Source: Candidatus Magasanikbacteria bacterium RIFOXYC2_FULL_42_28
Lineage (GTDB): Bacteria; Patescibacteriota; Patescibacteriia; Magasanikbacterales; GWA2-37-8
DNA length: 64,000 nt
Assembly (NCBI GenBank): GCA_001784435.1
Contig: MFQZ01000010.1
Coordinates: forward strand, 18,917 to 82,916
Reading direction: 5' to 3'
Part shown: positions 1 to 64,000 of the stretch, one piece after another
How the letters are laid out: each line of letters begins with the position of its first letter
How positions within the stretch are numbered: position 1 is the first letter of the stretch
The notes under the pieces: generated by a model
The model's input: the letters and a program-made list of their open reading frames with translations, nothing else
Databases searched by the model: none
Told to the model about the DNA's origin: nothing
Translations under genes and position numbers: made by a program

Positions 1-270
1 TGAAAGCGAGTGGAATTTAGCAATTTCCGGTAAGGCATTGGCCACGCCCGGATTGGACAGTCCGACCGCGTTTAAAAAATAATCGTCCGTTCCCATCATG
101 GTGGGATTTTTGTGGCCTGGGCGAGGTTCCAGTGAGATTGATTTGGTAGTAACGCCGCCACAGCCGTTTTCAACCATGTGAGCCAAAGACGCGCCGGTAA
201 CGCCGAGAATGCCGGAGGCGAGGACTATTGGGTTAGAAAAGGTTTTATTTAGAAATGTTGTGTGTAGCAT
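1..270 (-). CDS. pyrD: Dihydroorotate dehydrogenase family 1, 5' part (runs off window)
   Basis: Manual translation MLHTTFLNKTFSNPIVLASGILG...GGVTTKSISLEPRPGHKNPTM...LNAVGLSNPG shows the family-1 DHOD motifs. It lies in the pyr cluster and is not in the ORF track. Confidence 0.92.
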   Translation of the reverse strand, partial: MLHTTFLNKTFSNPIVLASGILGVTGASLAHMVENGCGGVTTKSISLEPRPGHKNPTMMGTDDYFLNAVGLSNPGVANALPEIAKFHSLS

Positions 271-278
271 AAGTTGGC

Positions 279-388
279 AATGTCAAATTTCCAATTTCCA
301 ATGTCAAACCAATGTCAAAGCCAAAATGTCAAATTTGATATTGGGATTTTGGATTTGATTGGAAATTGGAAATTTGGATTTTGACATT
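279..388. repeat. Family A imperfect palindromic intergenic element built of ~7-nt units
   Basis: aatgtcaaatttccaatttccaatgtcaaa...ttggaaattggaaatttggattttgacatt. Near-copies at ~8098, ~25369 and ~48038. Confidence 0.9.
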
Positions 389-390
389 AT

Positions 391-1338
391 TTATACTTTC
401 TTTTCAAATAACCAAAGTATCACCGCCTTCTGCATATGCATGCGGTTCTCCGCTTGGTTGTAAATTACGGAATTTTTGTGGTCAATGGCATCGCGCGAAA
501 TTTCGTAGCCAACATGGCAGGGCATACAATGCATAATGCGCGCGTTGGGCGCATAAGTATCAACCATATTGGCATTGATTTGATAGGGCTTGAATGCAGC
601 CAAGCGACGATCATATTCAGCTTGGTATTCAGGAATAACTTTGCCATCTTTAAAAAATTCCATATCAATCCAAGTGTCGGTGTGAACATAATCTGTGCCA
701 GCGAGCGCTTCTTTTAAATTCAAAACTTTTTTTACTTTACCGGTTGCCTCGCACATTTGGTTTAATTCCGCGTCCACGCTTGGCGCGTTGGCTTCGGGTG
801 CGGCAATCGCAACTTCAATTCCTAATTTTGCGCAAGCAAGTTTTAAAGTATTGGAAACATTATTTTCAATTCCGAGCCAAGTAATCTTTTTTACGTTTTC
901 AATGCCATTAGAATATTCCGACATCGTTAAAATATCCGCGAGCGCTTGGCAAGGATGATATTTTTCCGAGCAAGCGTCGATCACTGGAATTTTATTAAAT
1001 GAAGCAGCAACTTCCACATCGCTGGCTTTCAAAGCGCGGAACATCAAAACTTGCCCATAGCGCATAATCGCTTGAATTTCATCGCGAAAATCGCAAAGTG
1101 ATAATTGCGTATTGCGTGAATCAATGTAAATCGCGTGTCCGCCGAGTTCGGTCATGCCGGCTTCAAACGATAGGCGAGTGCGAGTGGAAGTTTTTTGAAA
1201 AAGCATCAACAAAGTTTGGTTGTGCAAAATATCCACTGCTTCGCCAGCCGTTCGTTTAGCTTTTAATTTTTTCGCGATTGCTAAAATTTCTAGAATGTCT
1301 TCGCGAGTTTGTTCTTTTAGTGAGATTAAGTGACGCAT
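391..1338 (-). CDS. argF: Ornithine carbamoyltransferase-like transcarbamylase (divergent)
   Basis: STRTR and HPCQ motifs present. HCMP replaces HCLP, TDTWIDM replaces DxxxSMG, C-terminal QAENR. Confidence 0.8.
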   Translation of the reverse strand: MRHLISLKEQTREDILEILAIAKKLKAKRTAGEAVDILHNQTLLMLFQKTSTRTRLSFEAGMTELGGHAIYIDSRNTQLSLCDFRDEIQAIMRYGQVLMFRALKASDVEVAASFNKIPVIDACSEKYHPCQALADILTMSEYSNGIENVKKITWLGIENNVSNTLKLACAKLGIEVAIAAPEANAPSVDAELNQMCEATGKVKKVLNLKEALAGTDYVHTDTWIDMEFFKDGKVIPEYQAEYDRRLAAFKPYQINANMVDTYAPNARIMHCMPCHVGYEISRDAIDHKNSVIYNQAENRMHMQKAVILWLFEKKV

Positions 1339-1345
1339 ATTTTAT

Positions 1346-1431
1346 TAGTTCATAAATAATAGTTCATAGCCAATAATACAGATGATAAATTACCGAATCG
1401 CTCTATTGGCTTTGAACTATTGGCTATGAAC
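1346..1431. repeat. Family C palindromic element (tagttcatagccaat / attggctatgaacta)
   Basis: Inverted arms are visible and overlap the pyrC stop. Partial copies at 2117-2149, 9101-9131 and 28352-28368. Confidence 0.8.
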
Positions 1432-2643
1432 TATCTTCACCGGCCACCCTTTTAATTTCCAACCATCAAACGGACTCCAACCGCACTTGGTTTTTAGATT
1501 TTTATTTTTCACAATTTTTTCTAAATCCAAATCCACAATTACCCAATCATTATTTGGTGGTAAATTGAATATTTTTTCAATGTTCAGACGGGTTAATTCC
1601 ACGATTTTTTGTATGGTAATTTTACCCTGATTATACTCGTTTAGCAAGAGCGGTAAATAGGTTTCAATGCCGGGAACGCCGGACGGAGATTGGGGGTATG
1701 GGAGGGCTTTTTCAGCTAAAGTATGGGGGGCATGGTCAGTACCGACAGTATCAATCGTGCCATCGTTTATAGCGCGCCACAAGGCATCTTGGTCGTGAGC
1801 TGTGCGTAAGGGTGGGTTCATTTGCGCTTTTGCGCCTAACAACTCGTAGGCGCTATCGTTGAGGAACAGGTGATGTGGTGTGGCTTCGGCAAAGACAGTT
1901 ACGCCGGCTTGCTTGGCACTGCGAATTAATTCCAGTTCTTCGGCTGTGCTTGCGTGTAAAACGTATAATTTGGTGTGATATTTTTTAGCAAATTCTGCTG
2001 CCTGCGTGACGGCTTTTATGGCAGCTTCGCGGGAGCGGATTTGGGAGTGGTGTTTTACGCTAAGGGATCCCTCCACTGCGGTCGGGATGACAGGGCTTCG
2101 CTGCGCTTCGCCCTGTAAACTATTAACTATGAACTGTTGGCTATTGGCTCGTATTATTTCATCATCCTCAGCGTGTACGGCTAATACCAAATTCAACTCT
2201 GCGCATTTTTTGAAAATTTTTTCTTGGGCGGAAATTTGTGACACTAATAGATCGCCAGTGGATGAGCCGACGAACATTTTGACGCCAATAATTTCATTCC
2301 TTACCTTATCAATTTCAGCCAGATTTTCCGCGGTGGCACCGAAATAAAAGTAGGGTCGGATTGGCTGGCAGGATTGCGCCAACAATTTATTGACGGCGGA
2401 TTTTTTTTGTTTTAATAATTCAAAAGTGCTTATCCCCGGCATGTTATTAGGCATATCCAATACTGTGGTAACGCCTCCGGCCACGGCCGCACCGGTCGTC
2501 CAATCTTCTTTATGTTCACCACCCGGCACGCGAAAATGGACGTGAGGGTCAATTAACGCTGGCAGTGCCAACAAATTTCGGTTAGAAAATTCCGCTGGAA
2601 AATCACATTCAATGTATTTATTATCCCAAGTTTTAATCTTCAT
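1417..2643 (-). CDS. pyrC: Dihydroorotase, with in-frame repeat-derived insertion
   Basis: DPHVHFR, DMPN, HAED, EATPHHL, MNPPLR, GTDHAPH and TKCGWSPF motifs. Confidence 0.95.
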   Translation of the reverse strand: MKIKTWDNKYIECDFPAEFSNRNLLALPALIDPHVHFRVPGGEHKEDWTTGAAVAGGVTTVLDMPNNMPGISTFELLKQKKSAVNKLLAQSCQPIRPYFYFGATAENLAEIDKVRNEIIGVKMFVGSSTGDLLVSQISAQEKIFKKCAELNLVLAVHAEDDEIIRANSQQFIVNSLQGEAQRSPVIPTAVEGSLSVKHHSQIRSREAAIKAVTQAAEFAKKYHTKLYVLHASTAEELELIRSAKQAGVTVFAEATPHHLFLNDSAYELLGAKAQMNPPLRTAHDQDALWRAINDGTIDTVGTDHAPHTLAEKALPYPQSPSGVPGIETYLPLLLNEYNQGKITIQKIVELTRLNIEKIFNLPPNNDWVIVDLDLEKIVKNKNLKTKCGWSPFDGWKLKGWPVKIVHSQ

Positions 2644-2647
2644 AAAT

Positions 2648-3121
2648 TTAGGCGCGGTGATATTCTTTTATATCTTCTTGTTTAAAAGTTCTTTCGCAGT
2701 AGTGGCATTTAAGTGACACACCCTGTTTATTTTTTTGAGTATGAAAAAGCGAATCCATCGATTCATTATTCGTAATACATTTTGGATTTGGGCAAACCAC
2801 CAGACCGGAAATTATTTCGGATAGTTCCACTTGATATTTTTTTACCACTTTGAAATCTTTAATTATGTTGATTACCGCGCTGGGAGAAAATATCGCGGTT
2901 AAGTTGGCTTTGCTTGGCGTAATTTCCCAATTGGCCAGTTTGATAATATCTTTTTTGCCACTGGTTTTGCTTGGTAGATGCATGCCGATGGTAACAACAT
3001 TGTCGTGATTTTCAACGCCTAAAATTGATAATATTTTTAGGGCCGAGCCGGCTTTGGCATGGTCAATCACCGTGCCGTTTTTAATGGCGGAAACAAGTAG
3101 GGTGCCAGTTTGTTGTATCAT
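2648..3121 (-). CDS. pyrI: Aspartate carbamoyltransferase regulatory chain
   Basis: VSAIKNGTVIDH, GKKDIIK and the zinc site CPNPKCIT...CHYCE. Start reassigned to ATG 3121, just after the pyrB stop. Confidence 0.95.
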   Translation of the reverse strand: MIQQTGTLLVSAIKNGTVIDHAKAGSALKILSILGVENHDNVVTIGMHLPSKTSGKKDIIKLANWEITPSKANLTAIFSPSAVINIIKDFKVVKKYQVELSEIISGLVVCPNPKCITNNESMDSLFHTQKNKQGVSLKCHYCERTFKQEDIKEYHRA

Positions 3122-3122
3122 A

Positions 3123-4043
3123 TTAAATAGCGTTAAGAACGAGCGCCAGTAGGGCCTGGCGGGCGTATAAACCGTTTTCCGCTTGCTCAAAATAGTAGGC
3201 ATGCGGAGTTTTATCAACGGCGTAGTCAATTTCATTGACGCGTGGTAGAGGATGCAATATTCGCAAATTCTTTTTAGCATTTTTTAAGTCCGCGACTGTC
3301 AATCGATAAACATCCTTCACGCGGTTGTATTCCATTTGGTCGGGAAATCTTTCGCCTTGAATCCGGGTCATGTATAAAACATCCAATTTGGGAATTATGT
3401 TTTCAAAACTTTCGTGTACACTAAATTTAATTCCTTTTTCACGAAGTTCAGTTAATAAATATTCAGGCATGGCCAAACTTGGTGGCGCGATAAAATACAA
3501 GCGCGCATTAAAATGGGTGAGTGCTTGCGCGAGCGAGTGCACGGTTCGGCCGTATTTGAGGTCACCCATCATGGCAATTGATAAATTATTTAATTTTCCT
3601 TGGGTTTCTTTAATGGACATTAAGTCCAAAAGCGTTTGGGTTGGGTGTTGGTTGGCGCCATCGCCACCGTTAATTACCGGTTTATCAGTGGCTTCGGCCG
3701 CGCGTCTGGCGGCACCTTCAAGTGGGTGGCGCATCGCAACAACATCTACATATTGACCGACAATTTTTATTGAATCGTAAAGTGTTTCGCCTTTTTTTGC
3801 AGAAGTGACGCCAGCATCGGCAAAGCCAACTACTTTTCCGCCCAGTCGTTGCATGGCGGTTTCAAATGAAAGGCGAGTGCGGGTGGATGGCTCAAAAAAA
3901 CAACTGCCCATGACTTTACCGGCAAGCAAATTCGGTTGTGGTTTCTTTTTTAATTCCAGCGCGAGTTTGACTATGGAATTTATTTCTGCCGGTGTCAATT
4001 CGTTTATCGAAATGATGTCACGGCCTTTTAGGGTGGAGAACAT
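3123..4043 (-). CDS. pyrB: Aspartate carbamoyltransferase catalytic chain
   Basis: [28 protein letters not shown] and HPLPRVNEI motifs. Start reassigned to ATG 4043. Confidence 0.97.
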
Positions 4044-4155
4044 AAATTTGTTTAAAAAAAGTCCCGACTGAGTCGGGACTAAATAATAAATAATGAAAAT
4101 GCCAATCTTTGGCATCGTGAATGGATGTAAAAAAGGTATTGATCATATCGGGATT

Positions 4156-4184
4156 AGTGTAGCATTTTTGGAGTTGGTTTGCAA
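4156..4184 (-). promoter_or_regulatory. Sigma70 promoter of the pyr operon
   Basis: TTGCAA-17 bp-TACACT with a TGn extension. Confidence 0.55.
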
Positions 4185-4368
4185 ATGGATTTTTGGGTTT
4201 ATCCACACCTTATCTTGACAATATTATATAATTATGGCACAATATAACTAAGAAAAAGGCTTTTGGCAGGGGTTTATATATCACAACGTCGAAGGTCTTT
4301 TTTTGTTTTTATTCTTAGCTTCCACAAGAAATTTACAAAGTTGTATTTTGTCAATCATATTTTTTTGT

Positions 4369-5991
4369 TTATTTCATCTTCTCCCGCAACAACTTCTCCG
4401 CCACCACCGGATCCGCCGCCCCTTCGGTCGCTTTCATCACCATTCCTTTTAAAAACTGTAACAGCGGTTCTTTGCCCGCTTTAAATTTGGCTACCTGTTC
4501 GGGATGGGAAGCGATGACGTCGTCCACAATTTTGCCGAGCGCGCCCTCATCACTCATCTGGCCATAGCCCTTTTCTTCCATAATGTGCGTTGGGTCAATA
4601 TCGGTATTGGCATCTAACATTTCATTTAGGATTTTGGCAGCGTTCGTGGAATTAACACGTCCGGTGTAAAACAACGCCAGCAATTCCGAAAAATTTTCTG
4701 CCGATAATTTCAAAATCCGAATATCAATTTTGCGCTCGGCCATGGCACCCATCAATTTGGAGGTGAGCCAGTTACCGGTTAATTTTGCTAATGCTGATTT
4801 TTTATTATCTAAAATCTCCGAAGTAGTTTTTTTATTTTCGGGCTTGCCCGGCGTAGTCCCACTTGGTGGGACGGAGACGGGTAGAGAATGCAACCACTCC
4901 ACCAAATCCGAATAAACATCTTCGGCATAAGTCGCCCAGTGCGGGTCAGTGGCTAAAATCGCGGCGTCGGCATAAGAAAAACCGTATTCTTCGTGAAAGC
5001 GGGCGCGTTTTTGGGCTGGCAATTCCGGTAATTCAATATTACCGGCAATTTTGGCAGGATTAAAGGGTGGAATATCGGGCTCGGGAAAATAGCGATAATC
5101 AGCCGAAGTTTCTTTAATTCTTTGCATGACAGTTTCGCCTTTGTCATCACTCCAACCGCGGGTCTGTTGGGACCAGGCCTCACCTTTTTCAATCATTGCG
5201 GTTTGGCGTTTGATTTCAAAATCAATCGCTTTTTCAACTGCGCGGAAAGAATTAATATTTTTTACTTCCACTTTATTATTCAATTTATAATCACCGATTG
5301 GTTTAATAACCCCGGCTTCATCAACAAATTTTCCGGTTTCTTGCACCGACACATTGGCCTCACAACGCATTTGCCCTTTTTCCATGTCCGCGTTACTTAC
5401 GCCCAAATAGCGGAAAATTGTTTGTAATTCTTGGCAATAGGCCTTGGCTTCTATCCCGCTTTGAATATCCGGGTCGGAGACAATTTCCACGAGCGGGACG
5501 CCAGCGCGATTAAAATCCACGAGGGTTTCCCCCTCCTGCCCGAGGAGGGGCGAGGGGTGGTGGGAGGCGCCGTGGGTTAATTTGGCCGTGTCTTCTTCCA
5601 TGTGGACACGCGTGATGCCGATGCGGGCGGTGTCGCGGTGGTTTTTTGAAGTGATTAAATTTAAAACAATCGCGCCGTGTTCGCCGACCGGTTGATCAAA
5701 TTGGGAAATTTGATATGCTTTTGGCAAATCCGGATAAAAATAATGTTTGCGGTCAAATTTACTTTCGGTAGCGATTTTACAACCCAAAGCAGTGGCAATT
5801 TTAACAATATCGGTAAGAGCAGTGGCGTTTGGCACGGGTAAAGTCCCTGGGTGGGCGAGGCAGACGGGGCAAATGTTAGTGTTAGGCGCGCCGTGGTCCG
5901 GATCATTTTTACACGCGCAAAACATTTTGGATTTGGTTTTCAGTTCCACGTGGATTTCCAGGCCGATGATGGTGGTGTATTTGGGTGTCAT
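4369..5991 (-). CDS. gatB: Asp/Glu-tRNA amidotransferase subunit B, with two repeat-derived insertions
   Basis: IGLEIHVEL, FDRKHYFYPDLPK, VDFNRAGVPLVEIV, VEVKNINS and DYRYFPEPD motifs. Confidence 0.97.
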   Translation of the reverse strand: MTPKYTTIIGLEIHVELKTKSKMFCACKNDPDHGAPNTNICPVCLAHPGTLPVPNATALTDIVKIATALGCKIATESKFDRKHYFYPDLPKAYQISQFDQPVGEHGAIVLNLITSKNHRDTARIGITRVHMEEDTAKLTHGASHHPSPLLGQEGETLVDFNRAGVPLVEIVSDPDIQSGIEAKAYCQELQTIFRYLGVSNADMEKGQMRCEANVSVQETGKFVDEAGVIKPIGDYKLNNKVEVKNINSFRAVEKAIDFEIKRQTAMIEKGEAWSQQTRGWSDDKGETVMQRIKETSADYRYFPEPDIPPFNPAKIAGNIELPELPAQKRARFHEEYGFSYADAAILATDPHWATYAEDVYSDLVEWLHSLPVSVPPSGTTPGKPENKKTTSEILDNKKSALAKLTGNWLTSKLMGAMAERKIDIRILKLSAENFSELLALFYTGRVNSTNAAKILNEMLDANTDIDPTHIMEEKGYGQMSDEGALGKIVDDVIASHPEQVAKFKAGKEPLLQFLKGMVMKATEGAADPVVAEKLLREKMK

Positions 5992-6061
5992 ATTTTAATT
6001 AAAAACTGGCAGATTATTTCTACCAGTTTAACAGTTTTAGGAAGTTTTGGCAAATTTATTT

Positions 6062-6814
6062 TTAGACAGTGGGAGGGATAGAGTTGACCGGGTTGGCCTT
6101 TAAATTTTCGTATAAAATCAGGCCGGTGGCGATTAATAATGGTAATATTAAAAGTCCAATTATCCGATCAGCAAAACCATTGGCAATTTGCAACTGGATG
6201 ATACTGATATCCGGAAACCAAAATATTATTTGCTTTATAAGCCATTGTAAAAATCCGCCGATGACGGTAAATAATACCGTGGGGGCAAGTAGGCGCCAGA
6301 GTACGGCCCACCAGCGGTTGGTCGCCAGATTTTTGCTCATTTTCATGGCGGTCGTTCCTCGTTCGCCGTCAGCCACGAGCGCATATAAACTAAAATGATA
6401 CCAAACCATGAAAATTATTCCCGGGATAACAAACAATAATGCCCCAACCAAAGTGATTAGTCCGGTTAGAAAAGAAATCCATATTGCCGGTAATATTATT
6501 TTTCCGGCCAGATTTAAGTTGTTCTTAACGCCGGCGATAGGGGCGTTTTTTATAATTTGATCAAAAGTTTTAATCAGCCCGAGGTAAGCCCAAAATGATA
6601 CTAATAATCCAATTAGATATAGCATGGCTAAAATTATATCATCCCAAGTAACGTTGGTAATGGAATTTACCTCCAAACTGATAGTCGCGAACGCGAGCAT
6701 CGCCAAAATAACGGCGGGCGCGAGTGAAATGATTAGATATGCCCAGATCTGTTTAAAATGTTTCAAATACAACGCGGTGCTTTGTTTAATTATGTCGGTG
6801 GTGCTAATAAGCAT
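6062..6814 (-). CDS. Polytopic membrane protein of unknown function
   Basis: About six hydrophobic segments and an IPGIIFMVWY motif. Confidence 0.75.
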   Translation of the reverse strand: MLISTTDIIKQSTALYLKHFKQIWAYLIISLAPAVILAMLAFATISLEVNSITNVTWDDIILAMLYLIGLLVSFWAYLGLIKTFDQIIKNAPIAGVKNNLNLAGKIILPAIWISFLTGLITLVGALLFVIPGIIFMVWYHFSLYALVADGERGTTAMKMSKNLATNRWWAVLWRLLAPTVLFTVIGGFLQWLIKQIIFWFPDISIIQLQIANGFADRIIGLLILPLLIATGLILYENLKANPVNSIPPTV

Positions 6815-6819
6815 ACGAT

Positions 6820-7524
6820 TTAAGTTAAAATTTGTTTTAGAAGCGCGGTGGCCTCTGCTTTCATTATACCAATTTTTGCGTTTCCGTTCAACTGGTGGAT
6901 GGCTGTGCCACGCTTTATAAAAATTTTTTTAAGTTCAGTCCCAAAAAATTGGCGGTGAGATTTTTTTAAAAATGGCAGGTTTTCAAAAATTACGTTATCT
7001 TGTTTTTGCGCTCGGCCGGATAATCTTTGGGCCGAAGTGGTCGGATTGGTTTTTACTAAAATTAAATGGTCAGGGCGATGGGTTAGCGCCAAATTATTCC
7101 CGGGCAGAGCCGATATTTTTTTCATGGTGAAATTTTTGTGGGCTAGCGATTGGTAGGCGAGCGAGGTGGAGATACCGCGGTCTTGGATAATTACTCGGCC
7201 GTCTTTAAGCAAAGGAATAATAATTTTGGTGTAGAGAATTAAACGATCGAGCGCGTAGGCCTCGGCCACGGCTTCAACCGGGTAGGTCGTGCCGTTTTTG
7301 ATAAGTTCATCTCGAATTACCGCGCCTACGCCGGCGTAAGTTGGCTCGGCCGAAAAAATAAAATCATAGCCGTTAAGTTCGGATAATTTTGGGTATTCTC
7401 CGGTTTTTTTTAAATATTCTTTTAAATCAAAAATCGCGTTGCCTTGAGCAACTAAATATTTTTTCCAAGTTTCAATAACAGTGCTTTTGCCAGAGCCGTC
7501 GATGCCGTCAATCAATATTAACAT
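6820..7524 (-). CDS. tmk: Thymidylate kinase
   Basis: IDGIDGSGKST P-loop, EP and QDRGISTSLAYQ motifs. Confidence 0.9.
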   Translation of the reverse strand: MLILIDGIDGSGKSTVIETWKKYLVAQGNAIFDLKEYLKKTGEYPKLSELNGYDFIFSAEPTYAGVGAVIRDELIKNGTTYPVEAVAEAYALDRLILYTKIIIPLLKDGRVIIQDRGISTSLAYQSLAHKNFTMKKISALPGNNLALTHRPDHLILVKTNPTTSAQRLSGRAQKQDNVIFENLPFLKKSHRQFFGTELKKIFIKRGTAIHQLNGNAKIGIMKAEATALLKQILT

Positions 7525-7527
7525 ATT

Positions 7528-7625
7528 GAAAATTCTAAGTTCTAAACTCTAAATTCTAATCGATTTGAATTTGTAATTTTAATATTTGGGTTTGTTTAGA
7601 TTTTAGTATTTAGAGTTTAGAGTTT
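7528..7625. repeat. Family B palindromic element (ctaaa/tttag heptamer units)
   Basis: aaattctaagttctaaactctaaattctaa...ttagattttagtatttagagtttagagttt. Related to 50113-50235, with half-copies at 41068-41101 and 48883-48922. Confidence 0.85.
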
Positions 7626-8092
7626 CTCGTATATATCACAAAATCAAAACCAGCGTGTGGTTCGCGGGCAATTTCTTTCCAAAGCGCGGGATTAATTATT
7701 GGAAAGAAGGTGTCGCCATCCGGAGATTGGTGGACGTGAGTAATATATAATGTATCCACGCGGTCAATTGTTTGTTTGTAAATACTCGCGCCACCACAGA
7801 TAAATACATCTTCGTTTTTTAATTGCGCGAAAGCGTCATCAAGCGAATTAAAGACGCGTACGCCGTCTGGCACTTGGTAATCTTTGTTTAAAGTCAGCAC
7901 CACTGTTTTTCGTCCTGGCAATGGCTTGCCTAAGTATCCTAAAATTGATTCATAAGTGGCTTGTCCCATTAAACAAGTTTTTCCCAAAGTGGTTTTTTTA
8001 AAAAACGCAAAATCTTCCGGAATATTCCACGGGATTTTGTTGTTTTTGCCAATGCAGTTATTGTCGGCGACGGCGGAAATGAGAGAGAACAT
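7610..8092 (-). CDS. folA: Dihydrofolate reductase
   Basis: IGKNNKIPWNIPED, KPLPGRKTVVL, ICGGASIY and GDTFFP. True start is ATG 8092; the upstream extension in the track is repeat-derived. Confidence 0.95.
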   Translation of the reverse strand: MFSLISAVADNNCIGKNNKIPWNIPEDFAFFKKTTLGKTCLMGQATYESILGYLGKPLPGRKTVVLTLNKDYQVPDGVRVFNSLDDAFAQLKNEDVFICGGASIYKQTIDRVDTLYITHVHQSPDGDTFFPIINPALWKEIAREPHAGFDFVIYTRNSKL

Positions 8093-8097
8093 GTTGA

Positions 8098-8208
8098 TAA
8101 TTTCAAAATCCAAATTTCCAATTTCCAATCAATGTCAAAGCCAAAATGTCAAATTTGATATTTGTAATTTGGATTTGATTTGACATTGGATATTGGAAAT
8201 TTGACATT
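8098..8208. repeat. Family A palindromic element
   Basis: Close copy of 279-388, filling the thyA-folA spacer. Confidence 0.9.
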
Positions 8209-8221
8209 TATTTAGTAAATT

Positions 8222-9094
8222 TTAAACAGCAATTGGGAATGAGATTTTAGGATGGCTCTGATAACTCATCAATTCCGTATCCCCATATTGCCAATCAAAA
8301 ATATTCGTGAATTTTTCGGTTTTAATCTGGGGCAGGGGATAGGTATTTGGGTCGCGGGTAAGTTGTTCGCGTACGCCGTCAACATGATTTAAATATATAT
8401 GGGCATCTGCCAAAAAGCCGACCAATTTTCCTTCTTTTAAATTACATTCTTTGGCTAGTAAATGTAAAAGCAAAGCATAGCTTGAAATATTAAACGGCAA
8501 ACCAAGCATCGTGTCTACCGAGCGTTGATTCCAGAGTAAATTTAGTCGGCCGTTGATTACCGTCACTTGAAAACCATAATGGCAGGGTGGCAGAGCCATT
8601 TCACCAATTTGACAGGGGTTCCAAGCCATCACAATCATCCGACGATCGCTCGGATTGGTTTTAATAGTTTCAATTAATTTTTTTAATTGGTCAACACCGG
8701 TATCAGCATAATTGGAATCAAAATTTTCGTAAGGCGCGTTAAAATGTCGCCATTGAAAACCGTAAATCGGACCCAAATCGCGTTCGGCTGCCATTTTTTG
8801 TTTGGTGGCTTCGTCGTGGGCGTAAGGTACTTTTTTAGGTGAGCACCATTCATCCCAAATATGGCAGTTTTTGGCTTTGAGCCACTCTTTGTCCGTCAGG
8901 CCTTTGATAAAAAACTCCAATTCCGCGGCCATTACTTTAAATGGCATTTTTTTGGTTGTTAAAAGCGGATAACCGGTCGCCATGTCATGTTCAAAATACG
9001 CGCCGGCAATCGCGAGCGTGCCGGTGCCGGTGCGGTCGGTTTTGGTTTCGCCTTTTTCCAAAACGGTTTTGACGATGTTTAAATAGGATTGCAT
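8222..9094 (-). CDS. thyA: Thymidylate synthase
   Basis: DRTGTGT, LGPIYGFQWR, MALPPCH, QRSVD and HIYLNH motifs. Start ATG 9094. Confidence 0.97.
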   Translation of the reverse strand: MQSYLNIVKTVLEKGETKTDRTGTGTLAIAGAYFEHDMATGYPLLTTKKMPFKVMAAELEFFIKGLTDKEWLKAKNCHIWDEWCSPKKVPYAHDEATKQKMAAERDLGPIYGFQWRHFNAPYENFDSNYADTGVDQLKKLIETIKTNPSDRRMIVMAWNPCQIGEMALPPCHYGFQVTVINGRLNLLWNQRSVDTMLGLPFNISSYALLLHLLAKECNLKEGKLVGFLADAHIYLNHVDGVREQLTRDPNTYPLPQIKTEKFTNIFDWQYGDTELMSYQSHPKISFPIAV

Positions 9095-9148
9095 ATTTTT
9101 TAGTTCATAGCCAATAGTTCTTAGCCAATAGGACAGCGACAAGTTTGT

Positions 9149-9571
9149 TTATTTTCCCGTACTGCCAAAACTGCCTAGTCCACGTTGGGCTTCGGTTAAT
9201 TCATTTACTTCTTGCAGTTCGGCAATAGCAACAGGATAAATTATCAGTTGGGCGATTTTGTGGCCGGTTTCAATTTTATATGGTTCTTGTCCTAAATTTA
9301 TTAGTTGCACATTGTATTCACCACGATAACCAGCATCAAATACCCCGCCCATCGTATGGATGCCGCCGTTTTTTGGCAATGAACTTTTATCTTTCACAAT
9401 CGCCGCGTAGCCGGTCTCAAATTCCAGAGCAAATCCGACAAAAAATATTTTTCTCTCGCCCGGTTGCAAATTATAATCTTCCAAAGAATATAAATCCATA
9501 CCCACATCGCCCGGGTGGGCATAAGTGGGGAGGATAGCGTCGGGTTTTAGCCGTTTAATTTTAATTTGCAT
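9149..9571 (-). CDS. dut: Trimeric dUTPase
   Basis: GMDLYS, GVFDAGYRGE, IAQLII and RGLGSFGSTG motifs. Confidence 0.95.
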   Translation of the reverse strand: MQIKIKRLKPDAILPTYAHPGDVGMDLYSLEDYNLQPGERKIFFVGFALEFETGYAAIVKDKSSLPKNGGIHTMGGVFDAGYRGEYNVQLINLGQEPYKIETGHKIAQLIIYPVAIAELQEVNELTEAQRGLGSFGSTGK

Positions 9572-10115
9572 ATTTTTTAACCAATGCGTCCAGCTGGGCG
9601 TGTAAATTTTCCATGGTGCCGTTATTATTGATGTGTTCGATCGCGTACTTTACCACGTCTAAAATACTTAATTCCGTAGAGCGTTTGTGGTCTTCTAAAA
9701 ATTGTTCGTAAGTTTTGGTGTTGTCGTCTGAATTTTCACCACGTTTTATCAGTCGCTCGTAGCGAGTTTCTGGTTCGGCAAAAATTTCTATTAAGACAAA
9801 ATTTGGTAATTGTGATAAATATTCAATATCAGCCATTCGACGGATTCCTTCCACCACCACTAAATTATTGGTAGCGGCTTGCGCGTCGCCGGCAATGGCT
9901 TTGGCCAAGGTATTTTCACCAAAAGTTGTGCGGATACATTCCGACATTTTAATCAAAAAATCACGCGATTGTTCCAGATAAATGCGATTTAGCAGGTCGC
10001 GCAAAATTGTGGAATAGCGGAAAGTATCGGCTTGATATTTTGTTTCTAAATATTTTGCCACCGTGCCCTTACCGCTTGATAGTAATCCGGTAAATCCTAA
10101 AATTATTTTATTCAT
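9561..10115 (-). CDS. P-loop (deoxy)nucleoside monophosphate kinase / dephospho-CoA-kinase-like protein
   Basis: GLLSSGKGT P-loop, EGIR and INNNG motifs; position inside the dTTP operon. Confidence 0.7.
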   Translation of the reverse strand: MNKIILGFTGLLSSGKGTVAKYLETKYQADTFRYSTILRDLLNRIYLEQSRDFLIKMSECIRTTFGENTLAKAIAGDAQAATNNLVVVEGIRRMADIEYLSQLPNFVLIEIFAEPETRYERLIKRGENSDDNTKTYEQFLEDHKRSTELSILDVVKYAIEHINNNGTMENLHAQLDALVKKYAN

Positions 10116-10121
10116 AAATTT

Positions 10122-10592
10122 TCACTTAGCCCAATCCGATACATACTGCCGGCATTTAATCCCGGCGGCGTCAAATAACCGACGGGCGGCGGTAAATGCG
10201 TCCACGTCGTGGTATTTATCACTTTCATAAATCACTTCTACTACCCCGTTTTGAATAATGGTTTTGGCGCACTCATTGCAGGGGAATAAGCAGGAATAAA
10301 CACGCCCGCCTTTGACTGACATGTTGGCGTTGTAAATCGCGTTTTCTTCGGCGTGGCACATATAGGCGTACTTGGTGTTCAAAAACGCGCCTTCACGCTC
10401 CCAAGGCAATTGATCAGCCTCAATACCGCGCGGGAAGCCGTTATAGCCCATACCTAAAACGACGTTATTTTTATCTACGACTATCGAGCCGACTTGTGAG
10501 GAAGGGTCCTTGGAGCGCTCGGCAATCACATGCGTCATGCGCATAAAACATTCGTCCCAGGAGATCGTATTTTCGCGAGGAGTAATAGGCAT
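10122..10592 (-). CDS. dCMP deaminase
   Basis: SKDPSSQVG, GYNGFPRG, HAEEN and PCNEC zinc-deaminase motifs. Confidence 0.95.
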   Translation of the reverse strand: MPITPRENTISWDECFMRMTHVIAERSKDPSSQVGSIVVDKNNVVLGMGYNGFPRGIEADQLPWEREGAFLNTKYAYMCHAEENAIYNANMSVKGGRVYSCLFPCNECAKTIIQNGVVEVIYESDKYHDVDAFTAARRLFDAAGIKCRQYVSDWAK

Positions 10593-10625
10593 ATATTTTA
10601 ATTAATTCAATACCGAAATTGTATC

Positions 10626-10657
10626 AAAAAACCGCGCCTTGGGCAAGGGGCGGTTTT
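10626..10657. terminator. Intrinsic terminator
   Basis: aaaaaccgcgcctt-gggc-aaggggcggtttt hairpin with T-runs. Confidence 0.65.
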
Positions 10658-10672
10658 AAGTTGATAAATTTG

Positions 10673-11800
10673 TCAATGTTGTTGTAATATTTTTACAAAA
10701 CCTTTGTTGGCGTCTACTTCGATCATTTGGCCAGTCTTAATTTTTTTGGTAGCACCCTTAACACGTATTAGGGATGGCTTATTCAATTCTCTGCAAATTA
10801 TCGCCGCATGGCACAAGATTGTTCCTCGTTCCATAATTATTGCCCCTGCTTTTTTTATATATGGAATATATTCTAAAGTTGGCATGGTGCAAACCAAAAT
10901 TTCGCCTTTTTGGAATGATGGTACTTTCGTCCCGTTTACTATTCGAGCTTTTCCGATATATTTTCCGCTATTAGCAGATATGCCCTTGATTATCTTTGCT
11001 GGCTTTTTGCGGGTAAGAATGGTTGCTTTAGTGGCTTGCCAGATATCAAATTTCGCCAGGGTTCTGCCCTGAATGCGATTGTAATCGATGAATCTTATTT
11101 TATCCCCCGGCCAGACCATAAATTCAAAATAACCGCGTAGGTATTTGCGACTGTTAAAAGACGAACCCAATTGTTCTTTCAGTTGGCTGCGAGTTTTAGC
11201 ATGGGTAACTTTTAATGCCTGTACGGCCTTTTTTATAATTTTGATCGCGTATTTGTTATGTTTAGAAAAAATCCAGTTAGTGAAATTACTTGAAAAAAAG
11301 ATCGGCATTTTTTGACAATTCCCGATGCTAAGGCCACTAAGTCGTCCTTCGTTAATTTCTCCCCAAATGCCGTTGTTATTGATAATAAAAATAGCGGATA
11401 GTTTAATAATTTTAGAGCGAGGTCGTATTTCTACCCAATACTTATCTTCATCTAATTTTTTGTTTTTAAGCCAATTAATTGCATTATGAGTATTACGCCC
11501 GCTTAGCCGCAACTTTGGCAATCTTTGGTTTTTTGGTATGGCACGCAACATACACTGTTGGTTGCCCATATTGTTTACGGTATCTTTAAATAATGGTGTG
11601 CGTTCGTTGATGTCGCGCAGTGTCATTTTTTCTGGTTTGTCATAGGGTAAATTTATGAGTATATGCAATAAATCTAGACGATGACGTTTGGAGTTGTCTT
11701 CTATAAGCATACGTCTGCCGTTCGGTACTTGAATTTTTTTTAGCCATTCCGTAAACGGCGGCCAGGCATTTTTTTGAAGTTTTTGGTTGGAGTAAATCAT
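10673..11800 (-). CDS. Protein with C-terminal PEP-utilising mobile (phospho-His swivel) domain and unknown N-terminal part
   Basis: GISANSGKYIGKAR...GEILV...AIIMERGTILCHAAIICRELNKP...IEVDANKGFV. Confidence 0.8.
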   Translation of the reverse strand: MIYSNQKLQKNAWPPFTEWLKKIQVPNGRRMLIEDNSKRHRLDLLHILINLPYDKPEKMTLRDINERTPLFKDTVNNMGNQQCMLRAIPKNQRLPKLRLSGRNTHNAINWLKNKKLDEDKYWVEIRPRSKIIKLSAIFIINNNGIWGEINEGRLSGLSIGNCQKMPIFFSSNFTNWIFSKHNKYAIKIIKKAVQALKVTHAKTRSQLKEQLGSSFNSRKYLRGYFEFMVWPGDKIRFIDYNRIQGRTLAKFDIWQATKATILTRKKPAKIIKGISANSGKYIGKARIVNGTKVPSFQKGEILVCTMPTLEYIPYIKKAGAIIMERGTILCHAAIICRELNKPSLIRVKGATKKIKTGQMIEVDANKGFVKILQQH

Positions 11801-11803
11801 AGC

Positions 11804-12850
11804 TTAATTGGTAACAGTAAGATGATTGGCCAATTTTGCTTGGTATTTTTCCACTTCATTAATAATTTTTTTGGCAGTTGCAATGGTATAAGCGGCTCGC
11901 TTGTTCAGTCCAGTTTCATAGCCAAAAATTATTCCGGCGGCACCGTCTAGTACAATGTTGGTTAAGTCGCAGATATCCGCGCGGGTAGGTATATAGTTAT
12001 GAATGGTGCTGGCCAGAATGTGGGTAGATATTAGAATTGGTTTAGAAAATTTTTTAGCGCGAGACATTATCTGTTTTTGCAGTAAGCCGATTTTTTCAAA
12101 TGGCATGTTGACGCCCATCTCTCCGCGATCGATCAGTATCATATCAAAAAAATTATCTTGACAAATAGCGTTGAGTTCTTCGGCAGTAATATTTTTTTCT
12201 ATTTTTATGATGTATTTGAGTCGATTAGTTTTAGGTGGAAATAGCAGTTTTATTTTTTCGATAAACGATTTGCTAATATATGAACAAGCGAGATAGTCGG
12301 GGTGCAGACCGTTAATTTGCTCCAAAGTTTTTTTATAAATTTCAACCATGTAATCTTCGTCATAGATAGCGTAGTTATTACCCAAATTTACAGTTTTGGA
12401 ATTTCTTATGATGCCACTATTGATTATTTGGATTTTTACGATATCAGACGATATGATGTCTTTTATTTGTACTGTAACTTCCCCGTCTCCGATTGCAATT
12501 ATTTGCCCCAGCGATACTTTTGAGCCGATGTGCGGGATATTTAATGGTATGAATTCAAGACAATCCGGAGAGTAATCAGCGGAACGTAAGATAAGTTCGC
12601 TCCCTTCTTGTACCGGGAAAGTCTGACCTTCAAAAAATCCTAGGCGATGTTTATTAAGTGGAAAATCAATAAATTTTTTAACGGACGCATTTAAACTATC
12701 GATAACCTTTTCCGCTTTTTGAACCGATTCGATGTAGTTGTCGATGGAACGGTGAGACAAATTAAATCGCAATACATCCGCTCCGGTTAGGATCATTTTA
12801 ATTATTTGTTCTTCGGTAATGTTGTGACCGACAGAAGCAATTATCAACAT
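11804..12850 (-). CDS. Divergent pyruvate-kinase-like protein (barrel plus B domain, no C-terminal domain)
   Basis: GADVLRFNLSH, KIEK, DRGEMGV, PTRADICD and LDGAAGIIFGYET align with pyruvate kinase motifs but are degenerate. Confidence 0.8.
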   Translation of the reverse strand: MLIIASVGHNITEEQIIKMILTGADVLRFNLSHRSIDNYIESVQKAEKVIDSLNASVKKFIDFPLNKHRLGFFEGQTFPVQEGSELILRSADYSPDCLEFIPLNIPHIGSKVSLGQIIAIGDGEVTVQIKDIISSDIVKIQIINSGIIRNSKTVNLGNNYAIYDEDYMVEIYKKTLEQINGLHPDYLACSYISKSFIEKIKLLFPPKTNRLKYIIKIEKNITAEELNAICQDNFFDMILIDRGEMGVNMPFEKIGLLQKQIMSRAKKFSKPILISTHILASTIHNYIPTRADICDLTNIVLDGAAGIIFGYETGLNKRAAYTIATAKKIINEVEKYQAKLANHLTVTN

Positions 12851-12864
12851 AACACGCTAAGTTT

Positions 12865-12895
12865 AAAAACCTCTGCCGAAAAGCAGAGGTCTTTT
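12865..12895 (-). terminator. Intrinsic terminator after rplA
   Basis: acctctgc-tttc-ggcagaggt followed by a T-run on the minus strand. Confidence 0.7.
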
Positions 12896-12897
12896 GT

Positions 12898-13578
12898 TTA
12901 ACTGTTAGTGGCGACTTTTATCGCCGGTCCCATCGAAGAGCACAAGGTCAAGCTTTGCAGATAGGATCCCTTTATTCCATCTGGCTTGGCCTTGTTTAAA
13001 GCGTCCAGAAAGGCCGTTAAGTTTTCTTTGAGCTGAGCTTCCGTAAAACTGACTCGCCCGACCAATTGGTGGACATTGGCTCCGTCATCATTTTTGAAAG
13101 TAACTTTGCCTTTTTTTAATTCTTCAATCATTTTTTTCAAGTTCGGGCCGACCGTTTCGGTTTTGGGATTAGGCATCAAGCCCTTCGGGCCCAACACTTT
13201 CGCGGCCATGGCCAATTTCGCCATCATGTCCGGCGTGGTAACAGCAATTTCAAAATTAATTTTGCCAGTGTCTTTAATTTTTTTAATATCTTCTTCACCG
13301 TAAACAAAATCCGCGCCGGCTTCTTTGGCTTCTTTTTCTCTTTCCGGAGAGACGAACGCGGCGACGGTTTTAGTTTTACCAGTGCCGTGGGGTAATACCA
13401 CAGTAGCGCGTACCTGTTGTTCGCCTTTTTTAACGTCAATCCCCAAGTGGGCGTGGACTTCAATACCGGCGTCAAATTTGACTCCGGATGTTTCGCGGGC
13501 GAGCTTAATGGCTTCGTCCAACGGGTAAACCTTGTTTTTTTCCACCTTGGAAGCAAGGCCTTTCATTCTTTTTCCCAT
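12898..13578 (-). CDS. rplA: 50S ribosomal protein L1
   Basis: KFDAGIEVH, VVLPHGTGK, LGPKGLMPNPK and SSMGP motifs. Confidence 0.98.
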   Translation of the reverse strand: MGKRMKGLASKVEKNKVYPLDEAIKLARETSGVKFDAGIEVHAHLGIDVKKGEQQVRATVVLPHGTGKTKTVAAFVSPEREKEAKEAGADFVYGEEDIKKIKDTGKINFEIAVTTPDMMAKLAMAAKVLGPKGLMPNPKTETVGPNLKKMIEELKKGKVTFKNDDGANVHQLVGRVSFTEAQLKENLTAFLDALNKAKPDGIKGSYLQSLTLCSSMGPAIKVATNS

Positions 13579-13592
13579 ACATTATATATAGA

Positions 13593-13637
13593 GTGGTACA
13601 AACTCCAGCCCGCCGGATGGCGGGGGCCGGATCCCAC
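13593..13637 (-). promoter_or_regulatory. Putative L1-binding autoregulatory leader
   Basis: GUGGGA-stem-ACCAC arrangement just upstream of rplA. Promoter TTGACA-17-TAAAAT at 13684-13656. Confidence 0.6.
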
Positions 13638-13794
13638 CTGCTTACAGTATACAGGATTTTAGCGGATTTGGCCAGATTTGTCAAGGGTGGGGGTCTTGAC
13701 AAAAGGTCAAAAATGTGCATAGCCGAAAATCACTATTTTGACAATTTGGCGATTTTGCCGTTGATATGGTAAAATAACAACAACCTAAAAAAAT

Positions 13795-15930
13795 ATGGCT
13801 GATAAATTTAAACATATAATTTTTAATCCGCGCGTGCGATTGTGTTTGGGTATTTTTGTGTTTATGGCCGTGCTCGGTTGGGTCTATTCCGGGCAGTGGC
13901 AAGTTTGGCGTAATCCGGATTTTCCGCCGAAAGTGGAAACGGCCAAGGCCGCCACTTGGTATAACGCCAGTTGGTCGTATCGCAAAACTGTTACGATTGA
14001 TTATACGAAAGTTTCTACCACTTTGTCTAATTTTCCAGTGATGGTGAGTACTACCGATAGCAATTTATCATCTTACGCGTCTTCTACTGGCGCGGATATT
14101 TTGTTTACATCTGACGATGGCACTACCAAACTTAATCACGAAATTGAAAGTTATACGAGTGCAACCGGGAAATTAATTGCTTGGGTAAATGTGACGAGCT
14201 TGTCTAATTCGGCGAATACTGTTCTTTATATGTATTATGGCAATACGGGGGCAGCGGATCAGCAAAATATTACCGGGACGTGGGATTCAAATTATGTGGG
14301 CGTATGGCACATGAAAGAAAATCCGTCCGGTTCGGCGCCCCAGATGAAAGATAGCACGACTAATGCCAATCATGGCACTACTCAAGGTTCAATGCCTTCC
14401 GGATCCTTGGTAAACGCGCAGATTGGCGATGGTTTGGATTTTAATGGTTCCAGTTATTATGTCTCTCTTCCGGTTACATCCTCGCTTAATATCACCGGGG
14501 CGATTACTGTTGAGACCTGGGTTTACGCGGATGCTCTTTCGTCGGCTAGAAGGTTTGTGTCTAAAAACAACACCGTAACCAAATCTTGGGAACTTAATTT
14601 TGAATCAGCTGTTGGTGGTTTAACTACCATGAGAGTTTTTGATGGCGGAACAATAAAACGTACGCAAGAAGCGGCAGCAATGACGGTCGGATCTTGGTTC
14701 CATTATGTCGGTGTATTTGATCCCAGCACTGCCGTGATAATTTATAAAAACGGCTCACAAAGCGGAGCTCTAACTTCCGGAATTCCGGCAGCGCAGAACG
14801 ACAATCCCAATATCGCGGTATTATTTGCTCGCAGTCCCTATGCTGGCTGTGTAAATTGTTATTTAGATGGCAAAATGGATGAAGTGCGCGTTTCCAATGT
14901 GGCCCGCTCCGCCGGTTGGATTTTAACCGAATATAACAATCAATATTCACCGTCGACCTTTTATAGTATAGAAAGTACAGCACAAACCCCGCCGTTTTTT
15001 GATCAAATTTATTATAAATTTTTTAATAATGCCGATTCTACTGATGTGGGCTTAAAATTGGCGAATCAAAATTTACCAGCTACTTTATCGGCCACCGGCG
15101 ACCCGTTCCGTTTGCGCTTGGGTTTACACGTCACCGGTAGTCAAATTGACGCGAGTGGCCAAAGTTTTAAATTACAGTTTGCGGAAAAATCAGGGGATTG
15201 CGATGGCGTTTTTTCCGGTGAAAGTTATGCTGATGTAACCGGAGCGACTGCAATTGCGTATTATGATAATGCCACCCCTAATGATGGTGATAGTTTGACT
15301 ATAAACGCGGGCGACCCAAATATTGGTAATAATGTGATTGAACAGACATATGAAGAGGCCAATAATTTTACCAATTCTGTGGGCGCGATTGCAGTCGGTG
15401 AAGAGGGTTTGTGGGATTTTTCTTTATACGATAATGGCGCGCCGGCCGATACCTCGTATTGTTTGCGGGTGATTAAATCAGATGGTAATAATATTGATAG
15501 TTATACCGAAATACCGGAAATAATTACTGCATCGGGCGCGTCACCAGTGGTGTCGGTCTCGGTCCAAGACGGAATTATTAGTTATGGCTATCTGTCAGCC
15601 GGTTCCAGTACCACCACAATTGCTATTGGCGATTCTCAAACTGTCACCAATAATGGTAATGTGGATATAGATTTGGGCATAAAAGGTTCAACATCTACGC
15701 CTGGCAATTGGACATTGGCTTCGCAAGTAGGCCCCGATCAATATGTTCATGAATATTCAGTTGATGTCGGTGATACTTGGGTGCCACTTACTGCCGATTA
15801 TCAACTTTTGGTTCCCGGAGTGCCGCCAGATGCCGGTGGTGTTATTGATTTCCGAATTCAAGTGCCAAGTTCAACTTCGGATTATAGTACGCAAAATGTT
15901 GATGTTACTATTTTGGCGATTCAATCATAG
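13795..15930 (+). CDS. Surface protein: N-terminal TM/signal, DUF2341-like domain, LamG/ConA-like domain, C-terminal pilin-like domain
   Basis: WSYRKTVTID..NFPV..DILFT..YMYYGN (DUF2341-like); LDFNG..TVETWV..WFHYVGV..GKMDEVRVS (LamG). The C-terminus is homologous to the next gene. Confidence 0.85.
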   Translation: MADKFKHIIFNPRVRLCLGIFVFMAVLGWVYSGQWQVWRNPDFPPKVETAKAATWYNASWSYRKTVTIDYTKVSTTLSNFPVMVSTTDSNLSSYASSTGADILFTSDDGTTKLNHEIESYTSATGKLIAWVNVTSLSNSANTVLYMYYGNTGAADQQNITGTWDSNYVGVWHMKENPSGSAPQMKDSTTNANHGTTQGSMPSGSLVNAQIGDGLDFNGSSYYVSLPVTSSLNITGAITVETWVYADALSSARRFVSKNNTVTKSWELNFESAVGGLTTMRVFDGGTIKRTQEAAAMTVGSWFHYVGVFDPSTAVIIYKNGSQSGALTSGIPAAQNDNPNIAVLFARSPYAGCVNCYLDGKMDEVRVSNVARSAGWILTEYNNQYSPSTFYSIESTAQTPPFFDQIYYKFFNNADSTDVGLKLANQNLPATLSATGDPFRLRLGLHVTGSQIDASGQSFKLQFAEKSGDCDGVFSGESYADVTGATAIAYYDNATPNDGDSLTINAGDPNIGNNVIEQTYEEANNFTNSVGAIAVGEEGLWDFSLYDNGAPADTSYCLRVIKSDGNNIDSYTEIPEIITASGASPVVSVSVQDGIISYGYLSAGSSTTTIAIGDSQTVTNNGNVDIDLGIKGSTSTPGNWTLASQVGPDQYVHEYSVDVGDTWVPLTADYQLLVPGVPPDAGGVIDFRIQVPSSTSDYSTQNVDVTILAIQS

Positions 15931-15964
15931 TAGCGCTGTGGATAAGTATGCCTGCGGGAGGGGG

Positions 15965-15993
15965 TTGGAGATAAAAAAGTTATGTGGTATAAT
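15965..15993 (+). promoter_or_regulatory. Internal sigma70 promoter for the small pilin-like gene
   Basis: TTGGAG-17-TATAAT with a TGn extension. Confidence 0.6.
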
Positions 15994-16024
15994 ATAGTTG
16001 TTAATTTGTTTAAATTTATTTTTT

Positions 16025-16531
16025 ATGAAAAATAAAAAACTGGATTTGGTAATCGGGGTTTTATTTGTGGTTGCGCTCGCGTTCGGGGTGTCGGCGCAGG
16101 GGGCTGATACCGGTACGGTAACGGCCACGGTAACAGTGCAAAATGTTTCGGTTACAGTGACTGACGGTGCGGTTGATTATGGTACGATGACGGTTAGTGA
16201 TACTGCAGACACTTTATCTGGCGATTTAAACGATCCTCAATACGCTGTTAATAGTGGTAATGTGGCGGAAACTTTAAATATAAAAGGGTCTACTTCAACG
16301 CCAGGTGATTGGACTTTGGCTGGGAGCGTCGGAGCGAATACCTATAAACACGCGTTTTCTACCAGCACCGATCCTAATTGGGTGGCAATGTCTGTTAACT
16401 ATCAAACCGTTACAACTACTTTGGCCGTCGCCGCCACCTCTACTCTGTACCTTCAGTTGAGCACGCCGTCTAGTGTTAGCAGTTATGTGGCCAACAATGT
16501 TGACTTAACCGTACAAGCGGTTGCCAACTAG
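16025..16531 (+). CDS. Secreted beta-rich putative pilin / fibre subunit
   Basis: Signal peptide (..VSAQG-A), Thr/Val alternating N-terminal strand, paralogous to the C-terminus of 13795-15930. Start ATG 16025. Confidence 0.7.
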   Translation: MKNKKLDLVIGVLFVVALAFGVSAQGADTGTVTATVTVQNVSVTVTDGAVDYGTMTVSDTADTLSGDLNDPQYAVNSGNVAETLNIKGSTSTPGDWTLAGSVGANTYKHAFSTSTDPNWVAMSVNYQTVTTTLAVAATSTLYLQLSTPSSVSSYVANNVDLTVQAVAN

Positions 16532-16557
16532 TTTTAAATGGTTGTTAAAATAAAGAT

Positions 16558-17148
16558 ATGCGGAAATTTATTTTTCTGATATTGATTTGTCTTCTGGCAA
16601 CGCCACTTTTAGTTTCCGCGCGTATTGGAGTGGGTGTGGGATCTGGTAAAATTGAGGTAAAAGAAAAATTAAAACCTGGTCAGTCCTATGATTTGCCGAT
16701 TTTACCAGTTATTAATAATGGTGATGAATTAACAGAATACGAAGTGACAATTGAATATCATGAGGGCGTTCCCGAATTGCGTCCGGCGCGAGAATGGATT
16801 GAATTTACCCCGCGGACATTTTCTTTAGAACCGGGTCAGGTTAAAAATGTTAAAGTAGAATTGAATTTGCCGGTGAAGGCCGAACCCGGTAATTACTTTG
16901 CGTATTTAGAAGGTCATCCGCTGAAGAAAAGTATTGGCACCGGTGGAGCGGCGGTGGGAATCGCGGCCGCGGCTAAAATGTATTTTACCGTCGTGCCCGC
17001 CAATATTTTTGCCGCTTGGTATTATAAATTGAGCACCTGGTATGGCCATTATCACCCGTTTAACACAGCCGTACTTGGCTTATTAGCGTTTATTTTTGTA
17101 GTATATTGGGTAAAAAAGAATTTTAAATTTCAGATTGCGAAGAAATGA
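16558..17148 (+). CDS. DUF916/PapD-like Ig-fold protein with C-terminal TM anchor
   Basis: Signal peptide; LKPGQSY..V.N.GD..WIEFTPRTFSLEPGQVKNVKVELNLP..AEPGNY; C-terminal TM helix with basic tail. Confidence 0.65.
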   Translation: MRKFIFLILICLLATPLLVSARIGVGVGSGKIEVKEKLKPGQSYDLPILPVINNGDELTEYEVTIEYHEGVPELRPAREWIEFTPRTFSLEPGQVKNVKVELNLPVKAEPGNYFAYLEGHPLKKSIGTGGAAVGIAAAAKMYFTVVPANIFAAWYYKLSTWYGHYHPFNTAVLGLLAFIFVVYWVKKNFKFQIAKK

Positions 17149-17161
17149 TTTACTGTTCGTC

Positions 17162-18232
17162 ATGAAAAAAGTACTTGGCAAAATTATTTTATTCTCTCTC
17201 CCCCTACTGGTTATTTCATTAGGGGCTTTTTTTTCTTATTCGGATTTTGTTATTGCCGCTTCTACCGCTTCGGTTAGCGCGACAATTAAAATAGAAATTT
17301 GCGGTGATAGTGTAAAAGATGATGGTGAAGAGTGTGATGGTAGTGATTTGAACGGTCAGTCCTGTACTAATTTTAGTGGATTTACCGGTGGAACATTATC
17401 CTGCTCGGCCGGATGCTTATTTGTTACAACCGGTTGCACAACAGCTGTTACTCCGCCAGGTGGCGGTGGGGGAGGTGGTGGCGGTGGTGGCGGTGGGCCA
17501 ATCACGCCCGTAATCACGAGCGCGGTATTTGTAGGGCGCGCTTATCCGGGCAGTTCAGTGACACTTTTAAAAGATGGTCAACTGGCCGTGCGCACCGTGG
17601 CCGGGCCGGACGCTAATTTTCAAATGACTTTGGCCGGACTGTCCGCCGGAAATTATATTTTTTCGCTTTATACTACCGATAGTGTTGGCCGACAATCGTC
17701 AGCTTTGACTTTTCCGGTGTATGTTACGAGCGGGGCCACCACGCGCGTGTCCGGAATTTTTTTAGCGCCGACCATTGCGGCTGATAAAAGTGAAGTGAAA
17801 CATGGCGACACCCTGTCTATTTTTGGCCAGTCTTTACCGCAAAGCGAAATTACGGTACAAGTGAATTCCACGCAAGAATTTTTTGCTAAAGCCAGAGCCG
17901 ACAAAGACGGTGTGTATTTATATAATTTAGATACGGCATTTTTGGAAATCGGCGATCATAGCGCGCGTTCCAAATCCACGGTGGAAAATGAAATTAGTGC
18001 TTACAGTGATCGGGTGGCTTTTAAAGTTGGGACCAAATCAGTGAATGAAGTGGTGGATACAACTTATAAAAAAGCGGACTTAAACCGTGATGGTAGTATT
18101 AATTTGGTGGATTTTTCCGTGGCCGCATATTGGTATAAACGGAAGTCGCCGCCGACGAAGTATGATTTAAATAATGATGGTAAGATTGATTTGGTGGATT
18201 TTAGTATTATGGCGTATTATTGGACAGGATAA
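17162..18232 (+). CDS. Secreted protein: Cys-rich repeat, poly-Gly linker, Ig-like domains, C-terminal dockerin-like domain
   Basis: CGDSVKDDGEECDG..C..C..C..C, a Gly run, and a duplicated Ca-loop DLNRDGSINLVDFS / DLNNDGKIDLVDFS. Confidence 0.8.
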   Translation: MKKVLGKIILFSLPLLVISLGAFFSYSDFVIAASTASVSATIKIEICGDSVKDDGEECDGSDLNGQSCTNFSGFTGGTLSCSAGCLFVTTGCTTAVTPPGGGGGGGGGGGGGPITPVITSAVFVGRAYPGSSVTLLKDGQLAVRTVAGPDANFQMTLAGLSAGNYIFSLYTTDSVGRQSSALTFPVYVTSGATTRVSGIFLAPTIAADKSEVKHGDTLSIFGQSLPQSEITVQVNSTQEFFAKARADKDGVYLYNLDTAFLEIGDHSARSKSTVENEISAYSDRVAFKVGTKSVNEVVDTTYKKADLNRDGSINLVDFSVAAYWYKRKSPPTKYDLNNDGKIDLVDFSIMAYYWTG

Positions 18233-18237
18233 CGACG

Positions 18238-18307
18238 AAAGATTGAAGAATAAAGATTAAAGATTGCGAATTATTTTTTGTTAATCTTCAATCTTTAATC
18301 TTTAATA
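18238..18307. repeat. Palindromic element of aagatt/aatctt heptamer units
   Basis: aaagattgaagaataaagattaaagatt...aatcttcaatctttaatctttaat. Confidence 0.75.
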
Positions 18308-18309
18308 AT

Positions 18310-19188
18310 GTGTATTTGTCTAAATTTAAAAATTTAATTATTATCGCATTAGTTTTTGTGTTATTTCCGAATGTAGCATTTGCCGCATCGTTATATTTTA
18401 ATTCTCCTAAAACCGATTACACCGTCGGCGAGCAATTTACCGCCAGTGTTTTGGTGGATTCAGTTAGCGAGCCGATTAACGCGTTTGAGGGTAAATTGGT
18501 TTTTTCTGATGATCAGTTGGAGGTGAAAGAAATTTTTATCGGTAATTCTATTATAAATTTTTGGCTGGACGCGCCTAAGGCCGATAAGGGTGAGATCAGA
18601 TTTTCCGGCATTGTGCCGGGCGGGTTTCAAGGTGATAATGGGTTATTGTTTTCGGCAGTATTTAGGGTTTTGTCAACGGGGTCAGGAGCAATAAAATTTT
18701 CGGATTATAAATTATTATTAAATGATGGACTCGGAACAATGGCCGTAACCACGGTGGCTAATTTAAATTTAACTATTAAACCGCTCGCTATTGGCGCGAG
18801 CGCGCCCGACTATTTACCATTTCCCGATGGCACTTTGCCCGAAGAATTTACACCGGAATTGACGCGCTCGCCGGAAGAATTTGGCAATCAATGGTTTTTA
18901 GTTTTTGCGACTCAAGACAAGGGTTCGGGCATTGATTACTACGAGGTGTGTGAAGGTAGCCAAGATAATTGCGAAAAAACCGACAGCCCGTATATTTTAA
19001 AAGACCAAAATTTAGTTGGTAAAATTTTTGTAAAAGCGGTTGATAAGCGTGGCAACGGTCGTTTGGTTGTTTTAGAGCCGCCGGGCGGTTTGGTGTGGTA
19101 TGAAAAATACCAAAATTATGTTATAATATTATTAGTATCAATTGCTTCTATTTTGTTAGTCCTCAAAAAATATGCGCGGAGGGTTTAA
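18310..19188 (+). CDS. Cohesin-domain protein with C-terminal TM anchor
   Basis: Signal peptide (AFA-A); YTVGEQFTASVLVD..INAFEGKLVF..LLFSAVFR..G cohesin pattern; DKGSGIDYYEV; terminal TM helix. Confidence 0.75.
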   Translation: MYLSKFKNLIIIALVFVLFPNVAFAASLYFNSPKTDYTVGEQFTASVLVDSVSEPINAFEGKLVFSDDQLEVKEIFIGNSIINFWLDAPKADKGEIRFSGIVPGGFQGDNGLLFSAVFRVLSTGSGAIKFSDYKLLLNDGLGTMAVTTVANLNLTIKPLAIGASAPDYLPFPDGTLPEEFTPELTRSPEEFGNQWFLVFATQDKGSGIDYYEVCEGSQDNCEKTDSPYILKDQNLVGKIFVKAVDKRGNGRLVVLEPPGGLVWYEKYQNYVIILLVSIASILLVLKKYARRV

Positions 19189-20914
19189 ATATTTATTAGC
19201 GGTTTTATTTTTTCTTTTATTGCCGACGGGCGCGGGTGCGGCGTCTTTATATTTGTCGCCCGCATCCGGCTCCTACGCCTTGAACAGTAATATCGCGGTG
19301 AATGTTTACGTTAGTAGCGCCGACAAAGCCATGAACGCGGTTTCGGGCGCGTTGGATTTTCCGGCGGATAAATTACAAGTGACTTCGGTTTCCAAAGCCG
19401 GCTCGGTAATTAATCTGTGGGTGACGGAGCCGTCGTATTCCAATTCCAATGGCACGGTTAATTTTGAAGGCGTGGCGTTAAATCCCGGTTATACCGGCAG
19501 TGGTGGCAAAATTATTACCATAAATTTCAAAGTAAAATCGGCGGGCGCGGGCGCGGTTAGTTTTATTTTCGGTTCGGTGTTGGCCAACGATGGCCAAGGT
19601 ACGGAAATTTTAACTGGCAAAAGTGGCGCCGGGTTTACTTTGGGCGAAGGAAAACCATTACCACCACCGGTTGAGGCGCCGGTGCCAGCCGGTAAACCGG
19701 TCGCGCCCAATGTCAGTTCTGTAACTCATCCGGACCCGGATAAATGGTATTCAGTGAAAGACGCGAAATTTGCGTGGAGTTTACCGGTCGGTGTTTCTAA
19801 AGCGCGTTTGTTAGTTGACAGTAAAGCCGACTCTGATCCCTCGGTGGTATATTCTCCGGCAGTTGGCGAAAAAGAAATGAAAGATGTTGGCGATGGCGTT
19901 TGGTATTTTCACGCGCAATTAAATAATGCCAAAGGTTGGGGAGGCATCGCGCATTTCCGTTTTCAAATTGATTCGGCTAACCCCATTGATTTGAAAGTAG
20001 TGGAGGTTAAGCGTGAAGATCAAACTGACCCACGCGTATCATTTAAATTAACCGCGGTTGACGATGGTTCGGGAATTGATTATTATGAAATTCGGGTTGA
20101 TAACACCGCGCCGATAATTTGGAAAGATGCCGGCACGCCAATTTATGAAACAGTCTCGTTAAAATCCGGTGATCATATTTTGACCGTGCGCGTTTTTGAT
20201 CAAGCGGGTAATTCTGCTTTGGAATCATTAAATTTTTCTATTAAGTCATTGGCGCAACCGGTCATAGAAAATTATCCGGAAAATTTACGTACCGGTTCTC
20301 CGCTTGTGATAATCGGCAAGACCTACCCGAGCAGTCAGGTGACCGGATATTTACAAAAGGGCGCGACCGAGCCGGTGGCAATCTCTGTGATGAGTGATGT
20401 GAATGGGCGGTTTGTGTTCGCGCCCAGCGATGAATTACGTTCGGGAAATTATTTAGTGTGGTTTCAAGTAGTGAAAGATAATGGTGCGCGTAGTGCCACG
20501 ACCGACAAATTCGCGATCGCGGTTTCTGAGCCGGCGATTTTGCGTGTTGGGTCATTGGCGGTAAATGTTTTGGCCGTAATAATTCCATTAATTGCACTCG
20601 TTATAATGTTGGGTGGTGTGCTGTGGTATGGCGCCTATCGGTTTAAACAGACGCGCCAAAGTTTGCGTGTGAAGACCGATGAAGTTGGTTTGGCGCGTCG
20701 GGCGTTTGACGCCTTGCTTGTGAATTTACAATCCGAAATAGATGTATTAGAACGCACTCATTTGAAACGCAAATTGACCGTTGAAGAAACTGCGATTTTG
20801 GGGCAATTGAAAAATGATTTGGCGGAAGCTCAAAAATTTTTAGGATGCAAACCAAAACCGCTTTTTGTGCCAAAAGTTATTCTTGGCAAGAGTATTAAGC
20901 CAAAAAAACGCTAA
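19172..20914 (+). CDS. Cohesin-domain protein with Ig-like repeats, TM anchor and cytoplasmic helical tail
   Basis: ASLYLSPASGSY..MNAVSGALDFPADKLQV..IITINFKVKSAG; DDGSGIDYYEI; TM helix near the C-terminus. Confidence 0.75.
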   Translation: MRGGFKYLLAVLFFLLLPTGAGAASLYLSPASGSYALNSNIAVNVYVSSADKAMNAVSGALDFPADKLQVTSVSKAGSVINLWVTEPSYSNSNGTVNFEGVALNPGYTGSGGKIITINFKVKSAGAGAVSFIFGSVLANDGQGTEILTGKSGAGFTLGEGKPLPPPVEAPVPAGKPVAPNVSSVTHPDPDKWYSVKDAKFAWSLPVGVSKARLLVDSKADSDPSVVYSPAVGEKEMKDVGDGVWYFHAQLNNAKGWGGIAHFRFQIDSANPIDLKVVEVKREDQTDPRVSFKLTAVDDGSGIDYYEIRVDNTAPIIWKDAGTPIYETVSLKSGDHILTVRVFDQAGNSALESLNFSIKSLAQPVIENYPENLRTGSPLVIIGKTYPSSQVTGYLQKGATEPVAISVMSDVNGRFVFAPSDELRSGNYLVWFQVVKDNGARSATTDKFAIAVSEPAILRVGSLAVNVLAVIIPLIALVIMLGGVLWYGAYRFKQTRQSLRVKTDEVGLARRAFDALLVNLQSEIDVLERTHLKRKLTVEETAILGQLKNDLAEAQKFLGCKPKPLFVPKVILGKSIKPKKR

Positions 20915-20981
20915 GATTAGCAAAGCGCAATCTGTCAAGACCCGACGCTTAGCGTCGGTAATGGGACGCTGAGCGTCCCCC

Positions 20982-21009
20982 TTGACAGATTTTTTATTTG
21001 TGATATAAT
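20982..21009 (+). promoter_or_regulatory. Sigma70 promoter of rpsA
   Basis: TTGACA-16-TATAAT with an extended -10. Confidence 0.7.
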
Positions 21010-21098
21010 CATTTCAGATTTAATTAAGCCCTTTTGGGCACTCGGCTCCCGATTTAATCGGGACGGGCTAAGCGCGTTTTTTTTGTTCTATAAATTAT

Positions 21099-22307
21099 AT
21101 GACTTTAAGTGACAAGACCAGTGTAAAGCCGGATTTTAAAACATTACTGCAAGACAACCCGATTAATTTTCCCAAAGTGGGGGATTTGGTTAAGGGTAAG
21201 GTATTGTCTGTGGACAAAGGCGAAATTCACGTTGATATTGAAGGATTGACCACCGGTGTGGTGCGGGGCGCGGAGTTGTTCGCGGAATCGCGCGAGCATG
21301 CTAATTTGAAAGTAGGCGACGAAGTGGAAGCGACGGTTACGGAAATGGAAAATGAAAATGGAGAATTGGAATTGTCGTTCCGCATCGCCGGTTTTCAACG
21401 CGCTTGGGATGCTGTTAAGAAATGGATGAAAGACGGCTTGACCATTAAAGCCAAAATTACCGGCGCTAACAAGGGAGGGCTCATGATGCAAGTAGAGGCC
21501 CTGGCCGGTTTTATGCCGGTATCGCAATTGTCTCCGGAAAATTACCCGCGCGTGGCCGGTGGGGACAAAAATCGTATTTTTGAAAAATTACAAGAATTGA
21601 TTGGCACTGATATGGAGGTTAAAGTAATTGACGCTGATGAAAAAGATGAAAAATTAATCGTGTCCGCGCGCGCGGTGTGGGAAGACAGCCAAAAAGCGGT
21701 ATTGGATTCTTACAAAGTGGGCGATACGGTGGACGGTGAAGTAAGCGCCCTGACATCATTTGGCGCGTTCTTGAAATTTGGCGAGGGCTTAGAAGGGTTG
21801 GTTCATATTTCCGAAATTGCTTGGCAGAGAATTGAACACCCGCGCGATTTGTTAAAAGTAGGAGACAGAGTCAAGGCCAAAATTATTCAATTGGATAAAT
21901 CCAAAATTTATTTGTCGTTGAAACGGTTAGTAGATGATCCGTGGAAACAGGTGGCGGAGAAATATAAAGTGGGCGACAAGGTAAAAGGAAAAATTATTAA
22001 AATTGAAGCGTTCGGTCTCATGGTCGCGCTTGATCAGAATATTCATGGTTTGGCGCATGTGTCGGAATTGTCCGACGCGCCTTTGGCCAATGTCGCTGAC
22101 AAATTTAAAATCAACCAAGAAGTGGAATTTGAAATCGTCAATATTGAGGCGATTGAACACCGCTTGGGTTTGCGCGTGGCCGGAGTAAAAGGAAAAGCGC
22201 CGAAAGCGCCAAAGGCGAAAAAGGGTGAAAAGAGCGAAAAAGCCGAAGAGACGCCCGAGGCCAAAGCGGAAACGAAATCGGAGTTAGAAGAAAAAAAGGC
22301 CGAGTAA
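21099..22307 (+). CDS. rpsA: 30S ribosomal protein S1 (four S1 domains)
   Basis: Repeated S1 motifs (FGAFLKFGEGLEGLVHISEI; IHGLAHVSEL) and a Lys/Glu tail. Confidence 0.93.
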   Translation: MTLSDKTSVKPDFKTLLQDNPINFPKVGDLVKGKVLSVDKGEIHVDIEGLTTGVVRGAELFAESREHANLKVGDEVEATVTEMENENGELELSFRIAGFQRAWDAVKKWMKDGLTIKAKITGANKGGLMMQVEALAGFMPVSQLSPENYPRVAGGDKNRIFEKLQELIGTDMEVKVIDADEKDEKLIVSARAVWEDSQKAVLDSYKVGDTVDGEVSALTSFGAFLKFGEGLEGLVHISEIAWQRIEHPRDLLKVGDRVKAKIIQLDKSKIYLSLKRLVDDPWKQVAEKYKVGDKVKGKIIKIEAFGLMVALDQNIHGLAHVSELSDAPLANVADKFKINQEVEFEIVNIEAIEHRLGLRVAGVKGKAPKAPKAKKGEKSEKAEETPEAKAETKSELEEKKAE

Positions 22308-22314
22308 TTGCGTT

Positions 22315-22350
22315 TGTCATTCCGACCGCAGTGGAGGAATCCCTTAACGT
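22315..22350. repeat. RPE/REP-like gtcattccg...ggaatc palindrome
   Basis: 33 of 36 nt identical to the insertion in pyrC (2057-2092, opposite strand). Confidence 0.85.
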
Positions 22351-22363
22351 TAAAATACACTTC

Positions 22364-22397
22364 AAATCCCTCCTGACAAAATCAGGGGGGATTTTTG
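22364..22397 (+). terminator. Intrinsic terminator after rpsA
   Basis: aaatccctcctga-caaaa-tcagggggg-attttt. Confidence 0.7.
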
Positions 22398-22458
22398 ACA
22401 AAAAGGGGGTTTTGGGGTATTATATATTGAAGATAGCTGTAAATCTTAAATATTTTTT

Positions 22459-24291
22459 ATGCACAATTTTTTGAAAAATTTCTTAATGATATTCCTCGTG
22501 CTCGTGCTGGTAGCCGGGGTTTTGTCAATGACGCAAACCGGAGCGGACAAAAAGCCGGAACAAATTGATATTGCCAAATTGGCGGTTGAGATTAACGCCA
22601 ATGAAGTGAAAAAAGTGACGGTTTCCGGTGATATGCTCACGGTGGAGTTAAAAGATGCCAACGCCAAACCACAGACATTAAAAAAAGAGACCGGTGAGTC
22701 GTTTGGAGAATTAATGAAAAATTATGGTGTTACCGATACGGCACGTCAAAATTTGGTGGTGGAAATTAAAGACGAAAGTGGTTTCAAATTTTGGGCAATT
22801 AATTTATTGCCGATAATACTGCCACTGGTTATTATTATCGGATTTTTATATTTCATGACTAGGAGCGCGCAAGGGATGAATAACAAGGCGATGGGTTTTG
22901 GTCAAAGCAATCCGCGTCAAGCGAACGCGTCAGACAAAGATAAAAAAACTTTTGCCGATGTGGCCGGAGCGGTTGAAGCCAAAGAAGAATTAAGCGAAGT
23001 CGTGGATTTTTTGAAAGATCCGAAAAAATTTGCGGCTATGGGCGCGAAAATTCCCAAAGGCGTTTTGCTGATGGGCAATCCGGGCGTGGGTAAAACTCTT
23101 TTTGCTAAAGCCGTGGCCGGAGAAGCAGGCGTGCCGTTTTTTCACATGTCCGGTTCGGAATTTGTGGAAATGTTTGTGGGCGTGGGTGCGTCACGCGTGC
23201 GTGATTTATTTGGTAAAGCCAAAAAAGCGGCGCCGGCCATTGTGTTTATTGATGAGATTGACGCGGTGGGGCGCAGGCGCGGTGCCGGATTGGGCGGTGG
23301 GCATGACGAACGCGAACAAACTTTAAATCAAATTTTAGTGGAAATGGACGGGTTTGAACCGAATTTGGGCGTGATTGTAATGGCAGCGACTAATCGCCAT
23401 GATGTTTTGGATCCGGCCTTACTTCGCCCGGGTCGGTTTGATCGGCGTGTTACGATTGATATGCCGGATATTCGCGACCGTGAGGAAATTTTGAAAATTC
23501 ACGCAGCCAATAAGCCGTTGGCCAAAGAAGTATCTTTGAATCGGTTGGCGCAACGCACACCCGGATTTTCCGGCGCGGATTTGGCCAACTTGTTGAACGA
23601 AGCGGCGATCTTGGCAGTGCGGCGCAATAAAAAAATTATTGATGAAATTGAGGTATTGGAATCGGTAGAAAAAGTATTGCTTGGTCCGGAGCGCAAAAGT
23701 AGAATTATTTCTGACAAAGATAAAAAAATGACCGCGTATCACGAAGCCGGTCACGCGGTGGTGGGGTATTTTTTGCCCAATTGCGATCCGGTGCGCAAGG
23801 TGTCAATTATTTCGCGCGGGAGTGCCGGCGGTTATACTTTAAAAATGCCTTCCGAAGACAAACACTATCACACCTTGGCGCAATTTAAAGATGAACTTGC
23901 GATGATGATGGGTGGATATGTGGCCGAAAAAATGATTTATGGTGAAAACGAAATTTCTACCGGTCCGTCTTCGGATTTAAGAAACGCCACTTCCACCGCG
24001 CGCGCGATGGTAACCGCCTATGGTATGAGCGACAAATTAGGTCCGCGTACTTTTGGCAAGAGTGATGATATGATATTTTTGGGGCGCGAAATCCACGAAC
24101 AGGTGGATTATTCCGACAAAACCGCCGAAGTGATTGATTCGGAAGTATTGCGCTTGGTAAATGAAGCCCGCGAACGTGCGGAAAAATTATTGACGGAAAA
24201 GCGTCCGGAAATGGAAAAATTAGTGGTGGTGCTTATGGAAAAAGAAACAGTTGAGCAGGAGGAGATTGTGGCGGTGTTGGGAAGTAAATAG
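22459..24291 (+). CDS. ftsH: ATP-dependent zinc metalloprotease FtsH
   Basis: Two TM helices, [22 protein letters not shown] and HEAGH. Confidence 0.98.
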
Positions 24292-24308
24292 CGTTTTTTA
24301 AGTGATTT

Positions 24309-24335
24309 ATCCCCAGTTTATACTGGGGATTTTTT
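24309..24335 (+). terminator. Intrinsic terminator after ftsH
   Basis: atccccagt-ttat-actggggat followed by a T-run. Confidence 0.75.
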
Positions 24336-24395
24336 ATTATTAAAAAATGTGGTATAATATATCTATCTGGTGTTAAACAACCAATTATTAATTAT

Positions 24396-25361
24396 ATGCG
24401 CGAACCAAATTATAGTGAGGCTTTTTCCCATTCTTGGCAAATGGTGAAAGAGCACAAAATTTTGTGGGTGTTTGGTTTATTGTCGGTGTGTTTGGGGCAG
24501 TGGGGTTTGGCGAATTTTTTGGGCGGGTTGAATATGGTCGGGTTAAATCAATATGGTGCCTCTTGGCATAATTTTTCTTCACTATTTTTACTTTTGCAAA
24601 TTGCTGGCGAAGGTGTGATTCCGTTTTTGTTAGTTTTGTGGTTATTCGTCGTGGGCGCGGCGCTTTTTATTTTGATGATATTCGTGGCCGTGGTCGCGCG
24701 GGGCGCTTTAATTGCCGCGGTCGGGCATTGGTTTGCCAAAGATGGCAAGGTATCGCTGGCGCTCGTTTGGCGTCATGGCGTGAAAAATTTTTGGAAATTA
24801 TTAGTGTTGGTTATTTTAACCAGATTGTTTGAGGTTGCGCTATTGATTTCGGCGCTCGGGGTTTTTGCTCTTTGTGGCAATTCCACCGCCGGGTTTATCA
24901 GTCAAGCCTTTTTTGGCGCTTTGGCTTTGGCGGTCGGGATTGCTTTGGAGGCGGTGATGATTTTTGCCTCTGGGTATGTGGTGATTGATGGCGAGTCCGT
25001 GTCTAATTCTATTGCTCGCGCTTGGCGTTTATTTACTCGTCATATTTTGATTACTTTAGAATTGGGGGTATTATTGACGGTAGCAAGTTTACTGGTGGCT
25101 GTGGTAGTTATATTAGCCGGTTCTTTGGTGCTTATTCCCGCCATGATTGTCTGGTTGTTCGCCATTTTGACCGGCTTAAACGGGTTGTTTAGTTTTGGTT
25201 TTATTTTGGCCTGGGTTTTATTTGTGATGGTAATCGGTTTGGCCGCGGCGATTTTCAACGCTTTTAACACGAGCGTTTGGATGTATTTGTTTGTTAAGAT
25301 GCATCGCGAGAGTTATGTGGGGTGGGTGTTAAATACAGTGAAAAAGTTATTTAGTAAATAA
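24396..25361 (+). CDS. Polytopic membrane protein of unknown function
   Basis: Multiple TM segments; LWVFGLL N-terminal motif. Confidence 0.75.
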   Translation: MREPNYSEAFSHSWQMVKEHKILWVFGLLSVCLGQWGLANFLGGLNMVGLNQYGASWHNFSSLFLLLQIAGEGVIPFLLVLWLFVVGAALFILMIFVAVVARGALIAAVGHWFAKDGKVSLALVWRHGVKNFWKLLVLVILTRLFEVALLISALGVFALCGNSTAGFISQAFFGALALAVGIALEAVMIFASGYVVIDGESVSNSIARAWRLFTRHILITLELGVLLTVASLLVAVVVILAGSLVLIPAMIVWLFAILTGLNGLFSFGFILAWVLFVMVIGLAAAIFNAFNTSVWMYLFVKMHRESYVGWVLNTVKKLFSK

Positions 25362-25368
25362 ACAAGTT

Positions 25369-25472
25369 AATGTCAAATTTCCAATTTCCAATGTCAAATC
25401 AAATCCAAAGCCAAAATATCAAATTTGACATTTGACATTGTCTTGGAAATTGGGAATTTGGATTTTGAAATT
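25369..25472. repeat. Family A palindromic element
   Basis: Close copy of 279-388 and 48038-48147; ends 6 nt before the ATPase start. Confidence 0.9.
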
Positions 25473-25478
25473 ATCATT

Positions 25479-27197
25479 ATGTCTTTTCCGTCAATCAATG
25501 ATTTAACAAAAAAAGATGACGATCAAAACGCGCCCCAAACCGGCGCGGATTGGGATTCCACCAAGTCCAAATTTGATCGCAAGATGGGTGATATTCGGAT
25601 TAAAGAATTAGAGCAAGAAGCGTCTGCGTTTGCCACTGCGTCCGGTTTGCAGTATCTGGATTTGACCGGTTTCCCGGTGTCGCCCGAGGCCTTACGCGCG
25701 GTGCCGGAAGCAATCGCCCGTGAAAAAAATCTTGTTTGTTTTTATTATTCTCCGAGCGAATTGCGCGTCGGGGTACTTCTGCCTTTGGAGGAAAATGACG
25801 ATTTTATTTATCAATTGGGCGAACGTCATCACGCGCCGGTTATTACCTATCTGATTTCCGAGCATAGTTTAGAAAAAGTTTTAAAATTATACGCGACTTT
25901 ACCGATTGTCAAACCAATTACCAAAGATGTTAATATCACGGATGAGGAATTAAATAAATTTGGTTCTGATATTAAAGATTTGGCCGGTTTAGAAAAAAAA
26001 TTTCTTAATATTTCCATTACCGATATTTTGTCTTTAATGATTTCCGCGGCGATTAAATTAAACGCGTCGGATATTCACGTGGAAGCCGAAGAAAAAGGCA
26101 TTGCCGTGCGTTATCGCGTGGATGGGGTGTTACACGAAGTGGCCAATTTACCACATTCGGAATGGGAAAAATTTATTTCGCGCATTAAATTGTTGTCGGC
26201 GTTAAAAATCAATGTTAATAATCGTCCGCAAGACGGTCGGGTTACCATTAAACTTGATTCCGGCAGTTTGGATTTGCGCGTGTCCACGTTGCCAACCACT
26301 TACGGCGAATCAGTCGTGATGCGTATTTTGCACAGTGGCACCAAGGGGGTGATGTTTGATGAATTAGGTATTCGCGGAGCGGCGTATGTGCGTTTGAAGC
26401 GCGAAATTGAACGTCCGAACGGTATGATTGTCACCACCGGTCCGACCGGTTCCGGTAAAACTACTACTTTATACGCGATTTTGCGCACTTTGAATAAACC
26501 GGGGGTAAAAATTATTACGGTAGAAGATCCGGTGGAAATTAAAATGCAAGGTGTGGTGCAAAGTCAGGTAGATATTGCTCGTGATTATACTTTTGCCAAG
26601 GCCTTGCGCAGTATTTTGCGTCAGGACCCGGATATTTGTATGGTCGGTGAAATCCGCGATTTAGAATCAGCCGAAATTGCCATCCAGTCCGCTTTGACCG
26701 GTCATTTGCTTTTATCCACTATCCACACCAACAGCGCTTCGGGCGCGATTCCGCGTTTTATGTCAATGGGTGTGAAACCGTTTTTACTTGCGCCGGCTTT
26801 AAACGCGGTGATGGGTCAGCGGTTGGTGCGCCGGATTTGCGAAAAATGTATTGAAGAACAGGAGTTGGACAGCGAAATGTTAGAGCGAGTCGGGAAAATT
26901 ATCGCGTCCTTGCCGGCGGAAGAAAAAGCGCGCGTTACGGAAAAAGGATTAACATTTTATCATGGCAAAGGATGCCCGGAATGTAGTGGGCTGGGCTACA
27001 AAGGCCGAATCGGTATTTATGAAATTTTTGTAATGACCAAAGAAATTGAAAGTTTGATATTGGGCGGTGGCGCTTCGGAATACGAAATCCAAGAGTTGGC
27101 CGCGAAAGATGGGATGTTGACGATGGCGCAAGATGGAATTTTAAAAGCTTTAGATAAAATGACAAGTGTGGAAGAAGTTTTCCGCGTGTCAGAATAA
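25479..27197 (+). CDS. pilB: Type IV pilus / type II secretion assembly ATPase (PilB/GspE family)
   Basis: ASDIHVE, PQDGR, GPTGSGKTTTLY, EDPVE, LRQDPD, TGHL..STIHTN and CxxC..CxxC. Start ATG 25479. Confidence 0.9.
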   Translation: MSFPSINDLTKKDDDQNAPQTGADWDSTKSKFDRKMGDIRIKELEQEASAFATASGLQYLDLTGFPVSPEALRAVPEAIAREKNLVCFYYSPSELRVGVLLPLEENDDFIYQLGERHHAPVITYLISEHSLEKVLKLYATLPIVKPITKDVNITDEELNKFGSDIKDLAGLEKKFLNISITDILSLMISAAIKLNASDIHVEAEEKGIAVRYRVDGVLHEVANLPHSEWEKFISRIKLLSALKINVNNRPQDGRVTIKLDSGSLDLRVSTLPTTYGESVVMRILHSGTKGVMFDELGIRGAAYVRLKREIERPNGMIVTTGPTGSGKTTTLYAILRTLNKPGVKIITVEDPVEIKMQGVVQSQVDIARDYTFAKALRSILRQDPDICMVGEIRDLESAEIAIQSALTGHLLLSTIHTNSASGAIPRFMSMGVKPFLLAPALNAVMGQRLVRRICEKCIEEQELDSEMLERVGKIIASLPAEEKARVTEKGLTFYHGKGCPECSGLGYKGRIGIYEIFVMTKEIESLILGGGASEYEIQELAAKDGMLTMAQDGILKALDKMTSVEEVFRVSE

Positions 27198-27209
27198 ATT
27201 AAAAAATTT

Positions 27210-28352
27210 ATGATAGTACGTCACAGTGAGACCCGCACGCATTTTGAACCTTCGGTAAAATTTTATCGCACGATTGCTTTGTCGTTTTTATTTATTACGA
27301 TTGTTTTGCTTGGACTTATCATTTTTATTACTTCCAAAAAAGCGTCCATTGTTATTCTGGCTAAAGAAGACGCTAAAACAGCTAATTTGAGTATTAATGT
27401 TGGCGCGGGTGGCACTGTTGGCGCGATTAAAGGCGTGGTAACCACTTCGATTTTTACCGGAAGCGAAAAATTTTATCCGACGACATTTGATTCTTCTGAA
27501 TCAGTCGCGACCGGAGAGGTGATTATTTACAACAAAAGTAATGTCGACCAGGCGCTTGTCAAAACCACTCGATTTTTAACGCCGGAGCAAGTAATGTTTC
27601 GTTTAAGTGAGCGGGTTAATGTTCCAGCCGGCGGGCAGGTAATTGCCCCGGTGTATGCCGACCGGGCGGGCGCGAGCAGTGAAATTGGACCAGCGCCGTT
27701 TATTATCCCCGGGTTATCGGAAGACAGGCAGAAATTTATTTACGCCGAAAGCAAATCGGCTATGACCGGTGGCGTAAAAAAGAACGGAGTGTTGACGGCA
27801 ACTGATTTAGCCACGGCCGAAAAATCGTATCAAGAAAAAGTTAAACAAAAGTTTGTGAGCCAGGCGGTGGCGCCGGCCGAAGGGATGAGTTTGGTAGTGG
27901 TTGTACTTTCTACCAACGCTACTGCCGACCACAAAGTTGGTGATACTATCGCCGAATTTGTTTTAAGCGGTGAAAGTCGCGTGGTGGCGGTATGGTATGA
28001 AACAAGCGCGCTCAAAGAAATGGTGGCGCGTGAAATTGGGAGTCAGGTGGATTTGGAATTGGAAAAAGTTGTGACGGTTTCGGGCGAGCCCCAAATAACA
28101 TTGTCCGCCCAAGATGTTGACGCCGGCACCGCGCAATTGTCCGTATCGCAAGAAGCGCGCGTTACGCTTGATTCGGACGGTTCCAAAGTCGCGCCTCGTC
28201 AATTTTTAGATAAAACCAAAGAAGAAATTGAGCGGTATTTGTTGGGCTTAGGCCATGTTTCGGCCGTGGATGTTAAATTTTCCCCCAGTTGGATGCGTAA
28301 ATCGCCGAGTGTGCCGGATAATATTAAGGTGGTGGTGAAGCAGGTGAAGTGA
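27210..28352 (+). CDS. Membrane-anchored protein with baseplate-J-like extracellular domain (CPR-type)
   Basis: N-terminal TM; ATGEVIIYN..Q.LV.TTRF..VYADRAG..F.IPGL..MTGG pattern. Confidence 0.6.
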   Translation: MIVRHSETRTHFEPSVKFYRTIALSFLFITIVLLGLIIFITSKKASIVILAKEDAKTANLSINVGAGGTVGAIKGVVTTSIFTGSEKFYPTTFDSSESVATGEVIIYNKSNVDQALVKTTRFLTPEQVMFRLSERVNVPAGGQVIAPVYADRAGASSEIGPAPFIIPGLSEDRQKFIYAESKSAMTGGVKKNGVLTATDLATAEKSYQEKVKQKFVSQAVAPAEGMSLVVVVLSTNATADHKVGDTIAEFVLSGESRVVAVWYETSALKEMVAREIGSQVDLELEKVVTVSGEPQITLSAQDVDAGTAQLSVSQEARVTLDSDGSKVAPRQFLDKTKEEIERYLLGLGHVSAVDVKFSPSWMRKSPSVPDNIKVVVKQVK

Positions 28353-28390
28353 TAGTTCATAGCCAATAGGGTGGGCGAGCGATTCGTTGT

Positions 28391-28428
28391 CTCCCCCTGC
28401 CCGAGGGGGAGAATAAGAGGGGGTGGGA
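28391..28428. repeat. REP-like ctccccctgcccgagggggag...agggggt element
   Basis: Shares the cctgcccgagg hairpin core with the gatB insertion at 5528-5560. Confidence 0.7.
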
Positions 28429-28442
28429 GCGGTCGTTCGTCA

Positions 28443-28471
28443 TTGACAAAAAAGCATAGGCGTTTTATAAT
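28443..28471 (+). promoter_or_regulatory. Consensus sigma70 promoter of the T-box-GNAT-thrS unit
   Basis: TTGACA-17-TATAAT. Confidence 0.85.
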
Positions 28472-28477
28472 GTATTT

Positions 28478-28665
28478 ATGGTGATTGGAACGGCTACCAA
28501 CCGTTACCCCGTAAGGGATCTCGACTAAGTCGTGGCTAAGCCAAATAAAAGTTAAACATTCGGGTGGAACCGTCAATTGTCATTGCGAGAAGGCCGTAGG
28601 CCGACGAAGCAATCTTTCAAACCATTGACCCCGATACCTATTTTTAGGTATGGGGGTATTTTTTT
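28478..28665 (+). ncRNA. T-box riboswitch (threonine), transcription-attenuation type
   Basis: GGGTGGAACCG at 28562. Antiterminator pairing cggg/cccg and gtcaa/ttgac overlaps the terminator accccgatacct...aggtatgggggt-T7. ACC lies in the loop of the first hairpin; thrS is downstream. Confidence 0.8.
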
Positions 28666-28740
28666 AGAAAAAAGTATATATTCAAGTATATACGGGAATA
28701 TATATTTAAATATATACTTAAATAATGATAGGCGAAATTT

Positions 28741-29286
28741 ATGAAAAAAACTCCGATTTTAAAAGGTCCACGGATAATTTTACGCCCGCTAAAATTAAGC
28801 GAAGCCACTTACTATGTAAAATGGTTTCGTGACAAAGAAGTTGTCCAATATTTAGGCAATAAATTACTGAATATCAAAGCCAAAGGCGTGCGCGACTATT
28901 TTATAAAAGAAAATAACAAACCGGACGCGATATTGTGGGCGATAGAGGTGGTGGGTGTTGGGCATATTGGCAATGTTCATTTGGATTTGGATAACAATAA
29001 CAAACGGGCAAGTTTGGGGATAGTAATCGGCGACAAAAATTATTGGGGCGAGGGTTACGGAGCGGAGTGTTTGGAAATTTTAGGCGATTATGTTTTTAAA
29101 AAATTAAAATATAATCGATTACAACTGACGGTTTTTACCGCCAATAGGCGTGCCGTTCGCGCTTATAAAAAAGTCGGGTTTAAAATTGAAGGCACTTTGC
29201 GAAAAAATATTTATGCCTATGTGTTTAAAAAATATTGTGATGAATATGTGATGGCGATTTTAAAAGACGAGTGGTTTAAAAAATAA
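28741..29286 (+). CDS. GNAT acetyltransferase, RimJ/RimL family
   Basis: IILRPL, LGIVIGDKNYWGEGYG and NRRAVRAYKKVGFKIEG. Confidence 0.9.
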   Translation: MKKTPILKGPRIILRPLKLSEATYYVKWFRDKEVVQYLGNKLLNIKAKGVRDYFIKENNKPDAILWAIEVVGVGHIGNVHLDLDNNNKRASLGIVIGDKNYWGEGYGAECLEILGDYVFKKLKYNRLQLTVFTANRRAVRAYKKVGFKIEGTLRKNIYAYVFKKYCDEYVMAILKDEWFKK

Positions 29287-29307
29287 AAATTAATTTATTA
29301 ACCGACC

Positions 29308-29341
29308 GGATGGAGATTCCTCACATTCGTTCGGAATGACA
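29308..29341. repeat. RPE-like palindrome
   Basis: 34 of 34 nt identical to 60553-60586 inside folC. Confidence 0.9.
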
Positions 29342-29350
29342 TAAAAAAAT

Positions 29351-31096
29351 ATGGACAAAGAACAACTCGAACACCTGCGCCACTCCTGCGCGCACCTACT
29401 CGCCGCGGCGGTTTTGGAATTGTATCCAAACGCTAAACGCACCATTGGTCCGGCGATTGAAAACGGTTTTTATTATGATTTTGATTTCGGGGTGGAGAAA
29501 ATTTCGGAAACAGATTTGAAAAAAATAGAAGAAAAAATGCGCCAAATTGCTCCCACTTGGGAAAAATTTGAACGTCAAGAAGTTAGCGCTAGCGGAGCGA
29601 AAGCTGTTTTTAAAGACAATGAATATAAAATAGAATTAATCGAAGAATTTAGCGTTGACGGGCAAGCGCTTACTTTGTATAAATCCGGCGCTTATGTGGA
29701 TTTGTGCCGCGGTGGGCATAGCGAGAACCCGAGCAAAGAATTAAAACATTTTAAATTATTGTCGGTGGCGGGCGCGTATTGGCGCGGGAGTGAAAAAAAT
29801 AAAATGTTGACGCGTATTTACGGCACTTGTTTTCCGACTAAAAATGAATTGTATGAGCACTTACATCAATTGGAAGAAGCCAAAAAGCGCGATCATCGTA
29901 AAATCGGCGCCGAGCAGGAATTATTTTGTTTTGATGATCGCGTGGGTAAGGGCCAAGTTTTGTGGTTGCCAAACGGCACGATAATTCGTAATGAAGTGGA
30001 AAAATTAACTATAGAAAAAGAATCTGAAGGCGACTATCTGCGCGTGCGTACGCCGCACCTCGCCAAAGAAGAATTATTTTTGACTTCCGGGCATTTGCCG
30101 TATTACAAAGACAGCATGTATCCGCCCATGGTAATGGACGATGGCAACTACTATCTGAAAGCGATGAATTGCCCGCATCACCACACCATTTATAATTTTA
30201 AACCGCACAGTTATCGCGAGTTGCCGCTCCGTTTGGTAGAATATGGTGAATGTTTTCGCAATGAATTGTCCGGCACTTTGGCTGGGTTACTCCGCGTGCG
30301 TGCGATGGCGATGAATGACGCGCATATTTATTGCCGTAAAGAGCAAATTAAAGACGAATTTAAAAGCGTGATGGAACTGGTGATGGAATATTTCCGAATT
30401 TTCAAATTGGAAAATTATTGGTTTCGTCTTTCCAAATGGAGTCCGGATCATTTGGATAAATATATCAACGAACCGGAAAATTGGCAATTTAGCGAGGGGG
30501 TGATTCGGGAGGTGTTACAAGAAATGAAAGTAAAATTTGTGGAAGCCGCGGACGAGGCGGCGTTTTACGGACCGAAGGTAGACGTGATGTTTAAGTCGGT
30601 TATCGGACGCGAAGAAACCATGTCCACTATTCAATTGGATTTCGCGGCGAAAAAGCGTTTTGATTTAAAATACACCGATTCTGATGGCAAAGAAAATAAC
30701 GAGGTGTTTGTGATTCACCGTGCGCCACTGTCAACCCACGAACGGTTTATGGCGTTTTTAATTGAGCATTTTGCCGGTGTTTGGCCGGTCTGGCTCTCAC
30801 CCGTGCAAGTACTCTTCGCGCCGGTGGCGAGCGCGCACGTGGAAGGCGCGAAAAAATTAGCCGGTGAATTTAAAGTTGCCGGCATTCGCGTAGAGACCGA
30901 TGACGCGGACGAAACTGTTGGCAACAAAGTGCGCAAAGCCGTTGGCCGGAAAATTCCGTATATTGTCGTAGTGGGGGATAAGGAACTCGCGGGTGGCGAA
31001 TTAATGGTGCGCGTGCGCGGAGAAGAAAAACCGGCGAAATTTGTGAAAGAAGAATTTTTGGCAAAGGTGGTGGGGGAGATTAAAGCGCGGACGTAA
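29351..31096 (+). CDS. thrS: Threonine-tRNA ligase (lacking the N-terminal TGS domain)
   Basis: RHSCAHLL, DLCRGGH, RDHRKIG, KAMNCPHH, AAFYGPKVD and IHRA motifs. Confidence 0.98.
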   Translation: MDKEQLEHLRHSCAHLLAAAVLELYPNAKRTIGPAIENGFYYDFDFGVEKISETDLKKIEEKMRQIAPTWEKFERQEVSASGAKAVFKDNEYKIELIEEFSVDGQALTLYKSGAYVDLCRGGHSENPSKELKHFKLLSVAGAYWRGSEKNKMLTRIYGTCFPTKNELYEHLHQLEEAKKRDHRKIGAEQELFCFDDRVGKGQVLWLPNGTIIRNEVEKLTIEKESEGDYLRVRTPHLAKEELFLTSGHLPYYKDSMYPPMVMDDGNYYLKAMNCPHHHTIYNFKPHSYRELPLRLVEYGECFRNELSGTLAGLLRVRAMAMNDAHIYCRKEQIKDEFKSVMELVMEYFRIFKLENYWFRLSKWSPDHLDKYINEPENWQFSEGVIREVLQEMKVKFVEAADEAAFYGPKVDVMFKSVIGREETMSTIQLDFAAKKRFDLKYTDSDGKENNEVFVIHRAPLSTHERFMAFLIEHFAGVWPVWLSPVQVLFAPVASAHVEGAKKLAGEFKVAGIRVETDDADETVGNKVRKAVGRKIPYIVVVGDKELAGGELMVRVRGEEKPAKFVKEEFLAKVVGEIKART

Positions 31097-31109
31097 AATT
31101 AATAAAATA

Positions 31110-31142
31110 AAAAAACACCGAAGCGATTTGCTTCGGTGCTTT
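31110..31142. terminator. Bidirectional intrinsic terminator
   Basis: aaaaaacaccgaagc-gattt-gcttcggtgcttt. Confidence 0.8.
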
Positions 31143-31145
31143 AGT

Positions 31146-31681
31146 TTAAAATACTAAAGGGATGGGCGGCATGGTGAGCGAGAACCTGCCGTCCCATCCG
31201 CAGGCGCGCGGGGGGGGGGTGGGTATCTCGGGAACGGGGGGCTATCGGCGGTAGCGCACGGAGACGCGCCGCCCCTTCCACTGTGTGGGGTGGGCGCCGC
31301 GCCTGCTTTCAGCAAGGCACTGCACCTGCCCCCAGCCAGCGCAGTTCTTCAGGAACAGGGCTTCGTTGCCGAAGCCAATGATGAGCTCCTTGGCAGTAGG
31401 CACCTGGCCCTCCCACTTGTCCAGGAAGATCGAGTGGCCGCCGCTGGCGACGACCACGGCGCTGACGACCTCTACCTCCACGCCCCCCCACACTTTTCTT
31501 TGGCGAACTTCTCGCCCCCGTTACAGGCTGAGAGGATGGCGATGGTCAGGGCGATGATGGGGCTGTTGTTGTTGTTCATGTTGGCATATCTCCAAAATGG
31601 CCCACGCAGGGCCGTGTGTCAGCCGGATTCAGGGTCGGCTTATCCCCAGGGTGGTCATGCCACCTCTCTTTAGTATTTTAA
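31146..31681. other. GC-rich cassette bounded by inverted repeats
   Basis: ttaaaatactaaaggga (31146-31162) matches the reverse complement of 31665-31681 at 16 of 17 positions. The interior is about two-thirds G+C (40/60 in 31441-31500). Confidence 0.8.
31242..31579 (-). pseudogene. Lipoprotein-like gene frameshifted at a G7 tract
   Basis: GGAGA SD, then MNNNNSPIIALTIAILSA-C lipobox. The frame stops at 31472; one extra G at 31483-31489 would join it to the GC3-biased ORF ending at 31242. Confidence 0.55.
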
Positions 31682-31744
31682 TGTTATTTTAAATGAGCTT
31701 TAGAAATTAATCTTTTTGTCTATCTTAGGCAAAAAGATTAATAA

Positions 31745-31772
31745 TCTTAGCACATTTTTGGCGTTTTGTCAA
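31745..31772 (-). promoter_or_regulatory. Sigma70 promoter pointing into the GC-rich cassette
   Basis: TTGACA-aaacgccaaaaatgtgc (17)-TAAGAT, followed by the palindrome attaatctttttg...caaaaagattaat. Confidence 0.7.
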
Positions 31773-31791
31773 GACCACGCCGCTCGCGCTT

Positions 31792-32556
31792 TCATTTTTT
31801 TAATCTTGCCATGATTGATTTTAAAAATTTATCCGGATGGATTTCTATTTCTTTTATTGCGCTTCTTTCTTTGTATCCGATAATTTTGTCATTTTCGTCA
31901 ACTATTATTGTTTTTGGTTTTGATCCTGGCAAAATAATTTCTTTATCTTTGCCAATAAATTTAATTTCTTCATTTTTAATTACGAGTGCTTGTTCGTCGG
32001 TTAATAATCTGACGAGTAGCGGTTGTTGTTTGGCTTTTTCTTTTATCGCATCCAACATGTCGGGAGTGTAATGTGCCTTGATCAAAAATGGCACCCAGTT
32101 CATGGCGGTAAAATTAGTAATGCCGTACCTGTCTTTGCCTTTTTCAATCCAGGTGGACATAATAATTGACGGGCAAGCGATATACGATCCGGCACTCACG
32201 CCAATGTAAATCACGCCTTGGGCGATCAAATCTTTTGCAACTTCGGCAAAGCCACTTTTACGCACGCATTTTAACAAATAGAAAGTATTGCCGCCGCCCA
32301 TAAAAATAATATCATACCCGGTCAATATTTTTTTCAATTGAGTTTTTGTTTTTCCGGCGATATCAATTTCAGCATAATTCCAACCCAGCTCGTTGAAGCG
32401 GGCGCGATGACGTATTAAATAATTACCCGATGTGGATTTTTGTCCGGCGGTAATAATAAAAGCGATTTTGCAATCCTTTAATTTTTTGGGCAAATATTTA
32501 TCAATGTTTTTGCTGGTGATAAATTGGGTGCTGCTGGCGAGGATAAGGGTAGACAT
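31792..32556 (-). CDS. Peptidase E (S51) / class I glutamine-amidotransferase-like protein
   Basis: IFMGGGNTFYLL, YIGVSAGS and the IKAHY catalytic His; extra C-terminal tail. Confidence 0.88.
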   Translation of the reverse strand: MSTLILASSTQFITSKNIDKYLPKKLKDCKIAFIITAGQKSTSGNYLIRHRARFNELGWNYAEIDIAGKTKTQLKKILTGYDIIFMGGGNTFYLLKCVRKSGFAEVAKDLIAQGVIYIGVSAGSYIACPSIIMSTWIEKGKDRYGITNFTAMNWVPFLIKAHYTPDMLDAIKEKAKQQPLLVRLLTDEQALVIKNEEIKFIGKDKEIILPGSKPKTIIVDENDKIIGYKERSAIKEIEIHPDKFLKSIMARLKK

Positions 32557-32561
32557 AAAAA

Positions 32562-32939
32562 TTAAAAATAACTCAACCCATCGCGACTTTCGCGTTTAGT
32601 CATTTCGGCTTGATACGCCGGGTCGTAAATTTGGATAATTTTAAATTTTCCGGAAGTGGTAGCGGTGTTATCGGCGTTGCACTTAATTGTTTGTTCCACG
32701 ATGAAAACATGGCCCCAGTATAACCATTTGCCGCCGATATCCTGTACCAAAAAACAGCGCGTCGTCGGCCGGTGGTAAATTCTGGCGTCGGGCTTATCCT
32801 TAAATTCAAAAATTTTATCAGCCACTGTCGCTAATTGAATCGGCTTGGTGCGATGTTTTTCTAAATTCAAAATTTCGGCCGGAAAACCTTGTTCGGCAGT
32901 GATGCGTAGTGCATCGTTTATTTCTAGATAAGATCCCAT
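32562..32939 (-). CDS. Hypothetical protein
   Basis: Tight operon spacing and plausible composition (GKWLYWGH, TTSGKFKI). Confidence 0.75.
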   Translation of the reverse strand: MGSYLEINDALRITAEQGFPAEILNLEKHRTKPIQLATVADKIFEFKDKPDARIYHRPTTRCFLVQDIGGKWLYWGHVFIVEQTIKCNADNTATTSGKFKIIQIYDPAYQAEMTKRESRDGLSYF

Positions 32940-32944
32940 AGTTT

Positions 32945-33469
32945 TTATCTTAGTGTTTTTAAAGATTTCAGTTTTTTGCCTTTTCCGGAAGCGATTTCTT
33001 GTCGGCTTTGATTAAGTTCGTCTACGATATTTCTTTCTTGTGCGCGTAAATTTTCCGTCTCATCCGGCCGTTTATAATCATCTTCCAATCGATAAGTAGT
33101 CCCAATTTCCGGCGTAGATACCTCAAATATATCACAATCGGTAATCGCTTGGTAGCGGTGTCTTTGGCCAATTTTAACAGTGTAGCCGTTGTTTGGCATC
33201 ATTTCAATCGTTTCCATTTCACCGCGCGTGTTTTCAATAATTAAATTACACCGGCCACTCACGATAAAACCAGTTTCTTCTTTTTTGTCGTGAATTTGTA
33301 AACTCAAACGTTTGCCAGCATTGATGTGTAAAATTTTTCCAACATAAGGAAGATTTGCTTGAGTAAAAATGAGTTCATATCCCCACGGTTTCTCAACTTT
33401 TAAAATATAAGGGGTATTAACAAATTTGCTTTTATCAAATTGATTTAGGTCAATCATATATTTATTCAA
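32945..33469 (-). CDS. Cupin, mannose-6-phosphate-isomerase type II C-terminal-like
   Basis: VEKPWGYE, RLSLQIHDKKEE, RHR, EVSTPE and RLEDDY. Confidence 0.85.
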   Translation of the reverse strand: MNKYMIDLNQFDKSKFVNTPYILKVEKPWGYELIFTQANLPYVGKILHINAGKRLSLQIHDKKEETGFIVSGRCNLIIENTRGEMETIEMMPNNGYTVKIGQRHRYQAITDCDIFEVSTPEIGTTYRLEDDYKRPDETENLRAQERNIVDELNQSRQEIASGKGKKLKSLKTLR

Positions 33470-34073
33470 TTACCGGTAATCCAGCCAAATCTTCGGAAAT
33501 AATTTTTTTATAGCGTGGATTTTTTTTCAAGGTTGGCGTGTTGTCGTGTTCCACTACATAATAGGCAAACCCTTGCATCTTTTTAACCATTTCATAATCA
33601 GCGTGCCCGGGCATAGAGGCCTCGTCTTTTTTATCGCTAAAATTTACCGGACTGTCGTCGGCGGTAACAAAATAGGTGGCGCCAACATTGGCCACTAAAT
33701 GTCCATAACTGGAAGGAATGAATAATTTTTCGCCCGGCTTGGCCAGCACGGCTTTAAATTCGGCTACTTCGTCGGGGATCATTTTGCCGTCGGCGCCAAC
33801 AACTAACTTTTGCAGGAGGGCGATACCAGAGCCAAAAATAAACCAATAGGTTTCATTTAAATTGCCAATGTGATAGTGCCCATAAGTTTTAATATATTCA
33901 CCAGAAATAGTTCCCGGTTCCCAGACAGTAATATTGCGCTGGTCGCTTCCACCCCGAATCATATAATAATGAATCGCTGGTCCCGCGCCGTTCGGGTCCA
34001 TTAAAACTTCCTGCATTTTTTCGTGAGTGCGCGCGGCGTAGTGTTTTGGTACTTCGGAGAAATTTGTGTTCAT
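33462..34073 (-). CDS. Cupin-type (archaeal-type) glucose-6-phosphate isomerase family protein
   Basis: ITVWEPGTISGEYIKTYGHYH..E.Y, IPSSYGH..N, and DY..VKKMQGFAYY. Confidence 0.85.
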   Translation of the reverse strand: MNTNFSEVPKHYAARTHEKMQEVLMDPNGAGPAIHYYMIRGGSDQRNITVWEPGTISGEYIKTYGHYHIGNLNETYWFIFGSGIALLQKLVVGADGKMIPDEVAEFKAVLAKPGEKLFIPSSYGHLVANVGATYFVTADDSPVNFSDKKDEASMPGHADYEMVKKMQGFAYYVVEHDNTPTLKKNPRYKKIISEDLAGLPVIE

Positions 34074-34163
34074 AATATTAAAAATTTATTTAATTCCACT
34101 TAACGGCGTATATGATGTTTGTCTTGATACGACAGAACATCGGCACATCATTGCCAGATTTTC

Positions 34164-34637
34164 TTATTTTAGTAGATATATATTCTTATCGCCATATTTA
34201 AATTGGGTGTGATTATTTTTGATGTAATTTTTAGCTACATAGGGTAGACCAAAAGCCAATGTAATCCATATTGCCAAAAATAATAGGATAAGTGCGGCTT
34301 CGTTCCTACCACCCCTTAGTCCCATTTCCTCTTTCATTTTTTCATAATTTTGGAGTTGTGTTTTTGCTAATTTTTCTGCGATTATTACAGCTATGATTGT
34401 TTCAACAAGAATAATCAAAATACTATAATAACTAAAAATTGTAGCTGCTACTAAAAATATTAAAACAAAAATAATAGTTCCGACAAGCACTTTTTTCCCT
34501 TGTGCGGTTTCGCCAAGCAGCTTGCAGTTTCGATAGTAAAGTATTGCTGGTAATATGGGGCCTAAAAAAAATGCTATGAAAGTCCAGTTTTTTGGGTTAT
34601 AAAGAATCTCTTTTTGGTTTAGTTTTTCTTCGTTCAT
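34164..34637 (-). CDS. AT-rich small membrane protein
   Basis: About four TM helices; AFFLGPILPAILYYRN. Confidence 0.7.
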   Translation of the reverse strand: MNEEKLNQKEILYNPKNWTFIAFFLGPILPAILYYRNCKLLGETAQGKKVLVGTIIFVLIFLVAATIFSYYSILIILVETIIAVIIAEKLAKTQLQNYEKMKEEMGLRGGRNEAALILLFLAIWITLAFGLPYVAKNYIKNNHTQFKYGDKNIYLLK

Positions 34638-34871
34638 ATTGTTTAAATTAAATTATTGTAATGATAATAAATTTGTGAATTTTAGATAAATTATGTATGT
34701 TCAAATTTTTTGAGAAATTTAGAATTCGCAGCATGGTTGTGGGTCAAGACTTATCTTGTATATTATTATACTATACATATATAACCATAAGCAATAGTAA
34801 GAACAGATATAATAATTTGACATATTTTCATAAAAACTGTATAAATACATATATAAAATATTCAAAATAAT

Positions 34872-35342
34872 ATGAACAACACCCAATTAGACCGCGTTTT
34901 ACGAATTTTAGCCAGAACTGGTGACCGCTGTTTGGTTTTTGACCGAGAAAATGATCAGGGAGTGATGGTGATGGCCTTGGACGAATATGAGAAATTTTTA
35001 AATGGCGGGACGGGCGTTTCGGAATTATCCGAGGGCGATATGTTAGAGAAGATTAATCGCGATATCGCGGTTTGGCGTGAAAATCATGAGTCCGAAAGTG
35101 GTAAAAGCGATGTTTTTGACTGGGATTTTGAAAAGAAAGAAGAACCAAAAATGGAATTTTCAGAGCCCGAAGAAGAGGAGGAAGACGGCTTTGCCGAAAG
35201 TGCGTTTGAAAACGAAAAACCGCTTGATTTAGCGGAAAAAGTGGATGAAATTGAAGTGGAAAAAGTAGATAACGAGGTGGATTTATCCGGTGTGCCAAGC
35301 GACGGCGAAGAAGAGAAATTCTACTTGGAACCGGTTGAATAG
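34872..35342 (+). CDS. Acidic hypothetical protein
   Basis: Upstream promoter-like TTGACA..TATAAA; Glu-rich; C-terminal FYLEPVE. Confidence 0.75.
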   Translation: MNNTQLDRVLRILARTGDRCLVFDRENDQGVMVMALDEYEKFLNGGTGVSELSEGDMLEKINRDIAVWRENHESESGKSDVFDWDFEKKEEPKMEFSEPEEEEEDGFAESAFENEKPLDLAEKVDEIEVEKVDNEVDLSGVPSDGEEEKFYLEPVE

Positions 35343-35571
35343 GGAAATATCCACAGTTTTTCAACTTTACCCCCTTGCCAAAACAAAATAAATAGTGTAT
35401 AATATTATCGCTAATTACTTTATAAGCAGTTAGCGATTTGTTTGTCAATTTTTTCAGCCCCCTAAGGGCTGATCCGCCTCTGGCGGATAAGTTATTTAAA
35501 TAATATTAAAAGCGGCTGGATATAAATCTGACCCGACCACTCGGGGCAGTGCCGTAGGTAATCATAAGCAT

Positions 35572-36765
35572 ATGGCAGAGTTCTCAAGAACAAAGCCCCA
35601 CGTTAACATTGGTACCATTGGCCACGTTGACCATGGAAAAACCACTCTCACTGCCGCGATTTTGCAGGTTTTAACTGCGCACGGTATGACCGCCCAAAAG
35701 AAGGGTGTTGATGATTTGGATAAAGCGCCCGAATCCAAGGCGCGCGGTATTACGATTTCTACCGCTCATGTGGAATACGAATCCGCTGCTCGCCACTATG
35801 CGCACGTTGACTGTCCGGGACACGCCGATTATGTTAAAAACATGATTACCGGCGCGGCTCAGATGGATGGTGCCATTTTGGTGGTTTCCGCTGCTGATGG
35901 TCCGATGCCTCAAACTCGCGAGCACATTTTGTTAGCTCGTCAGGTCGGCGTCCCTTACATTGTCGTATTTTTGAACAAAGTGGACATGGTGGATGATCCA
36001 GAATTGATTGATTTGGTTGAAGCCGAAGTCCGTGATTTATTGACAAAAAATAAATATCCTGGCGACACCACCCCGATTATCCGTGGCTCCGCCTTGAAAG
36101 CCTTGCAGGCTCCGTCGGATGAAGCCGCCTCTAAACCGGTTTTGGATTTGATTAAAGCGGTTGACGAATATATTCCAACTCCACAACGCCCAGTTGACAA
36201 GCCATTTTTGATGCCGGTGGAAGACGTTTTCTCCATTGAAGGTCGTGGTACTGTAGTTACTGGTCGTATTGAACGCGGTACTGTCCACATCAACGATGAA
36301 ATTTCGATCGTTGGTTTGCGCGAGGAACCAATGAAAACTGTCGTAACCGGTATTGAAATGTTTAATAAATCTTTGAAAGAAGGTTTGGCTGGGGACAACG
36401 CCGGTATCTTATTGCGTGGCACCAAGAAAGAAGAAGTGGAACGCGGTATGGTTTTGGCCAAGACCGGTTCTGTTACTCCTCACACTGAATTTGACGCCAA
36501 TGTTTATATTTTGACCAAAGAAGAAGGTGGTCGCCATAAGCCATTTTTCAAAGGCTACAAGCCACAATTCTATATCCGCACCACCGATGTTACGGGTGAT
36601 GTGACAGAATTGCCAGCTGGTGTTGAAATGGTTATGCCGGGCGATACCGTCAATATCAAAGTTAAATTGATCACCCCGGTTGCCATGGAAGAGCAAATGA
36701 ACTTCGCGATTCGCGAAGGCGGTCGCACGGTTGGTGCGGGCGTGGTAACTAAGATTAATAAATAA
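35572..36765 (+). CDS. tuf: Elongation factor Tu
   Basis: [18 protein letters not shown] and NKVD motifs. Confidence 0.99.
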
Positions 36766-36772
36766 TTATTTG

Positions 36773-36800
36773 AGGGGAGCGTAAGATTTTACGCTCCCCT
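36773..36800 (+). terminator. Hairpin after tuf
   Basis: aggggagcgtaa-gatt-ttacgctcccct perfect 12-bp stem. Confidence 0.6.
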
Positions 36801-36827
36801 TGATATTTAATAAATTGTTCTTTAATT

Positions 36828-37181
36828 ATGCCTACTGCTCACAAAACTGCCACTGCCAGCAAAAAGGAGGAAACGGTCGCTACTCGAATCCGGATTAAAA
36901 TTCGCGCTTACGATAATAAGATTATCGACATCGCGTCCAAAACCATAATTGATACCGCGACGCGCAACGGCGCTAAAGTTGTTGGGCCGGTACCGCTTCC
37001 GACCGAAAAGACCAAATTTACCGTCAATCGTTCCACTTTTGTGCATAAAGACGCGCGCGAACAATTTGAAATGCGGGTGCACAAACGCTTATTGGATATT
37101 ATGGACGCGGCGCCTAAATGCGTGGATGCTTTAATGAGTTTAAATTTGCCGGCGGGTGTGGATGTGGAGATAAAAATGTAG
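36828..37181 (+). CDS. rpsJ: 30S ribosomal protein S10
   Basis: [17 protein letters not shown] and [12 protein letters not shown]. Confidence 0.98.
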
Positions 37182-37246
37182 GAACCCCGAATTTTGTTCA
37201 CGAATCAACACGAACAATCTTAAAATACGGCTAATAGTATTGGCTC

Positions 37247-37508
37247 TTGACAAATATTTAATTTTCTGGTAAAGTGCTGACAACATTACCGACGTTAAAG
37301 TAAATAAGATTTGTTTCGGAATTTTCGAGGCAAAAAACATTTATTCGAACGAAAGTAATTTTGAGGAAATAAAGTGATTTAAAAATTTACAATTGGCCAA
37401 TCTTGATCACAAGAAAGGCTGGAAACGTGAATTGCAAACAGTATTTTTAGGGGGGAATTATCAGTAATTTAGACAGATTAGTTTGCAGTTAGCGTTTCTA
37501 GTTTTTTT
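37247..37508 (+). promoter_or_regulatory. Promoter and structured leader upstream of rplC
   Basis: TTGACA-17-TAAAGT; long hairpin ggctggaaacg..ttgcaaac/gtttgcag..cgtttctagtt followed by T7. Confidence 0.55.
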
Positions 37509-37553
37509 GTTAAATTAACGGTTAATCCCGACTTAGTCGGGACAATGACACGT

Positions 37554-38255
37554 ATGAAAATAATTATTGGGAAAAAAATTGCCATGACCCAGGTGTTTTC
37601 AGCGACGGGCGAAGTGGTGCCGGTTACGCGCATTAGTGCCGGTCCTTGCCCAGTTGTTCAAGTTAAAACCAAAGGGACTGATAATACCGACGCCATTCAG
37701 TTAGGATTTGGCGAAAAGAAAGAGTATTTGATAAAAAAACCGCAGTTAGGTCATTTGAAAGATTTGTCTAATTTACGTGATTTACATGATTTTTCGGTTG
37801 ATAAAGTGGGAGAAGTAAAGCGCGGTGATTTGGTTACCGTCGATACTTTTGTTGAGGGTGAAAGAGTGGCGGTGGTGGGACAGTCCAAAGGTAAAGGTTT
37901 TCAAGGTGTGGTTCGCCGTCATCATTTCCGTGGTGGCCCAGCGACGCATGGTCATAAAGACAATTTGCGCGCTCCCGGATCCATTGGCGCTGGTGGTGTG
38001 CAACGCGTTTTTAAAGGTATGCGTATGGCCGGTCATATGGGCGCGGATAGAGTTACTGTCAAAAATTTAGAAGTGGTTAAAATTGATTCCGTTAATAATG
38101 AGTTATATTTAAAAGGCGCTGTTCCGGGTGGACGTGGGGGGTTGTTATTTATTAGTGCCCCGGGCGAGTTGAAAGTGGCGGTAACCAAAGTAGCCGAAGT
38201 TCCAGTCGTGGCCGAGCAACCGGCAGTAGAAATGGTTGCCGAAGCGCAATCCTAA
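37554..38255 (+). CDS. rplC: 50S ribosomal protein L3
   Basis: GKKIAMTQVF, SKGKGFQG and MAGHMG. Confidence 0.98.
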   Translation: MKIIIGKKIAMTQVFSATGEVVPVTRISAGPCPVVQVKTKGTDNTDAIQLGFGEKKEYLIKKPQLGHLKDLSNLRDLHDFSVDKVGEVKRGDLVTVDTFVEGERVAVVGQSKGKGFQGVVRRHHFRGGPATHGHKDNLRAPGSIGAGGVQRVFKGMRMAGHMGADRVTVKNLEVVKIDSVNNELYLKGAVPGGRGGLLFISAPGELKVAVTKVAEVPVVAEQPAVEMVAEAQS

Positions 38256-38268
38256 AATTGATTAGCGT

Positions 38269-38895
38269 ATGAAAACAAAATTGTATAATTTAGTCGGAAA
38301 AGTTGTTGGTGATGTTGAATTGTCCGACGCAATTTTTGATGTAAAAGTTAAACCAACTTTAGTACACGCGGTTTATGTCGCGATTACCAATCGCGCGCGC
38401 GAGAGCTGGGCCGATACCAAAGGTAAAGGCGAAGTGCGCGGTGGTGGTAAAAAACCGTGGCAACAAAAAGGTACCGGTCGCGCTCGTCATGGCTCTATTC
38501 GTTCGCCGATTTGGAAAGGTGGCGGTGTTACTTTCGGTCCGAAAACTGAACGTAACTACGATGTTAAAATTAATTTGAAAGAAAAACGCGCGGCTACCAA
38601 GATGTGTTTTGCCGATAAATTTCGCGCTGATGGTATTTTCGTGGTGGAGAACTTTGATTTTACGGAAGCGAAAACCAGATTGGCAGTCGAGTTGCTCAAA
38701 GGTTTGGGAATTACCGGCAAAAGAGTTTTGTTTTTAACCGATGGTAAAAGCGAAGTCGTACGGCGCGTCGCCACTAATTTGCCGAAAACAGAAATAATGA
38801 ACGCGGTTGACGCCAATGTGGTTGCTTTGTTAAAAGCGCAATCCGTGATTATGAGTCAGGCCGGAGCGGAAGCAATTGGTAAAATTTTAAAATAA
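38269..38895 (+). CDS. rplD: 50S ribosomal protein L4
   Basis: KPWQQKGTGRARHGS..GGGVTFGP. Confidence 0.98.
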   Translation: MKTKLYNLVGKVVGDVELSDAIFDVKVKPTLVHAVYVAITNRARESWADTKGKGEVRGGGKKPWQQKGTGRARHGSIRSPIWKGGGVTFGPKTERNYDVKINLKEKRAATKMCFADKFRADGIFVVENFDFTEAKTRLAVELLKGLGITGKRVLFLTDGKSEVVRRVATNLPKTEIMNAVDANVVALLKAQSVIMSQAGAEAIGKILK

Positions 38896-38913
38896 TACTA
38901 TTTAATCCATAAT

Positions 38914-39393
38914 ATGGGATTACTTGACCGCTGGACAAAAAGACAAGAGCAGAAAAAGTTGGAGCAAACCAAGCCACCGGTTGTTTTGAAATCTGACAAA
39001 ACTAGTAAGGATGCCGTTGTTGTTAAAGGTAAAGAAAAATCTGAAAAAGTCGTTAAAAAAACCGTGGTTGCGCCGAAAGAAAAGTCAACGCCAACAGCAA
39101 AAATTTCGATGACCGCCGATCGGATTTTAATTAGACCGCTCGTTACGGAAAAAGGCGCGATTGCCCAAAGCCAAAATAAATATGGTTTTGTGGTGGAGCG
39201 CTCGGCAACAACTGATGTTATCAAACGCGCTATTGCCGAGGCCTATGGCGTTACCCCGCTCAAAGTTAATTTGATTAATGTGAGTGGCAAGTGGGTGCGT
39301 TTTGGACAATCTTTTGGCCGTCGGGGCGACTATAAAAAAGCAATTGTCACTTTGCCAAAAGGCAAGAGCATTACTATCCACGAAGGAGTTTAA
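38914..39393 (+). CDS. rplW: 50S ribosomal protein L23 with Lys-rich N-terminal extension
   Basis: RPLVTEK..YGFVV..KKAIVTL; operon position. Confidence 0.95.
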   Translation: MGLLDRWTKRQEQKKLEQTKPPVVLKSDKTSKDAVVVKGKEKSEKVVKKTVVAPKEKSTPTAKISMTADRILIRPLVTEKGAIAQSQNKYGFVVERSATTDVIKRAIAEAYGVTPLKVNLINVSGKWVRFGQSFGRRGDYKKAIVTLPKGKSITIHEGV

Positions 39394-39398
39394 TAAAT

Positions 39399-40244
39399 AT
39401 GCCAATTACGATTTATAAACCAACTAATCCGGGCCGACGCAATAGCAGTGTTGACTCTTTTTTCGATATTACCAAATTTGAACCGGAAAAATCCTTGATT
39501 AAAATTTTAAAAAAGAATTCCGGTCGTAACAACACCGGTGTAATTACCGTGCGTCATCAAGGCGGTGGCGTGAAAAAATATTATCGTTTAGTTGATTTTA
39601 GACAAAATAAATTTGATATGCCGGGTACGGTGGCATCTATCGAGTATGACCCAAACCGTGGTCCGCGTGTGTCTTTGATTAATTATGCCGATGGTGTTAA
39701 GGCCTATGTGTTGTGTCCGGAAGGTTTGAAAGTTGGCGATGTCGTGATGTCGTCTGATAAAGTGATTGAAGCCAAAGTTGGTAATCGTTTACAATTACAA
39801 TATATTCCGGTTGGTTTGTTTATCTACAACATTGAATTAACCCGAGGTAAGGGTGGACAATTGGTACGCGGTGCCGGATTGTCAGCGCAATTGGTTGGTG
39901 TGGAAGGTAAGTACTCGTTAGTGAAATTACCATCGGGGGAAATCCGTAAGATTGATAAAGAATGTTGCGCCAATATTGGCGTGATGGGCAATGCCGATCG
40001 CCGTTTGATTCGCTGGGGTAAAGCTGGACGTATGCGTAAACGTGGTATTAAACCGACTGTTAAAGGTAAAAATATGAATCCGAACGACCACCCGCATGGT
40101 GGTGGTGAGGGCCACAGTCCGATTGGTCAAAAACGCGGTCCGCAGTCAGTTTATGGTAAGACTGTGATGGGTGTTAGAACCAGAAAACCGGGCAAGTGGA
40201 GCGATGTTACCGTCGTGCAATCGCGCAAAACCAAAAAGAAATAA
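39399..40244 (+). CDS. rplB: 50S ribosomal protein L2
   Basis: GRNNTG, EYDPNR and MNPNDHPHGGGEG. Confidence 0.99.
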   Translation: MPITIYKPTNPGRRNSSVDSFFDITKFEPEKSLIKILKKNSGRNNTGVITVRHQGGGVKKYYRLVDFRQNKFDMPGTVASIEYDPNRGPRVSLINYADGVKAYVLCPEGLKVGDVVMSSDKVIEAKVGNRLQLQYIPVGLFIYNIELTRGKGGQLVRGAGLSAQLVGVEGKYSLVKLPSGEIRKIDKECCANIGVMGNADRRLIRWGKAGRMRKRGIKPTVKGKNMNPNDHPHGGGEGHSPIGQKRGPQSVYGKTVMGVRTRKPGKWSDVTVVQSRKTKKK

Positions 40245-40321
40245 TTAAATAAATAATTTAATAATAAATCACCAATCACCGTTCAGATCCGTGTTGATTT
40301 GTGAAAAAAATTCGTGGTACT

Positions 40322-40663
40322 ATGTCAAGAAGTTTAAAAAAAGGACCTTACGTTGACCCGCGCGTTTTGGAAAAAGTTGCCAAAATGAAAAATAGCGGTA
40401 AGCATGACCCAATTAAAACTTGGTCGCGCGCTTGTGTGATTGCTCCGGAAATGGTGGGCGTAACTTTTGGGGTTCATAATGGCAAAGATTTTGTTAATGT
40501 GTTTGTGCAAGAAGATATGGTCGGACACCGGTTGGGAGAGTTTTCTCCTACCCGCAAATTTGTCCGCCATGGTGGTAAGATGGCCAAAGAAGAAGAATCG
40601 GCCGCTACCGCCAAATCTACCGCTCCGGCCGCTGCCGCTAAACCGGCCGCCGGCAAAAAATAA
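40322..40663 (+). CDS. rpsS: 30S ribosomal protein S19
   Basis: [13 protein letters not shown] and GHRLGEF. Confidence 0.98.
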
Positions 40664-40672
40664 TATACTAAT

Positions 40673-41065
40673 ATGAGCCAGGAAATTGTCGCAAAATTAA
40701 GATATTTTCGCCAAGGGCCGCGTAAAATGCGCCTCGTGGTGGATATGATTCGAGGACGCAATGTCGCGCGCGCTTTGCAAATTTTGGAATTAACCAACAA
40801 AAAATCCGCTCGCGCCATTTTAAAGTTGCTCCAATCGGCCGTGGCCAACGCTAAACATAATTTTAGTTTGAACGAAGACAATTTGCGTATTAGTAAAATT
40901 ACGGTTGATGGTGGTCCGGTTTTAAAACGGTGGATGCCAAAAGCGCACGGTCGCGCCACTCCGATTCGCGAACGCACGAGTCATATCAATTTATATTTAT
41001 CCGAGTTTGTTAAGAAAGAAAAGATAAATAAAAAGAAAGTGAAAGAAATAAAAGTTAAAAAATAA
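40673..41065 (+). CDS. rplV: 50S ribosomal protein L22
   Basis: PRKMRLVVD, SAVANA and RTSHI. Confidence 0.98.
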   Translation: MSQEIVAKLRYFRQGPRKMRLVVDMIRGRNVARALQILELTNKKSARAILKLLQSAVANAKHNFSLNEDNLRISKITVDGGPVLKRWMPKAHGRATPIRERTSHINLYLSEFVKKEKINKKKVKEIKVKK

Positions 41066-41106
41066 TTATTTAGTATTTAGTGTTTAGAATTTAGTGTTTA
41101 AAAAGT

Positions 41107-41829
41107 ATGGGTCACAAAGTACATCCGAAAATTCATCGCACTCCCTTGGTAAATTCTTGGGATTCAAAATGGTTTGGACGCAAAGAACAGTTGCCCGGTC
41201 TTTTGAAGCAGGAAGTACAAATTCGCGAGTATTTGGATGTTAAATTAAAAGACGCCGGTATTGATTCTGTTTCCGTGGAACGCACTCCGAAAGAAGTGAC
41301 CATTACCATTCTCGCGGCCAAACCGGGTGTGGTCATCGGTCGTTCTGGACAGGGCTTGGAAGTTTTAAAAAAAGATATTGAAAAGAAAATTTTACAATTT
41401 AAACATCGCGTTAAATTAAATATTTTACCGGTTAATCAACCCGCGCTTTCGGCTCGGATTGTCGGCGCCGGTATTGTTTCGGAAATTGAACGTCGTATGC
41501 CTTTTCGGCGCGTGATGAAACAGGCGATTGAAAAAGTAATGGCCGCCGGAGCGCAAGGCGTAAAAATTAAAATGTCCGGTCGTTTGAACGGCGTGGAAAT
41601 TGCCCGCCAAGAAGTGCTCGGCGCCGGCAAAATGTCTTTGATTACTTTTCGCAGTAATGTTGATTATGCGATTGTGGAAGCGCAGACGCTTTACGGTAAA
41701 ATTGGTGTTAAAGTTTGGGTTTATCGCGGTGAAGTATTTAGTCGTTTAGATAAATTTGGTCAAGCGACCGAGAAGGCCGCCGCTAAGCCGGCCGGTCGTA
41801 AATCCGACAATGACTTGTTCCGCGATTAA
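41107..41829 (+). CDS. rpsC: 30S ribosomal protein S3
   Basis: [20 protein letters not shown] and GVKVW. Confidence 0.98.
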
Positions 41830-41849
41830 GAAGTTATTCTAATTATTGT

Positions 41850-42263
41850 ATGTTATTTCCTAAAAAAGTAAATCATCGTAAATGGCACAAAGGCACCCGC
41901 CGTAGTTTGGGTGTGGCGACGCGTATTAAGACAATTGATTATGGTGATTTTGCTTTGAAAAGTTTACAACATGGTTGGGTAGGGAGTCGCGAGCTAGAAT
42001 CCGCTCGTCGAGTTTTGACGCGCTATGTTCGTCGCGGTGGTCAAATTTGGATCAGAGTTTTTCCGGATAAGCCGGTTACTAAAAAAGGTAACGAGACCCC
42101 GATGGGCGGTGGTAAGGGTTCACCCGATCATTTTGTGGCGGTAGTTAAACCCGGTACGATTTTATTTGAAATGTCCGGTATTACGCCTGAAACCGCCAAA
42201 GCGGCTTTGGAAATGGCGGCTTACAAATTACGAGTCAAGACCAAATATATTCAAAAGATCTAA
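41850..42263 (+). CDS. rplP: 50S ribosomal protein L16
   Basis: [15 protein letters not shown]. Confidence 0.98.
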
Positions 42264-42320
42264 CCCCTAAACCAGATGCTGCGGCATCGGTTCAGGGTAG
42301 AATAATGTTAATAATTTTGT

Positions 42321-42503
42321 ATGGATTTTGAGGAATTAAAAAATAAAAGTGTTAAAGATTTGCAAGATTTGCTGTCTGATTTGGGCGCGCAGGCGCGTGG
42401 TTTGCGTTTTCGAGCTTTGAGCCGAGAATTAAAACAGGTGCACCGTGTTGCCGAAGTCCGCAAGACCATCGCTCGCATTAAAACTTTACTAAAACAAAAG
42501 TAA
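42321..42503 (+). CDS. rpmC: 50S ribosomal protein L29
   Basis: VRKTIARIKT; operon position. Confidence 0.95.
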   Translation: MDFEELKNKSVKDLQDLLSDLGAQARGLRFRALSRELKQVHRVAEVRKTIARIKTLLKQK

Positions 42504-42512
42504 TAGAACGAT

Positions 42513-42782
42513 ATGGAACAGACAATTAAAACAACCAAAATCACCCGTTCGTTTGTGGGTACAGTTCTGTCCACTTCCGCCCAGAAAACTTTGGTGGTAA
42601 AAGTGGATACGATGAAAATGCACACCAAGTATCACAAACAGTACCGAGTGAGTCGCAAGTATCACGCTCATGATGAGAAGAGTGTCGCCAAAGTTGGTGA
42701 TGTGGTTGAGATTAGCGCTTGCCGGCCGTTGTCCGCTTTGAAACACTGGCGTTTGGTTAGAATTGTTAAATCAAGCAAATAA
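42513..42782 (+). CDS. rpsQ: 30S ribosomal protein S17
   Basis: KTLVV..KYHAHDE..GDVV..RPLS. Confidence 0.97.
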   Translation: MEQTIKTTKITRSFVGTVLSTSAQKTLVVKVDTMKMHTKYHKQYRVSRKYHAHDEKSVAKVGDVVEISACRPLSALKHWRLVRIVKSSK

Positions 42783-42791
42783 TTTTATTGT

Positions 42792-43163
42792 ATGATCCAG
42801 CATCGCGCAATGTTAGCGGTGGCCGATAATACCGGCGCCAAGAAAATTCAATGTATCCGTGTTTTGGATGGTTATAAAAAACGTTATGCCCGTATTGGGG
42901 ATGTTATTACTGGCGTGGTAAAAGAAGCGGCCCCGCGCGGTTTGGTTAAAAAAAGCGAAGTGGTGCATTGCGTTATTGTGCGTATCCGAAAAGAAACCAG
43001 ACGCAGTGACGGCACTTATATCCGTTTTTCAGAAAATGCGGTGGTGGTGATTGATCGCAAGACCCGCGAACCAAAGGGCTCACGTATTTTTGGCCCGGTC
43101 GCGCGCGAATTGCGCACGCGCGGTTTTCAAAAAATTATTTCTTTGGCACCGGAAGTTTTATAA
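42792..43163 (+). CDS. rplN: 50S ribosomal protein L14
   Basis: [19 protein letters not shown]. Confidence 0.98.
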
Positions 43164-43202
43164 AGAGTTTATAAAGTCAGAAAGTTTATAAAGTTAAAAG
43201 TT

Positions 43203-43511
43203 ATGAAAATTAAAGTTAATGACAAAGTAAGAGTAATGTCCGGCAAGAACCGTGGCAAAGAAGGTAAAGTTATTCAGGTTTTTCCGGTTGTCGGCAAAGT
43301 TGTGATTGAGGGTGTCAACATTATGAAAAAACATCTACGCACGCAAAAACAGGGCCAAAAAGGTCAAGTGATTGAATTGGCCGCGCCTTTGTTTGTTTCC
43401 AAAGTAACTTTAATTTGTCCGAAATGTGGCAAAACCAGCCGAGTCGGTTATAAAATAGAAGCCGGTAATAAGAAACGCATTTGCCGCGCCTGTAAAGAAT
43501 TTATTGAATAG
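43203..43511 (+). CDS. rplX: 50S ribosomal protein L24
   Basis: KOW motif, VIEGVN and CxxC..CxxC. Confidence 0.97.
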   Translation: MKIKVNDKVRVMSGKNRGKEGKVIQVFPVVGKVVIEGVNIMKKHLRTQKQGQKGQVIELAAPLFVSKVTLICPKCGKTSRVGYKIEAGNKKRICRACKEFIE

Positions 43512-43512
43512 T

Positions 43513-44058
43513 ATGACCAATAATTTATTACAAAAATATCACAAAGTTGTCGCGCCCGCTCTGAAGGCGGAGTTTGGATTTAAAAATATCATGCAAGCGC
43601 CTAAAATTTTAAAAGTAGTTATTAATGTCGGGGTGGGACGTTTTGTAAAAGAGCCGGCCTATATTGAAAGCGCCGAAAAAACTCTGCGCGCCATTACCGG
43701 TCAAAAATCAGTGCGCACGAAATCCAAAAAAGCCATTTCTAACTTTAAAATTAGAGAAGGTCAGGAGATCGGCGTGATGGTTACTTTGCGCCACAAAAAG
43801 ATGTATGAATTTTTAGAAAAATTATTGTCAGTAACTTTTGCCCGCACTCGTGATTTTCGCGGTATTTCCGATAAATCATTTGATCGGGGCGGTAATTATA
43901 CCTTAGGTTTTAAAGAGCACACCGCTTTTCCGGAAATTAAAACCAGCGAAGTTGATAAAATTCACGGTCTGGAAATCATTATCAATACCAGCGCCAAAAA
44001 CGCGGCCGAAGGTCGGGCGCTCCTCTTTGGGCTGGGCTTTCCTTTTGTAACTAAATAA
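43513..44058 (+). CDS. rplE: 50S ribosomal protein L5
   Basis: KVVINVGVG, ITGQK, FKIREG and RDFRG. Confidence 0.98.
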   Translation: MTNNLLQKYHKVVAPALKAEFGFKNIMQAPKILKVVINVGVGRFVKEPAYIESAEKTLRAITGQKSVRTKSKKAISNFKIREGQEIGVMVTLRHKKMYEFLEKLLSVTFARTRDFRGISDKSFDRGGNYTLGFKEHTAFPEIKTSEVDKIHGLEIIINTSAKNAAEGRALLFGLGFPFVTK

Positions 44059-44062
44059 TTTT

Positions 44063-44248
44063 ATGGCTACTGAAGCTCAAATTTCAAAATCAAAAAAAGT
44101 CCCGAAATTTTCTACCCGGATTGTTCGTCGTTGCTGGAAATGTGGACGCAAACGCGCGTTTATTCGCCGGTTTGGTTTGTGTCGTATTTGTTTCCGCGAA
44201 CTGGCCAATGATGGCAAGATTCCCGGTATTAGAAAATCCAGTTGGTAA
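44063..44248 (+). CDS. rpsN: 30S ribosomal protein S14, zinc-binding type
   Basis: RCWKCGR..LCRICFRE..PGIRKSSW. Confidence 0.97.
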   Translation: MATEAQISKSKKVPKFSTRIVRRCWKCGRKRAFIRRFGLCRICFRELANDGKIPGIRKSSW

Positions 44249-44280
44249 CCCGCTAAATAATAAACTAATACACTTAAGTT

Positions 44281-44670
44281 ATGATGACCGATCCTATCGC
44301 TGACATGCTTACGCGCATCCGCAATGCTTATAGCGTTAAAGCTAAAGAAGTGGAAGTATCTCACTCCAAAGTGAAAAAATCCATTGCTGATATTTTGGTG
44401 CGCGAAGGTTATATTACTGGCGTGGAAGAACGTCGCGAGAAGCATTCTTTTTTGGTGCTTAATTTGAAATATAATAATGGTCAGCCGGCGCTCCACAGCA
44501 TTAAACGCGTGAGTCGCCCTTCTTCTCGTCGTTATGTCGGGAAAGATGATATCGGTCAAGTTTTAAATGGCTATGGTTTCTTAATTGTTACGACCCCCAA
44601 AGGTATTATGACCGGATCCGAGGCGCGCAAAGCCGGCGTGGGTGGCGAAGTGATTTGTGAAATTTATTAA
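44281..44670 (+). CDS. rpsH: 30S ribosomal protein S8
   Basis: DPIADMLTRIRNA..GGEVIC. Confidence 0.98.
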   Translation: MMTDPIADMLTRIRNAYSVKAKEVEVSHSKVKKSIADILVREGYITGVEERREKHSFLVLNLKYNNGQPALHSIKRVSRPSSRRYVGKDDIGQVLNGYGFLIVTTPKGIMTGSEARKAGVGGEVICEIY

Positions 44671-44694
44671 AAGTATTTTTAGAGTTTAAATAAT

Positions 44695-45243
44695 ATGTCT
44701 CGTGTCGGAAAAAAAATAAGAACAATCCCTGCTGGTGTTATCGTAACTGTGGAAAAGGGACAATTGAAAGTTGCTGGCCCGAAAGGCGAGTTGAAATTAA
44801 AGTTACATCCGCACATTACCGTCGTGGCGACCGATGGCCAAGTGACAGTAACAGTGGCCAATGTCGATGATTCCAAAGACCGCGCCTTGTGGGGTACTTT
44901 TTCCAGTTTAATTGGCAATATGATCACCGGAGTGACGGTAGGATTTAAAAAGAATTTGAATATTAGCGGTGTTGGTTTCAAGGCCGCGATGAAGGGCGCG
45001 GATTTATCTTTGGAAGTTGGTTTTTCTCATCCGGTAGAGGTGAAAGCGGTACCCGGTATTAAATTTTCCGTTGAAAAAGATAATATCTCCGTGGAAGGAT
45101 TTGACAGACAGTTAGTGGGAGAATTGGCCGCGCGTATTCGCAGTATTAGAAAAGTTGAGCCATACAAAGGCAAGGGTATAAAATACGTCGGTGAAATTGT
45201 CCGTCGTAAGGCCGGCAAGACCGCTGCCAAAGCGGCGGCTTAA
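44695..45243 (+). CDS. rplF: 50S ribosomal protein L6
   Basis: MSRVGK, GPKGEL and EPYKGKGI. Confidence 0.98.
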   Translation: MSRVGKKIRTIPAGVIVTVEKGQLKVAGPKGELKLKLHPHITVVATDGQVTVTVANVDDSKDRALWGTFSSLIGNMITGVTVGFKKNLNISGVGFKAAMKGADLSLEVGFSHPVEVKAVPGIKFSVEKDNISVEGFDRQLVGELAARIRSIRKVEPYKGKGIKYVGEIVRRKAGKTAAKAAA

Positions 45244-45254
45244 AAATTAATTTT

Positions 45255-45626
45255 ATGAAAAGATTAACCAGACAAAATACTAAATTACGCGATGTGCGTC
45301 ACGCGCGGGTGCGAGCGGTTATTTCGGGCACGGCCACGCGACCGCGTTTGTCGGTTTTTCGCAGTCATACCGGTATGGTCGCCCAACTGATCGATGATTC
45401 CACCGGTAAAACTTTGTGTTACGCCGACAGTCGCAAAATTAAGAAAGAAAAAGTAGGCGAACGTACCACCAAGGTGAGCGTCGGGTATTTGGTAGGCCAA
45501 AAATTGGCCGAACTCGCTAAAGAAAAAAAGATTACCCAAGCGGTATTTGATCGCGGTGGCTATCGTTATCATGGCCGTGTGGCCGCTTTAGCTGACGGCG
45601 CGCGCGCCGGTGGTTTGGAGTTTTAA
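45255..45626 (+). CDS. rplR: 50S ribosomal protein L18
   Basis: RPRLSVFRS..FDRGGYRYHGRV. Confidence 0.98.
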   Translation: MKRLTRQNTKLRDVRHARVRAVISGTATRPRLSVFRSHTGMVAQLIDDSTGKTLCYADSRKIKKEKVGERTTKVSVGYLVGQKLAELAKEKKITQAVFDRGGYRYHGRVAALADGARAGGLEF

Positions 45627-45639
45627 TTTTTAAAAAAGT

Positions 45640-46242
45640 ATGACGAACGATACTAATACTAACAATCAAGCCGGCGGTAATTCCGCGCCTCGTAAATCAG
45701 GCGGTTTTGGCGGTCGCGGTCGGGGCGGTAAAGGTGGACGTCCGGAAAGAGAAAAAAGTGAATTTGATTCCAATATTTTGGATTTGTCCCGCGTTACGCG
45801 CGTTACCGAAGGTGGTAAGCAGTTAAGTTTTCGCGCTTTGGTAGTAGTTGGTGATCGTCGCGGTCGAGTGGGGTTTGGTTTGGAAAAAGGTAAGGATGTG
45901 CAAATTGGGGTGGATAAAGCCACTCGTCAGGCCAAAAAACATTTGATTAAAGTGCCGATGCAAAATGAAACTATTCCGCATCGAATAATTTGTAAATTTA
46001 AGGCGGCCAAAGTTATGTTGGGTCCGGCTCCGCGCGGTTCCGGTATTATCGCCGGTGGCGCGGTGCGCGTGGTGCTTGAATTAGCGGGCGTGCCCAATGT
46101 TACTTCTAAAATTTTAGGCCACACTAAAAATAAAGTGGCGATTGTGAAAGCGACTTTTGGCGCTTTGGAACAATTGTTCCCGGTGCGAGTTAAAGCCGAC
46201 CTGGCGCCAAAAAAGGCGACAGTGGAAAAAATTAAAGAATAA
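45640..46242 (+). CDS. rpsE: 30S ribosomal protein S5
   Basis: RVTRVTEGGK..FRALVVVGD..GSGIIAGG. Confidence 0.98.
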   Translation: MTNDTNTNNQAGGNSAPRKSGGFGGRGRGGKGGRPEREKSEFDSNILDLSRVTRVTEGGKQLSFRALVVVGDRRGRVGFGLEKGKDVQIGVDKATRQAKKHLIKVPMQNETIPHRIICKFKAAKVMLGPAPRGSGIIAGGAVRVVLELAGVPNVTSKILGHTKNKVAIVKATFGALEQLFPVRVKADLAPKKATVEKIKE

Positions 46243-46247
46243 ATTTT

Positions 46248-46688
46248 ATGGCATTATTAATCCATACTTTAAAACCGGCTCACGGCGCCAAACATTCTAA
46301 AAAGAAAGTTGGACGCGGTAACGCCTCCGGACACGGTACTTATTCCGGTCATGGCGGTAAAGGCCAAACAGCCCGCTCCGGTGGCGGTCGTGGTTTGAAA
46401 TTAAAAGCGTTTAAACGCCAAATGCAAGCTACTCCGAAATTGGGCGGTTTTAAGAGTTTTAAGACCAAGCCGACCGAAGTTTATTTAGCTGATTTGGAAT
46501 TAAAATTCAATGCTGGCGATACAGTTACTTTGGTGACCTTGCTTGAGAAAAAATTAATCAAAACCAAAGATCGCGCCGCGAAAATCTTAAGCACGGGCGA
46601 GCTGACCAAAAAATTAACCATAGAAGGAGTAAAATGCACCGCTACGGCTACTGAAGCGATTAAGAAAGCGGGTGGCACAGTCGCGTAA
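46248..46688 (+). CDS. rplO: 50S ribosomal protein L15
   Basis: GRGNASGHG..GGKGQTARSG. Starts 5 nt after rpsE, leaving no room for rpmD. Confidence 0.97.
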   Translation: MALLIHTLKPAHGAKHSKKKVGRGNASGHGTYSGHGGKGQTARSGGGRGLKLKAFKRQMQATPKLGGFKSFKTKPTEVYLADLELKFNAGDTVTLVTLLEKKLIKTKDRAAKILSTGELTKKLTIEGVKCTATATEAIKKAGGTVA

Positions 46689-46699
46689 AATTAAACGCT

Positions 46700-47974
46700 A
46701 TGTGGGATAAAATTACCCAAGTTTGGAAAATTAAAGATGTTCGCAACAACATCTTATTTGTGTTAGGCATGTTGACGATTTTTCGTTTGGTGGCTCATAT
46801 TCCAATTCCGGGCGTGAACCTGGAAAATTTGCGGTATTTTTTTGAAAGCAACCAAGTGCTGGGCATGTTGAATTTGTTTTCCGGTGGCACGATGGAAAAT
46901 TTTTCGATTGTGATGTTGGGAGTGGCGCCATATATTACTTCGTCCATTATTTTTCAATTACTCGCGATGATTGTGCCAAAGTTGGAAGAAATGACCAAAG
47001 AAGGCGAAAGTGGCCAGCAAAAAATCAACATGTATACGCGCTATTTGGCGGTGCCGTTGGCGTTTTTACAGTCCTTTGGCATGATTAAATTGTTAAATAA
47101 TTCGTCTCGTCCGATTTTAGGGGACATTAGCGGTTTTCAAATTTTCATTATCATGTTAACGATTACCGCCGGCACGATGTTTTTGGTTTGGATTGGTGAA
47201 CTAATTACCGAAAAGAAAGTTGGCAATGGTATTTCATTGTTGATTTTTGCCGGTATCGTTTCTAGCATTCCGACCGTTTTGCGCAACGCGTTTGTTAACT
47301 ACACTCCTTCCGATTTTTATACTTTTGTCGCGTTCGCGGCAGTGGTGCTTGCGACAGTTGTCGGGGTGGTATTTATTAGCGAGGGCCAGCGCAATATCCC
47401 GGTTAATTATGCCAAACAAGTGCGCGGTAATCGCGTTTATGGCGGTTCTTCCACCCACTTGCCTTTGCGCGTTAACATGGCCGGCGTGATTCCGATTATC
47501 TTTGCGATTTCTTTAGTGATGTTTCCGCCGATGGTCGCTCAATTTTTTACCGGTAGCGCCTCACCATGGCTCGCGCAATTAGCGGTATCAACTATTCAAA
47601 TTTTCCAAAATCAAACTGTTTACGCGGTTTTGTATTTCTTGTTAGTATTTGGTTTTACTTTTTTCTATACCGCTGTTATTTTTCATCCGCAAAAAATTTC
47701 CGAGAATTTACAGCGTCAAGGTGGTTTTATTCCGGGTATTCGTCCGGGTACAGAGACCGAAGCGTATTTAAAATCCACGATGAGTCGCATCAATTTAATC
47801 GGCGCGTTGTTTTTGGGAGCGATTGCCATATTACCACTCGTAGTTACCGGATTTTCCGGTTCGCAAGTGTTCCAAGTGGGCGGTACTTCGATGTTAATCG
47901 TGGTAGCCGTAGCCATTGAAACAGCCAAACAAATTGAGGCGCAGGTGACGATGCATGAATATGATCGAATTTAA
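46700..47974 (+). CDS. secY: Preprotein translocase subunit SecY
   Basis: LGVAPYITSSII, GNGISLLIFAGI, AGVIPIIFA and FIPGIRPG. Confidence 0.99.
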   Translation: MWDKITQVWKIKDVRNNILFVLGMLTIFRLVAHIPIPGVNLENLRYFFESNQVLGMLNLFSGGTMENFSIVMLGVAPYITSSIIFQLLAMIVPKLEEMTKEGESGQQKINMYTRYLAVPLAFLQSFGMIKLLNNSSRPILGDISGFQIFIIMLTITAGTMFLVWIGELITEKKVGNGISLLIFAGIVSSIPTVLRNAFVNYTPSDFYTFVAFAAVVLATVVGVVFISEGQRNIPVNYAKQVRGNRVYGGSSTHLPLRVNMAGVIPIIFAISLVMFPPMVAQFFTGSASPWLAQLAVSTIQIFQNQTVYAVLYFLLVFGFTFFYTAVIFHPQKISENLQRQGGFIPGIRPGTETEAYLKSTMSRINLIGALFLGAIAILPLVVTGFSGSQVFQVGGTSMLIVVAVAIETAKQIEAQVTMHEYDRI

Positions 47975-48037
47975 ATGTTTAGTAGTTTACTAGTTTAATT
48001 GTTTATTACCAAGGCCGGCTAAGTAGCTGGCTTTTTT

Positions 48038-48147
48038 AATGTCAAATTTCCAATTTCCAATGTCAAATCAAATCCAAAGCTCAAATTACAAATTTGGCAT
48101 TTTAATTTTGACATTGATTTGACATTGGAAATTTAGATTTTGAAATT
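48038..48147. repeat. Family A palindromic element
   Basis: Close copy of 25369-25472. Confidence 0.9.
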
Positions 48148-48211
48148 ATTGGACGATATTGCCAAACGGCTAGTATTTATGCTATAATTTCAACATAATT
48201 AACCACTTTTC

Positions 48212-48874
48212 ATGAAGAAAATAATAATTCTATTCGGCCCACCTGGGTCGGGCAAAGGCACACAGGCCAAGTTATTGGCGCAAAAAACCGGTTATACTCA
48301 TATCTCCACCGGTGATTTATTGCGTTCTTTGGGCGCGCGTGAAGATTTAAGCGCGGAGGAGATTAGGGCGCTTCATATTATGCAAGCCGGTGAACTCGTG
48401 CCCGACAAAGTTATTTATGATTTGGTATTTGCGGTTATTGAAAATAATTTAAAAAATGGTACCGGCGTGATTTTAGATGGGGCCATTCGTAATTTGGAGC
48501 AGGCGCGCGCGTATCAGGATTTTTTTGTTAAAAATAATTGGGAGAATGAAATTTTGGCGCTGACTTTGGTTTTAACAGACGAAGAATCAGCTCGTCGTTT
48601 AACCACGCGTCTCGTGTGTCAAAAATGCGGTGAGATCTATCGTAACGATGGTAAAAATTCAGTTTGTAAAAAATGTGGCGCGCAATTGACCGTGCGCCCT
48701 GATGATGATTTTGGGTCTGTGAAAAAACGCCTGAAAGCGCAAGGAAATGCCGCCCTGGCCCCAATTTTGGCTTTTTACGAGGCGTTGGGGGTGTTGCGCT
48801 ATGTTGGCGGCTTAGGCACCATTGATAAGGTAAAAACAGCGTTAGAAGAGGTTTTAGAAGTAGCGGACAAGTAG
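48212..48874 (+). CDS. adk: Adenylate kinase (Zn-LID type)
   Basis: GPPGSGKGTQA, HISTGDLLR, CQKC..CKKC and RPDD. Confidence 0.93.
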   Translation: MKKIIILFGPPGSGKGTQAKLLAQKTGYTHISTGDLLRSLGAREDLSAEEIRALHIMQAGELVPDKVIYDLVFAVIENNLKNGTGVILDGAIRNLEQARAYQDFFVKNNWENEILALTLVLTDEESARRLTTRLVCQKCGEIYRNDGKNSVCKKCGAQLTVRPDDDFGSVKKRLKAQGNAALAPILAFYEALGVLRYVGGLGTIDKVKTALEEVLEVADK

Positions 48875-48931
48875 TATATTTTTTGAATTTGTTTAGGATT
48901 TAGTGTTTAGAATTTAGAGTTTATTAATCGT

Positions 48932-49744
48932 ATGGCTTATATCAAAACCAGACAAGAAATAAATTTAATTTTACAGGGCGGTAAAAAGATGGGCAAAATT
49001 TTGGAGGACTTGGGAAAATTAGCCAAACCCGGAATATCGGCGTATGAGTTGGATTTGATTTCGGAAAAAATGATTATCGCGTCCGGTGGGGTGCCGGCGT
49101 TTAAGGGCTATCAAGGTCGGAAATCCGATCCGCCATTTCCATCCACCACTTGCATGTCCGTTAACGAAGAATTAGTGCACGGCGTGGCGCGGAAAAATTT
49201 AATTTTAAAAGAGGGTGATATTTTTAGTTTGGATATTGGAATGGAATACCCTGTGAATAAAAAAAATAAATCGGGATATTTTACCGATACGGCGATTACT
49301 TTAATTGTGGGTGATAAAAAACCAATTCCCGAGGTGGAAAAATTATTGCGGGTTACGAAAGAAGCATTGGAAGTGGGGATTAAGGCGGCAGTGCCGGGCG
49401 CGCCCGTGTCGGCGATTGGTAAGGCAATTGAGCAATACGTCAATTCACAGGGCAAATACGGCATTGTACGCGACCTCGTGGGCCATGGCGTGGGTCACGC
49501 GGTGCACGAGGACCCGAGAGTGCCGAATTATTATGATAAACGCTTGGATCATTTTATATTAAAACCTGGCATGGTAATCGCCATTGAACCGATGATATCT
49601 TTGGGCGGTTATGAAATTGTGACGGCTGATGACGGTTGGACAATTTCAATGGCCGACTCGTCGCTGTGCGCTCATTTTGAACATACGCTGGTGATTACGG
49701 AAAAAGGAAATAAGGTCGCAACAAGGCGACCGAGTGAAAAATAA
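48932..49744 (+). CDS. map: Methionine aminopeptidase type I
   Basis: SVNEELVHG, DIG..DTA, GHGVG..HEDP, IEPM and AHFEHT. Confidence 0.97.
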   Translation: MAYIKTRQEINLILQGGKKMGKILEDLGKLAKPGISAYELDLISEKMIIASGGVPAFKGYQGRKSDPPFPSTTCMSVNEELVHGVARKNLILKEGDIFSLDIGMEYPVNKKNKSGYFTDTAITLIVGDKKPIPEVEKLLRVTKEALEVGIKAAVPGAPVSAIGKAIEQYVNSQGKYGIVRDLVGHGVGHAVHEDPRVPNYYDKRLDHFILKPGMVIAIEPMISLGGYEIVTADDGWTISMADSSLCAHFEHTLVITEKGNKVATRRPSEK

Positions 49745-49745
49745 T

Positions 49746-50129
49746 ATGAATATTCTCGCTCTTGATTATGGACAAAAAAATATCGGTTTGGCGTGGTGTG
49801 ATACCGGCATTGGCGCGCCATTGCCGTTTGGGGTTATTAAGGGTGGAGATTTTGCCGAATTAGTAAAAGTTATTAAAACCGAAAATATCGATAAAGTAAT
49901 TATTGGTTTGCCTTTGGGAATGGACGGTAAAGAAAAAGCCAATACGGCGCGCGTGCGTGAATTTGGCGAGCAATTAAAAAAACAAATTACCGCGTCGGTA
50001 GAATTTTTTGATGAGCGGTTTTCTTCGCAACAAGCGGACCGCAGTGAAGGAGGAGTATCAAGAGACGAGAAGTCGGCGATGATTATTTTAGAAAGCTATT
50101 TAGCCAGTGTAAAAAATTCCAAACTCTAA
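49746..50129 (+). CDS. yqgF: YqgF/RuvX RNase H-fold nuclease
   Basis: LALDYGQKNIGLA, IGLP, DERFSS and DEKSAMIILE. Confidence 0.93.
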   Translation: MNILALDYGQKNIGLAWCDTGIGAPLPFGVIKGGDFAELVKVIKTENIDKVIIGLPLGMDGKEKANTARVREFGEQLKKQITASVEFFDERFSSQQADRSEGGVSRDEKSAMIILESYLASVKNSKL

Positions 50130-50235
50130 ATACTAAACTCTAAACAAATCCAAATGTTTTAAACTCAAAGTTTTGTTCATTTGAATTTAAAGTTTTGAAC
50201 TTGTTTAGAATTTAGGGTTTAGTATTTAGTGTTTT
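50113..50235. repeat. Family B palindromic element
   Basis: actctaaatactaaactctaaacaaat...ttgtttagaatttagggtttagtatttagtgtt; ends immediately before the recO ATG. Confidence 0.88.
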
Positions 50236-50772
50236 ATGTTGTGTATTGTTTTATCCCGTCGTGATATCCGCGAATTTGATCAGCTGATTACCTTTTACTC
50301 GCGTGACCAAGGCAAAATTGAAGTTTTGGCGCGCGGGATTAAAAAAATTTTAAGTAAAAATTCCGCGTCGCTTGCTCCCGGCAATGTTGTGGAAGCGGAA
50401 ATTATCGCTGGTAAAGAAAATTATATTCTGGGCGGGGTGGAACTATGGCAAAGTTTTAATGAGCACCGCCATAATTTACAAAGCCGACTTTTTTTACAAT
50501 GGAGTTTGTCTTTCGCGTCGGTGTTTTGCGCCAAAGAATTACCGGACGCGATGATGTTTAAATTGTTATATCGTTGGCTCAAATTTTTAAACCGTTCGGC
50601 TTCGCCGACAATATTAGCCGCCGATCACTTTGCCCGGCGGGTGCTGGAATTGTCCGGTTTTGATCCTAATCATGATAAAAAAATAACCAATCATAAGTCA
50701 TTATATACTTTCGCGATTTATCACGCCGAAAAGCATTTAGGTGATTGGGGAAATATGTTAATAATTTACTAA
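50236..50772 (+). CDS. recO: DNA repair protein RecO (short form)
   Basis: IVLSRRDIREFDQLITFYSRDQGKIEVLARGIKK..SK OB-fold N-terminus. Confidence 0.85.
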   Translation: MLCIVLSRRDIREFDQLITFYSRDQGKIEVLARGIKKILSKNSASLAPGNVVEAEIIAGKENYILGGVELWQSFNEHRHNLQSRLFLQWSLSFASVFCAKELPDAMMFKLLYRWLKFLNRSASPTILAADHFARRVLELSGFDPNHDKKITNHKSLYTFAIYHAEKHLGDWGNMLIIY

Positions 50773-50891
50773 GGCCTAATTTACTAATTAACTAATAAAA
50801 TTTCAAATTATTAAATTTATAAATTAGGCATTGGAAATTTTATTAGATATTAGCGAATTAGTTAATTTAAATCGTATATTAAACCTATTAT

Positions 50892-52184
50892 ATGTCAACA
50901 TTTATCAAAGATTTATCTATCAAAGTCGGAGAGTTAGTAACTATCTCTGGTTGGCTGTATAACAAGCGTGGAAGTGGGCCGTTACAATTTTTAGAATTGC
51001 GTGATGGCACTGGTTGGACACAAGCGGTCGCGGCGAAAAAGGATTTGTCAGAGGCGGTTTGGTCGGCGACTGAAAGTGTTGGCCAAGAATCATCGGTAGA
51101 AGTTACCGGTGTCGTGGCTAAACACCCGAAAAAGGAAAATGTTTTTGAATTACAAGTAACCGATTTTAAAATTTTACAAAACGCGGTTGATTACCCAATC
51201 GCGCTTAAAGACCACGGGCCGGATTTTTTAATGGACAATCGGCATTTGTGGTTGCGTAGCAAAAAACAATGGGCAATTTTGCGCGTACGTGATGCGATTA
51301 TCATGGCGATTAATGAATATTTGCATCAGGAAAATTTTATCAAGACTGATTCACCAGTATTTACGCCCAATGCTTGTGAGGGTACAACTACATTGTTTAA
51401 AGTACCATATTTTGATTTGGGCGATGCGTTTCTTTCTCAGTCCGGTCAACTATATATTGAAGCGGCGATTATGTCAGTTGGGCGTTGTTATGATTTTGGG
51501 CCGGTATTCCGTGCAGAAAAATCAAAAACCAAACGTCATTTAACCGAATTTTGGATAATGGATGCCGAAGCCGCATTTGTGGAGCACGAAGAGCATCTGA
51601 AAATTCAAGAGGGTTTGGTACGTCATATTATTCGCTATTGTTTAACTCATTGCGTTGAAGAATTAGCAGTGTTGGAGCGTGATACGGCCAAATTAAAATT
51701 AGCCGACGCGCCGTTTACGCGTTACACTTATGACGAAGCGATTAAAAAATTAAATGAATTGGGTAGTGATATTAAATATGGCGAGGATTTGGGCAATGAT
51801 GACGAAGGAATTTTGACCAAAGACAGCGTCGTGCCGGTGTTTATTGAAAAATGGCCAAAATCAATTAAGCCATTTTATATGAAGCGCGATCCGGAAAACG
51901 CGGATAGAGTTTTAAACGATGATTTAATCGCGACCGACGGTGGGGGAGAATTAATCGGTGGCAGTCAGCGCGAAGATGATCACGATTTGTTATTGGAAAG
52001 AATCAAAGCCGAAGGATTAAATGTTGCCGATTATCAGTGGTATTTGGATTTGCGCAAATTTGGCAGCGTGCCCCATTCTGGCTTTGGCATTGGTTTAGAG
52101 CGCGCCGTGCGTTGGATTTGCGGGGTAGAGCATATTCGCGAGTGTATTCCGTTTCCGCGGACAATTGGGAGGTTGAGACCGTAA
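50892..52184 (+). CDS. asnS: Asparagine-tRNA ligase
   Basis: RHLWLRS, ACEGTTTLF, LSQSGQLY, FRAEKSKTKRHLTEFW and PHSGFGIGLER. Confidence 0.97.
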   Translation: MSTFIKDLSIKVGELVTISGWLYNKRGSGPLQFLELRDGTGWTQAVAAKKDLSEAVWSATESVGQESSVEVTGVVAKHPKKENVFELQVTDFKILQNAVDYPIALKDHGPDFLMDNRHLWLRSKKQWAILRVRDAIIMAINEYLHQENFIKTDSPVFTPNACEGTTTLFKVPYFDLGDAFLSQSGQLYIEAAIMSVGRCYDFGPVFRAEKSKTKRHLTEFWIMDAEAAFVEHEEHLKIQEGLVRHIIRYCLTHCVEELAVLERDTAKLKLADAPFTRYTYDEAIKKLNELGSDIKYGEDLGNDDEGILTKDSVVPVFIEKWPKSIKPFYMKRDPENADRVLNDDLIATDGGGELIGGSQREDDHDLLLERIKAEGLNVADYQWYLDLRKFGSVPHSGFGIGLERAVRWICGVEHIRECIPFPRTIGRLRP

Positions 52185-53186
52185 TTATTTTATATTTAAA
52201 ATCGCCACCTCTGGCATTAAGCCAAAGCGAATAGGCGCGGCGCTTTCGCCAGCTCCGACCGTGGTAAAAATCGGAATGTTGTTGTAGTATTTTAGTCCGC
52301 GATAAAAATTTCGGTGCATTTTGATTTCCGCGCTCACTACCGGCCCCAGGCCCGGCAAATGAATTTGTCCGCCATGCGTGTGGCCGGTCAAAACTAAGTC
52401 CGGTTTTTTAAGTTCCGTTGGCCAGTGTAAGACGCCGTCGGGGTTATGAGTTAAGAAAATCAAGGGCGTGGTTTTATCCCAATTTTTTAATTCGTCAAAA
52501 TTAATTTGTCCGCCCCATAAATCATCCAGTCCAAAAATACAAATATCGCGATTCGGTAATTTGAGACGTTCCAATTTATTTTTTAAAAGCGGAATTTTTA
52601 ATTTGGCCATTTGGTCGGCTAATACCGGCGCGCGGTTTTCAAACATCATTACGCCTGGCCGGCCGGCACCATATTCGTGGTTGCCCATTACATAATATAT
52701 TGGGAAGCGACCGACCAGTTGCCCGAATGGCGCCATAAAGGCGCTTTCGTTTTCGTCCGTGCCTTCATTATCAATCAAGTCGCCCCCTAACAGTACCAAA
52801 TCCGGGTTCTCGGCAGTAATTTTGTCCACAATTTTTTGCGACCATTTGGTTTTTTTAAGCGACATGCCGAGTTGCAAATCAGCCACAAAAGCAATTTTTA
52901 ATCCGGCGAGCGCGCTTATTTTTATTTTTTTGCGGTGGATAAATAAAAAGTGCGGGGTGGCAAAGGCGACAATTAGTAATATCAGCCCCAGTATCTCCAA
53001 ATATCCGGAAATCATATTAGCCAATAAAAAAATGGCGCCCACAATAAACAGGGTGATAACATGGTAAATCCGCATACGGTAATGACCCAGCCGAACGGTC
53101 GGATGTTTGCGCTCGCGGTATAAAAATATAAACGCGATAATAGCGGTGACAAAGTAGGTATAAGTTAAAATTTGCGCGATATTCAT
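52185..53186 (-). CDS. Membrane-anchored calcineurin-like metallophosphoesterase (YkuE-like)
   Basis: N-terminal TM helices; DLQ, GGDLID, GNHE, HNPD and GHTHGGQ. Confidence 0.9.
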   Translation of the reverse strand: MNIAQILTYTYFVTAIIAFIFLYRERKHPTVRLGHYRMRIYHVITLFIVGAIFLLANMISGYLEILGLILLIVAFATPHFLFIHRKKIKISALAGLKIAFVADLQLGMSLKKTKWSQKIVDKITAENPDLVLLGGDLIDNEGTDENESAFMAPFGQLVGRFPIYYVMGNHEYGAGRPGVMMFENRAPVLADQMAKLKIPLLKNKLERLKLPNRDICIFGLDDLWGGQINFDELKNWDKTTPLIFLTHNPDGVLHWPTELKKPDLVLTGHTHGGQIHLPGLGPVVSAEIKMHRNFYRGLKYYNNIPIFTTVGAGESAAPIRFGLMPEVAILNIK

Positions 53187-53282
53187 ACTAAAATAGGGCA
53201 TTAATTATTATATACCATAAGGTGTTTTTTGACAATATTAGAGCTTGATTTTTTGTCTAATTTATGCTATAATAACAGTATA

Positions 53283-53501
53283 ATGATCTTAAATATGCGC
53301 AATTGGAGCACGGATTTGAAGGAATTAAAGAAGGATAAAAAGCAATATACCATTTGGCGCTTGGAGCAATTGGTGAATTTTGGTTTGGGTAAAGAAAAAT
53401 TAAGTCGGAAACAACTAGTGGATAATTGGTCGGTTTTACATCTTGATCCAAAAAAGAAAAAATATCTAAAACTTTTGCTATGGGGACAAAGAGTATCCTA
53501 A
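53283..53501 (+). CDS. Small putative antitoxin partner of the AbiEii-like gene
   Basis: NWSTD..WRLEQLVNFG..LDPKKKKYLKLLLW; overlaps the toxin start. Start could be 53283 or 53295. Confidence 0.65.
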   Translation: MILNMRNWSTDLKELKKDKKQYTIWRLEQLVNFGLGKEKLSRKQLVDNWSVLHLDPKKKKYLKLLLWGQRVS

Positions 53502-54142
53502 GCGCGAGACAAACTAAGTTGTTAAATTTAATTGGCGCGCAAAAACAAATCACCAATCATTTTTATCTGGGTGGCGGCACGGCGTTGGCTGAATTTTATT
53601 TGCATCATCGCTATTCCGAGGACTTGGATTTTTTTGCCGAAGAAGAATTTGACGCGCAGTCGGTTTCGGTATTTCTGAAAGACATTTCTAAAGAAATGAA
53701 GATAAAAAAAGTTGATTTTGAACAAAGTTTTAATCGAAATTTATTTTTTTTAGATTTTGGCGGTGAGGTTATTAAGACCGAATTTACCTATTATCCGTTC
53801 CCAAGAATTGAGAAGCGTTTAAAAGTAGGGGAATTGGCAGTGGATAGTTTGTTGGATATCGCGGTAAATAAAATTTTTACAATTTACCAAAAACCGCGCG
53901 CTCGAGATTTTATTGATTTGTATTTTATTATCAAAAAAGAAAAGTGGACGGTGGCGGATTTAGTAAAAAAAGCGAAAGTGAAATTTGATTGGCATGTTGA
54001 TTTACTGCAACTGGGGTCACAGTTTTTGCAGGTTGAAACGGTAAAAGATTATCCACGCCTGATAAAAAAAATAAAGCCGGATGTATGGCAGGAATTTTTT
54101 ATTGATGAGGCGAAGGGGTTGGATGCGAAGATTTTAGAGTAA
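53480..54142 (+). CDS. AbiEii/AbiGii-family nucleotidyltransferase toxin
   Basis: FYLGGGTALA..HHRYSEDLDFF, DIAVNK and RARDFIDLY. Confidence 0.9.
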   Translation: MGTKSILSARQTKLLNLIGAQKQITNHFYLGGGTALAEFYLHHRYSEDLDFFAEEEFDAQSVSVFLKDISKEMKIKKVDFEQSFNRNLFFLDFGGEVIKTEFTYYPFPRIEKRLKVGELAVDSLLDIAVNKIFTIYQKPRARDFIDLYFIIKKEKWTVADLVKKAKVKFDWHVDLLQLGSQFLQVETVKDYPRLIKKIKPDVWQEFFIDEAKGLDAKILE

Positions 54143-54195
54143 AAAGATGTGTCAATATAAAATAGAGATACCATAAATGGCATCTCTATTTTTTG

Positions 54196-54279
54196 TGCCG
54201 CGAGAGAGAATCGAACTCTCATGACCTTGCGATCGCTGGATTTTGAGTCCAGTGCGTCTACCAGTTCCGCCATCGCGGC
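54196..54279 (-). tRNA. tRNA-Leu(CAA)
   Basis: gccgcga..GGAACTGGTAGACGC..ctgga-CT-CAA-AA-tccag, long variable arm, GTTCGATT; CCA not encoded. Promoter TTGACA-17-TATAAT at 54320-54292. Confidence 0.97.
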
Positions 54280-54340
54280 TAATATTCACAAATTATACTA
54301 TTTCTTTGCCACTTTGTCAACAATATGGTATAATATGGCC

Positions 54341-55126
54341 ATGTCCAAGATAATTTCTATTGTTAACCAAAAAGGCGGGGTGGGGAAGACCACCACGGCA
54401 GTAAACTTAGCGGCGGCACTGTCCGAGGCCGGTAAATTTGTGCTGTTAATTGATTTAGACCCACAGGGCAATGCCACTTCAGGCTTGGGGATAAAACCGG
54501 ACGAATTGCAACATGGTTTGTACAATGTTTTGATGGGTCAGGCGCGCGGGCATGATGTGGTGTTAAATACCGCTCATGCGGGTTTGCGTGTGATGCCGGC
54601 GACCGCGGATTTGGCCGGAGCGAATGTGGAGTTGGTAAGTATGGAAGGGCGCGAAAGTAAATTGTCCGATATTGTTTCCGAACTGCGCCATGCCTATGAT
54701 TATATCGTTATCGATTGCCCGCCGTCACTCGGAATTTTAACTTTGAATGGCCTCGTCGCGGCTGAACATATTTTAATTCCGGTGCAGGCTGAATATTACG
54801 CGCTTGAAGGTTTGGGACAATTATTAAAAACGATTGAATTAGTCAAAGGACAAATTAAACCGAATTTAGAAATTTTGGGCGCGGTGATTACGATGTTTGA
54901 TGGGCGCAACCGTTTGTCCGGCGAAATTTTACAAGAATTATATAAATTTTTTCCTGATAAAATTTTCCGCAGTGTCATTCCACGCACCGTGCGTTTGGCA
55001 GAAGCGCCGAGTTTTGGAAAAAGTGTAATTCATTATGAGCCGAACGGCAAGGCAGCGAAAGCGTATGGGAGGCTAGCCAAAGAATTGTTAAGTTTTTTTG
55101 GAGAAAAAAATATTGAAATTGAATAA
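54341..55126 (+). CDS. parA: Chromosome partitioning ATPase ParA/Soj
   Basis: NQKGGVGKTTT, DLDPQGNAT, IDCPPSLG and RLAEAPSFG. Start ATG 54341. Confidence 0.97.
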   Translation: MSKIISIVNQKGGVGKTTTAVNLAAALSEAGKFVLLIDLDPQGNATSGLGIKPDELQHGLYNVLMGQARGHDVVLNTAHAGLRVMPATADLAGANVELVSMEGRESKLSDIVSELRHAYDYIVIDCPPSLGILTLNGLVAAEHILIPVQAEYYALEGLGQLLKTIELVKGQIKPNLEILGAVITMFDGRNRLSGEILQELYKFFPDKIFRSVIPRTVRLAEAPSFGKSVIHYEPNGKAAKAYGRLAKELLSFFGEKNIEIE

Positions 55127-55134
55127 TTTTTTAT

Positions 55135-55986
55135 ATGGCCTTAGGTAGAGGACTAAGCGCGTTAATTTCGCCCCATGGCAAAAGCGCGTCCATAACCAGT
55201 AAAACTGAAGCGGGCTCTGACCCAAAAATTTGGCATATTCCGGTTAATAATATTTTGCCCAATCCGGGCCAACCGCGCCGGCATTTCGCGCCCGAAGAAT
55301 TACAAGAGTTGTCCGCGTCCATTAAAGAATATGGCGTGCTACAGCCGATTTTGGTGACGGAAAGAACCGATGGTGGCTACGAACTGGTAGCGGGTGAGCG
55401 GCGTTTGCGCGCCACTAAACTAACCGGCTTGCCGACGATTCCAGCGATAATTAAAAAATTGGCGGATCAGGCCAAATTGGAGATTGCGCTCGTTGAAAAT
55501 ATTCAGCGCGAAAATTTGAATCCGTTGGAAGAAGCATTCGCGTATCAACGTTTGTGTGAAGAATTTAATTTAACCCAGCAAGCCGTGGCTGATAAAGTCG
55601 GCAAAAGCCGGCCGTATGTCGCTAACGCCATTCGGCTGTTGGATTTGCCGGAAGTGGCCAAAAAAGCGTTGTCCGAAGGTAAAATCAGTTATAGCCAAGG
55701 GCGGACGCTTTTGACTTTGCCGGAAGTGGCGCAACAATTAGATTTGCTCGCGTCAATGTTAGGTCAAAAAATTACGGTGCGCGAGTTGGAACGAACCGTC
55801 GCTCAAAAAACCGCCGGTAAATTTTCTCGGCGCGATCCGAATTTGATGTTTTTGGAAGATAAATTACGGAGCGCGCTTGGCGCCAAGGTGGCGATTACCA
55901 AAAAAGGCAACAGTGGCACAGTCGTGATTACTTATCACTCGGACGAAGAATTGAAAAATATTGTTAAGCAGATTGGTGGGGAATGA
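55135..55986 (+). CDS. parB: Chromosome partitioning protein ParB/Spo0J
   Basis: LGRGLSALI, PNPGQPR, AGERRLRA, ENIQRENLNPLEEA and an HTH. Confidence 0.97.
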   Translation: MALGRGLSALISPHGKSASITSKTEAGSDPKIWHIPVNNILPNPGQPRRHFAPEELQELSASIKEYGVLQPILVTERTDGGYELVAGERRLRATKLTGLPTIPAIIKKLADQAKLEIALVENIQRENLNPLEEAFAYQRLCEEFNLTQQAVADKVGKSRPYVANAIRLLDLPEVAKKALSEGKISYSQGRTLLTLPEVAQQLDLLASMLGQKITVRELERTVAQKTAGKFSRRDPNLMFLEDKLRSALGAKVAITKKGNSGTVVITYHSDEELKNIVKQIGGE

Positions 55987-56000
55987 TAAAAAATCAAAAC

Positions 56001-56032
56001 AAAAACGCTCCGTTGGAATGGGAGCGTTTTTT
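56001..56032. terminator. Bidirectional terminator between parB and rel
   Basis: aaaaacgctc..gagcgtttttt. Confidence 0.7.
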
Positions 56033-57537
56033 TAATTTATATCTTTTGGTTTGAGAAAACTTTTTAGCCAGGAACCTTGCGCTGTACTTAATGATGATTT
56101 AATGCGCGTTTTGGCCAAGTGGGTTTTGACAAATTTTAACCAATCCGGTGACGGGCCTTTGCGGTTTTTATCCGTGACTATTTCCACGACATCGCCCGAG
56201 CGCAGAGGGGTGTCCAAACTGACCATTTGATCATTTACCTTGGCACCGTTGCATTTATTACCCACTTCCGAGTGAATGCTGTAAGCAAAATCTACCGGCG
56301 TGGCGTCTTCGGGTAAATCGATAACATCGCCTTTGGGCGTAAAGGCAAAAATGCGATTTTTGAAAAAATCCACCTTCATTTCTTCCAGGTCTTTGATATT
56401 AGTCAAAATTTCTTTTTGGAGTCGGGCTAATTCTTCGGCCCAGCGCAGATCTTTGGCCGGCAGGCGCGCGCCTTTTTCATCGTAGTGCCAATGCGCCGCG
56501 ATACCGTATTCGGATTCTTCATGCATTGCTTTGGTGCGGATTTGAAATTCTACCACCTTACCATCGTCCGTAAAGACAGTGGTGTGGAGCGAGCGGTAAC
56601 CGTTTGGTTTGGGCTGGGCGATGTAATCTTTTATTCGGCCTTTTAGGGGCGACCAATTGTGGTGGATTACTCCAAGCGCGGCGTAACAGTCCGCTAAATT
56701 TTCTACAATAATACGTAAAGCCACGACATCGTGAATGCCGGTTACTTCCCAATTTTTACGTTGTAATTTTTGGTATAAACTGTAGAGTTGTTTTTCGCGG
56801 CCGTGAACATCCACCCATTTTATATTGGATTCATTTAATTTTTCTTTAGTGATTTTAATTGTTTGATTGAGGTAGGTATTTTTTTCGGTGATGGCTTTAT
56901 CGCGAATTTCTTTTACTTCACGATATTCTTTGGGGTGCAGGTAGGGGAACGACAAATCTTCCAGTAGTCCTTTAAATTCGCCAATGCCCAAACGGTTGGC
57001 AATGGGCGCGTAAATTTCCAAACTTTCCGAGGCAACCCGTTGGCGTTTTTTTTCGGGCAGGCCATCGAGTGTGGAAAGATTGTGAATGCGGTCGGCAAAT
57101 TTAATAAGCATCACCCGAATATCTTCGGCCATGGCCATAAACATTTTGCGCAGATTTTCGATGTAGCGTTCTACCCCGCGATATTTTAATTTTCCTAATT
57201 TGGTAATTCCCCGAATCATGTTGCTAATGTCGGCGCCGAATTCTTTTTCAATATCTTCCAAAGTGCGCTCGGTGTCTTCGGGCACATCGTGTAAAAGCGC
57301 GGCGGCCACTATTTGGGGATCAATTTCCATTTGCGCTAAAATATGAGCGGCCGCGAGTGGGTGTTGGATATAGGGCACGCCGGTTTTGCGCATCTGGCCG
57401 GCGTGGGCCGAGTCGGCAAAAGCATACGCTCGCCGTACCAAATCAATTTGGGTTTTATTACAATAAGACAACAATATTTTGATTAAGTCGTCTATTTTTA
57501 GGATCCCGGTTGGGACAATAACGTTTTTGGTAATCAT
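56032..57537 (-). CDS. rel: RelA/SpoT homologue (HD, synthetase and TGS domains; C-terminally short)
   Basis: HAGQMRKTGVPYIQHP, LLHDVPED, KDYIAQPKPNGYRSLHT, EFQIRT and TPVDFAYSIH. Confidence 0.95.
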   Translation of the reverse strand: MITKNVIVPTGILKIDDLIKILLSYCNKTQIDLVRRAYAFADSAHAGQMRKTGVPYIQHPLAAAHILAQMEIDPQIVAAALLHDVPEDTERTLEDIEKEFGADISNMIRGITKLGKLKYRGVERYIENLRKMFMAMAEDIRVMLIKFADRIHNLSTLDGLPEKKRQRVASESLEIYAPIANRLGIGEFKGLLEDLSFPYLHPKEYREVKEIRDKAITEKNTYLNQTIKITKEKLNESNIKWVDVHGREKQLYSLYQKLQRKNWEVTGIHDVVALRIIVENLADCYAALGVIHHNWSPLKGRIKDYIAQPKPNGYRSLHTTVFTDDGKVVEFQIRTKAMHEESEYGIAAHWHYDEKGARLPAKDLRWAEELARLQKEILTNIKDLEEMKVDFFKNRIFAFTPKGDVIDLPEDATPVDFAYSIHSEVGNKCNGAKVNDQMVSLDTPLRSGDVVEIVTDKNRKGPSPDWLKFVKTHLAKTRIKSSLSTAQGSWLKSFLKPKDIN

Positions 57538-57664
57538 AAGGGAGTTTGTTCGTTTAATCGTATCATTTTTTTGGCATCTTGACAAATGCCTCAAAATGTG
57601 CTATAATACCTATTGTGATGTTAAGGTTAATACTTTTTTGATATTTGTGTTTGCCATTCACATT

Positions 57665-57691
57665 AAAAAACCGACCTTTGGGCCGGTTTTT
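57665..57691. terminator. Terminator after topA
   Basis: aaaaaaccgacc-tttg-ggccggttttt. Confidence 0.65.
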
Positions 57692-57703
57692 GAATTGTTT
57701 TAT

Positions 57704-59851
57704 TTATTCGGCATCAGAAGCTTTTTTCTTTTTACCCCAACCGCCCTTGCGGGGCGCGCGCGCGACATAAGTCGGGCATTCTTTATTTTCGCATTTTATT
57801 TTACCGGCTGGAGTAACCGATAATAATCCTTGGCAGGACGGACACTTATCGCCATTCGGTTTATTCCAGAGCGCGAATTTACAATCCGGATATTTGTTGC
57901 AAGAATAAAAGATTTTGCCGAATCTACTGCGCCGTTCCAGCATTTCACCATCCGCGCATTTGGGGCAGTGAATATCAATTTTAATTTCCGGCACTTTTAC
58001 TTTTAAAATATATTTACAATCCGGATACCCCGAGCAAGCGGTGAACGCGCCAAATCGTCCCATCCGGCGTACCAGTGGTTTGGCGCATTCTGGGCAGGGC
58101 TCGCCGGTAGGCACCGCGCCGATATCGCTTTTCTTTAATTCTTCGTCTTTAATTGTTAAGTTGGCTTTAAATGGTCCGTAAAAATCCGCGATGAGCGGTT
58201 GCCATTCTTTTTTCCCATGCGCCACTTCATCAAATTCATTTTCCATTTTGGCGGTAAATTCCAAATCCACAATGTTCGGGAAATGTTTGACAAGTAAGTC
58301 ATTTACTAAAAACGCAATTTCTTTGGGCGCTAATTTTTTATTCGGATCACGCTCAACATAACCGCGATCTTCAATCGTCGCGATGGTAGGCGCGAAAGTG
58401 GACGGTCGGCCGATGCCGTGCAATTCCAAAACTTTAACCAAAGTCGCGTCCGAATAACGCGCCGGTGGTTCGGTAAAATGTTGTTCGGGTTTTAATTCGT
58501 CCAAATTTACCACTTCTTTTTCTTCCAGTCGTGGCAAAATATTTTCTTTGGTTCGTTCCGGGTATAATTTCAAAAAGCCGTCAAAATCAATCGTTGTGCC
58601 GGTAGCGTGGAAAGTGTATTTATTATTAGAAACAACATCCACGGCCAAGTTGGATAAAATCGCGTTTTGCATTTGGGTCGCGACTGCTCGGCGCCAAATT
58701 AAATCATACAGGCGATATTGATTATTATCTAAAAAGTTTTTGACAATTTCCGGCGTGCGGGCCACATCGGTTGGGCGAATTGCTTCGTGGGCTTCTTGCG
58801 CGTTTTTACTGCGATTGGTGTAGAAGCGGGGTTTTTCCATTTGATATTTCGCGCCGTAATCCGCGCCGATTAAAGCGTGCGCTTCAGTTAAAAATTTCTC
58901 AGCTAAATTGACCGAGTCAGTACGCATGTAAGTAATCAAACCGACTGAACCCTCGGAACCCAATTCCACACCTTCGTATAATTGTTGCGCCAAGCGCATC
59001 GTTTGCTTAGCGGAAAATCCCAAACGGCCATTGGCATCTTGTTGCAAAGTGGAAGTGGTAAACGGAGGAGCGGGCGCGCGTTTGGATTTCTTGGTTTCAA
59101 CAGAAGCCACTTGATAAGTCGCGCCTTTCAAATCAGTAACAATTTCTTGCGCGCGCTTTTCGCCGGTGATACTCATTTTTTCTAATTTTTCATCTGGCAA
59201 AGATAAAAGTTTGGCGTTAAAAGCCTCTTTTTTGTCATTGGAAAAAATCGCTTCAATGGACCAGTATTCTTCCGATTTGAAAGCCAGAATTTCGCGTTCG
59301 CGCTCAACAATCAAACGGACAGCCACGGACTGCACGCGTCCGGCCGACAATCCTTTGGTCACTTTGCGCCACAAAAACGGCGACAATTCATAGCCCACTA
59401 ATCGGTCCAAAATTCGGCGCGCCTGTTGCGCGTTCACGAGCGGCATATTGAGCGGTTGGGGGTGTTTTAGTGCTTCTTCAATCGCGGTTTTAGTAATTTC
59501 GTGAAATACGATGCGTTCAGCGTCAGTCGGTTCCACTCCTAAAATATTAGCCAAGTGCCAAGAGATGGCCTCGCCTTCGCGGTCCGAATCAGTCGCGAAT
59601 AAAATTTTATTGCATTTTTTGGCCGCGTCTTTTAATTCTTTGGCCACTTTTGATTTTAATCGGCTGACGACATAGCGCGGTTCAAAATTGTGTTCAATAT
59701 CCACGCCCATCTCATTTTTTGGCAAATCACGCACATGCCCGAATGAAGATTTAATGACAAAACCATCGCCCAAGAATTTGGTGATGGTTTTGGCTTTAGT
59801 GGGTGATTCCACGATAACGAGCGTGGTTCCGGTCTTTTTTGCTTTGGTCAT
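57704..59851 (-). CDS. topA: DNA topoisomerase I
   Basis: VIVESPTKAKTI, DREGEAI, SAGRVQS, LITYMRTDS and zinc ribbons. Confidence 0.98.
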   Translation of the reverse strand: MTKAKKTGTTLVIVESPTKAKTITKFLGDGFVIKSSFGHVRDLPKNEMGVDIEHNFEPRYVVSRLKSKVAKELKDAAKKCNKILFATDSDREGEAISWHLANILGVEPTDAERIVFHEITKTAIEEALKHPQPLNMPLVNAQQARRILDRLVGYELSPFLWRKVTKGLSAGRVQSVAVRLIVEREREILAFKSEEYWSIEAIFSNDKKEAFNAKLLSLPDEKLEKMSITGEKRAQEIVTDLKGATYQVASVETKKSKRAPAPPFTTSTLQQDANGRLGFSAKQTMRLAQQLYEGVELGSEGSVGLITYMRTDSVNLAEKFLTEAHALIGADYGAKYQMEKPRFYTNRSKNAQEAHEAIRPTDVARTPEIVKNFLDNNQYRLYDLIWRRAVATQMQNAILSNLAVDVVSNNKYTFHATGTTIDFDGFLKLYPERTKENILPRLEEKEVVNLDELKPEQHFTEPPARYSDATLVKVLELHGIGRPSTFAPTIATIEDRGYVERDPNKKLAPKEIAFLVNDLLVKHFPNIVDLEFTAKMENEFDEVAHGKKEWQPLIADFYGPFKANLTIKDEELKKSDIGAVPTGEPCPECAKPLVRRMGRFGAFTACSGYPDCKYILKVKVPEIKIDIHCPKCADGEMLERRSRFGKIFYSCNKYPDCKFALWNKPNGDKCPSCQGLLSVTPAGKIKCENKECPTYVARAPRKGGWGKKKKASDAE

Positions 59852-59904
59852 GGTTTTCTTCTATATATGTAATTAGCCCATAATACCCCAATTTGGGCAT
59901 TTTG

Positions 59905-61323
59905 TCAATTTTGGGCGGAAATTGGTCGCAATTGTCCGCTAAAGTAGATACTGCCGGTGACTAGCAAAATGTCGCCTGTGTTGAGGGTTTTGTGGATGGT
60001 TTTGTAGGCCTGGATGGGGTTTGGAGATGTTTTGATTTTGGTTTTTGGACAGTCAATTTTGAATAGTTTTGTAAGTTCATTTGGGCTGATTGCCGGTCGC
60101 GCGCCTGGGGCGGTCGTTTGGGAGCAGGTGATGGATATTGGTTTTAGAGTTGATAATTGTTTGACCATTTGTTTGATATTTTTGTCAGCGGAAAAGCCTA
60201 CTAATAGATGCAATGGTCTGTTTTGGCGAAGTTGTTTTAAAGTCGCGACCGTGGTTTTCATTTTATCCGGATTATGCGCGCCGTCTAGAATTATTAACGG
60301 ATTTTTGTGGACAATTTCAAAACGCAGTGGTTGTTTGGCATTTGCCAATCCTTTTTTAATCGCGCTGTCTTTTATTTTTAACGCACGTGCAATTTTAATA
60401 CATAAAATTGCATTGATTATTTGATGTTCGCCCGGGGCGGTTAAAGTGTAGGTTTGATTTTTGTATTTAAAGGTGGTGCTGTATTCGTCAACACCATTTG
60501 TCATCCCGAGCGAGGCTCGCGCCGACGAGGGATCTCCATTAGCGACCGATTGGGATGGAGATTCCTCACATTCGTTCGGAATGACAGGTGAGTGTCGTAA
60601 AATTTGGTAACGCGGTTTATTTATCGTAAATAATTTTGTATTGGTTAGTTTACATTCTTTTTTAATTATTTTTAAGATTTTCGGATCGGTTTCGGCCGTG
60701 AATACTTTGCATCCGGTTTTAATAATGCCAGATTTTTCATAAGCGATTTCTGATTTGTTGTTGCCGATAATTCCAACATGATCCAGTCCGATATTTGTAA
60801 TGACCGCGATATCTTTGTGGGGAATAATATTGCTGGAATCATACCGTCCACCCGCGCCGACCTCGGTTACTAGCCACTCCACTTTTTTATCAGCAAAATA
60901 TTTTAATCCCAGCGCTTCGGTAAATTCAAATAATGATAAATTATCGTAGGGTGTTTTTTTAGTGTAGATTTTATATTTATTTTTTAACCAATTTACCAAA
61001 AACGCAAATTCAGCACGCGAAATTTCGCGGTTGTTAATTTTCCAACGCTCGGTAATGTAGGTCGGGTGTGGGGAAGTGGATAGGCCAACGCGTTTACCCG
61101 AAGCAACTAAAATTGATTGTAAATAAGTCGCGACCGAGCCCTTGCCACTTGTGCCAGTGATATGAATATAATGGGGGATTTTACGTTCGGGATTGCCGAT
61201 TAAATCCAAAAAAAATTGCAGACGTTTTAAATACCAGTCGCAATGATTAGAGTCGGTCAAATATTCTTTGCGTGGGAGTTTGGCAAAATCCAGTAAGAAT
61301 TGTTCGGCTTCTTTGAAGTTCAT
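59905..61323 (-). CDS. folC: Folylpolyglutamate/dihydrofolate synthase, with repeat-derived insertion
   Basis: IHITGTSGKGSV, EVGAGGRYDSSN, TNIGLDH, ILDGAHN and TGSIY. Confidence 0.93.
   Translation of the reverse strand: MNFKEAEQFLLDFAKLPRKEYLTDSNHCDWYLKRLQFFLDLIGNPERKIPHYIHITGTSGKGSVATYLQSILVASGKRVGLSTSPHPTYITERWKINNREISRAEFAFLVNWLKNKYKIYTKKTPYDNLSLFEFTEALGLKYFADKKVEWLVTEVGAGGRYDSSNIIPHKDIAVITNIGLDHVGIIGNNKSEIAYEKSGIIKTGCKVFTAETDPKILKIIKKECKLTNTKLFTINKPRYQILRHSPVIPNECEESPSQSVANGDPSSARASLGMTNGVDEYSTTFKYKNQTYTLTAPGEHQIINAILCIKIARALKIKDSAIKKGLANAKQPLRFEIVHKNPLIILDGAHNPDKMKTTVATLKQLRQNRPLHLLVGFSADKNIKQMVKQLSTLKPISITCSQTTAPGARPAISPNELTKLFKIDCPKTKIKTSPNPIQAYKTIHKTLNTGDILLVTGSIYFSGQLRPISAQN
60499..60586. 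repeat. Two inverted RPE-like units inserted in frame in folC
   Basis: tgtcatcccgagcgag..gagggatctcc and ggagattcctcacattcgttcggaatgaca; encodes VIPNECEESP..GDPSSARASLGMT. Confidence 0.88.
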
Positions 61324-61365
61324 ACCAAAATTAAACCATCCCGACTTAGTCGGGATGGATTTTTT

Positions 61366-62025
61366 CTATTGTTTTTTTGTGGCTATTTCCGGCAGTTCCA
61401 ACGCCCATTTTTTTGTAGCCAATTCCAGTAATTTTTTACCGGCTAAATAGGTGAGCATGATGCCAATAGCCATTAAGCCGCGTTCTTTCCAGACCACTGG
61501 AATAAGTCCAATCCAGGCCACGGCCGGCAATTTTATAATGTAGGCAAATAGCACTCCACCGACAGCATGGGCGGTAAAAGTGGCGCCGAGCGCGCGGGCG
61601 ATGACAAATTTATCATGCCAAAAATAGGCGACCATTGGAATAAGCCAATACAAAGCGTAATACCAGGCCTCTCGTCCTTCTGGCGTTGCCCAAAATCCGA
61701 TCATTGCCACGGCTGGCACAAGTAAAATCGCACGGCTTTTTTTGGCAAAATATAGGGTGGCGAAAAGCATCGGGAACAGGCGGATGAGTGTGCCGGCGCT
61801 CGCGTCAAAGCCGTGTATGGCCCAGTTGACGAGTTGCATCACAAGCACGACGAGCACGCCCCAGATTGAACCCAAAAACGCGCCCATCACCGGCCCGTAA
61901 AAATCAAATAAAGTGAATTTTAAATTAACACCGACCATTTTGGTGAATGGTATTTGCATGATGATAAGGCCGAGGGCGATTAGGATGGCGAGGAGGAGAT
62001 TGTGTTTGATGTTTTTGGTGAACAT
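61366..62025 (-). CDS. Membrane protein resembling an ECF-transporter S component
   Basis: About six TM helices, ~220 aa, GPVMGAFLGSIWG helix motif; directly upstream of folC. Confidence 0.55.
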   Translation of the reverse strand: MFTKNIKHNLLLAILIALGLIIMQIPFTKMVGVNLKFTLFDFYGPVMGAFLGSIWGVLVVLVMQLVNWAIHGFDASAGTLIRLFPMLFATLYFAKKSRAILLVPAVAMIGFWATPEGREAWYYALYWLIPMVAYFWHDKFVIARALGATFTAHAVGGVLFAYIIKLPAVAWIGLIPVVWKERGLMAIGIMLTYLAGKKLLELATKKWALELPEIATKKQ

Positions 62026-62129
62026 AAAAAATAGATATTAAAATATTAAGATATTGGATATTGGACGATTTTTTACAACATAATTTTGTATTATATCTAT
62101 CGTTAATTTATCACAGTCGGCATTTTTGG

Positions 62130-63209
62130 TCAAATCCTCCCATAATTCGCTCCATCCATTTTTCTGATTACGCTTTTTAATTCTAACATCGTCAATAGTC
62201 CGTTGACTTCGTGGCTCGGCAGTCCGGCAGTTTGGATAATGGTATCAATATTTTTGGATTCGGTTTCTAACAAATTATAAATAATTTTTTCTTTGTCAGT
62301 CAGGAGTGGTAGAGCGGTTTGGGTAACTTCCGCTTCGGCGCTGGCGATGTTTAGCGTTTCTAAAATGTCATTGGCGCTTGCGGTTAAGTGCGCACCTAAT
62401 TTTATCATTTCGTTTCCGCCGGCGCCCTGTTCGGAATTGTAGAGGTGAGGCACGGCAAAAACTTCGCGGTTGTAATCAAGCGCCAGTCGCGCGGTAATTA
62501 AAGCGCCGGATTGGATGGGTGCTTCGACCACGAGTGTGCCGAGGGTTAGTCCGGCGATAATGCGATTGCGCATCGGGAAATTGGCTTTGGAAATAAACGC
62601 GTCCGGCGAATATTCCGAAAGCACGGCGCCCCCTTCGGCAATAATTTTTTCCGCGAGATATTTGTGGGTGGGCGGGGACACCATTTCGGTCGCGCAACAA
62701 GTGCCCAAAACGGCGATGGTAGTTCCTTTGACATCTAATGTGGCTTGGTGCGCCACGCCGTCAATGCCGAGCGCCAGGCCACTGACAATAACCACACCTT
62801 GCGTGGCCAATGCTTTCGTGAGTTCGCGCGCCGCTAATTCGCCGTAGGGGGTAGAGTGGCGTGTGCCGACGACAGCGACGGCTGGCCGTTCCCAATCGGG
62901 CAGAGTGCCACGATAAAACAGAGCGAGTGGGGCATCGGGAATTTGCCATAACAGCGGGGGATAGCCCGGGTCGGTAAGCGCGAGCGCGGAGAGGCCGTTT
63001 TTTTCCAGGGCGGTAATAATTTTATCAATGGAATTTTGTTCGCGCCAATTTAAATAATCAACAATGATTTGTTCTTCCCAACCCACCCGTTTTAAATCCG
63101 TCAATTCCCATTTTTGCCAATCCTCCAAATTCAAAAAGCCGCCTTTTAATTTGTTAAAGCGGCCACGGGAAAGTTTGGGGAAGTGGACGAGGTAGATGAG
63201 AGGGTTCAT
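62130..63209 (-). CDS. dprA: DNA-processing protein DprA
   Basis: YPPLL..IPDAP, AVVGTR, VSGLALGIDG, FPMRNRIIAG and SGALITA. Confidence 0.97.
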   Translation of the reverse strand: MNPLIYLVHFPKLSRGRFNKLKGGFLNLEDWQKWELTDLKRVGWEEQIIVDYLNWREQNSIDKIITALEKNGLSALALTDPGYPPLLWQIPDAPLALFYRGTLPDWERPAVAVVGTRHSTPYGELAARELTKALATQGVVIVSGLALGIDGVAHQATLDVKGTTIAVLGTCCATEMVSPPTHKYLAEKIIAEGGAVLSEYSPDAFISKANFPMRNRIIAGLTLGTLVVEAPIQSGALITARLALDYNREVFAVPHLYNSEQGAGGNEMIKLGAHLTASANDILETLNIASAEAEVTQTALPLLTDKEKIIYNLLETESKNIDTIIQTAGLPSHEVNGLLTMLELKSVIRKMDGANYGRI

Positions 63210-63241
63210 TGCGATAATTTTCAATTATCAATTTACAATTT

Positions 63242-63781
63242 TCAATTTAAAAGCGTGACAATTTTTTCAACGGCCGCTGCAATCATTTTTTCAACTATTG
63301 GTTTTTCTTCTTTGGTAAATTTTGCCAGTACAAAATCGGCCGTATCCATTTTTCCTAACATTTCTCCGGCTACGCCAATTCGTACGCGCGTAAAATTTTT
63401 GGTACCGAGTTTTTCAATGATTGAAATCACGCCATTATGCCCGGCCGGGCCACGATCGGCTTGAACGCGTATCGTGCCTAATGGCAAATCTTTGTCGTCG
63501 TGGATGACAATTAAATCAGTCGCCAGATTAAGTTTATGTTTATTAACAATATATTGAACGGTCACACCCGATTCGTTCATAAATGTTTGCGGTTTTACCA
63601 ATTCAATTTTTTCTTTGCCAACTAATTCGCTAATATACAAAGCACTGGCCTTGGAACTTTCCGACCATTTTTCGTCTAAGTTTAATGCCTTAACTAATTT
63701 GTCTAATACCAACCACCCGACATTATGGCGGGTATTTTCGTATTTTTTACCGGGATTGCCCAGGCCGACGATAAGTTTCAT
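63242..63781 (-). CDS. pth: Peptidyl-tRNA hydrolase
   Basis: LIVGLGNPG..TRHNVG, KPQTFMNESG, HDD and GHNG. Confidence 0.98.
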   Translation of the reverse strand: MKLIVGLGNPGKKYENTRHNVGWLVLDKLVKALNLDEKWSESSKASALYISELVGKEKIELVKPQTFMNESGVTVQYIVNKHKLNLATDLIVIHDDKDLPLGTIRVQADRGPAGHNGVISIIEKLGTKNFTRVRIGVAGEMLGKMDTADFVLAKFTKEEKPIVEKMIAAAVEKIVTLLN

Positions 63782-63793
63782 AAAATTTATTTT

Positions 63794-64000
63794 TTATTCT
63801 TCGGTTTCATCTTTATTTTTTTCTGGCGCATTCAATTGATTATTTAAAATTTCGTATTGCTCTATTAATTTTTTTGCTTCGGCGTTGATTTCATTTAATT
63901 CCGCCAAAATCTTGTTGATCCATTTTGCGGCTTGACGAATGCCATTTGGATTTTGTCGTAAGTTGTCGCCGGCGACCCAGTGATTGTCATATCCTTCAGT
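63794..64000 (-). CDS. 3' end of an unidentified gene (partial)
   Basis: Open frame TEGYDNHWVAGDNLRQ...LNAPEKNKDETEE* ending just before pth. Confidence 0.55.
   Translation of the reverse strand, partial: TEGYDNHWVAGDNLRQNPNGIRQAAKWINKILAELNEINAEAKKLIEQYEILNNQLNAPEKNKDETEE

Follow-up and report, generated by a model that had tools for sequence, protein, structure and literature searches.

The locus raises the question of what a GC-rich gene cassette, wrapped in AT-rich expression signals, represents in the genome that carries it, and whose ribosomes it is written for. The window, a stretch of 64,000 nt corresponding to C10:18917-82916, belongs to genome G000 (1.15 Mb, 41.9% GC, 97% complete), a member of the host-dependent Patescibacteria (CPR), as shown by a different G000 protein whose close homologs carry the name Candidatus Magasanikbacteria. 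The cassette lies between a threonyl-tRNA synthetase-like gene on the plus strand (29351..31096), which we take to be thrS, and a convergent peptidase S51 gene on the minus strand (31792..32556, from the Pfam scan). As stated in the first-pass annotation, no transposase or integrase is found nearby, either among the open reading frames read between 24 and 39 kb or among the five neighbours scanned with Pfam. The assembly check that this annotation had called for came out in favor of the published sequence. Run X1, which may be the source sample, yields a Logan contig of depth 31.6 that covers 30731-32600, both junctions included, gap-free and with a single differing letter; a second study (X4) contributes 166 nt identical to 31574-31739 across the AT/GC junction. 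A chimeric assembly is ruled out. The X1 contig differs at position 31220, where the C-rich trailer run (31211-31223), interrupted in the window, becomes unbroken through either an error or a variant. The peptidase S51 open reading frame appears to end (31792-31930, minus strand) in what is left of a NUDIX-type gene after fusion and internal deletion, a gene that is longer in G001. A second, mildly GC-rich patch of the window (62600-63000) falls within an ordinary 364-aa open reading frame, presumably DprA-like as judged by eye, and holds no cassette.

Read on the minus strand, the cassette presents its promoter, palindrome, arms and terminator at the places first described. The sigma70-type promoter (31744..31772) is a consensus match composed of TTGACA (31772-31767), a 17-nt spacer with a TG extension and TAAGAT (31749-31744); its look-alikes at other G000 loci point to the genome's own promoter style. 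A palindrome with perfect 13-bp arms (31742-31730 and 31718-31706; overall 31706..31742) covers the predicted start site and is predicted to act as an RNA 5' hairpin or as an operator. It is followed by a degenerate BoxA-like site (31687..31698) with two mismatches to GYTCTTTAANA, by arm 1 of a long-range stem (31656..31681) and by a leader (31580..31655) in which the Shine-Dalgarno (SD) sequence GGAG (31593-31590) precedes the ATG by 10 nt. Downstream of the coding region are a C-rich 3' trailer (31174..31241), arm 2 of the closing stem (31146..31173) and an intrinsic terminator-like hairpin (31109..31142) usable in both directions, which is common to the cassette and the convergent thrS and on the plus strand reads as the thrS terminator. 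The unit thus has its own promoter and its own terminator, both recognized as consensus matches. The GC-rich interior comprises 482 nt at 64.7% GC vs. 41.9% for the genome, so the description of AT-rich host-type signals around a GC-rich expression cassette holds, and further units of this kind, referred to below as the class, occur in G000.

The first-pass annotation had likened the layout to an rRNA processing stem. Folded in isolation, the two arms form a duplex over 26 positions that contains G-U pairs and bulges (-32.5 kcal/mol), in agreement with the approximately 26 bp proposed. A perfect 14-bp helix at the same geometry was obtained in 0 of 4000 random genomic draws, and a duplex as strong as -32.5 kcal/mol in 3 of 4000 such draws and 0 of 3000 shuffles. 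When the whole predicted transcript is folded, the predicted arm-to-arm pairing is confined to the 14 AT-rich bp on the outside (p 0.7-1.0); the inner part of arm 1 is predicted to bind positions 31544-31530, within the part that encodes the signal peptide, and otherwise can pair with arm 2, and the inner part of arm 2 forms its own local hairpin with trailer positions 31199-31187, an alternative pairing also foreseen, which folds at -25.0. Against dinucleotide shuffles, the fold z-score is -3.6 from arm to arm, -1.0 for the coding part and -0.2 for the interior. One could read the significant end-to-end helix, together with the presence of RNase III in G000 (where nusB lies directly upstream of rnc), as the mark of a non-coding or circularised RNA that RNase III cuts free of an rRNA-like stem, or of a non-autonomous inverted-repeat element. 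The succession of 5' hairpin and BoxA-like site likewise resembles the B. subtilis rrn layout (PMC13753749). However, this reading is highly improbable, as the unit carries a clear coding signature, its interior is not folded beyond shuffles, no Rfam family matches the cassette at gathering score, its arms are single-copy in G000, and the closing stem is found in this cassette alone among 21 class units, which were hand-picked on SD and the GC content of third codon positions (GC3). The Rfam result also disposes of a known structured non-coding RNA. A MITE or similar non-autonomous element is likewise not supported, with terminal repeats that are single-copy in G000 and none in 99 family genomes, and neither is the suggested family of stem-bounded mobile or circularised elements. 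The 19-mer of arm 1 has five matches in genome_contigs, about the level of chance, none of them with a partner arm. With one unit in 21, the closing stem is discarded as a class feature, and it looks like one way to protect RNA ends rather than a defining trait.

The cargo is better described as a broken protein gene than as the featureless or non-coding RNA that was initially considered. Its 5' part (31472..31579, minus strand) starts at an ATG (31579) preceded by an SD and by C at -1, and encodes a signal peptide with the lipobox L-S-A-C (31534-31523), which we recognized by eye; as the sequence stands, a stop is reached after 35 codons. At a run of seven G (G7; 31483..31489), which has the same length in the X1 contig, the coding frame shifts, and the 3' part continues in the shifted frame for 82 aa (31242..31489, P0001). 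GC3 is 0.83 in frame 0 before the G7 and, beyond the run, 0.87 in frame +2; codon likelihood selects the same two frames, with the class model beating the core model in both parts. The cargo therefore reads as one gene of approximately 112 codons that is out of frame at the G7, and its product is predicted to be a small orphan lipoprotein, a hydrophobic signal and a lipobox cysteine both being visible on inspection. The 3' part found no homolog in a word search, no usable match in the Atlas and no match among metagenome loci, viral loci, phages or plasmids; a profile search returned eight weak matches in long repetitive proteins, and the two inspected were both judged spurious. The G7 may represent a phase-OFF state or a recent loss of the gene. 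Phase variation of surface proteins through simple sequence repeats is a familiar phenomenon, and the poly-G tract resembles it in shifting the frame just after a lipoprotein signal. However, the G7 is short, and it is the only tract length seen, without an in-frame variant, in the one covering contig (X1), a type of sequence that drops rare variants. Programmed -1 frameshifting at the G7 was judged unlikely by eye, no stimulator being present at the usual spacing, and heavy folding of the coding RNA is rejected as the cause of the high GC content of this gene (z -1.0). As the gene is both orphan and broken, the cargo's membership of the class is a matter of style; for the same reasons, the single cassette is a poor experimental handle.

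That style is distinct from the style of the core genome. Core genes of G000 carry an SD-like 4-mer at only 8 of 290 confident starts, and 84-89% of them (89% at confident starts) have T at -1 before the ATG. When starts are chosen blind to the SD, an SD of at least 5 nt is no commoner before core genes than in shuffles (15 of 988 observed, 15.8 expected), whereas it precedes 11 of 36 high-GC3 genes against 2.3 expected. Thirty-six windows of the genome reach at least 58% GC, and the strongest of these hold GC-rich open reading frames behind AT-rich leaders. Codon preferences are reversed between class and core in most two-fold families, and GC3 in the class ranges from about 0.6 to 0.97 within this one genome. 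The cassette shares this pattern, with an SD before the start, a base other than T at -1, high GC3 with class codons, and its own promoter and terminator. Judged from such signals, the cargo is one member of a G000 class that numbers roughly 20-35 GC-rich, SD-led units. In the full-text literature searched, mostly open access, no paper was found on such a class or on CPR mRNAs translated by a host.

A second shared feature is BoxA. With at most one mismatch allowed, the published consensus GYTCTTTAANA (PMC5725501) is present in the leaders of 9 of the 21 class units, against 20 of 781 for core genes and none on the 21 reverse strands; the BoxA idea of the first-pass annotation thus has statistical support for the class, the cassette's own site being degenerate with its two mismatches. 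In another genome, G365, a variant near-identical to that of the cassette lies behind a class-gene promoter. Strong folding is seen in the trailers, terminators included, of 10 of 12 units and in the leaders of 5 of 12; the coding RNA itself reaches z of -2.5 or lower in six of 12 class genes other than the cargo. The nearest likeness is offered by rrn leaders and E. coli suhB (PMC5725501; PMC13753749), combining a leader BoxA, a 5' hairpin before it, a long-range stem, nusB and rnc. The CPR class differs in consisting of protein-coding accessory genes, in a genome where Rho was not found with two profiles, and the cassette's putative BoxA is degenerate. At one locus (L040, C4 26.3-32 kb), four class genes form an array with a BoxA-like site before each and a near-identical 180-nt trailer present twice. 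Four others (L044, L045, L049 and L051) hold unrelated class genes whose 3' trailers have a conserved motif in common directly ahead of the terminator, a possible packaging, recombination or stability element. Another locus (L005 1537-1825; C1 about 209085-209375, plus strand) has a native promoter, approximately 270 nt of structured sequence with no obvious open reading frame, and a terminator; it has no Rfam match, has a 12-nt motif in common with the stretch just before arm 1, and is a candidate unannotated non-coding RNA.

The age of the class bears on whether its members are recent arrivals. A family that we presume to be C-type-lectin-like is present in 33 of 101 genomes of the order; GC3 is at least 0.6 in 21 of 29 scorable loci (30 in total), and an SD of at least 4 nt occurs at 26 of 29 loci vs. 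136 of 798 core genes, the best start having been picked in the same way for both. A SAM-hydrolase-like family, whose named close relatives are Magasanikbacteria, is present in 12 of 151 genomes and exists within the order in two styles: six core-style copies (GC3 0.24-0.40, T at -1) and six class-style copies (GC3 0.53-0.84, purine-rich ribosome-binding site, BoxA-like site in four). In G000, the class-style gene of this kind is preceded by a SAM-I riboswitch and then a BoxA (L045 187-286, C10 about 111.6 kb); in relatives, another conserved leader precedes the core-style copies, with no Rfam match in the two scanned. As the class style is held across the order at 25-55% identity in both families, neither is a fresh import, and both are long resident in CPR lineages. 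One further class gene (L042, C3 53300-54420, minus strand) is accompanied by a downstream template repeat, with 15 of 16 differences at template adenines, and is on this pattern identified as the target of a diversity-generating retroelement (DGR).

These observations have to be weighed against a pool of mobile cassettes or horizontal imports of the moron or islet type, in which DNA moves among CPR, phages and hosts, and SD and GC content are either leftovers or functional only in some recipients or after entry into a host. Phage morons and genomic islets are autonomous promoter-gene-terminator units between core genes, and the cassette is like them in its autonomy, its foreign composition and the patchy distribution of the class. 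The slot 3' of thrS differs among relatives, 3 of 19 of which (L013, L014 and L024) hold unrelated GC-richer, SD-led units there, as judged by eye. In the nearest relative it holds other genes, and no alignable empty site was seen; the DNA of the cassette itself has no match in 99 family genomes. The 3' trailers common to unrelated open reading frames and the patchy, non-syntenic occurrence of homologs would also suit such a pool, and one study documents gene transfer in Patescibacteria, mostly between members of the group, as well as genomic islands (PMC12455944). However, the class has no phage context and no donor was found; the tested families are CPR-centred or orphan, and phages and plasmids gave no match. 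Nor would imports be expected to keep one style over such deep divergence, to carry lineage-specific leaders and a native-style promoter, to be GC-richer than the genome, to include a member under DGR diversification, or to retain SDs where the resident 16S cannot read them. A mobile pool is therefore unlikely as the explanation of the class. For the cassette in particular, a phage moron was rejected, its neighbours being thrS and the peptidase S51 gene and the phage and viral collections giving no match.

Whose ribosomes read the class is a question that G000 cannot settle, as its 16S keeps an intact anti-SD. Other CPR are more informative. In published surveys, the anti-SD motif is reported in only 48% of Parcubacteria (PMC9297842), and some CPR are listed as SD-scarce and lacking the CCUCC core (PMC10783764). 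Among 301 genomes surveyed across the phylum, the 16S end was seen in 179 and the full motif in 126; 53 seemed to lack the anti-SD, and of 23 tails read among these, 15 keep CCTCC, four are altered and four have lost it. The label anti-SD-less is limited here to the last four (G365, G215, G348 and G441), the tails of which cannot pair with an SD (-0.5 to -2.8 kcal/mol vs. -10 to -12.6 for G000). In G365, represented by 252 kb, an SD precedes 13 of 17 high-GC3 genes vs. 16 of 237 core genes, and G348 and G215 also have strong-SD accessory genes; G441 (100 kb) has no high-GC3 genes, and in two further genomes, G361 and G422, an SD is found at 0 of 6 high-GC3 genes. CCTCC is absent from all 42 tails read in the 61-genome family of G365, with a search pattern that may miss tails ending in C or G. 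Lectin-like homologs of this family, at 30-59% identity, nonetheless have an SD at the first ATG in 8 of 9 full-length copies from eight genomes, three short or broken matches having been dropped and 16S tails read for five of the eight. BoxA occurs with at most one mismatch in 6 of the 9, most of which have a common promoter-BoxA-hairpin leader. Their neighbourhoods differ and are not syntenic, which fits a circulating cassette pool. The GGAG motif peaks at -12 to -9, and a CsrA-type reading of GGA is set aside, as CsrA is absent from the five genomes tested. Where SDs are kept although the cell's own 16S cannot pair with them, the simplest reading is that the ribosomes of another cell read them, and the earlier suggestion that the cargo is tuned for a high-GC host gains support from this test.

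A further argument for host ribosomes comes from the envelope. An orphan class protein (L039 480-1019, minus strand) resembles outer-membrane beta-barrels in the Atlas according to language-model features (0.97), its structure model being poor (pLDDT 41). Omp85/BamA was found in 0 of 301 CPR genomes, and PF13505 in one of the 301, other than G000, where the matched stretch looks unrelated to the class. A barrel-like protein in bacteria with no detected Omp85 is more readily understood if the protein is made and inserted elsewhere. Against this, G000 could itself translate and lipidate the cargo protein, having an intact anti-SD, no detected bS21, and both Lgt and LspA; dependence on host lipidation is accordingly ruled out. 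The same features favor an in-cell second mode of initiation, by which SD-led, BoxA-controlled accessory genes would be translated on the parasite's own ribosomes, for example at one life stage, with the stem stabilising or gating the mRNA. The class gene under a SAM-I riboswitch would fit such control, as would the use of the SD on few genes only in Flavobacteria (PMC7797042) and the expectation that Patescibacteria regulate differentiation at the level of translation (PMC11665869). However, this mode cannot account for canonical SDs that persist in a family with 16S tails unable to bind them, nor does it say why codon preferences should be reversed or why a barrel-like protein should occur where no BamA is found; we consider it rather unlikely. 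The comparison with Bacteroidetes bS21/bS18 (PMC7797042) is instructive in both directions. There, too, core genes lack the SD, the anti-SD is kept and a strong-SD minority exists; the CPR minority, in contrast, runs to dozens of genes, accessory and envelope-type in character and distinct in codon use. SD use in Flavobacteriia covaries with altered anti-SDs, whereas in the CPR class the canonical SD persists after anti-SD loss.

Taken together, the present data allow a model in which the cassette is a self-contained transcription unit and the class mRNAs are made by the parasite and read by host ribosomes, to which we assign a probability of roughly 0.45. Its fuller form is tentative, with the odds somewhat against it: that these are dedicated host-dialect genes, equipped with BoxA and protected ends and delivered as mRNA effectors between bacteria, and that the cassette is a phase-variable envelope member. 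We infer every step of this model, from transcription to host translation. The parasite's own polymerase would transcribe the unit from its native promoter, and it is this promoter style that favors delivery of RNA rather than DNA. BoxA could then recruit NusB-S10, keeping local ribosomes off the message and helping its ends to fold, in the manner reported for rRNA and for suhB of E. coli; a BoxA in the 5' UTR is reported to repress translation (PMC5725501). A good BoxA in only 9 of 21 units and a degenerate copy in the cassette weaken this step. End structures, here the long-range stem and elsewhere long local hairpins, may protect the RNA, which would pass to a high-GC, SD-using, probably Gram-negative host, possibly via a VirB4/TraG-type secretion system, and the translated protein would end up in the host envelope. 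The spread in GC3 within one genome is wider than a single host would suggest. The present cassette copy would be in an off state or a recent loss. All five genomes examined have a TraG/VirB4-type ATPase, and the role of the essential CPR type IV secretion system is described as completely unknown (PMC11665869).

mRNAs that move between plants and fungi and are translated after transfer provide a cross-kingdom parallel. Closer to CPR, intron RNA of the epibiont Ca. Velamenicoccus has been seen in dead prey cells of Methanothrix (PMC13153191), a precedent for epibiont RNA reaching another cell. That case differs in concerning a non-coding intron in dead cells, with neither translation nor a gene class.

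How Patescibacteria manipulate their hosts is an open question, and it is here that the class has its bearing. If the host-ribosome reading is true, candidate effectors could be listed for any CPR genome from the combined signature of SD, GC3 and BoxA, and the codon use of the class would hint at CPR hosts that are not yet known. Under the rival explanations, the class would still represent a genome with two translation dialects.
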